A stretch of DNA of 12,204 nucleotides, taken from IMG/VR virus record IMGVR_UViG_2667528155_000014; one strand, given 5' to 3'. How positions within the stretch are numbered: the first letter of the stretch is position 1; every line of letters begins with the position of its first letter. This document shows positions 1 to 12,204 of the stretch, one piece after another. The translations under genes and the position numbers were made by a program. The stretch is from a virus (Duplodnaviria > Heunggongvirae > Uroviricota > Caudoviricetes). The notes below the pieces were generated by a model, which ran no database searches, was not told the origin of the DNA, and was given only the letters and a program-made list of their open reading frames with translations.

Positions 1-52
1 AAAAGTAAAGAAAAGGAAAGTAACGCCAACTGATGATGATAATAACTATTTA

Positions 53-436
53 ATGTCAGTTTTCGTCCCATTATTTCTTATTGGCTGCATTTCATATGTT
101 GCATTTAGTATACATACGTTATCCATCATAAAAGTCGGTTTTGGATTTGCCATGAAGTATGACACACGCGATACTTTCTTTTGCAGGAATAAGTATATGT
201 GGCTCAGTGAACATCCTAATGCTCGCTTTATGTTTATCGCTGAAGGAAATTATCGCGCATTAATACCTCACCGTGATGACTTTACAACATCACGTTTAAC
301 CTGTACGAGTAGTGAACCATTCTATTTACTCGTTAGGATACAAGACAAAACAGATTTTATGTTAGAGGCTTTAGAAAAGCAGGCCGCGATGCTTACTAGT
401 GATCTAAAGATAGCAATATCACCGAATGTTCGATGA
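53..436 (+). CDS. hypothetical protein, AT-rich orphan ORF (start uncertain; in-frame ATG at 197 has a better AGGA Shine-Dalgarno)
   Basis: 127-codon ORF in a visibly AT-rich stretch; hydrophobic N-terminus if started at 53; no family recognised; ATG at 197 is preceded by AGGAATAAGTAT. Confidence 0.3.
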   Translation: MSVFVPLFLIGCISYVAFSIHTLSIIKVGFGFAMKYDTRDTFFCRNKYMWLSEHPNARFMFIAEGNYRALIPHRDDFTTSRLTCTSSEPFYLLVRIQDKTDFMLEALEKQAAMLTSDLKIAISPNVR

Positions 437-618
437 CGATCTAAATCGCCAAATTTTCGGTAGCCAACCTGCTCAAAGCAGACTGTCAATTAGAGTCTGA
501 TCCAGTACAGTTCGAAGCATAAAGAAACTCTTGTCATACTACCGAATCATCCCGGATTGGCTTATAATCCCCACGTCAGCCTGAACAACTGACAACCTGT
601 CGCGCCACCGGAGCAACG

Positions 619-1218
619 ATGGCGCACTTACAACTGGTCAAACAGACCGCATCAGGGATCCTGCTCCCGGCAACACCGGAGAGTGAGGGCTTTGTACATT
701 CAGTCAAAACTGGCGAGTGGATACACGCTGATTTCAGACGTGTCCGCAACTACGCCTTTCATAAGCGTTTCTTCAAACTTCTGCAACTGGGCTTCGATTA
801 CTGGACACCTGTCGGTGGTGTGCTTTCACCAGATGAACTTTCGCTGATAAATCGCTTTGTCACTTATCTTGTTGAGATGTCCGGTCATCAATACGGTGAT
901 GTTTTAACCTCCGCAGCGGATGAATTTCTGTTGAAAGAAGGGCAGTTACGTACTGGGGATGTTGCCTTACTGAAGTCTTTCGAGCCATACCGGGCATGGG
1001 TGACGGTTCAGGCTGGTTACTTCGATGAAGTTGTTCTCCCGGATAATTGTCGCCGCAGAATTCCCAAATCTATTTCTTTCTCCCGTATGGATGAAGATAC
1101 GTTCCGGCAATTCTATAAGGATGTCTTTAACGTCCTGTGGAATTTCATCCTCTGTCGAAAATTCAGAACACCACAGGAAGCTGAAAATGTAGCGATGCAG
1201 TTGCTGGAGTTCGCCTGA
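619..1218 (+). CDS. DUF1367-family protein (YbcN-like, lambdoid nin-region gene)
   Basis: 199-aa ORF, GGAG 6 nt upstream of ATG; N-terminus MAHLQLVKQTASGILLPATPE and overall length recalled as DUF1367 style; stop overlaps next start (TGATG). Confidence 0.65.
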   Translation: MAHLQLVKQTASGILLPATPESEGFVHSVKTGEWIHADFRRVRNYAFHKRFFKLLQLGFDYWTPVGGVLSPDELSLINRFVTYLVEMSGHQYGDVLTSAADEFLLKEGQLRTGDVALLKSFEPYRAWVTVQAGYFDEVVLPDNCRRRIPKSISFSRMDEDTFRQFYKDVFNVLWNFILCRKFRTPQEAENVAMQLLEFA

Positions 1219-1508
1219 TGTCCGGGTTACGTAAAGCAGCTAAAGGTCGGCAGTGCCAGGTGAGAATTCCCGGATACTGTAACCATAACCCTGAAACCTC
1301 GGTTCTGGCCCATTACCGTCTGGCCGGTACCTGTGGAGCATCAACCAAACCCAACGATATGCAGGCATCTATTGCCTGTAGCTGTTGTCATGACCTGATT
1401 GATGGCCGGATAAAAACAACAGACTTTACCCGCACCGAACTTCGGTTAATGCATGCCGAAGGCGTAATGCGTACGCAACAAATCTGGAGAGAGGAGGGAT
1501 TAGTATGA
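1218..1508 (+). CDS. DUF1364-family Cys-rich protein (YbcO-like, putative nuclease of the nin region)
   Basis: 96 aa with conserved Cys pattern (CQVRIPGYC ... CSCCH); 1-nt overlap with upstream gene and ATGA overlap with downstream gene indicate translational coupling. Confidence 0.6.
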   Translation: MSGLRKAAKGRQCQVRIPGYCNHNPETSVLAHYRLAGTCGASTKPNDMQASIACSCCHDLIDGRIKTTDFTRTELRLMHAEGVMRTQQIWREEGLV

Positions 1509-2044
1509 TCTACCCGGTCACGACAGGTAAACCTGGTGAAATGCTTCGTCTCACTACGCTTGAGACGTTATGGGTACAGGGAAAGCTAAGAATGTGGGGG
1601 CGCTGGTCTTATATCGGAAATGGCCATCCGGGAAATATCTTCAATCAGTTGCTGGTCAGTAAAAAAATCACCCGCACAGGCGCCCGTGATGCGCTCAGGC
1701 TGCTTAAAAAATCAGGCACTACCAGGCCTGAACTGGAGCAATTTTTACGTGAGATATTGAACGGTAAGCAGAAAAGCTACCTTGCATACTGTACTGATTC
1801 TGAAGCACTGATAATCGACCGGGTTATCGGGGCAGTTCTGGCAGATCATCCCGCACTAAAGGCACTGCTTCACCAGCGTTACGAAGGACGGGGAATGAGT
1901 AAGCGAAAGATAGCTGAGAAACTTCAGGAAAAATACCCTGACTGGAGTTATGTTACCTGTCGGCGACGAATCGACCAATGGCTGTATATGGTTGAATACA
2001 TGCTTTATATCCCGCTACGGGATTCCATTGATAGGAATGTGTGA
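1505..2044 (+). CDS. putative late-gene antitermination protein Q-like
   Basis: 179-aa ORF immediately upstream of the late regulatory region and lysis genes, coupled to the nin genes. The call rests mainly on position in the lambdoid gene order; family not verified. Confidence 0.5.
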   Translation: MIYPVTTGKPGEMLRLTTLETLWVQGKLRMWGRWSYIGNGHPGNIFNQLLVSKKITRTGARDALRLLKKSGTTRPELEQFLREILNGKQKSYLAYCTDSEALIIDRVIGAVLADHPALKALLHQRYEGRGMSKRKIAEKLQEKYPDWSYVTCRRRIDQWLYMVEYMLYIPLRDSIDRNV

Positions 2045-2308
2045 TGAGTTGTGCTTATCCACTAACTGAAACTTGACAGTAAAAAGCTGCGGGTGATTTT
2101 TGTGGAAATATCAATGTGCAAGATGAATGGAAGTATAACTAAGTTATATCAGTGTTTAAATGCAGGCGAAGAGTAATAAAGCATATGATTAAGGTCAAAT
2201 TACGTCGCTGAAAAAGTATTGCAATTTGAGCCATAAACTGCTTCAATCACTGTATGCTTCGCAAAGCTGTATCGCGAGGTCAAGGATGCAGAACATGAAC
2301 ACCAGATG

Positions 2309-2339
2309 AACCCGCCACGGTGCGGGTTTTGTCGTTTTT
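2309..2339 (+). terminator. rho-independent terminator
   Basis: Stem AACCCGC / GCGGGTT with 6-nt loop CACGGT, followed by TTTTGTCGTTTTT. Confidence 0.6.
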
Positions 2340-2360
2340 AAAAGACGGCTTCAGGTGGAC

Positions 2361-2435
2361 CTACTTGCCAAAAATCAGTGCGAAGATGAGCGCAATAACA
2401 CAGATTGCGATAGCCATTTTTTCATGACACGGCAT
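2361..2435 (-). CDS. tiny hydrophobic peptide (24 aa MPCHEKMAIAICVIALIFALIFGK; 18 aa from the internal ATG at 2417)
   Basis: Minus-strand ORF below the ORF-track size cutoff; GGAG 8 nt upstream of the ATG at 2435; almost entirely hydrophobic; sits between two terminators. Confidence 0.2.
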   Translation of the reverse strand: MPCHEKMAIAICVIALIFALIFGK

Positions 2436-2450
2436 TCTCAGTTCTCCGTA

Positions 2451-2479
2451 TAAAAAAGGGCCCGCGTCAGATAGCGGGC
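2451..2479 (-). terminator. rho-independent terminator, minus-strand orientation
   Basis: Stem GCCCGC / GCGGGC (8-nt loop); on the minus strand it is followed by a T6-7 tract (plus-strand TAAAAAAGG). Confidence 0.45.
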
Positions 2480-2647
2480 AAAATCACAATTGGAAAAGGT
2501 AAGAGGCTTAAGTGCTTCATAGGGGGAAGCCTGAGGACCGTAGTAATTTCTTCATAAACCTATCAAGTTCGTATCTGCAATTGTTTAAGTTCTGTTTAAT
2601 TTCATATGCGCAGATTCACATTTTGGCATTTCAGCAAAATAAATATC

Positions 2648-2711
2648 TTGTCAGCCGCTGTCTGCGGGTAATAGGTTCCCCCCGTTGCAGTGAATCCCAC
2701 TAGCGTAGGGG
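2648..2711 (+). promoter_or_regulatory. promoter-leader module copy A (TTGTCA -35 at 2648-2653, ATAGGT -10 at 2671-2676, conserved leader hairpin 2686-2711)
   Basis: sigma70-like hexamers 17 bp apart with CTGCGG in the spacer; leader TGCAGTGAATCCCACTAGCGTAGGGG is homologous to copies B and C; candidate PR'-type late promoter. Confidence 0.4.
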
Positions 2712-2803
2712 CATCGTCAGGTTTCGCTTCCACTGTTGACGTTGCGGTTAATACCATCGGGAGGCACCCGGCACTGCGGCAAATTGAAAACGGCGGTAAT
2801 TCA

Positions 2804-2830
2804 GGGCTCACTTCGGTGAGCCCTTTTTCA
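2804..2830 (+). terminator. rho-independent terminator (tR'-like, ~120 nt downstream of module A start)
   Basis: Perfect 8-bp stem GGGCTCAC / GTGAGCCC with TTCG tetraloop, followed by TTTTT. Confidence 0.7.
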
Positions 2831-2853
2831 TTTCGCCGACATGATAAAAAGCT

Positions 2854-2915
2854 TGATCTAAAGCACCTGCCGTTTATACGTTACCTCCTGCGGTGAATCT
2901 CACCAGCGTGAGGGG
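2854..2915 (+). promoter_or_regulatory. promoter-leader module copy B (TTGATC -35, ATACGT -10, leader TGCGGTGAATCTCACCAGCGTGAGGGG at 2889-2915)
   Basis: Same architecture as copy A; CTGCCG in spacer; leader contains overlapping inverted repeats GGTGA-ATC-TCACC and CTCAC-CAGC-GTGAG. Confidence 0.4.
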
Positions 2916-3402
2916 TGTGGCACTATTCATTCTGCCAGTATGTATTGCACCACACCATGGATACGTTTCACCGGGTTGCGACCGGCACCGCACTCATATC
3001 GGGTCGTGGAGATAGATTATTCGGGCTCTACTTTTAAATTGGTCATTGATGTGATTTCTGAGCGGGAAAATGCAGAATAAATACAGAACTGCTAATGCTC
3101 TAAAGGCATATTTACGCAGTATCAGATTTACAACGAATCAGGTATTCTTAATTAGCATCATTCTGTTGGTCATCGGATTATTAGGGGCAATAAAACTTAG
3201 TGTATGGGCTCTATTGAGTTGAACAATAGTTACATGCTAATAAGATTTATCGCTTTATCTCCTTTTTTGGCGTAATAATTCAGGTAGGGTGGGTGTTAAC
3301 AGTCTATTTAACTTGTTTGTGATTTACAGCCGAACAGATTGACTGTTGTAGCCTGCTGGTGATTTGTTTTTCTCATTCCTTTTTTACTTGGAGTGATGAA
3401 CA

Positions 3403-3837
3403 ATGATTACTATCGTACTGAATAAAATTAACCAGATCTTATCCCATGCTGACTTTGGTAAGTTCCTGTTAAGACTTGCTGTTGGTGGGCTGATGTTATT
3501 TCATGGTTTGCATAAGCTCTTTGCAGGAGTTGAAGGTATTAGCGGCATGCTTATAGCTAACGGCTTACCTGGATTTTTCGCATACGGAGCAATTGTGGGA
3601 GAGGTTTTGGCTCCAGGCCTGATTATTCTTGGGGTTCTTACTCGCCCCGCAGCACTGTTGCTGGCTTTTACAATGATTGTGGCCTGGCTTCTGGTGGGGG
3701 TAGAGGAAACATGGATGCTCGAAAGTACTGGCGCGTGGGGAATAGAAAGCCTGGTGTATTTTTTTGTTGGCTCTCTGTCAGTTGCATTACTGGGGGCAGG
3801 GCGTTATTCGGTCGCCAGGGGAACTGTATGGAATTAG
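3403..3837 (+). CDS. DoxX-family integral membrane protein (moron/cargo gene)
   Basis: 144 aa, four hydrophobic segments, LMLFHGLHKL-type N-terminal helix typical of DoxX proteins; GGAG 9 nt upstream of ATG; AT-rich upstream region. Confidence 0.6.
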   Translation: MITIVLNKINQILSHADFGKFLLRLAVGGLMLFHGLHKLFAGVEGISGMLIANGLPGFFAYGAIVGEVLAPGLIILGVLTRPAALLLAFTMIVAWLLVGVEETWMLESTGAWGIESLVYFFVGSLSVALLGAGRYSVARGTVWN

Positions 3838-3886
3838 TAAACCTGGATGGATGAATACACATTTAATGAACAGGGATGATGACGTT

Positions 3887-3913
3887 GAAAAAAGCCCGTC
3901 ATACAGAACGGGC
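3887..3913 (-). terminator. hairpin with T-tract on the minus strand (possible minus-oriented terminator)
   Basis: Stem GCCCGT / ACGGGC with 8-nt loop; plus strand has A6 upstream of the stem, so the U-tract is on the minus-strand transcript only. Confidence 0.3.
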
Positions 3914-4076
3914 AAAATCACACATAAGCAGAAAATAATTGAGGTCGCTTCATGGGAGAAGCAGAAAGAACATAATGATTTTTTTCTGAACCGGTCAAGT
4001 GTGATGTCTTAGCTTTTTGAAGGTTTAATTCTCCGTGCGCAGTTTCGCATTTTGAGTAATTTATTTGGAAGAGGCC

Positions 4077-4140
4077 TTGCCTGCCAGAATCTGCGGACGA
4101 TAAATTTTTCTCATTGCGGTGAATCTCACTAGCGTTGAGG
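4077..4140 (+). promoter_or_regulatory. promoter-leader module copy C (TTGCCT -35 at 4077-4082, ATAAAT -10 at 4100-4105, leader 4115-4140), likely promoter of the tRNA/lysis transcript
   Basis: Best-matching hexamers of the three copies, 17-bp spacer with CTGCGG; leader TGCGGTGAATCTCACTAGCGTTGAGG; a shared CCGGCACCGCA box at 4211-4223 directly abuts the tRNA. Confidence 0.45.
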
Positions 4141-4228
4141 CTTGCTGAAATGGAGAATTTTCGCGAAGCAGATTGTGTATCAGCGCGCAATCTACCGGAA
4201 TAATAGCGGTCCGGCACCGCAGCGTCAT

Positions 4229-4305
4229 GGCCCTTTAGCTCAGTTGGTCAGAGCGTGCGACTCATAATCGCCAGGTCGCTGGTTCAAGTCCAGCAAGGGC
4301 CACCA
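4229..4305 (+). tRNA. tRNA-Ile2 (anticodon CAU, lysidine type; by anticodon alone could also be tRNA-Met)
   Basis: Full cloverleaf: acceptor GGCCCTT/AAGGGCC, D-arm GCTC...GAGC, anticodon loop CTCATAA, T-arm GCTGG-TTCAAGT-CCAGC, encoded CCA. T-arm and anticodon arm match my recollection of E. coli ileX; a prophage copy would be ileZ-like. Confidence 0.85.
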
Positions 4306-4308
4306 AAA

Positions 4309-4384
<76 letters not shown>

Positions 4385-4649
4385 GTTTTGAATGGGCGCT
4401 GCTTTTTGCAAAATTGCTGTGTAAAAATACTGACCTTCCGGTCCAGCGCTCATCCAAAAGCACTCCGTTAAAATCCTGGCAACCATGGGTGGTTTGTTGG
4501 ATGGAGTGCCTCCGAATAATAAAACTCGCGTTATAAAGGCTGCGCATTTGCGTGGCCTTTTTCGTATTCAGATCTGCAGCATACTCAGCCCGGAAGGCTG
4601 AATTTTTTCACCAGTACACAGCACCATCCGGAAACCGGGGGTGAGGTAT

Positions 4650-4985
4650 ATGAAAATGAATGACAAAAACCCTGAATTCTGGGCGGCGGTTTTGACCGGA
4701 CTCAAAAATGCGTGGCCCCAGTTACTGGGGGCATCAATGGCCGGACTCATTGCTTATGCCCGCCTGATATACGATGGCGTCACGCGAAAAAATAAATGGC
4801 TTGAGGGCGTCCTTTGTGGCGCCCTTTCTTTATGTATCACCAGTGCGCTGGATGCGTTTGGCCTTCCTGTATCGATATCACCCTTTGTCGGTGGCGTGAT
4901 TGGCTTCGTCGGCGTGGATAAATTACGTGAAATTGCCATCAGTGCGCTTAAAAAACGGGCAGGGATAAATGATGAGAACCAGTAA
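4650..4985 (+). CDS. S: class I holin, lambda S-like, with dual-start motif (Met-Lys-Met)
   Basis: MKMNDKNPEF... starts at ATG 4650 and ATG 4656 behind GGGGGTGAGG; three hydrophobic segments; C-terminus KKRAGINDENQ resembles lambda S KKAGVEDGRNQ as recalled. Confidence 0.85.
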   Translation: MKMNDKNPEFWAAVLTGLKNAWPQLLGASMAGLIAYARLIYDGVTRKNKWLEGVLCGALSLCITSALDAFGLPVSISPFVGGVIGFVGVDKLREIAISALKKRAGINDENQ

Positions 4986-5391
4986 AATTTCTCGCGGGAT
5001 CCGCAACAACAACCCCGGCAATATCCGGTGGGGTGATGAGTGGCAGGGCCTGGTACCCAAAGCACAGCGCACTGATAAATCATTCTGCCAGTTCACTACG
5101 CCTGAGTATGGTATCCGGGCGATGATCATCATCCTGCGCAATTACCAGCGTAAGCACGGGCTGAACACGGTTACCGGCATTATTAAACGCTGGGCGCCGC
5201 CGAACGAGAACAACACGCTGGCGTATATCAACAACGTGGCTCAGGCGACGGGTGTTACTCCCGACCAGCGCATTGATACCAGTGACAGTCGTTTCATGAT
5301 GAAGCTGTTGCAGGCCATTATTAAGCACGAGAACGGTAGCCAGCCATACAGCTTTGATACGTTTATCCGCGCGCTCGAACTGGCGGGTTAA
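4969..5391 (+). CDS. putative endolysin (small peptidoglycan hydrolase, family not resolved; N-terminal RNNNPGNIRWG motif)
   Basis: 140 aa, no TM segment, start overlaps the holin stop. Assignment rests mainly on position between holin and Rz/Rz1. Confidence 0.55.
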   Translation: MMRTSKISRGIRNNNPGNIRWGDEWQGLVPKAQRTDKSFCQFTTPEYGIRAMIIILRNYQRKHGLNTVTGIIKRWAPPNENNTLAYINNVAQATGVTPDQRIDTSDSRFMMKLLQAIIKHENGSQPYSFDTFIRALELAG

Positions 5392-5413
5392 GTGAGCGTG
5401 TATTAAAAGCGAA

Positions 5414-5450
5414 AACCCCGATTGCGGCAAACAGTCGGGGTTTTCTGTTT
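5414..5450 (+). terminator. rho-independent terminator (T-rich on both sides, probably bidirectional) between endolysin and spanin genes
   Basis: 8-bp stem AACCCCGA / TCGGGGTT with 13-nt loop, followed by TTTTCTGTTT; plus-strand AAAAGCGAAAA upstream gives a U-tract for the minus strand too. Confidence 0.55.
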
Positions 5451-5539
5451 CTGCACCTTGAGGAAAGCAAGGGAGAAATTATGTATAGGGAGGTGTGTTC
5501 CCTGTGAGGAAGTATAAACGAATTCTGTTGAGGTTGACT

Positions 5540-5677
5540 ATGAAAAACGGCCTTGAAATAGATGCTCCGTTAACAAAAGAAATCAGTAGTGCTACGGCAT
5601 GGGCTATACGGGCTGTGGCGTTGACGGTTGTGCTGTATGGTATTGCGCGCCTGATTGTGGCGATTCGCTGGTGGTAG
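5540..5677 (+). CDS. small protein with C-terminal transmembrane segment (45 aa), unknown function
   Basis: ATG at 5540 preceded by GAGG at 6-nt spacing; hydrophobic AWAIRAVALTVVLYGIARLIVAI; stop 5 nt before the Rz start. Below the usual size threshold, hence low confidence. Confidence 0.3.
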   Translation: MKNGLEIDAPLTKEISSATAWAIRAVALTVVLYGIARLIVAIRWW

Positions 5678-5681
5678 AGCC

Positions 5682-6254
5682 ATGAACCGTATAACGATTA
5701 TCGCAATAATTTCGTTCCTGGTTGTGGTTGTTATGCTGGTATTCAGCCGGGCCGACCTTGCTGTATCAGAAAGTGATAACCGGATCCTTCGCAATGATAA
5801 CGCGCTACAGGGGCAGGTTATCGCCACTCAGGTTTTCAACTTTAACCGGTTTAATCAGGTTGCTGATAATACCAGCCGCCTTAACTCCCTGATTGATGCC
5901 GGTTCCGAAAAAACAGTTATTGAATACCGGGAGATACTCCGTCGTGAAAAAACCTGTGATTTGCCTGTTCCTGCTGATATCGCTGACGGGCTGCTCGACC
6001 ACGCGTACCGTTTACGTGCCAGCGCAATGTACCCCGATCCCCGGAACGCTGATGCAGCCGGTGGTGACACCATTACCGCCAGCTCTCTGACATACTGCCA
6101 GGCTGTTCTCTGGATCGGGCCGCTGCTGGCTACTATTGAGAAGGCGAATAACCAACTGACTGGTATCAGTAAAATTGAGTTGGAACGCAAGCAACTAGGA
6201 AAAATTATGGAGTTAAAGGACAGAGACGTTAAGGTTGTAAATCATTTTAAATGA
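5682..6254 (+). CDS. Rz: Rz-like inner-membrane spanin (i-spanin)
   Basis: MNRITIIAIISFLVVVVMLVF N-terminal signal-anchor like lambda Rz (MSRVTAIISALVICIIV), then a long charged/helical periplasmic domain; contains an embedded +1-frame lipoprotein ORF. Confidence 0.8.
   Translation: MNRITIIAIISFLVVVVMLVFSRADLAVSESDNRILRNDNALQGQVIATQVFNFNRFNQVADNTSRLNSLIDAGSEKTVIEYREILRREKTCDLPVPADIADGLLDHAYRLRASAMYPDPRNADAAGGDTITASSLTYCQAVLWIGPLLATIEKANNQLTGISKIELERKQLGKIMELKDRDVKVVNHFK
5944..6090 (+). CDS. Rz1: Rz1-like outer-membrane lipoprotein spanin (o-spanin), embedded in Rz in the +1 frame; GTG start (alternative in-frame ATG at 5893)
   Basis: VKKPVICLFLLISLTGC lipobox (LTGC) followed by a proline-rich mature region (TPIPGTLMQPVVTPLPPAL); GGGAGA 9 nt upstream of GTG 5944; entirely inside Rz. 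Confidence 0.75.
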   Translation: MKKPVICLFLLISLTGCSTTRTVYVPAQCTPIPGTLMQPVVTPLPPAL

Positions 6255-6373
6255 ATATGAATGTGATAAATGTAAGTTGGGCTGAATAGTTTTCAGCTCT
6301 ACATCATGTAATGATATGTATCTCGATAATTAAATTATTTTTTATAGATATATTTGTAGTAAGTGTGGATTTG

Positions 6374-6405
6374 AAGGGTATCTTAATAAAAATACCCTTT
6401 TCTGT
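6374..6405 (+). terminator. possible terminator hairpin downstream of Rz
   Basis: 8-bp stem AAGGGTAT / ATACCCTT with 10-nt AT-rich loop, followed by TTTCTGT; weak U-tract. Confidence 0.3.
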
Positions 6406-6433
6406 CGAATGTTTACAAACGATAATTTTTATC

Positions 6434-7342
6434 CTATTGAAGGAAGTTCCGAGCCCGAAGAAAGTTTTGAGCAATCAGGTCGCCAATTGGATTTAAAACA
6501 TATGAATTAAAGTCATTTATGGTCGATACGCCAAATGCATCTAGAGTTAACTTTAAAGCAGGAAATGTTTCAAAGAACATCTCATCGCTTTCAAAGCTGG
6601 TGATTCCAGTCCTTTTTCCAAGTAGGTCTTGATAGTTTGTTATGTATTGCTTGTCTGTGAAGATAACGCCTTTTAAGCTGAGGAGATCAATGTTTATTTT
6701 TCTCAAAGACTCTATTTTATCTAAGAATTTAATGTAATCAATATCATAGCGAGCATAGTATTCTTTGTGGGCTGAATGGTTTTGCTCTACGGTAAAGCCA
6801 ATTAATCCAAAGTGAGTTTCATTTCTTTCAGCAAGAGCTGTCATGTTAATACCGTTTCGTATCTTATTTATGTTTCTGAGGTAATATATTAGAGAGAGAA
6901 ATTTAATGTCGTTTGTTGTTAATTTAGATGTCACCTCAAGAGCGTGATCTATAACTATACTATCCTCTTCTTCTTCAGTTTGAATTTTAGAAACGATTAG
7001 CTCTTTAAGTAACTCCGATTTTTCATCAAATCCTTTTCGAGCCACCTGAGTTACAGCTTGGTTCATCGAATATTGAATGTCAGGGTCGGATAATTTCTCT
7101 TTTAATTTATGATCAAGATCACTAGAAAGTTTAGCTGCAATCTGATTACCAAATTCTATCGCTCGTTGGTTTACAAGTTTATATGCTTCCTCTTTTAAAG
7201 AAGCCATTTGTGCTTGAACTACTAATTCACAGATAGTAACTACTTCAGTAGTAGTATTACCAATGATAGCATCACCGGTTACTTGGATTGCGGTAGAACC
7301 ATCTCCGACATGTTGACCCGACTTATGATCGAAAAGACTCAT
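6434..7342 (-). CDS. hypothetical 302-aa protein, AT-rich cargo gene of unknown function (candidate phage-exclusion/defence component)
   Basis: Long clean ORF antisense to the late operon; AAGGA 6 nt upstream of ATG 7342; ATGA overlap with the upstream small ORF; no family recognised by inspection. Confidence 0.7.
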   Translation of the reverse strand: MSLFDHKSGQHVGDGSTAIQVTGDAIIGNTTTEVVTICELVVQAQMASLKEEAYKLVNQRAIEFGNQIAAKLSSDLDHKLKEKLSDPDIQYSMNQAVTQVARKGFDEKSELLKELIVSKIQTEEEEDSIVIDHALEVTSKLTTNDIKFLSLIYYLRNINKIRNGINMTALAERNETHFGLIGFTVEQNHSAHKEYYARYDIDYIKFLDKIESLRKINIDLLSLKGVIFTDKQYITNYQDLLGKRTGITSFESDEMFFETFPALKLTLDAFGVSTINDFNSYVLNPIGDLIAQNFLRARNFLQ

Positions 7343-7584
7343 TTTTTGTCCTTTTCATTAATGGTTAAATTACCACTGACTTGTATTCCTGAAGAGTTAT
7401 TACCAATCACTTGGCTTATAGAGGATGACTTCTTCTTGTCACTTATTAAGTTGGCTACAGCAGTTAGAAAAGCCCCTAAGCTGACTAAGAAAGCCAGTAG
7501 AGAAGCCAGTCCATGATGCTGGTATGCCTGATACCCGAATCCGCATGTTGCAACGAACGAAATTAGACAGATTAACTTTCTCAC
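7339..7584 (-). CDS. small two-TM membrane protein (81 aa, GTG start), coupled to the 302-aa ORF
   Basis: Two hydrophobic segments followed by a Ser/Lys-rich tail with repeated xQVxGN motif; stop overlaps the downstream ATG; GTG start with weak GAGAG upstream, so start and reality are less certain. Confidence 0.45.
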   Translation of the reverse strand: MRKLICLISFVATCGFGYQAYQHHGLASLLAFLVSLGAFLTAVANLISDKKKSSSISQVIGNNSSGIQVSGNLTINEKDKK

Positions 7585-7596
7585 GCGTCATATCTC

Positions 7597-7624
7597 TCTA
7601 TAGGTTAAATGGCACTAAAAGCAA
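7597..7624 (-). promoter_or_regulatory. candidate sigma70 promoter for the minus-strand cassette (TTGCTT-16 bp-TATAGA on the minus strand)
   Basis: Hexamers read on the minus strand; predicted start leaves only a few nt before the GTG, so the transcript may be near-leaderless. Confidence 0.3.
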
Positions 7625-7630
7625 CGCAGG

Positions 7631-7654
7631 ATGTGCTTTGCTCTGAGCACATCA
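7631..7654. promoter_or_regulatory. perfect inverted repeat GATGTGCT-N8-AGCACATC immediately upstream of the candidate -35 (possible operator/activator site)
   Basis: 8-bp perfect palindromic arms with 8-bp spacer at about -42 to -65 relative to the minus-strand promoter. Confidence 0.3.
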
Positions 7655-7933
7655 TTGATTCATCTTACTAATATCTATTAATTAAAAGATAAAACTAGGG
7701 GGTTTATGGTAAAACAGGACTGGACAGTGCTGCAACACCAGTCTCTCGCCGACTATGCCAAAACGGGTATATCACCAAAAGAGTGGTGCTAAGCAGGGAG
7801 ACGGATTAACACATCTGCACGTTTAGGTGAAGAGTGGACTGACCTGATACAGGTATATGATCCTGTTCTAAGCATTAATTAGTATAATCGATATTCATTC
7901 TCATTTGATGGGGCCTGTTATGCGATCCAACCT

Positions 7934-8010
7934 GTTACGGGGCGGCGACCGTGTGGATTCTCTCTATTTATGAATATTGTCCACTATTTGCCATTTCCGT
8001 TTTTCTCTCC
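7934..8010. other. lambda-type cos region: cosN-like 12-mer GGGCGGCGACCG at 7940-7951 with flanking cosQ-like and cosB(R3)-like sequence
   Basis: GTTACGGGGCGGCGACC is identical to the lambda cohesive-end junction as I recall it (lambda GGGCGGCGACCT); downstream CTATTTATGAA and TTTCCGTTTTTCT align with lambda left-end sequence at the same spacing. Confidence 0.6.
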
Positions 8011-8140
8011 GAGTACAACATGATTTCTATCCAACAAACAGGGCAACGCCGATGCCAGCACGTGCTAAACGTCCATGCCGACAAGGGACGTGCGGCAATC
8101 ATAGTCGCATTGCACGCGTATAAATAACAAGGAGGGGGGA

Positions 8141-8374
8141 ATGCGCCTCACTGTATTAGATGATGATCCCGGCAGGAAGATTGATATCAGAGTAGAGCGG
8201 TACACTGTCTATCTTGATGGTGTTGATGTTAAGCGCGCGCTCACTGCTGATGATGAGAAAGGTGAAGTAATCGCTGTTGCATGTGATGAATATGGCCACG
8301 CGACCATAGAGAACGGCGAAGTGAAGAGGCAGATGCTTTACGGCTTAGTGAGGATTGAACGGTGTCCGCACTGA
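8141..8374 (+). CDS. hypothetical small protein (77 aa) at the head of the packaging module
   Basis: Strong Shine-Dalgarno AAGGAGGGGGG before the ATG; acidic protein; not recognised. Confidence 0.6.
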   Translation: MRLTVLDDDPGRKIDIRVERYTVYLDGVDVKRALTADDEKGEVIAVACDEYGHATIENGEVKRQMLYGLVRIERCPH

Positions 8375-8392
8375 TTTACAGGTAATGGTGGT

Positions 8393-8746
8393 ATGAACAA
8401 AGAACCGCGCATCTATGACAGCAGATGGGGTAAAGCCCGCCAGGCATTCCTGCGCGAACATCCTTTATGCATTATGTGTCAGGCACTGGGAAGGATTGAG
8501 CTGGCGACTGTGGTCGATCATATCACGCCACACAGGTTGAAAGATGCTCTCATAACAGGAAATCCCGCAGATATCTCCCGGGCGCAAAAGCTGTTCTGGG
8601 ACAGAGGAAACTGGCAAGGGTTATGTAAACCCCATCACGACTCAACCAAACAGCGTATGGAAAAGAGCGGGAGAATGACTGGCTGTGATGCTGATGGGAT
8701 CCCGCTTGACCCCGATTCACACTGGAACAGGGGGAGGGGCGGGTAA
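8393..8746 (+). CDS. phage HNH endonuclease (terminase-associated)
   Basis: HNH motif: CIMCQ ... DHITPH ... N ... CKPHHD; GGTGG before ATG; located directly upstream of terS/terL as in HK97-like packaging modules. Confidence 0.85.
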   Translation: MNKEPRIYDSRWGKARQAFLREHPLCIMCQALGRIELATVVDHITPHRLKDALITGNPADISRAQKLFWDRGNWQGLCKPHHDSTKQRMEKSGRMTGCDADGIPLDPDSHWNRGRGG

Positions 8747-8960
8747 AAACTTAAATACCTTTGCAGTAAATGACCCCCGCTTCTCCTTTCTGTGTACAAC
8801 CGCGAAATGAAAAGTTTTTTTTTGGCTTGTTTTTTGGTTAAAAAACAACCTCGAATTACTTCAGTGTATTGATATATAAGAAAATGATGAAAACAGCAAA
8901 GCTACTGTATTAAAATACATATGTGATTTAATGCAGTAGTTTTATTGGGAGGTGCCCGGC

Positions 8961-9425
8961 ATGGCAGGGAGACGTCCGAAACCGTCCCATCTGAAAGCGG
9001 TAACCGGCAACCCAAGCAAGCGAAAACTCAATGACAAAGAGCCGTTGCCCTCACGCGAAATACCGTCGCCGCCCCCGCACCTGACCGACTGGGGAAAGGT
9101 TGCCTGGGGAAAACTGACCGTACTGCTGGATGGGATGGGAGTGATGACGGTAGCTGACGGACTGGCACTGGAGCGCCTCTGTGATATCTACGCCGATATC
9201 CTTCAGTTACGTGACACTGTCGCAGTGGAAGGCAGAACCTATACGGTACAGACAGATGGTGGATTTCTGATAAAACCGCATCCTGCTGTCGCCATGCTGG
9301 CAGACGCTGACCGCCGTTTTAAAAGTTATCTGGTTGAATTCGGTCTGACCCCGGCCGCCAGAACGAAGGTAAAAGTTGATGGTGGAGAAAAAGACGAAGA
9401 TCCGTTCAACCAGTTCTTCGGTTGA
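8961..9425 (+). CDS. terminase small subunit, P27 family
   Basis: N-terminus MAGRRPKPSHLKAVTGNPSKRKLN and HLTDWGKVAW are typical of P27-family TerS; GGGAGG 8 nt upstream of ATG 8961 (the ORF track begins at an in-frame GTG at 8952). Confidence 0.85.
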   Translation: MAGRRPKPSHLKAVTGNPSKRKLNDKEPLPSREIPSPPPHLTDWGKVAWGKLTVLLDGMGVMTVADGLALERLCDIYADILQLRDTVAVEGRTYTVQTDGGFLIKPHPAVAMLADADRRFKSYLVEFGLTPAARTKVKVDGGEKDEDPFNQFFG

Positions 9426-11118
9426 TCCAGCCACGCAGTATGCAATGGATGTGGGTACCGGTAAGAAAATTGCCGGACCAGATATTCGTAATGCCTGTAA
9501 ACGTCATTTGCGCGATCTTGAATTTGGGCATAAGCGCGGCTTGTCATGGGATACAGAAGCAGCACTACGCGCGATTGATTTTTTTGCGAAGGTACTGAAG
9601 CTTAACGGTGGGGAGTTTGAAGGAGAACCCTTCATTCTGTTGCCCTGGCAGTGCTTTATTGTGGGATCCATTTTTGGATGGAAACGGCGGAACGGGGCGC
9701 GCCGCTTTCGTACCGCTTATGTGGAATCAGGCAAGGGATCAGGTAAATCCCCTCTGGCGGCAGGGGTTGGCCTGTACTGCATGACTGCGGATAAGGAGCC
9801 CAGGGCCGAGGTGTATGCTGCGGCGACGAAAAAAGACCAGGCTATGGTGTTGTTTCGTGATGCGGTGGCGATGGTGGATCAATCACCGGCGCTGGCACAA
9901 CGTATCAGCAAATCAGGAGGGGCGGGCAAAGAGTGGAATCTGGCATTTTTGCAGACGGGATCATTTTTCCGCCCGATTAGTTCTGATGACGGGCAGTCAG
10001 GCCCACGACCACATTGTGCCTTGATTGATGAAATCCATGAGCACAAAAGCAACATTGTGGTTGAAATGATGCGGGCTGGTACAAAAGGCAGGCGTCAGGC
10101 GCTGATTTTCATGATAACTAACAGTGGTCATGACAAAACCAGCGTCTGCTATGACTATCACCGGTACGGACAAAAAGTCGCAGCCGGACAACTGGATAAT
10201 GATGCATTTTTCTCTTTCATTTGTTCCCTTGATGAAAGAGATGATCCCTTCCAGGATGAATCCTGCTGGCCAAAAGCGAACCCTTCCATGGGGCATACAT
10301 TTGAGGACAGTTATTTACGGGAACAGGTTGATGATGCCCGCGGTATTCCGTCCAAAGAGAGCATTGTACGACGCCTTAATTTCTGTCAGTGGGTTGATGC
10401 TGAAAATCCATGGATTAGCAGTGATGCCTGGATGGCATGCGAAAAAAAATTCGATCCTGAAGAGTTCCGGGGGCAGATTTGTTACGGAGGACTGGATCTT
10501 TCCGGCAAAAGAGATCTCACTTCTCTTTCTCTGTATTTCCCTGGAAGCAATGCGTTGCTTACTGAGTTCTGGACGCCGCGCGATACACTTTTCGATCGCG
10601 CAAGGGTGGATCGTGTTCCTTATGACGTCTGGCTGAAGAAGGGGTATGTACACGCGCCGCCAGGTGCTGCAATTGATTATGGCTTTGTGGCAAAACGTCT
10701 GGCAACACTTGCTGCAATGTTCGACATCCGTAAGGTGGCGTTCGACAGTTACCACATTGATTACCTTTTGCCGGAACTGGATGATGAAGGTGTAAACATC
10801 CCACTGATTCCGCACGGCCAGGGATTCGGCAAGTCCGCCAAATCCGGACTGTGGATGCCGCATTCCATTGAGTTGTTTGAACAACTCATCATGGATAAAA
10901 AAATAAACATCGTACTCAACCCCTGCCTTCGCTGGTGTGCGGCCAATGCCGTTATAGAGGAGGACAAAAGCGGAAACCGTGTATTCAGCAAGCGTCGCAG
11001 CAATGGGCGTATTGATGGCGTGGTGTCCGGTGCCATGGCAATTGGTGTTGCAGGATCCTGTGAAGATGACGGCGACGGCGATATCAGTGATTTCTTTAAT
11101 GACCCCATATTTATGTGA
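9379..11118 (+). CDS. terminase large subunit (Terminase_1/HK97-like)
   Basis: ~580 aa; conserved N-terminal TQYAMDVGTGKKIAG...CKRHLRDLE, Walker A-like SGKGSGKS, and a nuclease domain with acidic residues; start overlaps the terS end (ATG 9379; alternative ATG 9445 would remove conserved residues). Confidence 0.9.
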   Translation: MVEKKTKIRSTSSSVDPATQYAMDVGTGKKIAGPDIRNACKRHLRDLEFGHKRGLSWDTEAALRAIDFFAKVLKLNGGEFEGEPFILLPWQCFIVGSIFGWKRRNGARRFRTAYVESGKGSGKSPLAAGVGLYCMTADKEPRAEVYAAATKKDQAMVLFRDAVAMVDQSPALAQRISKSGGAGKEWNLAFLQTGSFFRPISSDDGQSGPRPHCALIDEIHEHKSNIVVEMMRAGTKGRRQALIFMITNSGHDKTSVCYDYHRYGQKVAAGQLDNDAFFSFICSLDERDDPFQDESCWPKANPSMGHTFEDSYLREQVDDARGIPSKESIVRRLNFCQWVDAENPWISSDAWMACEKKFDPEEFRGQICYGGLDLSGKRDLTSLSLYFPGSNALLTEFWTPRDTLFDRARVDRVPYDVWLKKGYVHAPPGAAIDYGFVAKRLATLAAMFDIRKVAFDSYHIDYLLPELDDEGVNIPLIPHGQGFGKSAKSGLWMPHSIELFEQLIMDKKINIVLNPCLRWCAANAVIEEDKSGNRVFSKRRSNGRIDGVVSGAMAIGVAGSCEDDGDGDISDFFNDPIFM

Positions 11119-11123
11119 AGCCT

Positions 11124-12204
<1,081 letters not shown>

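Follow-up and report, generated by a model that had tools for sequence, protein, structure and literature searches.

The left end of the window (the whole 12,204-nucleotide stretch of DNA that was analysed) carries an open reading frame on the + strand, followed on the same strand by three genes assigned by Pfam and PHROGs: DUF1367 (619–1218), YbcO/DUF1364 (1218–1508) and the Q-like antiterminator gene DUF1133 (1505–2044). The ORF listing of this 12.2-kb window gives an ATG-to-stop ORF of 127 codons at 53..436 (+). In the same frame, the segment from window base 2 to ATG53 contains zero stop codons, and the continuous translation reads KVKKRKVTPTDDDNNYL-MSVFVPLF.... As the frame is open from base 2, it passes beyond the left window edge. 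At the local base composition (stop frequency of ~0.07 per codon), an open frame of 144 codons would occur by chance with a probability of ~3e-5. The sequence beyond the edge is provided by three contigs, L008, L011 and L012, which show 100% identity to window positions 1–11218. L008 contains an ORF of 346 codons at 8778..9818 that ends at window position 436 (window position = L008 position − 9382). The true start, L008 8778, precedes window base 1 by 604 nt, and these 5′ 604 nt of the gene were taken from the identical public contigs, beyond the window's own sequence. Codons 203–346, the 3′ 42% of the gene, fall inside the window (2..436, +), with the stop codon at 434–436. The 346-codon ORF was present in all six loci that encode the window's exact DUF1367 protein, as retrieved by an exact-protein contig look-up, and in 24/24 contigs read with that protein. 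The frame, the identical contigs and the end-to-end homologues described below agree that window 2–436 forms the 3′ part of a single gene of 346 codons, known as an E. coli 'hypothetical protein' (clusters P0024 and P0054). We hold this assignment with high confidence, as a statement about anatomy and origin and apart from function.

The first-pass annotation had instead proposed an independent small orphan gene, a moron of 127 aa starting at ATG53 or of about 80 aa (79 aa in the database calls) starting at ATG197. The ORF at 53..436 does exist, the sequence AGGA at 185–188 sits 8 nt ahead of ATG197, and databases do contain 'proteins' of 136 and 79 aa. The 5′ boundary of the 127-codon ORF, however, is an artefact of the window edge, since an in-frame upstream stop is absent and the residues encoded by 2–52 match the interior of full-length relatives. 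ATG53 corresponds to the internal Met220, a position at which relatives have M, I or L without conservation. ATG197 corresponds to the internal Met268 of the 346-aa protein (Met267 in the P0024 numbering), which lies in the motif YDTRDTFFCxxxYM and is kept as a residue in at least 90% of the family alignment. The AGGA that had been read as the better Shine-Dalgarno sequence (185..199, + strand, with its ATG) is real, but it derives from an Arg AGG codon and is missing in 11/11 relatives examined, being confined to the present lineage. The database entries P0001 (136 aa), P0002 (79 aa) and P0003 (74 aa, partial) were all called on contigs whose first base already lies within the gene. Another copy, L003, has an open frame as far as the end of its contig, and the residues ICIPYLTLIAPKIKRGK that seem to lie 'upstream' in it correspond to an internal part of the 345-aa relative P0004. 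Nei-Gojobori dN/dS between the window and L003 was equal on either side of ATG197 (0.29 for the visible N-terminal part and 0.30 for the C-terminal part). Structure prediction of the 127-aa start variant gave a pLDDT of 40, which is unusable. Nor is the product an orphan: full-length relatives, forming 31 clusters at 90% identity and 20 representatives at 50%, match it at their C-termini. These observations leave a separate small gene extremely improbable.

The part of the gene within the window encodes the last membrane segment and a soluble domain. Positions 2..52 (+) encode the end of a Lys/Arg-rich loop, KVKKRKVTPTDDDNNYL, that is predicted to be cytoplasmic from the positive-inside rule and can be aligned to the K-rich loop present in full-length relatives, for example QVKKVKSTPCCDINYS of P0004. 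The loop includes a GATGATGAT run at 32–40 (+) encoding DDD, the copy number of which differs between alleles; P0024 (49 contigs) has DD and 345 aa, and P0054 (27 contigs) has DDD and 346 aa. The predicted transmembrane (TM) helix 7, MSVFVPLFLIGCISYVAFSIHTL, is encoded at 53..121 (+) and coincides with a hydropathy peak at ~226–235 of the family alignment and with a helix modelled by AlphaFold2 at 211–255. A conserved C-terminal soluble domain of ~100 aa, encoded at 134..433 (+), contains the motifs YDTRDTFFC, GNYRALIPH, SRLTC and PFY. Alignment columns identify two invariant Cys codons on the + strand, TGC at 182–184 and TGT at 302–304.

Homology searches connected the fragment with proteins of similar full length. 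By BLASTP, the 127 residues showed 56–57% identity to the C-terminal third (residues ~217–346) of two plasmid-encoded proteins, 346 and 351 aa long (E values of 2e-54 and 7e-51) and 46% identity to a third one of 334 aa (E 2e-39). Plasmid blastn found 67–72% identical DNA, corresponding to the 3′ ends of annotated genes of 334–351 codons. When 1.84 billion representatives were searched exhaustively with HMMER, 20 relatives were recovered, mostly of 320–390 aa and matched at their C-terminus; in P0004 (345 aa) the match covered residues 219–343 with 232 bits. The 31 full-length clusters at 90% identity are all from Enterobacterales. The complete product of the L008 gene aligns over 95–100% of its length with 28 members at 36–75% identity, and members of ~345 aa with the same helix pattern include P0024/P0054, WP_097446565.1, WP_041456265.1, WP_244582493.1 and P0004. 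The invariant motifs K139-Y-x-W142, D162, YDxRDxFxC262, Y285-R286, R299-L-x-C302 and P307-x-Y309 are all present, and C262, C302 and D162 are still invariant in relatives at 16–20% identity. The named members, all 'hypothetical protein' from Enterobacterales, come from E. coli, E. albertii, Salmonella, Citrobacter, Serratia, Kluyvera, Kosakonia, Cedecea, Shimwellia, Pectobacterium, Brenneria, Pantoea and others.

The statement that the product belongs to no recognised family was borne out by the profile searches, in which Pfam, NCBIfam, PHROGs, PADLOC and the PDB returned no curated match. Pfam-A and NCBIfam gave nothing below E~0.03, whether the query was the fragment, the complete product or a distant relative. 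PHROGs yielded only families of unknown function at E>=0.005, the best being phrog_25375, likewise of unknown function, with E=0.0047 to the relative P0053 only; no match reached a curated cut-off. The PDB profile search gave 0 matches at E<=10, a search of PADLOC-DB 2.0 at E<=1 with the fragment, the full-length protein and 7 relatives hit 0 families, and a wider profile search including distant members added zero annotated relatives. The family is uncurated but already sequenced, and the present gene adds one more case to a familiar type of cargo of prophages and mobile elements.

We compared the base composition of the gene with that of its surroundings. The ORF at 53–433 has a GC content of 0.375 and a GC3 of 0.33, as against 0.482 and 0.485 for the three genes at 619–2041 (chi-square p=2e-4), and 200-nt windows had GC contents of 0.325–0.40 over 1–500 and of 0.44–0.53 over 600–2000. 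The comparison (37.5% vs 48.2% for 619–2044) confirms the AT-richness relative to the nin genes noted in the first-pass annotation. Windows of 384 nt that are as AT-rich or more make up 11% of the 12.2 kb, so that the ORF is not the sole AT-rich patch. For the full 346-codon gene, the GC content is 0.338, with 0.29–0.30 in the middle and ~0.5 in the flanks (0.45–0.57 in the flanking genes). These values support the view that the full gene is compositionally foreign to its neighbours.

Copies of the gene occur in very different surroundings, and DNA homology among them is limited to L008 8743–9850/9870, corresponding to window −639 to 468/488. The cassette thus delimited, ~1.1 kb, consists of a ~35-nt 5′ leader with a ribosome-binding site, the coding sequence and a 3′ tail of 30–50 nt. 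In the window, blastn and alignments place the tail that moves with the gene at 437..488; the homology stops at 468 in the Salmonella and L003 copies and at 488 in a Citrobacter prophage copy. It is followed at 489..618 by a junction sequence (489–~546) and then by the leader that precedes DUF1367 in the prophage backbone. Backbone homology resumes at ~547–557, from window 557 in L022 and from ~547–554 in E. coli prophages, the latter position being converted from a concatenated flank query (query position 462–469).

In the present Rac-like E. coli prophage, the cassette lies on the + strand between DUF1187/orf56 and DUF1367. In a Citrobacter braakii prophage that has homologous DnaC-like, DUF1627 and DUF1367 genes, a 76% identical copy lies downstream of Q on the opposite strand and convergent to it, in the Q-to-holin moron slot. 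Further copies are found directly 3′ of parM-parR on IncF plasmids including p948 of ETEC H10407, next to DUF3440-ParB on an ehx IncF plasmid, upstream of a convergent AAA-family ATPase gene on a Pantoea megaplasmid, next to a VirB-type T4SS on a Pectobacterium ICE, close to arsenic-resistance genes in a Kluyvera island, and as an islet between yfgI and guaA on the Salmonella chromosome. These contexts have no neighbour gene in common, and a conserved partner gene is absent. The proposed horizontal acquisition is thereby well founded, as the same cassette occupies another slot and orientation in the Citrobacter prophage as well as IncF plasmids, an ICE and chromosomal islets. The family profile detected the gene in 4/185,579 species-representative genomes (GTDB), of which a first scan with the fragment alone had given zero matches. 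The gene is present on 40/72,556 plasmids, and tblastn found a homologue in 0/50,697 deposited phage genomes. Being rare in genomes and plasmids and absent from those phages, the gene behaves as sparse accessory DNA. Salmonella entries are often partial (112–301 aa) because assembly contigs break inside the gene; L001 and L002 start at the window equivalent of 213, and L017 and L018 end at codon 301. These breaks may reflect low coverage of DNA with ~30% GC, a repeat or an IS, low coverage being as good an explanation as an IS.

In the prophage, the gene sits between a replication module (DnaC-like, DUF1627, DUF1187) and the nin-like DUF1367-YbcO-Q genes. Its placement at a module boundary is therefore correct, and 'upstream of the nin genes' is a fair description for a lambdoid prophage, given that DUF1367, YbcO and the Q-like gene follow. 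In related E. coli prophages with the ydaV-DUF1627...DUF1367-DUF1364-DUF1133 backbone, the place just ahead of DUF1367 is taken by hokD and small ORFs, and other related prophages have Rha there. This differing content indicates a variable cargo position ahead of DUF1367. An exact empty site was not found, the left flank having no match in E. coli complete genomes. For the ORF or its flanks, neither near nor distant DNA matches were obtained in E. coli complete genomes or INPHARED, save a distant match of the flanks to the DUF1367 gene in E. coli genomes. Megablast with several kb of the prophage likewise gave no match in 5,426 complete E. coli genomes or INPHARED phages; identical prophage copies are many in public draft assemblies and metagenomes (72 index blocks). 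One otherwise near-identical copy, L010, has an extra YecR-like ORF (11540–11881, at window ~2126) just 3′ of the Q-like gene.

Other features lie further to the right in the window. An ORF-poor stretch of 1.3 kb between the Q-like gene and a DoxX gene contains a match to the Rfam sRNA family STnc100 at 2657–2834 (+), with 66.2 bits against a gathering score of 47. The Q-to-holin interval is the classic late-promoter moron slot; here the gene for a DoxX-family membrane protein (3403–3837, +; Pfam 1.1e-20) lies between Q and holin. ARAGORN and Rfam both identified a tRNA-Met (CAT) at 4229–4305 (+), and a partial tRNA-like Rfam match (44.8 bits, model positions 8–63) at 4316–4373 (+) received no call from ARAGORN. 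The GC minimum of the window, 0.30, is near 6193. Between the lysis genes and terminase, a very AT-rich pair on the − strand (6434–7584) comprises an ORF of 302 aa and an overlapping hydrophobic one of 81 aa. The 302-aa product is listed under PF28206 (Vpar_1526) in precomputed tables; our hmmscan found no Pfam family at E<=0.01, and PADLOC found no match. This pair looks like another cargo cassette.

We then consider the signals by which the gene might be expressed. A consensus scan found no sigma-70 promoter-like site on the + strand upstream of the true start (L008 8778), the total number of sites being that expected from shuffled sequences, and there was no terminator-like hairpin between the stop codon (436) and DUF1367 (619). 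The sole + strand terminator-like hairpin, a strong one at L008 8641–8666, is outside the window and 112 nt upstream of the true start; it follows a 56-codon ORF and has a 9-bp stem with 7 GC pairs and a T-rich tail. Possibly it corresponds to a tR-type terminator of lambda, which early-right transcription would have to pass in order to reach the gene. In eight other contexts, an extended −10-like element, TCTGTTATAAAAA (TGnTATAAA), is found ~60 nt upstream of the ATG; it is missing from the present prophage copy, where it would fall outside the retained homology. Transcription of the gene probably proceeds as part of the early-right operon, by read-through or antitermination, or else starts at a weak local promoter.

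The lack of a predicted promoter and terminator in the present prophage, together with the absence of a known function and the many partial database entries of Salmonella orthologues, might suggest functionless hitch-hiking DNA or a decaying remnant. The partial entries, however, are truncations at contig ends, and the gene was intact in every contig examined. Its length of ~345 aa and its motifs are kept across genera. Comparison of the full gene with seven homologues gave dN/dS values of 0.19–0.38, and the C-terminal 100 codons, with 0.09–0.26 against the same seven, are the most constrained part of the gene; a remnant would sit badly with ratios of 0.2–0.4 and a still tighter C-terminal domain. 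These ratios show that the gene is real and under purifying selection, and we consider decay or mere hitch-hiking very improbable.

We examined the full-length product by structure prediction. AlphaFold2, run with 28 family members, gave a weak model (pLDDT 57.6 overall), its helical core scoring 60–80 and the greater part of its C-terminal domain <50, and it placed helices at 10–25, 32–53, 60–92, 99–123, 129–160, 172–199 and 211–255. Family-averaged hydropathy had peaks at ~17, 42, 84, 107, 145 (weaker), 185 and 229. These profiles predict a polytopic protein that crosses the inner membrane with ~7 TM helices. Its loops rich in K/R, at 53–72, 120–139 and 200–218, would likely be cytoplasmic, and the D162-IPF-D166 loop and the C-terminal domain (~246–345) likely periplasmic, the latter on account of the count of seven TM helices and the positive-inside rule. 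The fifth segment is only moderately hydrophobic (smoothed KD ~1.0–1.3), and if it did not span the membrane, the C-terminal domain would be cytoplasmic. Such a six-helix alternative is disfavoured because KVKKRK would then lie outside, against the positive-inside rule. C262 and C302, being invariant down to 16–20% identity, fit a periplasmic disulfide and are probably bonded to each other in this domain. A lipoprotein was also considered, as the ORF start MSVFVPLFLIGC is lipobox-like and PHROGs returned a 'lipoprotein' family at E=0.33; most relatives have Tyr in place of the Cys, and the segment forms TM7 within a longer protein, which rules this out. Foldseek with the full-length model gave nothing significant, the best hits having E 0.29 and TM 0.18 in the PDB (TRP channels) and E 1.9 in BFVD.

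The gene can be set against known types of prophage cargo. Like the morons defined in HK97 and HK022 (Cumby et al. 2012, PMC3594210), it has a GC content unlike that of its neighbours, lies between conserved modules and is shared by unrelated elements; unlike them, the present copy is without a consensus promoter or terminator and is co-directional within the early-right operon. The term 'moron' used in the first-pass annotation is thus apt as regards foreign GC and horizontal cargo, but the consensus promoter and terminator were not found here. The presence of the cassette on plasmids, an ICE and chromosomal islets as well makes it general mobile-element cargo rather than a phage-specific moron. 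In E. coli lambdoid (Qin-like) prophages, hokD has the same position, with the ydaV/DUF1627 replication module on one side and DUF1367 on the other, whereas its content is unrelated: hokD is a type I toxin of ~50 aa, as compared with a polytopic protein of 346 aa, and Rfam revealed no antisense RNA partner for the present gene.

The superinfection-exclusion protein SieA of P22, an inner-membrane protein of 162–164 aa whose 3 TM helices are accompanied by a cytoplasmic FxRYPxEAxxFNK motif (PMC10883804), is similarly prophage-borne and stands alone without partner genes, and exclusion of this sort is the type of function that we tentatively favour; the present product differs from it in having 346 aa and ~7 TM helices. 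Membership of the SieA family was rejected at an hhalign probability of 1.1% for our family profile against SieA; PFDATFNK resembles the PxEAxxFNK part of the motif, but the two are not in register and are predicted to face opposite sides of the membrane. P22 GtrC, an O-antigen-modifying glucosyltransferase of temperate phages, shares with our protein a polytopic inner-membrane architecture, carriage by a prophage, and conserved acidic residues facing the periplasm with a periplasmic domain (both predicted in our protein); it differs in its 486 aa and in acting with GtrA and GtrB. GtrC membership was rejected as well (hhalign probability 0.7%), gtrA and gtrB neighbours being absent in every context.

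As to what the protein might do, one tentative possibility is that it would act as a protective accessory at the periplasmic face of the inner membrane, for whichever element carries the gene. It would do so by blocking the entry of incoming DNA or phage, or by altering an envelope component. We favour this protective role because the gene is a stand-alone, membrane-embedded and AT-rich cargo of three kinds of mobile elements. The main alternative, conceivable but rather doubtful, is a membrane enzyme that faces the periplasm and would modify some component of the envelope, in the manner of lysogenic conversion and not as a DNA blocker. The highest conservation is in the acidic loop (D162, D166) and in Y254, R257, D258, Y285, R286 and R299 of the C-terminal domain; D162, D166 and the C-terminal polar residues are kept in relatives of <20% identity, and omega is lowest in the C-terminal domain. 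These conserved polar residues would fit an enzyme or a binder of a fixed ligand at least as well as an exclusion protein engaged in an arms race, interfaces of the latter kind not typically showing such conservation. Many surface-polysaccharide genes are AT-rich, as this gene is, and besides plasmids, ICEs and prophages it occupies a fixed chromosomal islet in Salmonella serovars. On the other hand, the protein matches no curated enzyme family and is unrelated to P22 GtrC, GtrA/GtrB-like or other partners are not nearby, and the predicted topology is uncertain. Returning to the protective role, we propose, speculatively, that the family of ~345 aa may represent a new class of stand-alone envelope proteins, with 7 TM helices and a disulfide-bonded periplasmic domain of a new fold. 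Its members, carried by prophages, IncF virulence plasmids (ETEC p948 among them), ICEs and islets, would shield the element on which they travel, either keeping DNA or phages out or remodelling the envelope, and would do so in a way unrelated to SieA, Imm, Cor and Gtr.

The locus illustrates that an ORF starting near the edge of a window can be the tail of a longer gene, and that truncated contigs place matching short 'proteins' in databases, which seemingly confirm the short ORF. The family itself is confined to Enterobacterales and has been repeatedly captured by mobile elements; its carriers include ETEC and enterohaemolysin (ehx) IncF plasmids as well as an islet that is common on the chromosome of Salmonella Kentucky. 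AT-rich, single-gene membrane cargo of this kind is a reasonable source of candidate exclusion or surface-modifying functions.

Follow-up and report, generated by a model that had tools for sequence, protein, structure and literature searches.

A hydrophobic 24-codon reading frame between the convergent terminators of two RNA units in a lambdoid prophage

A minus-strand reading frame that encodes little more than a hydrophobic stretch, and that has a terminator on either side, raises the question of whether the site is a small membrane peptide gene, a type I toxin locus, or no gene at all. The window, which is the whole stretch of 12,204 nucleotides that was analysed, is a lambdoid prophage. 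On its plus strand the Q gene is followed by small RNAs, a 50-aa ORF, DoxX, tRNA-Met, holin, endolysin, spanin, an HNH gene and terminase; the exact Q protein is found in NCBI annotation labelled Escherichia coli. The features on which the analysis draws are as follows.

619-1218, plus: NinB/Orf-like gene
1218-1508, plus: DUF1364/YbcO gene
1505-2044, plus: Q-type antiterminator gene (DUF1133/Q-like; PHROG 753 'anti-termination protein Q-like', E 3e-64; Pfam DUF1133 and a weak match to Phage_antitermQ)
2219-2247, plus: late-promoter-like site read from the sequence, of putative function (-35 TTGCAA at 2219-2224, 17-nt spacer, -10 TTCAAT at 2242-2247)
2254-2339, plus: short leader RNA ending in a tR'-type intrinsic terminator (stem-loop 2308-2329, T-run to 2339; terminator scan)
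2356-2359, no strand: mosaic junction and left end of the cassette; Salmonella loci L093-L095 match 2211-2357 at 96.6% and then diverge fully
2361-2435, minus: 24-codon hydrophobic ORF MPCHEKMAIAICVIALIFALIFGK, by translation of the window, with its TAG stop codon at 2363-2361
2444-2447, minus: Shine-Dalgarno-like GGAG, 8 nt ahead of the ATG at 2435, read from the sequence
2452-2531, minus: sRNA-like unit A, about 80 nt (5' hairpin GCUUC...GAAGC, 34-nt C/U-rich single strand, terminator; fold z = -2.5)
2537-2566, minus: promoter-like site of unit A (-35 TTGATA at 2566-2561, 18-nt spacer, -10 TACGGT at 2542-2537)
2657-2834, plus: sRNA of the STnc100 family, in divergent orientation to unit A (Rfam RF02076; 66.2 bits, gathering score 47)
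2865-3035, plus: STnc100-like element (23.3 bits, below the Rfam threshold)
3070-3222, plus: 50-aa ORF with one hydrophobic helix, ahead of DoxX
3403-3837, plus: DoxX-family gene, a moron in the late region; its nearest relatives, at about 75% identity, are chromosomal doxX genes of Citrobacter amalonaticus
3886-3964, minus: sRNA-like unit B, a paralogue of unit A by direct repeats and alignments (fold z = -3.4; R1 score 88 bits)
4115-4221, plus: STnc100-like element (30.6 bits, below the Rfam threshold)
4229-4305, plus: tRNA-Met

In Citrobacter amalonaticus, doxX lies between a TPP-enzyme gene and genes with Fer2/Prismane domains. The tRNA-Met gene of the window is followed by a second tRNA-like match (4316-4373, plus; Rfam 44.8 bits, model positions 8-63), which was not called by ARAGORN and may be a degraded tRNA. 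A minus-strand ORF of 302 aa (6434-7342; phrog_19542, function not assigned) lies between the lysis and packaging genes, and the right end of the window (11976-12204) carries an IS3-family transposase match, 88.7% to a Salmonella phage record.

Coding features and rarity of the hydrophobic run

The individual elements that had been noted in a preliminary description of this DNA were all recovered. The hydrophobic minus-strand ORF of 24 aa is present at 2361-2435, with an internal Met at codon 7, and correctly spaced GGAG occurs at 2447-2444, followed by 8 nt and then the ATG. The terminator scan returned both the minus-strand terminator upstream of the ribosome-binding site (stem 2479-2460, U-run 2457-2452) and the plus-strand terminator on the other side of the ORF (stem-loop 2308-2329, T-run to 2339). 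The frame begins ATG CCG TGT CAT GAA AAA ATG GCT and ends GGC AAG TAG. As read from the sequence, all of its codons are common enterobacterial ones and no Shine-Dalgarno (SD) sequence precedes the internal ATG. The product has 16 consecutive hydrophobic residues among its 24 and a C-terminus of F-G-K. A plus-strand ORF across the same site (2355-2453; 32 aa, GTG start, no SD) was rejected as a mirror-frame by-product.

For a single window this ORF is unusual. Small ORFs of 15-60 aa formed 239 families in the window, and an uninterrupted hydrophobic run of at least 12 was seen only in the 2361-2435 frame, where it reaches 16. A run of at least 16 arose in 1 of 1000 dinucleotide shuffles of the window, a generous null, and together with an SD in 0 of 1000; these figures are for one window, and a look-elsewhere discount applies to them, since the first-stage scan covered many windows. 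No small ORF in 495 kb of related prophage loci had a run of 16, and the few with a run of 14 are all conserved and look like real genes. The rarity of the run is thus real support for coding potential, tempered by the number of windows screened and by the generous null.

Real small genes are marked by synonymous and conservative variation that keeps the frame, and this signature was seen in the 50-aa ORF at 3070-3222. In comparison with a relative of 92% identity (L101), 23 of its 50 codons differ (12 synonymously, 11 mostly conservatively) and the frame is intact; by this pattern, it probably encodes a genuine small membrane protein that has escaped annotation. The gene caller had extended this ORF to 86 aa in L101. 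Approximately 15 related loci carry a 28-aa hydrophobic sORF, MENNKSAHYAPFLSVILFVLCCAWALFL, with the SD AAGGTGAG, about 1.2 kb upstream of Q and on the opposite strand (1755-1841, minus, in L031; 1748-1834, minus, in L068); it is absent from the window. Its variation is likewise synonymous and conservative, and from its sequence it looks like a real small membrane protein. The same signature is unavailable for the 2361-2435 frame; every carrier is identical across it and there is no informative sequence variation in frame.

Homology searches returned no relatives. No Pfam or NCBIfam family matched MPCHEKMAIAICVIALIFALIFGK, and the best PHROG match was insignificant (E 0.39). A distant blastn search with 2330-2660 of the window gave no match in phages, plasmids or 5,426 E. 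coli genomes; nor did a tblastn search for the peptide in phages and plasmids, in which the query was possibly masked as low complexity. The exact peptide was absent from 15 billion proteins, as expected for a product of 24 aa, and its text string was not found in a full-text literature search. Exact, wobble-degenerate and hydrophobicity-degenerate patterns run against 2.9 million viral contigs matched only an identical self copy (L003). The pattern scan of 185,579 species genomes gave one chance match, antisense to bamA, and the degenerate peptide pattern gave two chance matches in a metagenome scan of 241 million records, antisense to rplK and to the same bamA. An anchor made of the ribosome-binding site plus the terminator had 0 matches in metagenome contigs.

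The two flanking RNA units

On the plus strand, the segment upstream of the cassette proved to be linked to Q. The 80 IMG/VR loci used for comparison had been picked solely for encoding a Q homologue (63-69% identity), and in BLAST searches 2207-2338 was the sole part of 2045-2900 common to 80/80 of them. The element lay a few bases past the Q stop codon or behind inserts of 0.8-1.4 kb, which were sRNA modules such as isrK, C4 and sRNA-Xcc1, and it was also present in Salmonella loci with an 88%-identical Q. An alignment of 24 diverse Q-linked copies had an A-tract, a -35 box of TTGCAw or TTGATT, a 17-nt spacer and a -10 box of TTCAAT. Both boxes and about 35 nt downstream were nearly invariant in these copies, as was the sequence GTAyGCTTCGCAAAGCTGTATCGCGAGG past the -10, which includes TATGCT/TACGCT. 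A variable stretch then precedes the hairpin and T-run; the hairpin itself varies, and an unrelated one is found in some loci (L030, L083). In the window the hairpin at 2308-2329 has a free energy of -13.6 kcal/mol, and the -10-like TATGCT occupies 2253-2258, the place expected for a sigma-dependent pause element. We take this TATGCT/TACGCT to occupy the site at which lambdoid late promoters (lambda pR') carry a -10-like pause element.

The element thus lies downstream of the Q gene, is co-inherited with the Q family, and combines a sigma-70 promoter, a conserved initial transcript and an intrinsic terminator. Since it accompanies every Q homologue, the plus-strand unit 2219-2339 is, as judged by these features, a putative pR'-leader-tR'-type late leader that would yield an RNA of about 85 nt; its Q-dependence we infer. 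PR' of lambdoid phages is always active, and its transcription is stopped immediately downstream during lysogeny (PMC7547250). Given a pR'-leader-tR' architecture, the plus-strand terminator would be the late-leader terminator and no part of a peptide locus.

IsrK was considered for this leader and rejected, as the match (14.5 bits) covered nothing but the terminator and the true isrK of related loci is found at another place. Between the Q stop codon and the late promoter (2045-2210) lies a hot spot for insertions: a 315-nt insert in L089 carries a YecR-like gene (3625-3941), the Salmonella loci L092-L095 have an ORF6N gene (about 3556-4390), and many IMG/VR loci have isrK and C4 antisense modules there.

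On the minus strand, terminator A consists of a GCCCGC/GCGGGC stem with an 8-nt loop (2479-2460), then CC, then six U (2457-2452). The terminator scan gave CCUUUUUU directly after this hairpin, which has a free energy of -12.5 kcal/mol; its U-run ends 4 nt ahead of the SD. This terminator belongs to a duplicated module. Repeat analysis of 2000-4700 revealed direct repeats pairing 2454-2488 with 3888-3922 and 2594-2625 with 4023-4054, and copies A and B could be aligned from the U-run over about 170 nt and on into an STnc100-like element. Both units start at the G of GCUUC and share identical 5' hairpins, the motif UGUGAUUUU and a C/U-rich stretch of roughly 34 nt that is predicted to be open. 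Promoter boxes occur at the aligned position in unit B (TTGACC-18-TATGTT). The terminator stems differ by compensated changes (GCCCGC/GCGGGC in A, GCCCGU/ACGGGC in B); furthermore, terminator A has CC between stem and U-run and 6 stem pairs, compared to 7 in B. Homology ends at the U-run. No ORF lies behind the terminator of unit B, which is 50 nt from the DoxX stop codon.

Because the module is duplicated, with promoter boxes, a shared fold and a compensated stem, the minus-strand terminator is predicted to be the 3' end of an sRNA-like gene. A covariance model derived from the A/B pair (R1), run over 536 kb of related DNA, matched nothing besides units A and B and the copies of them in L089, L092 and L101, and a pattern scan with an 18-mer of the sRNA-like unit matched only the self copy. 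Unit B is perfectly conserved in L101, which is weakly informative at a local divergence of about 2%. L089, a contig seen in 2 samples, carries the SNP C2475A (minus strand: G to U), which disrupts one base pair in the stem of terminator A and weakens its predicted energy from -12.5 to -6.7 kcal/mol.

No Rfam family reached its gathering score for either unit; Esr41, RyhB and anti-hemB gave sub-threshold matches of 13-19 bits. Membership of unit A in Esr41 (RF02676) was rejected at 19.3 bits against a gathering score of 102 (E 0.2-0.5), and Rfam returned no Esr41 match for unit B. Frequent Esr41 matches in the vicinity of PasD, which is related to STnc100, have been reported (bioRxiv 10.64898/2026.05.13.724894); this report would fit the general picture of units A and B and does not establish their membership. 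The STnc100-family sRNA at 2657-2834 has its own terminator (2803-2824) and a promoter-like TTGGCA-15-TATCTT at 2623-2649, and the three STnc100-like elements share a 21-nt box, TGCRGTGAATCYCAC.

With each terminator assigned to a neighbouring RNA unit, the suggestion that the pair frames a peptide locus did not hold. There is a cautionary point in this result: a pair of terminators around a tiny ORF is no signature of a locus where each can be assigned to a neighbouring RNA gene.

The orphan cassette and how it may be read

What is left between the two units is a 94-nt cassette (2357-2450) that holds the SD, 24 codons and the stop codon with 3-4 nt to spare at each end. Its right edge is the point at which A/B homology stops, at the U-run. 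The segment is absent from all 80 of the Q-related IMG/VR loci, and the only carriers are assemblies with an E. coli label and one Salmonella prophage, all with identical copies; the assembly GCA_016693955.1 is among those in which this prophage occurs. Positions 1400-3900 are 100% identical in three further assemblies (L087, L088 and L090), 2211-3900 is 99.7% identical in Salmonella enterica CP046278.1, and L089 differs from the window by one insertion and four SNPs, at 2122, 2127 (the insertion edge), 2475 and 2916. The cassette is unchanged in the contigs with the exact Q and in L092, in which Q is 88% identical. A search through the DoxX homologues turned up chromosomal genes of Citrobacter and a contig of 1.4 kb, which ends before the cassette is reached.

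No promoter-like site was found between terminator A and the ATG at 2435, and none scoring at least 7/12 serves the ORF; terminator A sits between the ORF and any possible promoter. As the sole upstream promoter is that of unit A, the ORF could be transcribed only by read-through. Terminator A, with its CC spacer and one pair fewer than B, may leak into the ORF. Read on the minus strand, the tR' hairpin is not followed by a U-run, and hence no minus-strand terminator lies behind the ORF; a read-through RNA would consequently extend, as antisense, into the late promoter and Q. The structure of the ORF RNA is not unusual (fold z = -0.15). Neither strand of the 12-kb window has a match of at least 12 nt to the ORF region elsewhere, duplexes of the neighbouring RNAs with the ORF RNA were no better than shuffled controls (absolute z below 1.6 in all cases), and the only plus-strand promoter-like site that would transcribe across the ORF is pR', by read-through.

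The locus may accordingly be pictured as a three-way mosaic junction that follows closely, in the downstream direction, on the late promoter in a lambdoid prophage. The Q-linked constitutive promoter (2219-2247) would give a plus-strand leader of about 85 nt that is halted at 2308-2339 as long as RNA polymerase has not been modified by Q. On the opposite strand, an sRNA-like gene of about 80 nt (2531 to 2452) would be transcribed from its own promoter and halted at 2479-2452. The ORF and its SD would then be an orphan cassette left between two convergent 3' ends. In the lysogen this promoterless cassette would be shielded from transcription on both strands, and in lytic growth it would be transcribed solely as antisense, within the late mRNA; read-through of the sRNA terminator would be the sole route to ORF expression.

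A cassette that has no promoter, is shielded in the lysogen and is antisense only in lytic growth is most likely a silent spacer, or what remains of an older insert, flanked by the convergent terminators of two RNA genes. We give this reading a probability of roughly 0.55, and on it the ORF is presumably not expressed at a functional level. It agrees with the explanation of both terminators by the flanking RNA units, with paralogue B, which lacks the ORF, and with an ORF that has no promoter, unusual RNA structure, complementary RNA, homologue or family. It is opposed by the rarity of the run in the shuffles, alone and with an SD, and by its absence from 495 kb of related DNA; by the ATG, the correctly spaced GGAG and the exclusive use of common codons; and by the near-exact filling of the cassette by ORF and SD, as would be expected of a mobile mini-gene. 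The imperfection of terminator A also makes some read-through into the ORF likely, and the cassette is intact in both an E. coli-labelled and a Salmonella prophage.

Several of these points are those that favour a genuine product. That ORF and SD fill a discrete 94-nt cassette whose ends lie at mosaic junctions makes a small membrane peptide plausible. In this reading, which we regard as possible and hold only tentatively, the ORF would be a mini-moron for a 24-aa single-pass membrane peptide: the promoter of unit A and partial read-through of its terminator would yield a short sRNA and a longer sRNA-plus-sORF transcript, the latter would be translated from the GGAG/ATG, and the peptide would act in the inner membrane of the lysogen. 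The statistically rare hydrophobic run with its SD, the coincidence of cassette boundaries with gene ends, and the greater weakness of terminator A relative to B (CC spacer, 6 vs 7 stem pairs) are in its favour. So are the small conserved hydrophobic ORFs that exist in this phage group (the 50-aa ORF at 3070-3222 and the 28-aa sORF of related loci) and the orientation opposite to the late operon, which is typical of morons that are expressed in the lysogen. Evidence against it is that the ORF lacks its own promoter, follows directly on an intrinsic terminator and has no minus-strand terminator behind it, the tR' hairpin lacking a U-run in that direction; that homologues were not found and sequence variation is uninformative; and that paralogue B of the sRNA unit has no such ORF. 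If the peptide were made, it would be one more unannotated single-helix membrane peptide in enterobacterial prophage cargo, and would exemplify a coding frame whose only supply of transcripts is read-through of an sRNA terminator.

Type I toxins have been defined as proteins of less than 70 aa with a transmembrane stretch in which at least 10 of 15 residues are hydrophobic; a polar, charged or aromatic C-terminal cluster and frequent tandem duplication are typical of them (PMC2887945). By size and transmembrane stretch MPCHEKMAIAICVIALIFALIFGK falls within this definition. No antitoxin, whether a cis or nearby antisense RNA or a partly complementary sRNA, was found at the locus or in the 12 kb. 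Neither a promoter of its own nor a toxin mRNA with a long structured 5' UTR was seen, as the terminator ends 4 nt before the SD. The C-terminal cluster and tandem duplication are also lacking; the neighbouring module is duplicated, and copy B is without the ORF. No toxin family was matched in NCBIfam, Pfam or PHROG. Nor did Rfam, searched at E up to 10, give a toxin or antitoxin family, save for a 14-bit match to 'Betaproteobacteria toxic sRNA' that was located on the terminator. By the criteria of PMC2887945, the type I reading of this sequence fails on all tested defining features save size and hydrophobicity.

It is therefore very unlikely that the ORF is a type I-like toxin, in which a membrane-depolarising peptide would be made from an mRNA that the upstream terminator holds at low abundance and that antisense RNA from the constitutively active late promoter, reading through tR', neutralises. 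Resemblance to Ibs in size and hydrophobicity, agreement with the transmembrane criterion, and convergence with a constitutively transcribed RNA whose terminator is 24 nt from the stop codon speak for it. Against it, overlapping or complementary RNA would be absent unless tR' were read through; there is no tandem duplication and no polar or aromatic cluster in a peptide that ends G-K; and toxin protein families and antitoxin RNA families gave no match. The natural variant that weakens the terminator in L089 is tolerated, which would be surprising with a potent toxin directly behind it and weighs weakly against this reading. Very unlikely as well is a promoterless minimal toxin gene, with mRNA supplied by sRNA-terminator read-through, silencing by antisense read-through from the late promoter, and an output that reports the balance of the two convergent terminators; were it true, such a gene would be a type I-like module of borrowed parts.

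The suggestion of a possible small membrane peptide thus survives in part, through coding-looking features that exceed chance for one window and a discrete cassette, and its reading as a type I locus does not. The claim of a structured, terminator-rich type I locus fell with the lack of an ORF promoter, complementary RNA, tandem copy, C-terminal polar or aromatic cluster and family match. At best the locus is an unproven tiny membrane peptide, and it is no recognisable toxin-antitoxin locus. Two results are firmer: an undescribed sRNA-like unit that is duplicated and occurs together with STnc100-like elements, and a defined promoter-leader-terminator unit for late transcription in the DUF1133 Q family.

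Comparison with known systems

Ibs toxins are 18-19 aa in length. The locus resembles ibs/sib, shoB/ohsC, tisB/istR-1, zorO/orzO, ldr/rdl and hok/sok in that a very short hydrophobic peptide is encoded in an intergenic region rich in sRNAs and terminators, here within a prophage. In contrast to those type I loci, the ORF has no complementary sRNA, no promoter or long 5' UTR of its own and no tandem copies, it lacks a C-terminus that is polar or aromatic, it was matched neither by sequence nor by covariance model, and the flanking terminators are those of other genes.

Enterobacteria and prophage morons have small inner-membrane proteins, for example single-helix proteins of 20-50 aa, which were reportedly found in enterobacteria by Hemm, Storz and colleagues. 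Those proteins differ from the present candidate ORF in that tagging or ribosome profiling has validated them and that related strains usually conserve them; the ORF shares with them its length, a single Lys-flanked hydrophobic helix, an SD with ATG, and an intergenic site that is missed by gene callers.

Units A and B are similar to prophage-borne Hfq-type sRNAs (Esr41, STnc100/PasD, AgvB/AsxR) in their 5' hairpin, open C/U-rich stretch and U-tailed terminator, and each lies back to back with an STnc100-like element. They differ from Esr41, RyhB and anti-hemB in that they score far below the gathering thresholds and have no blastn similarity in 5,426 E. coli genomes.

The plus-strand unit is closest in design to the lambdoid pR'-leader-tR' arrangement, as in the 6S RNA of lambda and StxS of Stx phages (PMC7547250), with which it shares a sigma-70-type promoter tied to Q. 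It also shares the -10-like element at the transcript start, the short leader with an intrinsic terminator, and the late genes behind. Unlike pR' of lambda or Stx phages, to which 2219-2339 is unrelated in sequence, it belongs to the DUF1133 Q family.

Follow-up and report, generated by a model that had tools for sequence, protein, structure and literature searches.

Between a Q-like gene (1505-2044) and a holin gene (4641-4985) of the window, i.e., the whole 12,204-nucleotide stretch of prophage DNA analyzed here, lie three homologous promoter-plus-structured-RNA modules, all on the plus strand: A (2648-2780), B (2853-2992) and C (4077-4222), situated 604, 809 and 2033 nt downstream of Q, respectively. 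Copy A is followed by an intrinsic terminator, copy B by a 50-aa ORF (3070-3222) and the DoxX gene (3403-3837), and copy C by a plus-strand tRNA gene with the anticodon CAT (4229-4305), which shares 89% identity with the ileZ-type tRNA of Stx phages; a second tRNA and a yecR-like gene nearby are visibly degraded in this prophage. The Q-like gene codes for a 179-aa protein matched by PF06530 (29.8 bits against a cut-off of 26), which shows 65% identity to a Salmonella homolog encoded immediately upstream of isrK, the position likewise taken by AntQ in Gifsy-1 (PMC4825925). The small ORFs matched nothing in protein family scans, and megablast and blastn comparisons of the region with phage records and E. 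coli genomes recovered only the tRNAs, a short match to the PR' block discussed below and a Fels-1 fragment. This prophage is also present, nearly identical, in other assemblies (L158-L162 and L037), which add no divergence information.

Each of the three modules carries a version of the 21-nt core TGC(A/G)GTGAATC(C/T)CAC(T/C)AGCGT (at 2686, 2889 and 4115), and they can be aligned with one another across the promoter, the leader and a distal box, with unalignable middle regions. Judged by the Rfam and covariance-model scores given below, their homology is far above chance. Taken jointly with the mode of action proposed below, it is probable that they are diverged paralogs of the prophage sRNA family STnc100 (Rfam RF02076), a known and very common prophage small-RNA gene that is related to EcOnc27 and PasD. 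The Rfam model matches copy A at 66.2 bits (E=1e-12; gathering score 47), and copies C (30.6 bits, E=0.0016) and B (23.3 bits, E=0.12) below the gathering score; this model spans the upstream region and the terminator, and B and C have no terminator. With a core-only covariance model, R2, built from 41 relatives with the window sequences left out, the scores are 59.9 bits for A (E 1e-14), 46.1 for C (E 4e-11) and 39.3 for B (E 2.5e-9), the next match in the 12.2 kb reaching only 6.6 bits; a fourth copy sought by covariance model at 2045-2230, just after Q, gave no match. An earlier note on this DNA, made from the letters alone, had placed three copies here, and their positions hold to within 1-2 nt in the 21-nt core, the alignment and the Rfam and R2 matches.

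[quoted passage not shown] The window copies differ in having a P2 of the form CYCAC with a 4-nt loop, as against CCCCC with a 6-7-nt loop in STnc100, and a shorter middle region, which in copy A is without the usual GAGUC/GRCUC helix; further, unlike typical STnc100, B and C are terminator-less and below the gathering score, and C is fused to a tRNA. As the modules would be representatives of a known and common sRNA gene with its own promoters, and not copies of a Q-controlled late promoter, the finding is mostly an ordinary one.

The RNA domain, roughly 100-110 nt long, is bounded by P1, a long-range terminal helix in which a 5' UGCRGUG strand pairs with a 3' CACYGCA strand, closing a multi-helix junction. 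The two strands are GUUGCAGUG/CACUGCGGC in A, UGCGGUG/CACCGCA in B and UUGCGGUG/CACCGCAG in C, and the P1 pairing used as a test for STnc100, that of a 5' (U)GGUG block with a 3' CACC(A) block, is found in all three. P1 encloses P2, which comes directly after an AAU(C) linker, a variable P3 (plus P4 in most relatives) and P5 (CCGG/CCGG), which adjoins the 3' strand of P1. Both P2 and P5 are present in A, B and C, P2 with a variant sequence and P5 with a loop that is different in B and C, and each copy folds on its own into the family architecture in minimum-free-energy predictions. Between the copies, P1 shows a compensatory change from A-U in A to G-C in B and C, and P2 one from U-A in B to C-G in A (pair 18-31 of alignment A5).

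Across 103 distinct relatives, covariation is seen in four helices: there are compensatory changes at 15 of 23 pairs among 20 sequences and at 20 of the 23 among the 103, and 95-97% of cells are paired as against ~40% with the partners slid, values that none of 500 shuffles reached. As the seed was selected by a regular expression demanding a minimum of 5-6 P1 pairs, and as alignment A7 was fitted to the model, the paired-cell percentages for P1 are biased upward; the diversity of compensatory pair types is independent of this selection. Mutual information yields the same helices plus P3. Thus, when the copies and their homologs are aligned under a covariance model, the covariation that the earlier note had seen in a CYCAC/GUGRG hairpin turns out to be real and not noise, the hairpin being P2 and its U-A/C-G exchange truly compensatory. 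The CCGGCAC(C/T)GC box that it had listed also exists, and its role, namely to supply the 3' strands of P5 and P1, had been overlooked, as had the long-range P1 and the identity of the family. Overall, that interpretation is partly supported. Two further pairings were considered and set aside. The alternative stem GGUGA/UCACC, which had been proposed as overlapping the hairpin, is not conserved, being 68% paired with no compensatory changes and no better than shuffles, and a pseudoknot joining the GCG of the P2 loop to the conserved CGCG gives way to an ordinary helix, P3, to which mutual information assigns the CGCG.

Ahead of each domain lies a promoter-like site on the plus strand. Promoter A (2648-2677) has the -35 TTGTCA (2648-2653), an 18-nt spacer with CTGCGG and the -10 TAGGTT (2672-2677), agreeing with the consensus at 8/12 positions; promoter B (2853-2882) has TTGATC, an 18-nt spacer with CTGCCG and TACGTT (2877-2882), at 7/12; and promoter C (4077-4106) has TTGCCT, an 18-nt spacer with CTGCGG and TAAATT (4101-4106), at 8/12. 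The -35 TTG, the -10 TAnnTT and the 18-nt spacing are common to all three, and the predicted -10 ends 6-7 nt ahead of the first base of the RNA domain (6 nt before P1 for promoter A). The -35 hexamers are those originally proposed, and the best -10 hexamers lie one base further to the right. All three promoters are below the threshold of a stricter consensus scan. In the family at large, a match of at least 8/12 with the -10 ending 2-7 nt before P1 occurs in 55% of 91 distinct upstream regions, as against 3.7% of control segments by the same criterion. By their placement, these would be sigma-70-like promoters set to start the predicted transcripts at P1, and the notion of a promoter joined to a structured RNA leader is supported.

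The spacer sequence recurs in a fixed register, TTGnnn-N8-CTGCSG, at four plus-strand sites between Q and the tRNAs, where 0.22 would be expected by chance, the pattern having been derived from three of its four sites. The fourth, at 2073-2092, is promoter-like and lies just after Q; its local alignment with promoter A is not significant (51/1000 shuffles). That CTGC(G/C)G is shared by the four sites hints at a common regulator, which would lie outside the explanation preferred here. In phage lambda, the Q-binding element is found between the -35 and -10, and the upstream gene is Q-like, with a homolog beside isrK as in the case of AntQ. The three promoters and the 2073-2092 site might, therefore, be read as Q-responsive promoters of the PR' type, with CTGC(G/C)G as the Q-binding element and the leader as a pause, much as the earlier note had supposed. 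Several lines of evidence make this most improbable. The motif is present in only 1 of 90 family promoters outside the window, and it was neither found nor enriched beside the Q orthologs of 29 loci; as far as these comparisons reach, the spacer motif TTG-N11-CTGCSG is specific to this prophage. A search of the first 30 transcribed bases for a conserved -10-like pause hexamer found none, the best pause-like hexamer being TAGCGT (3/6) at about +17 in A and C, a hexamer that B lacks and that the family does not conserve; the pause-leader reading gains no support. Moreover, STnc100 modules follow unrelated Q families, with at least three types upstream of them (933W, Fels-1 and DUF1133/AntQ-like), and are missing from most loci with the present Q, a module being within 5 kb of a Q ortholog at only about 8/29 loci.

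The hallmarks of PR' and tR' are instead found in a separate block beside Q, at 2219-2339 on the plus strand. There, TTGCAA and TTCAAT stand 17 nt apart, a -10-like TATGCT follows at 2253-2258, the initial transcribed block is conserved as far as 2279, and a terminator lies at 2308-2339. Block and terminator are kept directly after the Q orthologs of nine loci from other genera. Because it is conserved beside Q orthologs with a promoter, the -10-like TATGCT and a terminator, this block is a better PR'/tR' candidate than the modules A-C, to go by its putative function, and Q-dependent late transcription would most likely set out from this separate promoter, near 2219-2258, and pass through all the units. 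The modules do resemble lambda PR'-qut-6S RNA and 933W/Sp5 PR'-StxS in combining a promoter, a short transcript and a strong terminator in the late region, and the by-product RNA of the PR' short transcript (933W/Sp5 StxS) can act as an sRNA (PMC7547250). However, PR' is directly after Q and Q-specific (in the 933W annotation), whereas the window modules are 604-2033 nt away and show no co-occurrence with the Q family.

Relatives of the modules have been characterized elsewhere. EcOnc27/sRNA103 is a discrete, Hfq-bound and terminated transcript in lysogens, as seen by northern blotting and Hfq-CRAC (PMC7873438, PMC12711010), and the multi-copy STnc100 promoters of Salmonella LT2 are bound by RpoD in uninduced cells (PMC10794520). 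As relatives accumulate in this form in lysogens and their promoters are occupied by RpoD without induction, the proposal of Q-dependent, PR'-like promoters is left unsupported: what had been taken for late promoter copies belongs to a known sRNA family that occurs with varied Q types and whose spacer motif here is not found near Q orthologs. For annotation, the lesson is that repeats of this type found after Q are not to be labeled late promoters. A kinship between STnc100 and PasD has been reported, in which PasD1 and PasD2 of enteropathogenic E. coli are described as STnc100 structural homologs that are encoded beside a Q gene in lambdoid prophages and were found by Hfq RIL-seq (Zhu, Shabalina, Storz; bioRxiv 10.64898/2026.05.13.724894). 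The PasD neighborhood has a PF03589-type Q and lpxR, as against the DUF1133/PF06530-type Q and DoxX of the window, and the kinship of the window copies with PasD is taken from that published account.

As a whole, the modules are probably best explained as Q-independent STnc100 sRNA genes or leaders with weak sigma-70-type promoters. The homology, the covarying structure, the fixed-register promoter-like sites and the 3' contexts form the basis of this explanation, and from them we infer the transcription starts, the independence of Q, the processing, the binding of Hfq and the role in trans. Promoters A, B and C would fire without Q in the lysogen, with outcomes that would be set by what lies downstream. 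The core of copy A (2684-2780, plus strand; minimum-free-energy fold z = -3.2), in which P1 encloses P2, P3 and P5, is followed by a strong terminator at 2803-2829, confirming the earlier placement, with a 9-bp stem AGGGCUCAC/GUGAGCCCU and then U5; it aligns with the terminator part of the Rfam model and resembles the terminator of Fels-1 copy 1. On its sequence, copy A is a complete sRNA gene, and transcription stopping at its own terminator would yield a stable sRNA of roughly 146 nt, which, by analogy with the relatives, would probably be Hfq-associated and trans-acting.

In copy B (2889-2992, plus strand), P1, P2, P3 and P5 are kept in the minimum-free-energy fold, the stability of which is at the level of shuffled sequences (z = -0.9). 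A terminator scan found no terminator-like site between 2993 and 3402, and transcripts of copy B would run on into the 50-aa ORF and DoxX. The similarity of its tail to the terminator of A is borderline (51/2000 shuffles reach it), so that a loss of the terminator by copy B is not established; whether it was lost or never present, the copy would supply the ORF and the DoxX moron with a promoter and a structured 5' leader. The core of copy C (4114-4222, plus strand) has the family fold and ends 6 nt before the tRNA that begins at 4229, which it abuts as the earlier note had observed. It would provide the promoter and 5' leader of the tRNA pair, and cleavage by RNase P at 4228/4229, 6 nt after P1, would free the copy C RNA from the tRNA co-transcript. 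Two terminator-like hairpins from the terminator scan (4535-4601, plus strand), between the tRNAs and the holin gene, would stop the promoter-C transcripts ahead of the lysis genes. The placement of the modules at moron boundaries, with the sRNA itself, DoxX and the tRNAs as the morons, is supported. Counted against the preferred explanation are the Rfam scores of B and C below the gathering score, their lack of the terminator that normally gives the Hfq-binding 3' end, the shortfall of all three promoters in the stricter scan and the spacer motif shared with the site at 2073-2092.

One could accordingly regard A as the only working sRNA gene and B and C as decaying, non-functional remnants or recombination scars, with DoxX and the tRNAs being expressed by read-through or from other promoters. 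These two copies are the lowest-scoring in every model and terminator-less, the fold of B is no more stable than that of shuffled sequence, and there is the degraded second tRNA and yecR-like gene close by. All the same, this appears unlikely given that all the helices are kept in B and C, where P1 and P2 differ from those of A by compensatory and not disruptive changes, that the -35 TTG, -10 TAnnTT and 18-nt spacing are maintained in all three copies, and that the core-tRNA junction of copy C recurs in the viral contigs L034 and L036 with other cores and other tRNAs.

The 3' ends of 123 family cores fall into those with a terminator (79), those with a tRNA within 3-6 nt (4, namely window C, two in L034 and one in L036) and those with none detected (40). 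Arrays of three to five modules in the interval from Q to the lysis genes are present in Fels-1, with three copies between Q and the holin gene, and in several viral contigs, with three in L034, five in L036, four in L047 and five in L101. A base-paired 5' end is a type of structure that protects against 5'-end-dependent decay, and P1 gives the domain such an end. Along with the placement of the domain, which always starts at the predicted +1, the four tRNA-fused cores, the approximately one-third of family cores without a detected terminator and the position of B and C at the head of downstream genes, this might suggest that the domain acts in cis on its own transcript, through put-like antitermination, RNA stabilization or Rho protection, and that the modules are expression cassettes for morons. 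The put elements of HK022, a phage without N, are found in its early operons as two adjacent hairpins of ~70 nt, and the modules are like them in that a structured RNA directly follows a phage promoter and occurs more than once in a genome. However, put as it is usually described has two tandem hairpins, as opposed to STnc100, in which P1 closes a junction with up to five helices and a terminator usually comes after it. Action in cis is very unlikely also on other grounds: an own terminator lies within tens of bases in 79/123 copies; an ORF downstream is no commoner after terminator-less copies (18/30) than after terminated ones (21/42); and the discrete, terminated RNA in O157 (PMC7873438) is unexpected for an RNA that suppresses termination. 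The put-like antitermination leader of the earlier note thus gains no support, the family being one of known sRNAs whose relatives are discrete terminated transcripts. The tRNA fusions and the terminator-less copy before DoxX suggest that the domain of these STnc100 sRNA genes also serves as a leader for morons.

With three paralogs in one prophage, the selected parts can be told from the freely varying ones: P1, P2, P5 and the predicted start at P1 belong to the former, and the middle region, the sequence of the promoter and the type of 3' end to the latter. STnc100 might even be seen as a portable cassette of a promoter and a structured RNA, the 3' end of which is furnished by either a terminator or, where a tRNA begins 3-6 nt downstream, RNase P, and whose role is related to tRNAs and does not lie in ordinary seed pairing; we consider this decidedly unlikely. 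Offered in its favor are the class II tRNA-like topology of the domain, with a terminal helix, a 3-nt linker and a last hairpin stacked on the terminal helix, and the clustering of STnc100 with phage tRNA genes. Were it true, copy C and the copies of L034 and L036 would be sRNA-tRNA co-transcription units, with the RNA serving, e.g., as a decoy for, or a partner of, factors that process or target tRNAs. The function of the family is of wider relevance, as STnc100 is among the most often annotated enterobacterial sRNAs and adjoins virulence cargo such as the Shiga toxin: EcOnc27 (= sRNA103) is located downstream of stx2B in the Stx2 phages of E. coli O157, and the single STnc100 copy of 933W lies 75 nt after stxB2, convergent with AsxR.

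Upstream of A and C, there are also two minus-strand units, which are divergent from them, head to head, with back-to-back promoters. That upstream of A (2450-2566) has TTGATA (2566-2561), an 18-nt spacer and TACGGT (2542-2537), and its predicted RNA of ~80 nt has GCUUC/GAAGC as its 5' hairpin and a terminator made up of a stem (2479-2460) and a U-tract. The unit upstream of C (3888-3998) has a promoter at 3998-3969 (TTGACC, an 18-nt spacer and TATGTT), with a predicted RNA of ~75 nt (fold z = -3.6) and a terminator stem at 3913-3894 that differs from the corresponding stem of the first unit by a compensatory change. The two units are homologous (Smith-Waterman score 57 vs 17.8 +/- 2.5 in shuffles). 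The AsxR and AgvB models (RF02703 and RF02702) gave no match to 2450-2534 or 3888-3962 at E up to 10, the sole match of these units in that search being a weak one to Esr41 (19.3 bits), and a scan of viral contigs with the 14-mer CGGGCAAAATCACA returned only chance matches, none with the hairpin context. In at least eight Sakai prophages, 'dyads of Hfq-binding sRNAs' have been described in the stretch from the late promoter to the lysis genes (PMC7873438; PMC12711010), and the EHEC pairs, as far as they are set out in PMC7873438 after Tree et al. 2014, include AsxR with EcOnc27 and AgvB with EcOnc06. The arrangement in the window is like these dyads in that an STnc100-type RNA on the late strand is accompanied by a short terminated unit on the opposite strand, the pair being repeated in the late region. 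It departs from them in that neither AsxR nor AgvB significantly matches the minus-strand partner, and in its geometry, which is divergent and head to head as against the convergent, tail-to-tail dyad of 933W.

The three repeats A (2648–2780), B (2853–2992) and C (4077–4222) are most likely members of a known family of prophage sRNAs, STnc100 (Rfam RF02076), each forming a transcription unit that does not depend on Q. That the repeats, first noticed by eye, are real is borne out by a 21-nt core recurring at 2686, 2889 and 4115, by an alignment of the copies that extends from −35 to the distal box, and by matches to both the Rfam model and an independent one. Against the former, with its gathering score of 47, A scores 66.2 bits, C 30.6 (E=0.0016) and B 23.3 (E=0.12). 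Because the Rfam model also covers flanking sequence and a terminator, both absent from B and C, a core-only covariance model was built from 41 relatives, excluding the window sequences, and searched against the window with filters off. It recovers A at 59.9, C at 46.1 and B at 39.3 bits (E from 1e-14 to 2.5e-9), while the next best match anywhere in the window reaches 6.6 bits, indicating exactly three copies.

The hairpin described in the earlier note corresponds to the family helix P2, one of the helices that covary across relatives; the overlapping alternative stem proposed alongside it shows no conservation among them. The distal CCGGCAC(C/T)GC box is likewise present, but its role has to be recast as the 3′ strand of P5 plus the 3′ strand of P1: the P5 hairpin (CCGG.../...CCGG) abuts the 3′ strand of the terminal helix P1 with no gap. 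In P1, the conserved 5′ block pairs with the box in every copy (in A GUUGCAGUG/CACUGCGGC, in B UGCGGUG/CACCGCA, in C UUGCGGUG/CACCGCAG), so that the variation between A and G in the 5′ block is mirrored by U and C in the box. Free energy alone folds each copy into the family architecture. The four-helix structure is 96.9% paired in 20 relatives (versus 34–46% with slid partners) and 95.3% paired in 129 covariance-model matches, figures that lean high because seed selection demanded P1 pairing and the covariance model itself shaped the large alignment. Neither bears on the variety of pair types: two-sided changes affect 15 of 23 pairs in the 20 relatives, with the observed values reached by 0 of 500 shuffles, and the proposed alignment of copies and homologs under a covariance model upholds the covariation at 20 of 23 pairs across the 103 distinct sequences among the matches. 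A mutual-information scan recovers these pairs together with an additional helix, P3, and an exact 20-mer spanning P5 and P1 is present in more than 120 viral contigs.

All three copies carry TTGnnn, an 18-nt spacer and TAnnTT, with the −10 ending 6–7 nt before P1; these are consensus matches only, and none of the three passed a stricter promoter scan. Promoters of family members are not homologous in sequence but keep their position: a match to at least 8 of 12 consensus positions with the −10 ending 2–7 nt before P1 is found in 55% of 91 distinct upstream regions, versus 3.7% of control segments. This conservation of position without sequence homology points to selection on starting transcription at P1, and in Salmonella LT2 ChIP-exo detects RpoD at promoters of relatives (PMC10794520).

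The window covers the late-regulatory part of a lambdoid prophage that does not come from E. coli and of which near-identical versions occur in several public assemblies. It encodes DUF1367 (619–1218), a YbcO nuclease (1218–1508) and a 179-aa Q-like protein (1505–2044; DUF1133; PF06530 Phage_antitermQ at 29.8 bits, cut-off 26). The latter shares 65% identity with a Salmonella homolog whose gene directly precedes an isrK match, which is where the antiterminator AntQ sits in Gifsy-1 (PMC4825925). The copies had been read as Q-dependent, PR′-like promoters, a reading that the comparison with other loci speaks against: among 29 loci encoding a Q ortholog, STnc100 modules appear in only about 8, unrelated Q families also precede them, and their transcribed leader has no conserved −10-like element. 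The spacer motif CTGC(G/C)G common to the three promoters is, against such a reading, peculiar to this prophage. It recurs in the same register in a fourth site, TTGACA-N8-CTGCGG (2073–2092, + strand), 29 nt past the stop codon of Q and presumed to be the promoter of a YecR-like gene. The four promoters may have a common ancestry or a common regulator. The YecR-like feature (2073–2176, + strand) has an internal 318-nt deletion at about 2122–2126; a further assembly of this prophage (L160, 6569–6995) has the moron intact, with a 113-aa gene downstream of a matching promoter-like site.

A better PR′/tR′ candidate also argues against Q dependence of the copies. In nine loci of other genera, the Q ortholog gives way directly to a conserved block, ...TA(T/C)GCTTCGCAAAGCTGTATCGCGAGG..., behind which stands a terminator AACCCGCC...GCGGGTTTT; other loci have a second variant (TGATAGGCTCGGGACGTTAAAGCGAACTGAGCA plus terminator) at the same place. 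In the window, the block (2219–2339, + strand; terminator 2308–2339) is separated from Q by ~190 nt of YecR-like moron remains, and presents in order TTGCAA, a 17-nt spacer, TTCAAT, a −10-like TATGCT at the place expected for a lambda-type pause element, and the terminator. It is likely, by inference from this layout, the true PR′/tR′ of this Q family. An action of the structured RNA in cis, put-like or stabilising, also lacks comparative support.

The three units differ in what follows them. Copy A is succeeded by a strong terminator (2803–2829), giving a predicted RNA of ~146 nt. Copy B has no terminator ahead of DoxX (3403–3837) and an intervening uncalled 50-aa ORF (3070–3222, + strand), which has a predicted membrane-spanning stretch, matches no family and is absent from this prophage's public gene calls. 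Only 6 nt separate the end of copy C from a tRNA with a CAT anticodon (4229–4305). Among 123 family cores, 79 are followed by a terminator and 4 by a tRNA at 3–6 nt; in 40 no terminator was detected. The four junctions (window C, two in locus L034, one in L036) pair different cores with tRNA-Met(CAT) or tRNA-Arg, and therefore the junction is recurrent within this subgroup; an additional L036 copy precedes a truncated tRNA. A second tRNA-like sequence in the window (4309–4385, + strand) resembles tRNA-Arg(UCU) but appears defective: Rfam covers model positions 8–63 only, ARAGORN does not call it and its acceptor-stem halves are unpaired, so that it is probably a pseudo-tRNA. On the most likely reading, copy A is an sRNA gene complete in itself, whereas B would supply promoter and leader to the DoxX moron and C to the tRNAs. 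The C RNA would be freed by RNase P, and two hairpin terminators (4535–4601) would stop transcription from these units short of the lysis genes, among them a holin (4641–4985).

Comparable arrangements recur elsewhere: Fels-1 (L033, 4873–6628) has three STnc100 copies between Q and holin, and other loci have three (L034), four (L047, 2325–3351) or five (L036, 2082–4341; L101, 4381–8516). In L033, L036, L047 and L101, tRNAs and fragments of tRNAs lie scattered among the 3–5 modules. The 933W member, 75 nt after stxB2 and convergent with AsxR, corresponds to the Hfq-binding EcOnc27/sRNA103 (PMC12711010), and a 2026 preprint relates STnc100 to EPEC PasD (10.64898/2026.05.13.724894). A review places Hfq-binding sRNA dyads of this kind between late promoter and lysis genes in at least eight Sakai prophages (PMC7873438). 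The present additions are modest, namely the tRNA fusions and the parts of STnc100 that are constrained.

Homology upstream of A and C extends a further ~190 nt (Smith-Waterman 57 versus 17.8 ± 2.5) and covers two minus-strand units (2450–2566 and 3888–3998), each with a promoter-like site, a 5′ hairpin GCUUC/GAAGC and a terminator, for RNAs of ~75–80 nt. Their terminator stems differ by a compensatory change; nothing in Rfam matches significantly, the sole match being Esr41 at 19 bits. Each unit lies head to head with its STnc100 copy, reminiscent of the EHEC phage dyads but arranged differently, as those are tail to tail; in Fels-1 and 933W a minus-strand AsxR-like terminator follows the first copy in the latter manner. 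Just downstream of the first unit's terminator, a strongly hydrophobic 24-aa ORF (2361–2435, − strand; MPCHEKMAIAICVIALIFALIFGK) with a GGAG Shine-Dalgarno matches no family and resembles a gene for a small membrane peptide or a type I toxin-like gene. Farther along, after the gene at 4969–5391, a strong hairpin AAAACCCCGA.../...UCGGGGUUUU (5402–5477, − strand) is weakly matched by the Rfam families sar and rimP leader (25–27 bits, below threshold) and is probably just a bidirectional terminator.

Follow-up and report, generated by a model that had tools for sequence, protein, structure and literature searches.

A DoxX-family membrane protein gene as probable cargo in the antiterminator-to-lysis interval of a lambdoid prophage

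The analyzed stretch of viral DNA (12,204 nt; hereafter, the window) comes from a lambdoid prophage and covers its genes for late regulation, lysis, and packaging. Between the Q-like antiterminator gene and an ileZ-like tRNA followed by the lysis genes, we found a gene for a DoxX-family inner-membrane protein (3403-3837, + strand; 144 amino acids, four predicted transmembrane [TM] helices, Pfam PF07681). Comparison with related prophages supported the view that the island around this gene is a cargo ("moron") cassette placed in the Q-to-lysis interval, and DoxX itself is very probably a functional cargo gene. Our overall reading, to which we give a probability of about 0.55, is that this cassette would provide DoxX both in the lysogen and late in the phage program and that the protein would have a quinone-linked redox role. 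The locus is of a well-known kind, a moron in the slot between Q and the holin gene S, and the protein already has a name in databases; what is new is the payload, and no published discussion of a DoxX gene in a lambdoid prophage was found in a literature search.

The open reading frame starts with ATG and has a GGAG motif nine nucleotides upstream. An earlier note, made from the sequence alone, had read its product as a 144-residue, four-helix membrane protein with DoxX-like sequence and had proposed a profile search as a check; both parts of this description were borne out. The Pfam DoxX profile PF07681 matched with 74.4 bits (E = 1.1e-20; cutoff, 23.6 bits), and the match spanned profile positions 2-83 of 85. 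Hydropathy analysis indicated four TM helices, the charges of the loops were consistent with an N-in/C-in orientation, and an AlphaFold model of low confidence (pLDDT 62.5), built on a shallow alignment, placed helices at residues 15-41, 55-76, 81-102, and 108-130. By profile and by predicted topology (small, polytopic, and with about four TM segments, as is usual in this family), the product is a genuine DoxX family member. A PDB sequence search detected no solved structure, and a weak match (27 bits) was obtained to the PHROG family "quinone oxidoreductase TQO." The idea of a defense system was dropped, as a PADLOC search gave no match for DoxX, for the small upstream frame orf50 described below, or for the neighboring non-core genes. 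The exact DoxX protein was present in 182 blocks of public assemblies, under the database names "DoxX family protein" (E. coli, Salmonella enterica) and "MULTISPECIES Enterobacteriaceae."

The surroundings of the gene are those of a lambdoid late region. Two genes of the regulatory part, for DUF1367 (619-1218) and YbcO (1218-1508) proteins, precede the Q-like late antiterminator gene (1505-2044, + strand), which matched PF06576 (DUF1133; 288 bits), PF06530 (Phage_antitermQ; 29.8 bits), and PHROG 753, "anti-termination protein Q-like." At the left border of the island (2211-2337, + strand, with a terminator at 2308-2329), the sequence shares about 80% identity with the 3' termini of E. coli genes annotated as ORF6N (antirepressor-like), and an intact ORF6N gene was present in compared loci L001, L002, L004, L005, and L006. 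Since 2211-2337 is only a 3' remnant of such a gene, we place the island proper at about 2338-4228 (1.9 kb). Its right border is formed by a tRNA gene with a CAU anticodon (4229-4305, + strand; ARAGORN; Rfam, 71 bits) of the ileZ type, the counterparts of which in homologous E. coli prophages are annotated as tRNA-Ile/ileZ. The lysis cassette follows and comprises a lambda-type holin S gene (4641-4985, + strand; PF05106, 128 bits; TIGR01594, 133 bits) and genes for an endolysin (4969-5391) and an Rz-like spanin (5655-6254), both identified by PHROG matches. Further downstream are packaging genes, namely those for the small and large terminase subunits and a portal gene interrupted by an insertion sequence; ISEc31 at the right end of the window disrupts this prophage and suggests that its host was E. 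coli. The AT-rich DNA that had been noticed upstream of DoxX was confirmed: the 360 nt preceding the gene have a GC content of 35% compared with 46% for the whole window (0.464), with values of 0.353 for orf50 and 0.356 for the spacer at 3223-3402. The DoxX coding sequence has a GC content of 0.47 and a GC3 of 0.43 and in this respect resembles phage genes.

The island behaved as a mobile unit in prophage comparisons. A 2.1-kb block, extending from 2211 to 4305 or 4370, was 99.4-99.6% identical in prophages with differing flanks, and at every locus DoxX was preceded by a DUF1133 Q gene and followed by lysis genes. The variation in the flanks comprised Q proteins of 179 or 184 amino acids with different C-termini, the presence or absence of an IsrK/C4-ORF6N module, an extra YecR-like gene (locus L013), and three different lysis cassettes with which the island was found. 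Other prophages held other genes at this position. A stx-less O157-type prophage (L016) carried genes for a hypothetical and an HTH protein between the same ORF6N and tRNA flanks, and in a Stx2 phage the order was Q, ileZ/argN/argO, stx2AB, STnc100, esterase, and holin; the earlier suggestion that this is the cargo slot carrying stx genes elsewhere was thus upheld. As judged from these alignments, the interval is differently filled in related phages, as expected of a moron. Every copy of this exact Q allele carried DoxX and was thus of no use in defining an empty site, and the island was near-invariant, with three or fewer SNPs in 1,891 nt. Because of this invariance, most of its copies are best seen as products of recent spread that say little on selection in these hosts. 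The island is also rare. A tblastn search with DoxX gave no match in 50,697 deposited phage genomes, in megablast and blastn searches of 5,426 complete E. coli genomes and of phages the island was matched in its tRNAs and ORF6N remnant alone, neither data set contained a twin of it without DoxX, and IMG/VR had the island once.

The closest parallel is offered by the known cargo of the Q-S interval, stx1 or stx2 with ileZ-argN-argO, which shares with DoxX the interval itself, the late-gene orientation, the same adjoining tRNAs, the flanking STnc100-type elements, and the presence or absence among related prophages. Porin genes such as nmpC/lc are likewise cargo of this interval. The DoxX island differs from both in its payload, which is a host-type membrane protein and not a toxin or porin. 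Furthermore, the tRNAs lie downstream of the cargo in the DoxX island but upstream of stx, and, unlike other Q-S morons, the island is without a dedicated terminator and its expression in the lysogen is only predicted.

The DoxX interval contains three tandem or dispersed STnc100-type elements. A 21-nt box, TGCRGTGAATCYCACYAGCGT, was found at 2686, 2889, and 4115, where it opens the core of each of three modules on the + strand, M1 (2657-2834), M2 (2865-3035), and M3 (4115-4221). Their scores against the Rfam STnc100 model RF02076, with a gathering score of 47 bits, were 66.2, 23, and 30.6 bits, respectively, so that only M1 lies above the threshold. M1 also has an intrinsic terminator (2803-2824) with a U tract and a fold z of -2.4 and, by score and terminator, qualifies as a bona fide STnc100-family sRNA gene. 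Each folded alone, M1, M2, and M3 shared with canonical STnc100 a multibranch structure consisting of a 7-bp closing stem, a 5' hairpin, a variable center, and a 3' CCGG hairpin. In M2, the multibranch core spans 2889-2991, its closing stem (GCGGUG/CACCGC) is paired at 7/7 positions, and a weak hairpin with U4 follows at about 3006-3036; the closing stem of M3, which adjoins the tRNA, is also paired at 7/7 positions. Pairing was complete (7/7) in all six copies compared (M1-M3, M2 of the variant locus L098, and canonical copies in L016 and in an Stx2 phage), and as it is retained across three sequence versions, the changes in the stem are compensatory. M2 and M3 keep the closing stem and both hairpins, but, unlike the STnc100/PasD sRNAs, they are terminator-less and below the gathering score and would act as 5' leaders, M2 being the candidate structured leader of orf50 and DoxX and M3 that of the tRNA. 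The earlier claim that DoxX is preceded by its own copy of a promoter-leader module therefore stands as far as the repeat is concerned, with the reservation that the DoxX copy is M2, whose score is under the Rfam gathering threshold.

STnc100 has been described as a prophage sRNA related to PasD (bioRxiv 10.64898/2026.05.13.724894) that sits 75 nt downstream of stx2B in Stx2 phages (PMC12370729), and we confirmed a copy at that position in an Stx2 phage (158 bits). The elements of Stx2 phages are hence downstream of stx2B and not at pR', and neither the reading of 2454-2834 as the late promoter region, a term of the earlier note, nor that of M1 as the Q-dependent late promoter could be established. 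An analogy can be drawn between the modules and the lambda pR'-tR' 6S RNA and StxS.

One diverged variant of the island, L098, helped to delimit the unit to which DoxX belongs. Its homology to the window begins at 2846, seven nucleotides before the -35 element of M2, and its identity to the window was 79.5% in M2, 82% in orf50, 95% in the 180 nt proximal to DoxX, and 97.5% in DoxX. As the homology starts just upstream of M2 and M1 is absent, M2, orf50, and DoxX travel as a unit to which M1 does not belong. Hairpin 1 of the L098 M2 contains a G.U pair created by an A-to-G change, and L098 does not conserve the terminator-like hairpin of M2. The 50-codon frame that had been pointed out at 3070-3222 (+ strand) does exist in the ORF list. 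No gene caller reported orf50 in window-type loci; a longer version of 86 amino acids was called in L098 only. A homologue search gave a single hit, which makes orf50 an orphan, and it matched no family in Pfam, PHROG, and PADLOC searches. L098 and the window share the intact frame, with a dN/dS of 0.21 and 11/4/12 changes at the three codon positions, and the other frames of the region are full of stops. Taken from this conservation, orf50 probably encodes a small single-TM protein together with DoxX.

DoxX has the orientation of the late genes. No + strand terminator was found between its stop codon (3837) and 4535, the tRNA included, so the gene is without the terminator of its own that classically marks a moron; the first + strand terminator downstream is at 4535-4560, and for a hairpin at 3894-3913 a U tract is present only when the minus strand is read. 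Because it is co-oriented with the late genes and unterminated up to 4535-4560, DoxX would be transcribed whenever Q-modified polymerase reads through, and it would certainly be part of any Q-antiterminated late transcript; DoxX, M3, and the tRNA(s) form one predicted transcription unit. Upon induction, Q-modified RNA polymerase would pass the M1 terminator and give high DoxX expression together with that of the tRNAs and lysis genes. The best-surviving alternative to our reading holds that this is essentially the only source of DoxX, which would then be a late auxiliary gene with a lytic role, for example in quinone-pool or redox balance and membrane energization until holin triggering, and with no lysogenic conversion. 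The open path from M2 to the tRNA and holin genes and the late-gene orientation agree with it, as does the strong M1 terminator at 2803-2824, which would block any non-antiterminated transcription arriving from upstream. The same alternative gains from the classification of phrog_4606, a distant DoxX-like family, in the PHROGs category "moron, auxiliary metabolic gene and host takeover" and from the promoter search, which gave no convincing autonomous promoter: none of the + strand sigma70 sites in 2000-4700 exceeded 11.8, the mean top score of shuffled sequence.

The promoter-like elements that were found nevertheless speak against an exclusively late expression. In M1, M2, M3, and L098, a pattern TTGNCN-18-TANNTT is followed after 7-8 nt by the closing stem. 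The M2 element (2853-2882, + strand; TTGATC-18-TACGTT, PWM score 8.4), which is homologous to that of M1 (2648-2677, + strand), lies downstream of the M1 terminator, ends 7 nt before its closing stem, and is conserved in L098 as TTGATT-18-TATGTT; the M3 site (4077-4106, + strand; TTGCCT-18-TAAATT) had the best + strand score. The AT-rich spacer holds a further candidate sigma70 promoter (3219-3246, + strand; TTGAAC-16-TAAGAT, PWM score 10.5), which is the second-best + strand site in 2000-4700, is identical in L098, and lies 150 nt upstream of DoxX. In addition, a ChIP-exo study of S. Typhimurium LT2 reported RpoD occupancy of STnc100 promoters without induction (PMC10794520), and the lack of DoxX relatives in all 50,697 deposited phage genomes would be odd for a helper of lytic growth. 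On balance, we consider the late-only alternative rather unlikely. In the reading that we prefer, M2 would supply a promoter and a leader from which an efficient terminator has been lost, so that low-level read-through into orf50, DoxX, M3, and the tRNA would occur in the lysogen, and the site at 3219-3246 may serve as a second promoter. For the expression of DoxX in the lysogen, taken alone, we see the chances as evenly balanced. A potential PhoP box upstream of DoxX (3294-3310, two mismatches) was not above chance and was discarded.

The nearest relatives of the phage protein are chromosomal, with 64-78% identity over residues 1-144 and the same length. In 74 of 80 species-representative genomes, their gene stands alone, is transcribed divergently from poxB, and has hcr-hcp behind it; the carriers of this poxB-adjacent doxX include Citrobacter, the Klebsiella oxytoca group, Raoultella, Kluyvera, Enterobacter, Lelliottia, and E. 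fergusonii. The proposal of a host-type origin was thereby substantiated by syntenic chromosomal orthologues, and the phage gene would descend from this poxB/hcr-hcp-site gene of Enterobacteriaceae. Among 5,426 complete E. coli genomes, only one had a DoxX relative of this group, at the native poxB-hcr site. E. coli and Salmonella are normally without the poxB-hcr DoxX gene, and the phage would thus re-supply it. The phage and chromosomal proteins are both 144 amino acids long and align end to end, but their genes differ in position and composition. The window copy is located in the middle of the prophage late region, between Q and holin, its flanks are without homology to those of the chromosomal gene, the homology to Citrobacter loci being limited to the coding sequence, and its GC3 is 0.43 compared with a chromosomal median of 0.63. 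Judged by position, phage DoxX is a xenologue and not a positional orthologue. A functional coupling of DoxX to poxB or hcr was considered and rejected, as the synteny is vertical and is lost in Aeromonas.

The pattern of substitutions indicates that the protein has been under constraint in its phage setting. Phage DoxX keeps 45 of the 47 residues that are invariant in 67 chromosomal orthologues, among them H34, H37, K38, E67, R81, W95, and E115, and 77 of 84 highly conserved residues, all departures being conservative. The dN/dS between phage and chromosomal DoxX was about 0.10, and chromosomal pairs gave 0.11-0.12, with dS saturated in these comparisons. Between the window and L098, three non-synonymous and eight synonymous changes corresponded to a dN/dS of 0.12. 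Since GC3 has ameliorated to phage values while dN/dS is about 0.1, long selection outside the chromosomal context is indicated, and by these measures phage DoxX is an old, ameliorated, and selectively maintained resident, neither a fresh capture nor a decaying relic. The same data bear on the idea that DoxX, possibly together with orf50, was co-opted for a phage-directed membrane function, as a lysis-timing modulator or a superinfection-exclusion protein, and did not keep its ancestral redox role. Its place directly upstream of the holin, endolysin, and spanin genes and its pairing with a second small TM protein unique to the island would suit such a change, and the branch of phage DoxX is indeed long and lacks a close chromosomal sister, the protein having 12 residues unique to the phage and seven departures at columns that are at least 90% conserved (control median, 1). 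The retention of 45/47 invariant positions, the conservative nature of every departure, and a dN/dS equal to that of the chromosomal orthologues, hence no sign of neofunctionalization, point the other way; moreover, PADLOC gave no match, and the association with three different lysis cassettes means that DoxX is not co-adapted to one holin. Co-option is therefore improbable in our judgment. Equally improbable is a neutral-passenger view, in which an intact DoxX gene would have no function and would simply accompany the STnc100 modules and tRNAs, for although the island is rare (0/5,426 complete E. coli genomes) and almost invariant, so that recent clonal spread could explain its intactness, and the window prophage is itself disrupted by ISEc31, GC3 has reached phage values at a dN/dS of about 0.1, which implies long selection outside the chromosome, and DoxX of L098 is 97.5% identical compared with about 80% in M2 and orf50, the changes being mostly synonymous.

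As to function, our reading relies on characterized relatives, namely MexG, M. tuberculosis DoxX, Acidianus DoxD/TQO, and the HvfX-type DoxX of H. influenzae, which, like phage DoxX, are small polytopic proteins with a DoxX domain, although the relationship is distant. MexG of P. aeruginosa binds the quinolone PQS via its DoxX domain (PMC5477026), DoxX of M. tuberculosis joins SseA and SodA in a thiol-oxidoreductase complex, and HOCl induces the doxX operon of H. influenzae (PMC7907618). None of the partner genes of these systems (RND pump, SseA/SodA, DoxA, DUF692/DUF2063) was found near phage DoxX in the window. An assignment as the HvfX Cu-binding RiPP maturation protein (NCBIfam NF050144) was rejected, with a score of 27.5 bits compared with an equivalog cutoff of 80; DUF692/DUF2063 are the neighbors that would be expected for HvfX. 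By analogy with these relatives, phage DoxX may interact with quinones or quinols in the membrane and link redox reactions of the envelope or of thiols to the quinone pool, and it might make the lysogen somewhat more tolerant of oxidative, quinone, or hypochlorite-type stress. Any particular stress phenotype is nonetheless doubtful. E. coli already carries the DoxX paralogues YqjF and YphA, so a new phenotype from phage DoxX is not guaranteed. Both paralogues turn up in an RNase E interactome paper, but probably as non-specific hits of membrane proteins, so that nothing on their function can be drawn from it.

Should the lysogen express DoxX, the virulence and fitness slot that is the best known of lambdoid phages would have a new class of payload, namely an inner-membrane protein with a redox or quinone link that relatives of E. 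coli and Salmonella keep and these two lack, and the function of enterobacterial DoxX proteins would become easier to approach. The practical importance is modest, as the gene is rare and already annotated. The arrangement also hints that STnc100/PasD-type modules, which are catalogued as sRNAs, can serve as cargo leaders and junctions.

A scan of IMG/VR with a module 15-mer gave 39 loci, in which a matching 3' stem was present only in the island itself, the others being chance matches, and it was abandoned. A structure-aware pattern, GGTGAATCYCMC followed by a gap of 72-102 nt and CCGGCACY, was found at at least 120 IMG/VR loci, compared with a rough chance estimate of about 27. Among the matches listed, 17 loci had two or three module copies, and a terminator was located within 100 nt of 103 of 140 copies. 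The downstream neighbors in these listed matches were SASA esterases (25 loci), holins (19 loci), and TolA-C lipoproteins (four loci), and those upstream were DNA methylases (17 loci), Q proteins (15 loci), TerB proteins (11 loci), and Stx2B (four loci). With cargo upstream and esterase or holin genes downstream, STnc100-type elements habitually mark the transition from the cargo slot to the late genes. A more speculative extension, which we regard as distinctly unlikely in its entirety, is that STnc100/PasD-type elements are portable promoter and structured-leader cassettes that delimit and drive Q-to-lysis cargo: versions with a terminator would release an sRNA, terminator-less ones such as M2 and M3 would be leaky leaders allowing orf50, DoxX, and tRNA expression in the lysogen, the repeats would act as homologous-recombination joints for swapping stx, TerB, methylases, and DoxX, and DoxX with orf50 would restore a lost envelope redox function. 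The border position of the modules fits the leader and recombination-joint parts of this speculation.

Two short genes for putative sRNAs of about 75 to 80 nt were found on the minus strand of the cargo island, at window positions 3885-3964 and 2451-2532, each with a promoter-like site, a hairpin and a terminator. The two are homologous to each other: in both predicted transcripts the 5' hairpin is GCUUC/GAAGC, the UGUGAUUUUG stretch is single-stranded and the terminator has U6. Their fold z-scores are -3.6 (3885-3964) and -2.0 (2451-2532). The promoter-like site of the former (TTGACC-18-TATGTT, 3998-3969, minus strand) received the top sigma70 score within 2000-4700; that of the latter reads TTGATA-18-TACGGT (2566-2537, minus strand). 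A search of Rfam returned no match for either one. The putative sRNA gene at 3885-3964 is convergent with the DoxX gene (3403-3837, plus strand), its end lying 57 nt past the DoxX stop codon.

Between the putative sRNA gene at 2451-2532 and M1, an STnc100-type RNA module copy (2657-2834), there is a PhoP-box consensus, TGTTTAAGTTCTGTTTA, at 2582-2598 (plus strand) with 0 mismatches (chance expectation about 0.002); it is missing from the homologous position upstream of the M3 copy (4115-4221). Reading by eye also revealed an 18-codon, strongly hydrophobic ORF, MAIAICVIALIFALIFGK, at about 2360-2416 (minus strand), between the ORF6N remnant (2211-2337) and M1. The peptide it would encode is reminiscent of small membrane peptides or type-I toxins, and no obvious Shine-Dalgarno sequence is associated with the ORF.

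STnc100-type modules are abundant in IMG/VR prophage contigs, the set compiled here (L143-L262) comprising at least 120 loci with 140 module copies among the matches listed. Two to three copies were present in 17 of the 120 loci and a nearby terminator was missing in about one-quarter of the copies (37/140), both counts again referring to the matches listed, among which modules typically had cargo (methylase, TerB, Stx2B, Q) on one side and esterase or holin genes on the other. Another RNA element, the c4-a1b1/IsrK/C4 antisense RNA set, was located in the compared loci L001 and L004 (about 7990-8200), L016, an stx-less O157-type prophage (4166-4366), and L141 (1123-1321), immediately upstream of an ORF6N or antirepressor gene. 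In DUF1133-Q prophages this arrangement, which resembles the P1-type ant immunity module, lies just downstream of Q, and in the Stx2 phage it is found elsewhere.

What looks like a second cargo insertion is a minus-strand gene pair at 6434-7584, between the lysis and terminase genes. One product is 302 aa long and belongs to PHROG 19542 (function unknown), with Pfam Vpar_1526 listed in the precomputed annotations; the other is a TM protein of 81 aa. PADLOC found no match for the pair. Furthermore, the prophage of locus L013, otherwise identical, has gained a YecR-like gene of 113 aa (L013 6654-6995) between Q and the island, at window position ~2125, which shows that the Q-proximal spacer also accepts insertions.

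At 4316-4373 (plus strand) we noticed a tRNA-Arg(UCU)-like sequence, 5'-truncated or hybrid, that was not called by ARAGORN and whose Rfam match is limited to model positions 8-63. Related loci (L001) contain three intact tRNAs, ileZ-argN-argO, and overlapping BLAST pieces suggest a deletion through recombination between two Arg tRNA genes. Downstream of the tRNAs, window 4341-4512 shows about 90% identity to an unannotated segment (44474-44702) close to the right end of HK639, a phage noted for RNA-based antitermination.

Since the portal gene (11115-11972) is interrupted by the IS3-family element ISEc31, represented by its transposase C-terminus (11976-12182, minus strand), this prophage copy is probably defective. 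Many E. coli genomes contain copies that match the element at 99.6% identity, which points to E. coli as the probable host.

Follow-up and report, generated by a model that had tools for sequence, protein, structure and literature searches.

Organization of the lysis region

In this study, we analysed a window of 12,204 nucleotides from a virus of the Caudoviricetes (IMG/VR record IMGVR_UViG_2667528155_000014). Positions 4650 to 6254 of this window hold a lysis region with the following features:

4650..4985, plus strand: holin of the lambda S family, class I, with dual start (PF05106, TIGR01594, phrog_126)
4969..5391, plus strand: endolysin of 140 aa, Enc34-type (PHA02564) catalytic domain only (PDB 7q47, phrog_873)
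5404..5455, no strand assigned: bidirectional hairpin of intrinsic-terminator type, stem-loop at 5411-5445 (folding, conservation)
5456..5472, no strand assigned: second conserved hairpin, CCTTG-N7-CAAGG (RNAalifold consensus)
5481..5507, plus strand: mini-ORF of 8 codons, MYREVCSL and stop (read from the sequence)
5504..5677, plus strand: small conserved membrane protein of 57 aa (phrog_1115, phrog_4493; purifying selection)
5511..5540, minus strand: candidate sar-type antisense promoter in codons 3-13 of the small ORF (promoter scan)
5682..6254, plus strand: Rz-type inner-membrane spanin of 190 aa with N-terminal TM segment (phrog_214, E 3e-47)
5944..6090, plus strand: Rz1-type outer-membrane lipoprotein spanin in another frame of Rz (phrog_456, E 1.1e-6)

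The lambda lysis paradigm comprises four genes, and in the window the roles of holin, endolysin and Rz/Rz1 are shown by homology. The dual-start S-like holin of the original prediction was confirmed, with scores above the curated cut-offs of both Pfam PF05106 (E 1.9e-37, 128 bits, cut-off 23.8) and NCBIfam TIGR01594 (E 5e-39, 132.8 bits, cut-off 55.05) and a match to phrog_126 (E 1e-39). The dual start can be read directly as ATG AAA ATG (Met-Lys-Met) at 4650-4658, where ATG 4650 is the predicted antiholin-type start and ATG 4656 the predicted holin-type start. The Rz/Rz1 pair likewise stands on the two PHROG matches and on the lipobox LISLTGC of Rz1, which is encoded in another frame inside Rz. 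The hydrophobic N-terminus of Rz, ITIIAIISFLVVVVMLVF, is visible in the translation, and no Pfam match was found for this protein; Rz1 has a proline-rich mature part and a probable start at GTG 5944, and its match to Pfam LysC (E 0.012) is under the cut-off.

The gene in the R position, which overlaps the holin stop by 17 nt, had been regarded as an endolysin other than a classical lysozyme, transglycosylase or M15 peptidase, rightly as it turned out, and as unclassified, which is wrong. No Pfam or NCBIfam family matches the 140-aa protein, in which the motif RNNNPGNIRWG is present; the profile and structure-database searches that had been suggested for it identify an Enc34-type endolysin, through PHROG 873 'endolysin' (E 5e-65) and PDB 7q47_A (E 3e-31, residues 6-130). 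It is 46% identical to Enc34 ORF39 in an alignment to the full ORF39, and its residues W75, Y86 and E121, which align with Trp79, Tyr95 and the catalytic Glu131 of Enc34, are invariant in the alignment of the window, Enc34, phiNP and E. coli strain 44 proteins. For Enc34 ORF39, a solved structure, an activity assay and the roles of Glu131, Trp79 and Tyr95 have been published, muralytic activity on Gram-negative peptidoglycan being shown for ORF39deltaC only (PMC8943055), and M4Lys-type endolysins belong to the same PHA02564 catalytic domain group (PMC8943055, PMC7143992). Judged by this similarity, the gene in the R position is an endolysin of a cell-wall-cutting family with a solved structure. 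A single-sequence structure model was of too low quality to be informative (pLDDT 54), and with 46% identity to a solved structure a fold prediction is unneeded.

Like Enc34 ORF39 and the M4Lys-type enzymes, the window enzyme keeps the RGIRNNNPGNI motif, the Trp, the Tyr and the catalytic Glu (HENG), and occupies the endolysin position of a holin-endolysin-spanin cassette. In contrast to the Enc34 and Chi-phage architecture, it stops at residue 140, the point where the Enc34 linker starts, and has neither the linker nor the C-terminal two-helix membrane domain that is blamed for holin-independent toxicity. Lacking any signal, SAR or TM segment, it appears as a plain soluble domain partnered with a lambda-S holin. 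Close relatives of this endolysin carry the PGAP name 'structural protein', and since anchor-less PHA02564 endolysins of lambdoid prophages also escape Pfam and NCBIfam, many lysis cassettes are left lacking an endolysin by automated annotation.

As a whole, the region is probably best explained as a functional prophage lysis cassette of the lambdoid late-operon type, built of swappable blocks. In such a cassette, the lambda-S-type holin would open holes in the inner membrane, the soluble, anchor-less muralytic enzyme would cross these holes to reach the cell wall, and the embedded Rz/Rz1 spanin pair would disrupt the outer membrane. The likeness to lambda S-R-Rz/Rz1 includes the dual-start class I holin, the overlap of holin and endolysin genes, the embedded Rz/Rz1 and the position of the cassette, with a Q-type antiterminator on its upstream side and terminase on its downstream side, whereas the endolysin comes from another fold family and R is separated from Rz by a 290-nt insert consisting of a terminator and a small membrane gene.

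Terminator and small gene between R and Rz

The strong hairpin terminator originally placed at 5414-5450 is real, and was recomputed as 5411-5445, 3-5 nt off. It lies 20 nt past the endolysin stop, has 14 pairs, about -21 kcal/mol and the tail TGTTTCTG, and is preceded by an A-tract and followed by a T-tract, both of them conserved. The hairpin was found upstream of the small ORF in 65 of the 65 distinct relatives examined, among which the inner stem shows compensatory changes (covariation), and on this comparative evidence its conservation is more than chance. The second hairpin follows immediately; its 3' arm overlaps a conserved Shine-Dalgarno-like AAGGGAG (5469-5475), and according to RNAalifold two of its pairs are changed on both sides (CG to GC, GC to AU), these double-sided changes occurring in four sequences (L017, L121, L133 and L177). 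No Rfam family was found at the terminator hairpin at gathering score, nor any of the RNAs Esr41, Sok, AgvB and AsxR even at E <= 10, and Pas sRNAs were ruled out as its identity because they sit upstream of the holin (bioRxiv 10.64898/2026.05.13.724894).

The membrane ORF ending at 5677 with a C-terminal TM segment is also real, but the start assigned to it, ATG 5540 (45 aa), is most likely to be replaced by GTG 5504 (57 aa), because the in-frame residues KYKRILLRL upstream of ATG 5540 are conserved in every relative, an ATG stands just ahead of them in some relatives, and the exact 57-aa product is called on public contigs. The ORF stops 4 nt before the Rz ATG. Its predicted product combines a basic N-terminus (MRKYKRILLRL; net charge +4 over the first 20 residues) with the C-terminal TM segment (best 19-residue hydropathy window at residues 37-55) and a C-terminal RWW, and matches phrog_1115 and phrog_4493, each of 'unknown function'. 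With dN/dS values of 0.03-0.16, even for copies with saturated synonymous sites, sequence comparison marks the small protein as real and its coding part as under strong purifying selection. Nothing was found in the literature on this protein (WP_000675931) or on genes between R and Rz. The small ORF was rejected as a detached Enc34 C-terminal membrane domain, since no alignment was obtained at E <= 100 and the endolysins next to the ORF come from five unrelated families. A defence-system role was likewise rejected, as PADLOC gave no match for the small protein, the endolysin or two minus-strand ORFs.

For transcription of the spanins beyond the hairpin, antiterminated read-through and a promoter of their own had both been considered. 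Read-through is likely, given the Q-like antiterminator gene at 1505-2044 (PF06576/PF06530) upstream of the cassette, and several more terminator-like hairpins lie within the same operon. The second option was rejected, since the promoter scan found no promoter-like site on the sense strand between 5445 and 5682. In the sense direction, the hairpin would stop polymerases not modified by Q, so that the small gene and the spanins would be transcribed only by antiterminated late transcription.

Distribution and mobility of the unit

Comparison of loci shows the hairpin and the small ORF to be one conserved, portable two-part unit, in which the bidirectional terminator is followed about 55 nt later by the 57-aa protein, predicted to be tail-anchored in the inner membrane. 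Two contig scans with one genome per species gave just chance matches in unrelated taxa, and the survey of distribution therefore rests on IMG/VR and complete E. coli genomes. Among 120 IMG/VR loci picked by the pattern LTMKNGLE, the small gene is present in 119, with a recognised endolysin at most 1.5 kb upstream in 108 of these (PF00959 lysozyme in 90, GH108 in 15, PHA02564 in 2 and GH19 in 1) and a recognised Rz downstream in 84 of the 119. The GenBank phage phiSTEC1575-Stx2k provides a fifth endolysin context, M15 peptidase, and further examples bearing the unit are SPN3UB, GER2, PhiR5_2 and O157:H7, for which the homologous locus lies at NZ_CP038363 3537296-3537632. At the R-Rz junction the unit recurs irrespective of the holin, endolysin or Rz family next to it.

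In complete E. coli genomes the unit was matched in 1339 of 5426, and it was also found in many Salmonella and Klebsiella prophages. While the terminator-type hairpin and the extra small membrane gene between R and Rz/Rz1 are genuine, a layout shared by about a quarter of complete E. coli genomes cannot be called atypical, as the original prediction had it. For a large share of the prophages of E. coli and Salmonella, Shiga-toxin-type phages and those of O157:H7 among them, the R-Rz junction contains a conserved small membrane gene, the fifth of the cassette, together with a terminator of its own, and if the small gene affects lysis timing, this would have a bearing on phage and toxin release. 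A few copies of the unit were also identified inside baseplate operons (L017 and SEN34), so that a lysis-specific role is not required and a strictly lysis-specific one is disfavoured.

The mobility of the unit could also mean that it has nothing to do with lysis and is an accessory gene of moron type, coding perhaps for an inner-membrane protein that excludes superinfection or modifies the host, with a hairpin that merely insulates it and with insertion at late-operon gene boundaries as happenstance. Small membrane proteins are the usual cargo of morons, and the unit is present or absent among related phages, the homologous endolysin of phiNP and E. coli strain 44 directly abutting Rz. The same explanation draws on the baseplate copy of a Klebsiella prophage (89% protein identity with saturated synonymous sites), on a subfamily-B copy between baseplate genes in Salmonella phage SEN34 and on three IMG/VR loci in tail or baseplate contexts. 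However, the 108 of 119 sampled loci at the endolysin-Rz junction, together with the PADLOC result, argue against it, and the arrangement is the reverse of the classical layout, with a terminator upstream of the ORF, none downstream, a stop next to the Rz start and no sense sigma-70-like promoter between hairpin and ORF. We therefore consider a moron unlikely; the ant moron has been treated previously (PMC2629481).

A candidate antisense RNA resembling P22 sar

The minus-strand site in the small ORF was found by a promoter scan before the antisense hypothesis arose. It consists of a -35 TAGTCA (5540-5535), an 18-nt spacer and a -10 TATACT (5516-5511), and the RNA predicted from it starts at about 5504-5503 and has its 3' end at about 5402. 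The site is in the same register in 29 of 29 distinct 5' segments, with 8-11 of 12 matches and the motif T[AGT]GTCA-18-TATA[CA]T across the 29 variants, and in a second subfamily TAATAT or TAAAAT occupies the register of the -10.

The terminator and small membrane gene form a common insert that resembles the antisense-RNA switch of phage P22. In the annotated arc-sar-ant region of P22 (RF00262, BK000583), Psar reads GTGTTA-17-TATACT, the sar RNA starts beside the ant ATG, and the sar terminator abuts or overlaps the arc stop. The stop of the upstream gene, a bidirectional terminator, a ribosome-binding site and a start codon follow each other in the same order in both regions, the terminator adjoins the upstream gene in both, and an opposite-strand promoter-like site lies in the first codons of the target. 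The candidate site shares the -10 hexamer and the geometry of Psar, with a weak -35 and the longer spacer. The Rfam sar model has an end-to-end match on the minus strand at window positions 5408-5472 (25.2 bits, E 0.003-0.007), which is far under the gathering score (25 vs 43 bits), and gave no match in 11 related loci (60 kb) at E <= 0.05. Conversely, a model built from the unit alone recovers the annotated P22 sar at precisely its coordinates and on its strand (24.9 bits, E 6.5e-4).

On the other hand, the covariance scores in both directions are well under the family threshold, the target in the window is a 57-aa membrane protein without similarity to the antirepressor Ant, and the window RNA is a predicted one. 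The strand-asymmetry test is mixed: owing to G:U pairs, folding of the terminator favours the sense over the antisense strand in most variants, opposite to the preference of the P22 sar terminator, whereas wobbles favouring the antisense strand occur in the second hairpin only. In favour of a sar-like RNA, synonymous differences in the small ORF are 0.117 in codons 3-18 vs 0.317 elsewhere, and 0.063 vs 0.585 for the window against all others; for low synonymous change near a start codon, a translation-initiation constraint or recent recombination is also conceivable.

Because the matches between covariance models and sar are weak both ways (about 25 bits), we put the antisense RNA forward as a hypothesis and not as a result, and only tentatively, with somewhat less than even confidence, suggest by analogy that the unit is built like arc-sar-ant with a sar-like RNA. 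A promoter lying opposite the first codons of the small ORF would then give an antisense RNA of about 100 nt, running from the start codon over the ribosome-binding site to the shared hairpin, and this RNA might keep translation of the small ORF low until late transcription becomes strong. Should such an RNA exist, the mechanism of P22 sar would no longer be confined to one antirepressor gene but would also serve a widespread portable control cassette.

A membrane-toxic small protein with an antisense antitoxin would instead make the unit a type-I-toxin-like module, aiding the killing or lysis of the induced cell like hokW-sokW of prophage Sp5, a type I toxin-antitoxin system proposed to contribute to cell lysis and phage release (PMC8621323). 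Apart from this precedent, the protein of less than 60 aa with its hydrophobic C-terminus, the candidate cis-antisense promoter and terminator, the peak of nucleotide conservation over the 5' end and, in the window variant, a leader mini-ORF overlapping the start codon are in keeping with such a module. The window gene resembles hokW-sokW as a small membrane peptide of a lambdoid prophage under antisense-RNA control, the latter only predicted in the window, but it shows no match to a Rfam antitoxin RNA or a Hok-type family and no sequence similarity to that system. Moreover, the basic N-terminus and C-terminal TM topology are unlike Hok, and the gene lies within the late operon, packed tight against the next gene, rather than forming a separate, stand-alone locus, all of which makes a type I toxin very unlikely.

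It is also improbable that the hairpin is just a conserved linker at a mosaic boundary, or a 3'-end or stability element of the S-R mRNA, next to a small ORF without regulatory link. In favour of this view, the endolysin stop codon marks exactly where sequence similarity with phiNP and E. coli strain 44 ends, the R-Rz gap of phage SPN3UB shares 96% identity with the window over 74 nt around the hairpin while the flanks are unrelated, and the hairpin is more stable on the sense strand. Against it, hairpin and ORF remain joined at constant spacing in all contexts, baseplate operons included, the stem covaries instead of being frozen in sequence, and the A-tract and T-tract are conserved on both sides.

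Possible role of the small protein

Returning to a unit that works within the lysis cassette, the small protein is, as had been suggested, possibly a lysis regulator. Our guess is a non-essential late membrane factor that tunes lysis timing or completion, which we regard as conceivable though rather unlikely. A fuller version, in which a sar-type cis-antisense RNA gates the 57-aa tail-anchored protein as an unrecognised extra lambdoid lysis component tuning the last steps or their timing, is distinctly doubtful; the target of the protein might then be, for instance, the holin or the transmembrane segment of Rz.

An extra membrane-protein gene, lysA, is found between the endolysin and spanin genes in the lysis cassette of the temperate phage P2, and the window too has an additional membrane gene at this place. 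In contrast, P2 LysA is larger, multi-span and without sequence relation to the small protein, and the window unit also brings its own terminator and a candidate antisense gene.

The TGA stop of the mini-ORF ahead of the small gene and the GTG 5504 start overlap as GTGA. An insertion of about 25 nt, present in some relatives only, contains the mini-ORF, which is absent from the ATG-start variants, and phage GER2 has the same mini-ORF (MGREVLSL and stop).

The lysis cassette and its endolysin

The cassette is real and, by sequence, looks functional. A canonical dual-start S-like holin and an Rz/Rz1 pair had been recognised in the original prediction, and both were borne out by family matches, with coordinates right within a few bases; the hairpin terminator and the ORF ending at 5677 ahead of Rz were likewise found.

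Features of the lysis cassette and of the late operon leading to it
1505-2044, DUF1133/Q-type antiterminator gene
4535-4560 and 4585-4601, + strand, two terminator-like hairpins directly upstream of the holin
4650-4985, holin of the lambda S family, starting M-K-M, with a match far over curated thresholds
4969-5391, endolysin gene (140 aa)
5411-5445, hairpin of 14 pairs, about -21 kcal/mol, then TGTTTCTG
5504-5677, small ORF, probable start GTG 5504
5682-6254, Rz, spanin family match
5944-6090, Rz1, lipoprotein embedded in Rz, probable start GTG 5944, lipobox LISLTGC, spanin family match

The endolysin has no match among Pfam and NCBIfam profiles, and for this reason no familiar motif had been seen in it and it had been left unclassified. 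The profile and structure search that had been proposed places it otherwise, since it matches PHROG 873 'endolysin' (E 5e-65) and PDB 7q47 (E 3e-31), and thereby a family for which a structure has been solved and an activity assay published; it is also similar to the virion-associated lytic domains found in tape-measure proteins and internal virion proteins, and its domain occurs in 807 phage records. The PDB 7q47 structure shows the catalytic domain of ORF39 of Hafnia phage Enc34, an all-helical enzyme distantly related to the alpha-lobe of lysozyme, which has muralytic activity against permeabilised cells of E. coli, Pseudomonas and Hafnia and has catalytic Glu131 and aromatic residues Trp79 and Tyr95 (PMC8943055). 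Alignment to ORF39 (46% identity) pairs these residues with E121, W75 and Y86 of the endolysin. While a two-helix membrane domain forms the C-terminus of the Enc34, Chi-type and M4Lys enzymes, whose toxicity and apparent holin independence are attributed to it (PMC8943055, PMC7143992), the endolysin of the window ends in the alignment where the Enc34 linker starts, and by sequence it is a member of this known family minus the membrane anchor. It contains no hydrophobic segment and is therefore predicted to be cytoplasmic, and should depend on the lambda-type holin of the cassette.

Homologues were found in equivalent positions, directly abutting Rz, in Citrobacter phage phiNP (2450-2857 of that locus; 79% identity by tblastn, 80% over the full alignment) and in E. 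coli strain 44 (2983-3399 of that locus; 88% identity). They are publicly annotated as 'hypothetical protein' in phiNP and as 'structural protein' (PGAP) in strain 44, so that under these annotations both cassettes seem to be without an endolysin. The similarity of the window to both stops exactly at the endolysin stop codon, which indicates that the unit of hairpin and small ORF, together with Rz/Rz1, forms a separate mosaic block.

A portable unit of hairpin and small gene

The layout had been called atypical, a view that its recurrence overturns. Around the hairpin, 74 nt share 96% identity with the endolysin-Rz gap of Salmonella phage SPN3UB, in which the hairpin is followed by a 45-aa ORF, unannotated and ending IRWW, that directly adjoins Rz; equivalent arrangements occur in Escherichia phages PhiR5_2, GER2 and phiSTEC1575-Stx2k, in Salmonella chromosomes and in E. 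coli O157:H7. Of 5426 complete E. coli genomes, 1339 gave a blastn match to 5400-5685, in up to 6 places per genome. A pattern search of IMG/VR returned at least 120 loci, with the gene present in 119 of the 120 listed. Among these 119, a recognised endolysin lies within 1.5 kb upstream in 108 (PF00959 lysozyme 90, GH108 15, PHA02564 2, GH19 1) and a recognised Rz downstream in 84; three of the listed loci are in tail or baseplate operons. A fifth endolysin family found with the unit is M15 peptidase. In a Klebsiella prophage the unit stands between baseplate genes and encodes a small protein 89% identical to that of the window, and at a junction of this type phage SEN34 has a copy from the 45-aa subfamily, which is more distant. 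On these comparisons hairpin and small ORF are one portable unit, and the layout is a common, so far uncharacterised variant of the lambdoid cassette.

Where a GH108 or M15 endolysin precedes the unit (L080, L100 and 13 other GH108 loci; 2655-2837 of L006), no recognised Rz comes next, and in its place stands a lipoprotein of about 60 aa with lipobox LVGC, which may be an unrecognised spanin component. The stretch from endolysin stop to hairpin looks like a cargo hot spot: a Salmonella contig (L019, 2146-2724) has an inserted HNH_3 endonuclease gene there, downstream of the lysozyme gene and ahead of the hairpin, and SPN3UB and phiSTEC1575-Stx2k have other small ORFs there.

Probable read-through of the hairpin

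The hairpin is present at a fixed distance in 65 of 65 distinct upstream sequences; its outer stem AAAACCCCG/CGGGGTTTT is invariant and its inner stem varies with compensatory changes. In the sense direction it has, by sequence, the form of an intrinsic terminator, and the A-tract and T-tract on its flanks would make it a terminator both ways. The late operon begins downstream of the Q-type gene, and with the two hairpins ahead of the holin it presents several terminators for a Q-modified polymerase to read through. Lambda Q-modified polymerase reads through terminators, and in a lambdoid late operon such read-through is normal and nothing peculiar. We infer that late transcription passes through the hairpin, which would halt unmodified polymerases only. 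Of the two routes suggested for the spanins, antiterminated read-through is thus the one retained; a promoter of their own is disfavoured, as the promoter scan found no sense-strand promoter-like site from the hairpin to Rz.

The small gene and its product

The small ORF is a real gene, and the proposed length of 45 aa is probably too short. Every relative keeps the residues in frame upstream of ATG 5540 (consensus K-Y-K-R-I-L-L-R-L), and in some an ATG stands two codons ahead of this motif. GTG 5504 of the window is 10 nt past GGGAGG, and on public contigs with a sequence identical to the window gene callers reported exactly the 57-aa product; a length of 57 aa is therefore probable. Pairwise dN/dS is 0.03-0.16, low even where synonymous sites are saturated. 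An 8-codon mini-ORF (5481-5507, + strand), also seen in GER2, ends in a stop codon that overlaps the small gene's GTG start (GTGA). It is part of an insertion of about 25 nt present in some relatives only; a predicted hairpin at about 5485-5506 would fold this insertion over the start and its Shine-Dalgarno sequence.

A basic N-terminus (net +4 over residues 1-20) is followed in the protein by a single hydrophobic segment (residues 37-55) and a C-terminal R-W-W. The conserved codons at this C-terminal end, CGN TGG TGG, are Shine-Dalgarno-like, 8-9 nt ahead of the ATG of the next gene, and may be a way for the insert to escape polarity on that gene. In the commonest E. coli variant (2698-2829 of the PhiR5_2 locus; most E. 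coli copies) the protein ends LKS instead, and a second small hydrophobic ORF (43 aa) lies between the small gene and Rz.

PHROGs 1115 and 4493, the families of the small protein, are both listed as 'unknown function', its public name is 'hypothetical protein', searches of Pfam, NCBIfam and PADLOC gave no match, and a literature search found no paper on it. An endolysin neighbours the gene in 108 of the 119 listed loci, and Rz directly adjoins it; on these grounds our best guess is that the protein is a non-essential inner-membrane factor, expressed late and modulating lysis. Baseplate operons are late as well, so the copies there are in keeping with this role, and they fit equally well with a moron unrelated to lysis. 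A type-I-toxin-like protein is a further possibility, with a precedent in hokW-sokW of prophage Sp5 (PMC8621323).

Likeness to P22 sar

In a permissive Rfam scan, the minus strand of 5408-5472 matched sar end to end (25.2 bits, gathering score 43, E 0.003-0.007), a match that was lost when 60 kb of related loci were searched. The sar RNA is an antisense RNA blocking translation of the P22 antirepressor gene (PMC2629481, PMC13397905). The annotated P22 record has the order arc stop, terminator, ant ribosome-binding site, ant ATG and sar promoter (GTGTTA-17-TATACT, on the opposite strand within the first ant codons), with the RNA starting at the base adjoining the ant ATG. The window matches this order of elements, with a promoter-like site that the scan had listed before the sar idea arose:

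5540-5511, - strand, candidate antisense promoter TAGTCA-18-TATACT

By P22 spacing, the predicted antisense RNA would start at the GTG of the small ORF. The candidate promoter keeps a constant register in 29 of 29 distinct 5' segments of the main subfamily (8-11 of 12 consensus matches), and its substitutions keep or better the consensus, nine variants having TATAAT and two TTGTCA; in the divergent second subfamily this register is occupied by TAATAT or TAAAAT. Synonymous differences at same-amino-acid codons are 0.117 in codons 3-18 versus 0.317 in the rest, or 0.063 versus 0.585 for the window against all others, and the dS trend agrees. Covariation is also seen in a second hairpin, which overlaps the Shine-Dalgarno-like sequence. 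A covariance model built from the main subfamily only finds second-subfamily loci strongly, at 54-88 bits, and, in P22, the annotated sar with exact coordinates and strand at 24.9 bits (E 6.5e-4, rough; other strand 14 bits). The two cross-matches, of the sar model to the unit and of the unit model to sar, are far under a family threshold.

On the other hand, G:U pairs in P22 sar favour the antisense strand, whereas in most variants the terminator of the unit favours the sense strand and antisense-favouring wobbles are confined to the second hairpin. The -35 elements are weak, and a scarcity of synonymous change close to a start codon has alternative explanations. Owing to these points and to the sub-threshold matches, we regard the predicted antisense RNA as possible, with the balance slightly against it, and describe the unit as sar-like without counting it in the sar family. 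For the portable unit of terminator and small gene, itself widespread, sar-like antisense control is plausible but unproven.

Surroundings in the window

The window is a lambdoid prophage late region, with the following further features.

Left end, before the Q-type gene, DUF1367 gene and YbcO gene
2657-2834, + strand, STnc100-family prophage sRNA (RF02076), Rfam 66.2 bits against a gathering score of 47, downstream of the Q-like gene
3403-3837, + strand, DoxX-family membrane protein gene (PF07681, E 1e-20), in the late-operon leader
4229-4305, + strand, tRNA-Met (ARAGORN and Rfam)
4316-4373, + strand, second tRNA-like sequence (Rfam, 44.8 bits)
6434-7584, - strand, AT-rich island with two ORFs of 302 and 81 aa, between lysis cassette and terminase
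Right end, beyond the island, small terminase gene, large terminase gene and start of the portal gene

A 2026 preprint ties STnc100 to prophage PasD sRNAs, and the match here may mark the promoter-proximal late transcript. The second tRNA-like sequence, called by Rfam only and over model positions 8-63, may be truncated; the pair between the DoxX-family gene and the holin recalls the tRNA genes of Stx phages. Scans of Pfam and PADLOC run here gave no match to the minus-strand products of the island, while PF28206 (Vpar_1526) is among the precomputed matches of the 302-aa product; GC in the island is 33-39% against about 50% in its surroundings. The DoxX-family gene resembles cargo, as GC around it is locally low (38% in 3001-3600).

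Follow-up and report, generated by a model that had tools for sequence, protein, structure and literature searches.

The window analysed here, a stretch of 12,204 nucleotides, comes from a defective E. coli prophage in which an IS element interrupts the portal gene. An AT-rich island is situated in it with the Rz/Rz1 genes on one side and the HNH/terminase genes on the other, and the island carries a cassette of 1.15 kb coding for two proteins. According to the ORF list the pair lies on the minus strand and consists of a small gene of 81 aa (7339..7584, GTG start) and a large gene of 302 aa (6434..7342, ATG start). The two ORFs are joined by a 4-bp ATGA stop/start overlap (minus-strand reading ...GACAAAAAATGAGTC...) and run in the direction opposite to the late operon; the genes for holin, endolysin and Rz are on the other strand. 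The GC content is 0.30–0.38 over about 6150–7500 and 0.46–0.55 in the Rz and HNH/terminase flanks. Both the overlapping antisense arrangement and the AT-richness in comparison to the flanks had been pointed out in the original prediction, and both were borne out by the ORF list and the sequence.

The stop codons of the large gene and of the convergent Rz-like gene are separated by an AT-rich spacer (6255..6433, minus strand) with a GC content of 0.30. On the other side the cassette is accompanied by a non-coding upstream region (7585..7912, minus strand), presumably a promoter/operator, which is 99.4–99.5% identical in L001 and L013 while their remaining flanks are dissimilar. An inverted repeat, GATGTGCT-N8-AGCACATC, was read from the sequence within this region at about 7640–7663. 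Promoter and terminator scans around the cassette gave results at or under the shuffled expectation; no convincing promoter was found, and a laxer manual scan produced weak sigma-70 matches of 8/12 at best. Also the Rfam search gave zero matches within the cassette. The limits of the module were taken from its DNA homology with the L014 cassette (82% identical), which spans 6205–7553.

In many different lambdoid prophages, with lysis and terminase modules that are non-homologous, the cassette fills the cargo slot that separates the lysis genes from the terminase genes, in antisense orientation. It moves between prophages, the block 6025–7912 being swapped as one unit, and relatives of the family adjoin integrases and are found also in integrative elements. 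Megablast of the cassette found nothing in 5,426 complete E. coli genomes, and the element is therefore rare. The cassette was likewise unmatched when 50,697 phage records were searched with megablast and when phages were searched with tblastn, and a profile scan (alignment A1) of 100,044 representative genomes detected a single locus.

The searches yielded 66 homologues for the large protein and 26 for the small one. The original prediction had treated the two genes as one unit, and their pairing at different loci proved to be strict. At 29 of 29 enterobacterial loci a two-helix small ORF was present directly upstream of the large gene, ending at its start codon, and 6 of 6 more distant relatives, with an identity of about 25%, have the same upstream ORF (L030, L031, L032, L034, L035 in an Acinetobacter chromosome, and L036 in an integrative element). 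Some of the distant pairs sit outside phages.

The small gene had been overlooked in the E. coli annotations examined. Its exact protein sequence had no match in a collection of 15 billion proteins, which indicates that the ORF has never been called as a gene; non-ATG starts (GTG/TTG) are kept among its homologues. The two hydrophobic segments described in the original prediction were recovered with the Kyte-Doolittle scale at residues 4–18 and 25–45 (2.0–2.1), and AF2 modelled a hairpin of two helices (residues 2–23 and 26–56) followed by a disordered tail (residues 57–81, pLDDT <50). In the hydropathy analysis K/R residues flanked both predicted cytoplasmic ends, and the protein is predicted to form a membrane hairpin of two helices in N-in/C-in topology, its C-terminal tail reaching into the cytoplasm. 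The sequence GFGYQA in helix 1 was invariant among the 26 homologues, and the tail was conserved as SQxIGxNSSGIQVGGNxTINEKDKK. Pfam gave no significant match for the small protein, and the best PHROG was phrog_27656 (E 2.5e-8), a group of unknown function. We propose that the small protein is the effector of the pair.

A small two-helix membrane protein encoded near holin, endolysin and spanin genes could instead belong to the biology of the prophage itself, the pair then being a toxin-antitoxin or addiction system or a holin/antiholin-like regulator of lysis timing. The overlapping genes recall toxin-antitoxin organisation, and the small protein weakly matched the holin group phrog_217 (E 0.0038, 18 bits). 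However, neither known toxin-antitoxin nor holin families gave a significant match, and the cassette is kept in a prophage with a portal gene cut by an IS element. A role in lysis is further opposed by the antisense position of the cassette to the late operon, implying no co-expression with lysis, and by the occurrence of the pair far from lysis genes, in an Acinetobacter chromosome and an integrative element. A function of this kind seems very unlikely.

The large gene (6434..7342, minus strand) encodes a cytoplasmic, all-alpha protein. The original prediction had recognised no family for it, which turned out to be wrong: the protein matched NCBIfam NF045477 over residues 28–295 with 105 bits against a cut-off of 45 (E 5e-30), and PF28206 ('Vpar_1526') was precomputed on 66 of 66 homologues, including the 99%-identical P0001. 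This LPO_1073/Vpar_1526 family is uncharacterised, and a full-text literature search by the family names found no functional study of it. It comprises at least 1,479 clusters at 50% identity and ranges over Enterobacterales and Acinetobacter and, if the locus tags that make up its name are a guide, Legionella and Veillonella. A third word-index protein search yielded largely the same enterobacterial set together with Acinetobacter. Homology to virion or metabolic proteins was sought with Pfam, NCBIfam, PADLOC, PHROG and structure searches, and none was found. Neither were structural relatives detected in the PDB, nor any NTPase, repeat or other recognisable oligomerising or ligand-binding domain in the Pfam, NCBIfam and structure searches.

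The large protein is divided into a conserved helical N-domain (residues 30–160; 6863..7255, minus strand), characterised in alignment A1 by the motifs ADPDIQY, VARKG and KSELLKELIVSK, and a variable C-terminal domain (residues 161–302; 6437..6862, minus strand). Most of the 1,479 distant family matches cover only profile positions about 5–160, and in most family members the C-terminal half is swapped for unrelated sequence. In the AF2 model this half is folded, with pLDDT >90. Its nonsynonymous divergence was 2.5–2.9 times that of the N-terminal half in every comparison; between the window and L014, dN was 0.062 for the N-domain and 0.167 for the C-terminal half. We propose the large protein as the sensor or regulator of the pair and its C-terminal domain as the part responsible for specificity or trigger recognition. 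Both ORFs are real genes and, judging by their divergence, purifying selection acts on both (dN/dS 0.046 for the large gene, window versus L014; dN 0.18–0.37 with saturated dS for the small protein), formal dN/dS being calculated for few pairs and dS being saturated in most comparisons. Some family members have a fused HNH-like domain while the small ORF is missing, which reads as a swap of the effector; such members are rare, and the domain scored 19.4 bits, below the threshold of 21.

The original prediction of a defence module agrees with an independent result from DefensePredictor, a machine-learning method, which assigned the E. coli members of the family to the class 'Predicted novel defense gene' with log-odds of 8.9–10.4. 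In PADLOC-DB v2.0.0, which includes RexAB, 0 families were matched by either protein at E up to 1. The 94 transcription units that the DefensePredictor study examined experimentally (Table S6) do not include the family. DS-13 ('TMO1'), a validated two-gene membrane system of similar size, was considered as a relative and rejected, as its sequences are unrelated (183 + 233 aa, TM-HEPN-like).

These scores bear also on the alternative that the cassette is a moron serving host fitness and without relation to phages, acting for example in envelope stress, serum resistance or colonisation. In lambda the Rz-to-cos slot holds bor on the opposite strand, and Bor is a single outer-membrane lipoprotein conferring serum resistance. 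The slot and the antisense orientation are thus equal in the two cases while sequence and architecture are unrelated. A moron of the bor type would agree with this position, with an AT-rich island that looks horizontally acquired and with the presence of a predicted membrane component. In contrast, a signal peptide, a lipobox and surface-protein features are all missing, the large partner is cytoplasmic, the HNH-fused members and the neighbouring integrases point to nucleic-acid conflict, and the defence-prediction scores are high. Taken together, we consider such a host-fitness function highly improbable.

The two proteins share a motif of 20 residues. The copy of the small protein occupies residues 57–76 of the tail (SQVIGNNSSGIQVSGNLTIN; 7357..7416, minus strand) and consists of two 10-residue pseudo-repeats of the form Q-phi-x-G-N, and the copy of the large protein occupies residues 9–28 (GQHVGDGSTAIQVTGDAIIG; 7259..7318, minus strand), outside the NCBIfam model, which begins at residue 28. 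Aligned with hhalign, the two copies matched with a probability of 91.5% (E 8.7e-7), so the resemblance that the original prediction had noticed between the tail of the small protein and the N-terminus of the large one holds at the profile level. BLASTP between the two window proteins did not detect the motif, and profiles alone show it. Calculated from 28 copies, the motif is composed of G (18.2%), I (12.7%), S (11%), N (10.7%), Q (10.4%) and V (8.0%), and depleted in K (2.7%), L (1.8%) and P (0%). The core is G-I-Q-V/I-G, in the small-protein consensus NSSGIQVGGN or GIQIGGN, and the window copies read GIQVSGN in the small and AIQVTGD in the large protein. Most of the small-protein homologues have the tetrad IQVG or IQIG in the place of the IQVS of the window copy. 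Both copies were disordered in the AF2 monomer models, the one of the large protein with a pLDDT of about 30.

Of 131 full-length family representatives, 90 have a strict form of the motif within the first 60 residues, and several of the remaining ones show degenerate variants. The copies are matched between partners: the ungapped alignment of partners gave 6–12 identities of 20 in 14 distinct pairs, and in nine divergent pairs true partners had a higher mean BLOSUM score than non-partners (39.6 vs 29.2; exact permutation p = 0.0008, shared lineage composition being uncontrolled in the test). Also lineage-specific matches were found, as IQAGND in both L025 proteins and IQAG.(N/D)IH in both L029 proteins. 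The HNH-fused family members retain the motif without a separate partner, and the motif could therefore simply belong to the sensor's own assembly or fold.

Such a pair could also form a constitutive membrane complex responsible for non-suicidal superinfection exclusion, blocking DNA entry or another early step, with the motif acting as an ordinary intermolecular beta-hairpin or zipper by which the large protein would be docked permanently on the membrane hairpin. The evidence from the pairing, the shared motif and the prophage location is common to this possibility and to the reading preferred below. Prophage membrane proteins are common as superinfection exclusion factors, as exemplified by SieA of P22 and gp15 of HK97. 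The subcellular-fractionation table of a study of the Veillonella outer-membrane proteome lists Vpar_1526, the namesake of the family, with a '+' in three columns, and this might fit stable membrane association in uninfected cells. On the other hand, a disordered, low-complexity motif with an amyloid-signalling bias is unusual as a stable docking interface, and the swap of the membrane partner for a fused HNH-like nuclease domain fits better with an unleashed effector. We consider an exclusion complex of this kind unlikely.

The reading we prefer is that of a prophage two-gene module for abortive infection or exclusion, in which a sensor and a membrane effector would be coupled by the motif; as a whole, this interpretation of the analyses has in our view about an even chance of being correct. 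The module would be expressed from the strand opposite to the late operon. The role of cytoplasmic sensor would fall to the 302-aa protein of the Vpar_1526 family, whose helical core is conserved and whose C-terminal domain, the proposed recognition part, evolves fast; the 81-aa protein would form a two-helix hairpin in the inner membrane with its C-terminal tail toward the cytoplasm. The proteins may communicate through the shared Q/N/G/I/V-rich motif, with its core of the G-phi-Q-phi-G type, which would have no fixed structure in the resting state. On triggering of the sensor by an infecting phage, the N-terminal motifs of the sensor would form a beta-sheet, possibly an amyloid-like cross-beta structure, to which the tails of the membrane protein would be recruited or on which they would be templated. 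The hairpins might then cluster and breach the membrane, so that the infected cell would be killed or arrested ahead of phage release. Amyloid templating, taken as a separate element of this scheme, appears rather doubtful to us on the basis of the analyses.

If the module is confirmed to act in this way, a large uncharacterised family that machine learning already flags as defensive would acquire a function, and a systematically unannotated partner gene of about 80 codons with a non-ATG start would come to light. The module would also offer a minimal, genetically tractable system with a 20-residue interface for studying the nucleation of beta-assembly by a sensor, and a model both for killing by a two-helix hairpin and for the evolution of motif partner specificity. 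More tentatively, the Vpar_1526 family as a whole could supply the sensors of an undescribed and widespread immune system, in which a RHIM-like amyloid motif would pass the alarm to a two-helix membrane hairpin of ~80 residues, which would be the smallest known death effector; the odds are, in our opinion, against this extension. Were it true, amyloid or prion-type immune signalling would reach ordinary unicellular Gram-negative bacteria and their prophages, and partner-specific variants of the motif would insulate co-resident systems from each other.

Among known systems, the original prediction had named a layout in the style of RexA/RexB. This lysogen-expressed prophage pair has a membrane component and a cytoplasmic sensor, and membrane depolarisation has been proposed as its effect. 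The likeness lies in the combination of a membrane component with a cytoplasmic partner in a prophage pair. No sequence relationship was found with PADLOC, and the small protein has two helices while RexB has four; the Rex genes are located in the immunity region and not in the late-region cargo slot. We know of no terminal motif common to RexA and RexB. Because the motif is present in both proteins of the cassette, the best analogue is provided by amyloid-signalling pairs of the Bab/Agp type rather than by RexAB.

Bacterial amyloid signalling sequences are rich in Q, N, G, V and I and poor in K, P and L, and the Bell/NLR pairs of BASS1-10 have been reported mainly from multicellular bacteria, Proteobacteria rarely having them (bioRxiv 10.1101/2020.01.06.895854). 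As in the fungal HET-S/NWD2 and in BASS1-10, the genes of the present pair adjoin or overlap, and a motif is located C-terminally in the effector and N-terminally in the receptor. The motifs agree in length (20–25 residues), in composition (rich in Q/N/G/V/I, poor in K/P/L) and in having pseudo-repeats, and in both cases fused 'all-in-one' variants exist beside two-gene variants. Of the characters of an amyloid-signalling pair, the cassette thus has the adjacent genes with a shared terminal motif and the length and composition of that motif, whereas a STAND NTPase or oligomerising receptor and a HeLo, Hell, Bell or enzymatic effector are lacking. The receptors of HET-S/NWD2 and BASS1-10 are NACHT/NB-ARC STAND NTPases with repeat sensors, neither of which is present in the large protein, and in the place of the two-helix hairpin their effector is a HeLo, Bell or enzymatic domain. 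Unlike BASS1-10, the present pair is common in Enterobacterales and Acinetobacter.

The RHIM, PP and BASS3 motifs have the common core G-phi-Q-phi-G (bioRxiv 10.1101/2020.01.06.895854). It matches the small-protein consensus NSSGIQVGGN, although in the window copies (GIQVSGN and AIQVTGD) the fifth position of the core is not a glycine. The window motif peptides gave no match to RHIM PF12721; the tail of a Klebsiella orthologue, the sole motif peptide with a Pfam match, reached 13.5 bits against a cut-off of 20 (E 0.056). A confirmed link of the G-phi-Q-phi-G type to RHIM would bear on the evolutionary origin of necroptosis-style signalling.

Further literature searches for amyloid, anti-phage and membrane gene pairs retrieved only Bab/Agp (BASS11), a system of an E. 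coli ECOR25 prophage which has been shown experimentally to cause abortive infection and in which the motif is necessary for signalling (bioRxiv 10.1101/2024.11.07.622273). The layout of the cassette mirrors that of Bab/Agp: the genes are adjacent in a prophage, a small membrane-targeting effector is combined with a larger sensor, and a G/N/Q-rich motif of ~20 residues at the C-terminus of the effector matches one at the N-terminus of the sensor. The parts themselves differ. Bab is a soluble Bell-like helical bundle of 109 aa with a sheathed N-terminal helix, while the effector here is an integral two-helix hairpin of 81 aa, and Agp has the structure TPR-GreA/B-C-PIN while no TPR, GreA/B or PIN domain was found in either protein of the cassette with Pfam and NCBIfam. 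The motifs may differ too, for the residues quoted in the text of the BASS11 study (I87-G88-S89-V90-x-Q92 ... D99-N100) are out of register with phi-G-x-x-S-x-x-phi-Q here. The function of Bab/Agp has been demonstrated, and that of the present cassette is putative. If its proposed function is confirmed, it would be a second and far more widespread case of motif-templated immune signalling in bacteria after Bab/Agp, built of different parts. The effector/sensor motif layout of the cassette is that of amyloid-signalling pairs, but with unrelated domains.

The two minus-strand reading frames of the original prediction, a small gene with a GTG start (7584..7339, 81 aa) and a large one (7342..6434, 302 aa) overlapping as ATGA, were confirmed by the ORF list and the sequence, as was the AT-richness of the cassette (GC 0.30–0.38 vs 0.46–0.55 in the flanks). 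An identical 302-aa protein has been deposited from E. coli (e.g. EHW2741444.1), and near-identical copies from Citrobacter and Enterobacter. The large protein had 66 homologues, down to 40% identity, in Escherichia, Klebsiella, Enterobacter, Leclercia, Citrobacter, Serratia, Pantoea and Cronobacter, and the small protein 26. The small gene usually starts with GTG or TTG and was uncalled in the E. coli assemblies examined; the exact small protein of the window had no match in a 15-billion-protein collection. When HMMs built from the homologue alignments were run on six-frame ORFs, the large gene began where a small ORF ended in 29/29 loci, all those examined at that stage. In both genes nonsynonymous divergence was far lower than synonymous (large gene dN/dS 0.046 between the window and locus L014; small gene dN 0.18–0.37, dS saturated). 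The expectation of a unit recurring at different loci was borne out in these close loci and in all six distant relatives. The module is real and mobile, its two genes are strictly paired, and it belongs to a large uncharacterised family.

The window derives from the late region of a lambdoid prophage. Its plus strand encodes a DUF1133/Q-like antiterminator, a tRNA-Met (4229–4305; followed by a partial tRNA-like match at 4316–4373), a holin (4641–4985), an endolysin (4969–5391) and an Rz-like i-spanin (5655–6254), in which an Rz1-like lipoprotein ORF is embedded (5893–6090, plus strand, +1 frame, lipobox LLISLTGC). The cassette lies between Rz and a plus-strand 77-aa ORF, and the HNH (8393–8746), terS (8952–9425) and terL (9376–11118) genes are likewise on the plus strand. 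Rfam reported an STnc100 sRNA family match at 2657–2834 (66 bits). A plus-strand gene for a 144-aa DoxX-family membrane protein (3403–3837), between the antiterminator and the holin, is further late-region cargo present also in the related loci L001 and L008. The plus-strand portal ORF (11115–11972) ends at 285 aa, compared with 441 aa in an intact relative, and is directly followed by a minus-strand IS3-family transposase fragment (11976–12182). Though probably defective, the prophage has kept the cassette.

Across host prophages the pair runs antisense between lysis and terminase genes whose modules are mutually non-homologous: the holins belong to families 2_1, 3_1 and 3_3, the terminases to either the Terminase_2 or the Terminase_4 plus HNH type, and the portals to differing families. 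A prophage addiction or lysis-control pair is considered improbable. The E. coli locus L001 is 98–99.5% identical to the window over 1–1945, 2211–4305 and 6025–8391 (99.5% in the last block) and replaces 4306–6024 with another lysis module (holin_2 / Phage_lysozyme / DUF2514), a clean module swap with its junction within the 3' end of Rz. Locus L013 has only 6025–7912 in common with the window. From the limits of sharing in these two loci, the cassette and its upstream region travel as one unit. The moving block includes a perfect 8-bp inverted repeat, GATGTGCT-N8-AGCACATC (~7640–7663), ~60 nt upstream of the small-ORF GTG, a candidate operator or terminator. The cassette is rare: megablast against 5,426 complete E. 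coli genomes gave no cassette match, and 100,044 species-representative genomes yielded one locus only. In that locus, from an Enterobacterales MAG (L012, 3159–4049), the pair lies near NifH-like and IS3 OrfA-like ORFs, not phage genes. A viral contig (L027, 7301–7963) has an extra 220-aa Cys-rich ORF (MSWTCPYCQHKAV...) between cassette and Rz, which suggests that the slot gathers several cargo genes.

The most informative feature of the cassette is a 20-residue motif shared by the two proteins. The small protein forms a helical hairpin (residues 2–23 and 26–56 in the AF2 model) with two hydropathy peaks, and because its basic residues are at the N-terminus and after helix 2, the tail is predicted to be cytoplasmic. 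This tail (residues 57–81) is disordered in the AF2 model and has the consensus SQxIGxNSSGIQVGGNxTINEKDKK, while that of the large-protein N-terminus is MSLFD.KSGQxVGDGSxAIQVxGDAxxGN. Profile-profile comparison aligned small-protein residues 57–76 to large-protein residues 9–28 (probability 91.5%, E 8.7e-7), ahead of the NCBIfam domain with its start at residue 28. Both copies are built from two 10-residue pseudo-repeats, Q-phi-x-G-(N/D), where phi is hydrophobic. The strict pattern was present in 90 of the 131 full-length family representatives, and degenerate variants were visible in several others.

In relatives at ~25% identity, an upstream 74–92-aa two-helix ORF with the tail motif was found in six of six cases. 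The tails read ...SQNITSGSNGIQAGRNIHM... in L030 (85 aa), ...SQNIGDNSFGIQANGDVSV... in L031 (92 aa; a 1.4-kb contig without further context), ...TQTVSGSSTGIQVGRDLNI... in L032 (83 aa; a 2-kb contig, likewise without context) and ...SQNVGANGIGIQAGRDVKI... in L034 (74 aa; no phage genes called nearby), and, from uncalled ORFs, ...IQKVSDNSIGIQGKNITGLT... on an Acinetobacter seifertii chromosome (L035) and ...SQKVSRGSTGIQVGRDFDI... on an element with ParA, DUF932 and integrase (L036). Two of the distant loci, L029/L030 (5001–6778) and L036 (5121–6882), have one small two-helix gene followed by two tandem large-protein paralogues, each carrying a motif variant of its own at the N-terminus; these may be two sensors with one effector in common. 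In ungapped alignment partner motifs were identical at 6–12 of 20 residues, and true partners were more alike than non-partners (mean BLOSUM62 39.6 vs 29.2; exact permutation p 0.0008 for nine divergent pairs, a value that still includes lineage-level compositional drift). Lineage-specific matches included IQAGND in both L025 proteins and IQAG.(N/D)IH in both L029 proteins. This likeness of partners, together with the lineage-specific matches, argues that the two copies make direct homotypic contact. A partner-matched terminal motif joins the two cassette proteins.

The view that the large protein belongs to no family was incorrect, as all its homologues carry Pfam PF28206 'Vpar_1526', a family without assigned function on which a full-text literature search found no study. 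Searched with a profile, 1.84 billion representatives yielded 1,479 clusters at E ≤ 1e-3; the majority are ~280–290 aa long, match in the N-terminal half only (profile positions ~5–160) and have unrelated C-terminal halves. In the enterobacterial group nonsynonymous change in the C-half was 2.5–2.9 times that in the N-half. Two longer members, P0173 and P0235, have an N-terminal HNH-like domain (HNH_2, 19.4 bits, sub-threshold), then the motif and the Vpar_1526 body; P0173 comes directly after an integrase, and no small ORF was found at its locus. Most simply read, a nuclease effector would here take the place of the membrane effector, and such a swap suggests that the Vpar_1526 body is a sensing or regulatory part. 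In the distant locus L029/L030 a gene for a 313-aa HNH_2-domain protein (3350–4291) precedes the small gene by ~0.5 kb; with this neighbour and the two fused members, the HNH association is recurrent.

DefensePredictor labelled two E. coli LPO_1073/Vpar_1526 proteins, WP_000490525.1 (285 aa, log-odds 9.3–10.4) and WP_025380464.1 (270 aa, log-odds 8.86), as 'Predicted novel defense gene' (Tables S5 and S10, PMC13092281). Neither accession nor the family name is present in Table S6 of that study, which covers 94 tested transcription units. DS-13, a validated two-gene membrane system of the same study, was rejected as a match to the cassette, being unrelated. Next to these defence labels, a host-fitness moron unrelated to phages is an unlikely reading. 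A Veillonella outer-membrane proteome study lists Vpar_1526 in a subcellular-fractionation table with '+' in three columns, which hints at expression, possibly membrane-associated, in uninfected cells. A minor possibility is that the pair forms a constitutive membrane complex and provides non-lethal superinfection exclusion. The likeliest reading, given an even chance, is an abortive-infection or exclusion system: the Vpar_1526 protein would sense infection and, by beta-assembly between the motifs, activate the two-helix membrane protein. That step may plausibly, if rather doubtfully, take the form of amyloid-type templating.

In amyloid-signalling immune pairs, known from fungi (HET-S/NWD2) and from bacteria (Bell/NLR with BASS1-10 motifs), one motif recurs at the C-terminus of a small effector and at the N-terminus of the larger product of the adjacent gene (bioRxiv 10.1101/2020.01.06.895854); gene layout and motif placement are the same in the cassette. 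BASS-type motifs are ~25 aa, rich in Q, N, G, V and I and poor in K, P and L, and a G-phi-Q-phi-G core is common to RHIM, PP and BASS3 (bioRxiv 10.1101/2020.01.06.895854). The cassette motif fits this compositional rule (G 18%, I 13%, N 11%, Q 10%, V 8%, K 2.7%, L 1.8%, P 0%), and its effector-side consensus includes G-I-Q-V/I-G. Of eight motif peptides, only the tail of a Klebsiella orthologue gave a Pfam hit, to RHIM and below threshold (13.5 bits against 20). The folded domains, however, are unrelated to those of HET-S/NWD2, Bell/NLR and Bab/Agp: Pfam and NCBIfam found no Bell, HeLo, STAND NTPase, TPR, GreA/B or PIN in the cassette proteins. In Bab/Agp, from an E. coli ECOR25 prophage, T5 infection leads Agp to convert the BASS11 motif of Bab, resulting in abortive infection, which proline beta-breakers in either motif abolish (bioRxiv 10.1101/2024.11.07.622273). 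The BASS11 residues quoted in that text do not match the spacing of the cassette motif. With its unrelated domains, the cassette is filed as one that would work like an amyloid-signalling pair, not as a BASS11, RHIM or NLR-based system. The original prediction is partly supported: its exclusion or defence reading is reasonable and now better grounded, and Bab/Agp takes the place of RexA/RexB as the closest analogue.

Follow-up and report, generated by a model that had tools for sequence, protein, structure and literature searches.

The lambda-like cos sequence at 7890-8006 is very probably a non-functional scar left behind by an earlier exchange of packaging modules, and the terminase now encoded next to it would cut at a cos of its own, of the HK97/P27 type, predicted at 8730-8819 (coordinates are those of the window, i.e., the whole stretch of 12,204 nt that was analysed). 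A previous sequence-only reading of this DNA had left two options, either that the terminase uses a lambda-like cosN or that the cos is a relic of recombination. The first is contradicted by the relatives of this module and by the site at 8730-8819, and it is the second that finds support. The homologies, the positions of the junctions, the absence of the lambda-like segment from relatives and its faster divergence are all directly visible in the comparisons described below.

The window contains the late region of a lambdoid prophage that does not appear in the E. coli complete-genome set (coverage <=5%), although, judging from the names of protein clusters, E. coli draft genomes do carry copies. 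In order, it contains the genes of DUF1367 and YbcO together with a Q-like gene, then a tRNA, and next the holin, lysozyme and Rz genes, followed by two low-GC genes on the minus strand (302 and 81 aa), the lambda-like cos and then the packaging and head genes. A tRNA-Met (CAT anticodon, 4229-4305) and the gene of a DoxX-family membrane protein (3403-3837) separate the Q-like gene from that of the holin. At the other end, the portal gene (11115-11972) is interrupted after 285 codons by an IS3-family element (11972-12204, with a transposase fragment at 11976-12182 on the minus strand), and because this element cuts the portal gene the prophage copy in the window is defective. A sister copy (L007, GCA_910665095.1) has an intact portal of 441 aa and also encodes the terminase, an S78 protease, the capsid, connectors and tail genes.

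The ends of the lambda genome (NC_001416) were joined into a cos junction for pairwise alignment, and window 7890-8006 gave an ungapped alignment to lambda 48453-48502 plus 1-67, with 87 of the 117 positions identical (74%, pairwise E 3e-20). A sensitive BLAST search of 7700-8400 against 50,697 phage records (2.3 Gb) retrieved lambda-family cos regions for the same stretch, with E-values from 1e-9 to 4e-17 among the 40 records listed out of 66, the best matches among those listed being mEp237 and HK225 at 76-79%. When the same region was compared to the phage records by megablast there was no match, so that the cos homology was recovered by the sensitive mode only. The phages mEp237 and HK225 also provide the nearest functional cos sites, with 54 of 67 positions identical to the right of the nick and an R3 almost identical to the R3-like box of the window. 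The lambda-like match is real and beyond chance, and at 117 bp, up to its end at 8006, it is far longer than the GC-rich 12-mer, a match limited to which would have counted against the sequence-only reading.

The individual parts of a lambda-family cos are recognizable within this segment and lie at the same spacing as in lambda. A cosQ-like heptamer, GGGGCCT (7910-7916, plus strand), occupies positions -30 to -24 from cosN, exactly as GGGTCCT does in lambda (48473-48479). It is followed by GTTACG (7934-7939) and, directly after it, by the cosN-like 12-mer GGGCGGCGACCG (7940-7951, plus strand), identical to lambda at 11 of 12 positions. The stretch GTTACGGGGCGGCGACC at 7934-7950, previously taken for the lambda cosN junction with base 12 as the sole difference, was found to be just that. 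Since G at base 12 is also found in mEp237, HK225 and N15, all of them lambda-family phages, it is no defect in itself. To the right, a spacer 11-mer (CTATTTATGAA, 7964-7974) is identical to lambda 25-35 with its spacing unchanged, and a putative R3-like box for the binding of TerS (Nu1) (CATTTCCGTTTTTCTCTC, 7992-8009, plus strand) occupies the position of lambda R3 (53-70), in agreement with the earlier statement that the sequence following cosN aligns with the left end of lambda at the same spacing. By descent, 7890-8006 is a lambda-family cos like those of lambda, N15 and the phi80-like mEp237 and HK225.

Not everything that a functional lambda-type cos comprises is present, however. The 12 bp of cosN with their conserved flanks, similar to GGGCGGCGACCT, are there (GTTACG and the 12-mer), but instead of the conserved 7-bp cosQ expected ~30 bp upstream the window has the altered heptamer given above. 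Of cosB, which would be either R3-I1-R2-R1 or a simpler version with R3 and an inverted rR2 inside terS, only the R3-like box could be identified. A scan for R boxes in 7600-8500 on both strands, allowing up to 2 mismatches, found no box besides this one (R2 and R1 are absent), and a search for repeats around it found none, I1 being absent too. Directly downstream, the place of Nu1/A-type terminase genes is taken by a 77-aa ORF, which is followed by HNH, P27 TerS and TerL genes. That R2 and R1 are missing was at first weighed as proof of inactivity. This argument was later downgraded, because in N15-type phages a single R3 can suffice as cosB (PMC4669245), so that the lack of the other two does not prove inactivity toward a matching lambda-family terminase. 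A second cosN-like 11-mer with one mismatch appeared at 9064-9074, on the minus strand and inside terS; this is within chance expectation and was discarded as a second cos.

Signs of decay were found along the segment and its sister copies. The cosQ element is highly conserved (Feiss et al., PMC4669245), and its core GGGTCCTTT was unchanged across 75 unique Nu1-linked cos sites; it is altered in the window (GGGGCCTGT) and altered in another way in the Citrobacter copies (GAGTCCT). The cosN itself is mutated in several sister copies, namely GGGCGGCTACC in C. freundii, GGGTGGCGACC in L187 and GGGAGACGACC in L188, the changes of the last two being in the left half, which is normally conserved. 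Natural variation does occur in the right half of cosN (PMC4669245), and both the G at base 12 of the window and the T at base 8 of C. freundii were accordingly downgraded as defects. The copies of E. coli and C. braakii still have an intact cosN core with GTTACG, something that counts against considering the segment a relic. Mutations in cosN alter both cohesive ends together and function need not be lost. The divergence between the E. coli and Citrobacter copies amounts to 11-12% in this segment (13-14 substitutions in 117 bp, thus small counts), compared to 4.5-5.8% in the adjacent intact genes. This is about twice the divergence of the intact genes of the block and similar to what the intergenic and pseudogene DNA nearby shows (mostly 9-17%).

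The genes found downstream are, as had been noted before, not Nu1/A-like. The 77-aa ORF (8141-8374, plus strand, phrog_24619) is the first gene of a block shared with a Salmonella prophage. It is followed by an HNH endonuclease (8393-8746, plus strand, phrog_2323 at 2.7e-48) that is a homolog of HK97 gp74 (70% amino acid identity, E 1e-55), by a small terminase of the P27 family (8952-9425, plus strand, Terminase_4, PF05119 at 6.9e-23, phrog_83) with no detectable similarity to HK97 gp1, and by a large terminase with ATPase and nuclease domains (9376-11118, plus strand, PF03354 and PF20441). The identity of this TerL is 27% to HK97 gp2 and 73-76% to the proteins of Pantoea phage AH07 (73%) and of Klebsiella and Serratia phages.

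A way to establish whether the lambda-like site and this set of genes go together is to look at the relatives of the latter. The Salmonella prophage (L160/L161) matches window 8102-11967 at 97% identity, i.e., from the 77-aa ORF through the HNH, TerS and TerL genes to the portal, and upstream of the equivalent of 8102 it has an unrelated flank with no cosN-like sequence. In 26 loci from other genera with relatives of the TerL (47-75% amino acid identity), among them Superficieibacter, Pectobacterium, Providencia, Proteus, Gilliamella, Symbiopectobacterium, Arsenophonus and some beta-proteobacteria, the terminase is never preceded by a lambda cosN, and Pantoea phage AH07 is likewise without one. 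Conservation was judged from diverged copies (the Salmonella and Citrobacter members of the cluster, and a degenerate DNA pattern in IMG/VR), as exact-protein look-ups gave identical copies only and were uninformative in this respect. Seen from the other side, of 120 lambda-like cos sites sampled in IMG/VR, 113 precede a Nu1 homolog. In the remaining seven, either cosB is of the phage-21 type or the sequence available downstream is too short for a judgement, and none of the 120 is followed by an HNH gene or a P27 TerS. Judged by these comparisons, the lambda-like site does not belong to the current packaging module.

The predicted functional cos is located at 8730-8819 (plus strand), between the HNH gene and terS. 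It consists of a G-box (8730-8743), a predicted 10-nt 3' cohesive end (CCCCGCTTCT, 8775-8784) with the cut at 8784|8785, and a non-coding 24-mer (ACAACCGCGAAATGAAAAGTTTTT, 8796-8819) that would bind TerS. This region is homologous to cos ends that have been defined experimentally or by reads, i.e., the right end of HK97, the annotated cos-site of phiP27, and the ends of SfI and of AH07. Homology to the final 55 bp of HK97 (GGGGGGGGATCAAATCTTCAAAACCTTTGCCCCAAATGACCGCCGCCAAA|) is plain to see over window 8730-8784 (GGGGGAGGGGCGGGTAAAAACTTAAATACCTTTGCAGTAAATGACCCCCGCTTCT|). In phiP27 a 10-nt 'cos-site' (CGCCCGCCCC) is annotated between HNH and terS, within the same frame as in the window: G-box, GAC plus 10 nt, 11 nt, and then ACACCCGCGAAAT. 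The ends of the AH07 genome were determined from reads by PAUSE and PhageTerm (PMC8567787), and its left end, 11 nt upstream of the 24-mer, corresponds to window 8785. The SfI ends align to the same point, so that the four references (HK97, AH07, phiP27 and SfI) all put the cut at 8784|8785. In PY54 the genome starts ~60 bp upstream of its terS. The order of the elements is also that of HK97, phiP27, SfI, PY54 and AH07, with the site between HNH and terS, just upstream of terS and terL, and the enzymes that such a site would need, a gp74-like HNH and a TerL with ATPase and nuclease domains, are encoded on either side. At the level of sequence, the predicted working site has everything by which an HK97/P27-class, HNH-assisted cos is recognized. 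In HK97 the cleavage of cos is stimulated by the gp74 HNH and leaves a 10-nt 3' overhang (PMC11331095); ends of this kind at the predicted site would be expected from HK97 and from the phiP27 annotation.

The 24-mer is perfectly conserved in the window, the E. coli sister copies, AH07 and 12 loci of other genera (Superficieibacter, Pectobacterium, Providencia and Proteus) whose TerL is only ~70% identical at the amino acid level. It is nearly identical, with 3-5 mismatches, in five more loci (Gilliamella, Symbiopectobacterium and Arsenophonus), and always appears between HNH and terS (the loci include L003 and L011-L027). In HK97, TerS binds at +15 to +29 from the cut (PMC11331095), and the 24-mer of the window spans +12 to +35 from the predicted one. 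It is a likely recognition site of the P27-family small terminases.

The phage phiP27 is the namesake of the P27 TerS family. With phiP27, SfI and AH07 the window shares the whole layout of the site, that is, the G-box, GAC with a 10-nt cohesive end, 11 nt, and ACA(A/C)CCGCGAAAT, and it differs from them in the predicted cohesive end itself and in ~115 bp of extra AT-rich DNA before terS, present in the E. coli and Salmonella versions. This extra DNA (8826-8938) separates the 24-mer from the ribosome-binding site of terS; in most relatives terS comes within ~15 bp after the 24-mer, and in one Symbiopectobacterium locus (L023) and one Arsenophonus locus (L036) another insertion takes its place. 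With HK97 (gp74 HNH, gp1, gp2) the window shares the order HNH-cos-terS-terL, the related HNH, the TerL family, and the left half of the cos, from the G-box through AAATGACC to the cut, which is homologous to the HK97 right end. Unlike in HK97, the TerS belongs to the P27 family, and the DNA to the right of the cut, 24-mer included, resembles phiP27, SfI and AH07. The predicted cut is thus itself a mosaic boundary, with the HNH gene and the DNA to its left being HK97-like, and the DNA to its right and the TerS being like those of phiP27, SfI and AH07. That the right side is P27-like rather than HK97-like fits a TerS without similarity to gp1.

The DNA surrounding the lambda-like segment contains other scars. 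Upstream of it, at 7706-7792 (plus strand), there is a remnant of the 5' end of a different terS gene (phrog_370 type) with a stop at codon 29 and DNA homology extending to ~7820. It has 78% nucleotide identity to the start of gene 455-1195 of Klebsiella phage RothC, which precedes the RothC TerL and matches phrog_370 at 2e-84. In the Citrobacter copies of this remnant the stop is missing and the frame continues for ~57 codons. Downstream, 8052-8099 (plus strand) holds the first 16 codons (MPARAKRPCRQGTCGN) of an HNH gene of the PF01844/HNH_5 type, with a 2-bp deletion. These align to the start of a 120-aa HNH gene that is intact in Citrobacter prophages, and it is because the Citrobacter gene begins at the equivalent of 8052 that 8052-8099 can be identified as the start of an HNH_5 gene.

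These Citrobacter prophages (L169-L177) are 93% identical to window 5741-8099, a stretch running from the last part of Rz across the 302-aa and 81-aa genes and through the lambda-like cos. After 8099 they continue with a different module, made up of the 120-aa HNH, a 144-aa P27 TerS, a 573-aa TerL, a portal and an S49 protease, with a PY54-like cos of its own adjoining terS. The homology to Citrobacter stops at 8099 and that to Salmonella starts at 8102, which places a sharp recombination junction to the present module at ~8100, inside the HNH_5 remnant; an older one, in which the rest of the lambda-type cosB would have been removed, maps between 8007 and 8051. The mosaic junction that the sequence-only reading had placed at 7921-8010 was therefore right in spirit and misplaced.

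In IMG/VR, five more contigs have the cosN-R3 segment fused to an HNH_5-type gene (92-95% amino acid identity), with varied upstream flanks and another type of TerL. The same search yielded no un-recombined ancestor of this cos variant linked to Nu1, all five of the new matches being HNH_5-fused. Altogether, the unit formed by cosN, R3 and HNH_5 (L185-L189 and L169-L177) appears with at least four different upstream flanks, which diverge around cosQ or cosN, and with at least two types of TerL. Such variety points to a clustering of recombination breakpoints within the putative relic or close to it. The persistence of the unit in several diverged lineages could reflect linkage alone or some selected role.

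Within 400 bp (7706-8099) the window thus has what is left of three earlier packaging modules, one after the other, and the current module comes next. One replacement after another would have produced this arrangement, with the 5' edge of the older module left behind each time. From it and from the comparisons above we infer the order of the events, the loss of function, and also the overhang and the exact position of the cut. In the ancestor, cosQ-cosN-cosB would have closed a right arm of the lambda type, with terminase genes of the Nu1/A type after it. A recombination just past R3 would then have replaced Nu1/A and the rest of cosB by a module with an HNH_5-type HNH, a P27 TerS and a TerL, a state that the Citrobacter prophages still show. 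By a second recombination at ~8100, inside the HNH_5 gene, the present module (77-aa ORF, HNH, cos, TerS, TerL and portal) would have entered. The present terminase would ignore the lambda-like site and recognize its own cos between HNH and terS: TerS would bind the conserved 24-mer (8796-8819), and TerL and the gp74-like HNH would cut at ~8784|8785, producing the 10-nt 3' overhang.

That the HNH/P27-type terminase itself cleaves the lambda-like cosN at 7940 seems extremely improbable, in spite of several features that might invite this conclusion. The cosN core and the flanking GTTACG are intact in the window, the site precedes the packaging genes and is correctly oriented, and a similar segment precedes another HNH-type module in Citrobacter and in the IMG/VR contigs. 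Against this, the nearly identical Salmonella module and the 26 relatives do without the lambda-like site, a conserved HK97/P27-type cos that matches the ends of HK97, phiP27, SfI and AH07 is found at the canonical position between HNH and terS, and the Citrobacter module that accompanies the segment has its own PY54-like cos next to terS. Moreover, HK97-type enzymes make 10-nt 3' overhangs (PMC11331095), compared to the 12-nt 5' ends of the lambda family (PMC4669245).

The segment could also act in trans, if it were nicked by a lambda-family phage, either co-resident or superinfecting, whose R3 specificity matches (mEp237/HK225/phi80-like); packaging would then start or end there, mobilizing the prophage or adjacent DNA. 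The intact cosN of the window and an R3-like box close to those of mEp237 and HK225 speak for such a role, as does the fact that termination needs only cosQ and cosN and that the N15-type cosB is a single R3 (PMC4669245). We consider it very unlikely, given that the cosQ core is changed at a position invariant in the 75 sites with a functional context, that cosN is mutated in sister copies even in its conserved left half, that the substitution rate resembles that of the neighbouring pseudogene and intergenic DNA, and that I1, R2 and R1 are all missing. In addition, a lone cos in a prophage gives no packageable unit without a second one about one genome length away. There is similarly little probability that the segment has been kept for some role other than that of a cos, either as a patch of homology for recombination of the lysis and late arm with lambda-family phages or as a 5' leader of the downstream late genes. 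The four or more upstream flanks of the cosN-R3-HNH_5 copies are what recombination within such a patch would give; nevertheless, the segment shows no evidence of constraint, with a divergence as high as that of the flanking non-coding DNA, the Salmonella relative manages without it, and a scan of 7500-9000 for promoters and terminators gave nothing above the shuffled expectation and no such sites in 7585-8140. It is, in short, quite unlikely that the segment is not entirely dead, whether by being nicked or used for termination by co-resident lambda-family terminases or by serving as a homology patch for exchange of the lysis arm between unrelated head modules. If the nicking did occur, it would link an HK97/P27-type prophage and the neighbouring chromosomal DNA to lambda-type transduction.

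The scar of an earlier packaging-module exchange, which we consider the most adequate description of 7890-8006, can be set against the known systems that it resembles. The likeness to the lambda-family cos extends to 117 bp without gaps, the position of cosQ, the cosN with its flank, the spacer 11-mer, R3 and identical spacing. The differences are the lack of Nu1/A, I1, R2 and R1, the altered cosQ core, the mutated cosN of sister copies, and the absence of the segment from phages with the same terminase. A lambda-family cos in an element without its own Nu1/A is also seen in the PICIs of Gram-negative bacteria (for example EcCICFT073), and we have considered whether this could be such a satellite, a small element devoid of structural genes that depends on the terminase of a helper. 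This was rejected because the sister copy L007 has the full set of structural genes: unlike a PICI, the prophage is of full size and encodes a terminase, portal, protease, capsid and tail of its own, its lambda-like cos is degenerate, and no satellite-specific packaging-redirection genes are evident in its annotated gene content.

Relic packaging signals at the boundaries of modules are an expected product of lambdoid mosaicism, and in this sense the finding is an ordinary one, here cleanly resolved. It has a practical side for annotation, as genome ends or a packaging strategy predicted from the conspicuous lambda cosN would be wrong for this family of prophages. The locus also illustrates how the swapping of modules at the boundary between lysis and packaging leaves layered scars. 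The two minus-strand genes at 6434-7584, with a GC content of ~33%, form a cassette that encodes a 302-aa protein of the LPO_1073/Vpar_1526 family and the 81-aa protein; it is located between Rz and the cos relic, the same position as the bor-type morons of lambda, and copies of at least 90% identity are found in prophages of E. coli, Citrobacter and Enterobacter.
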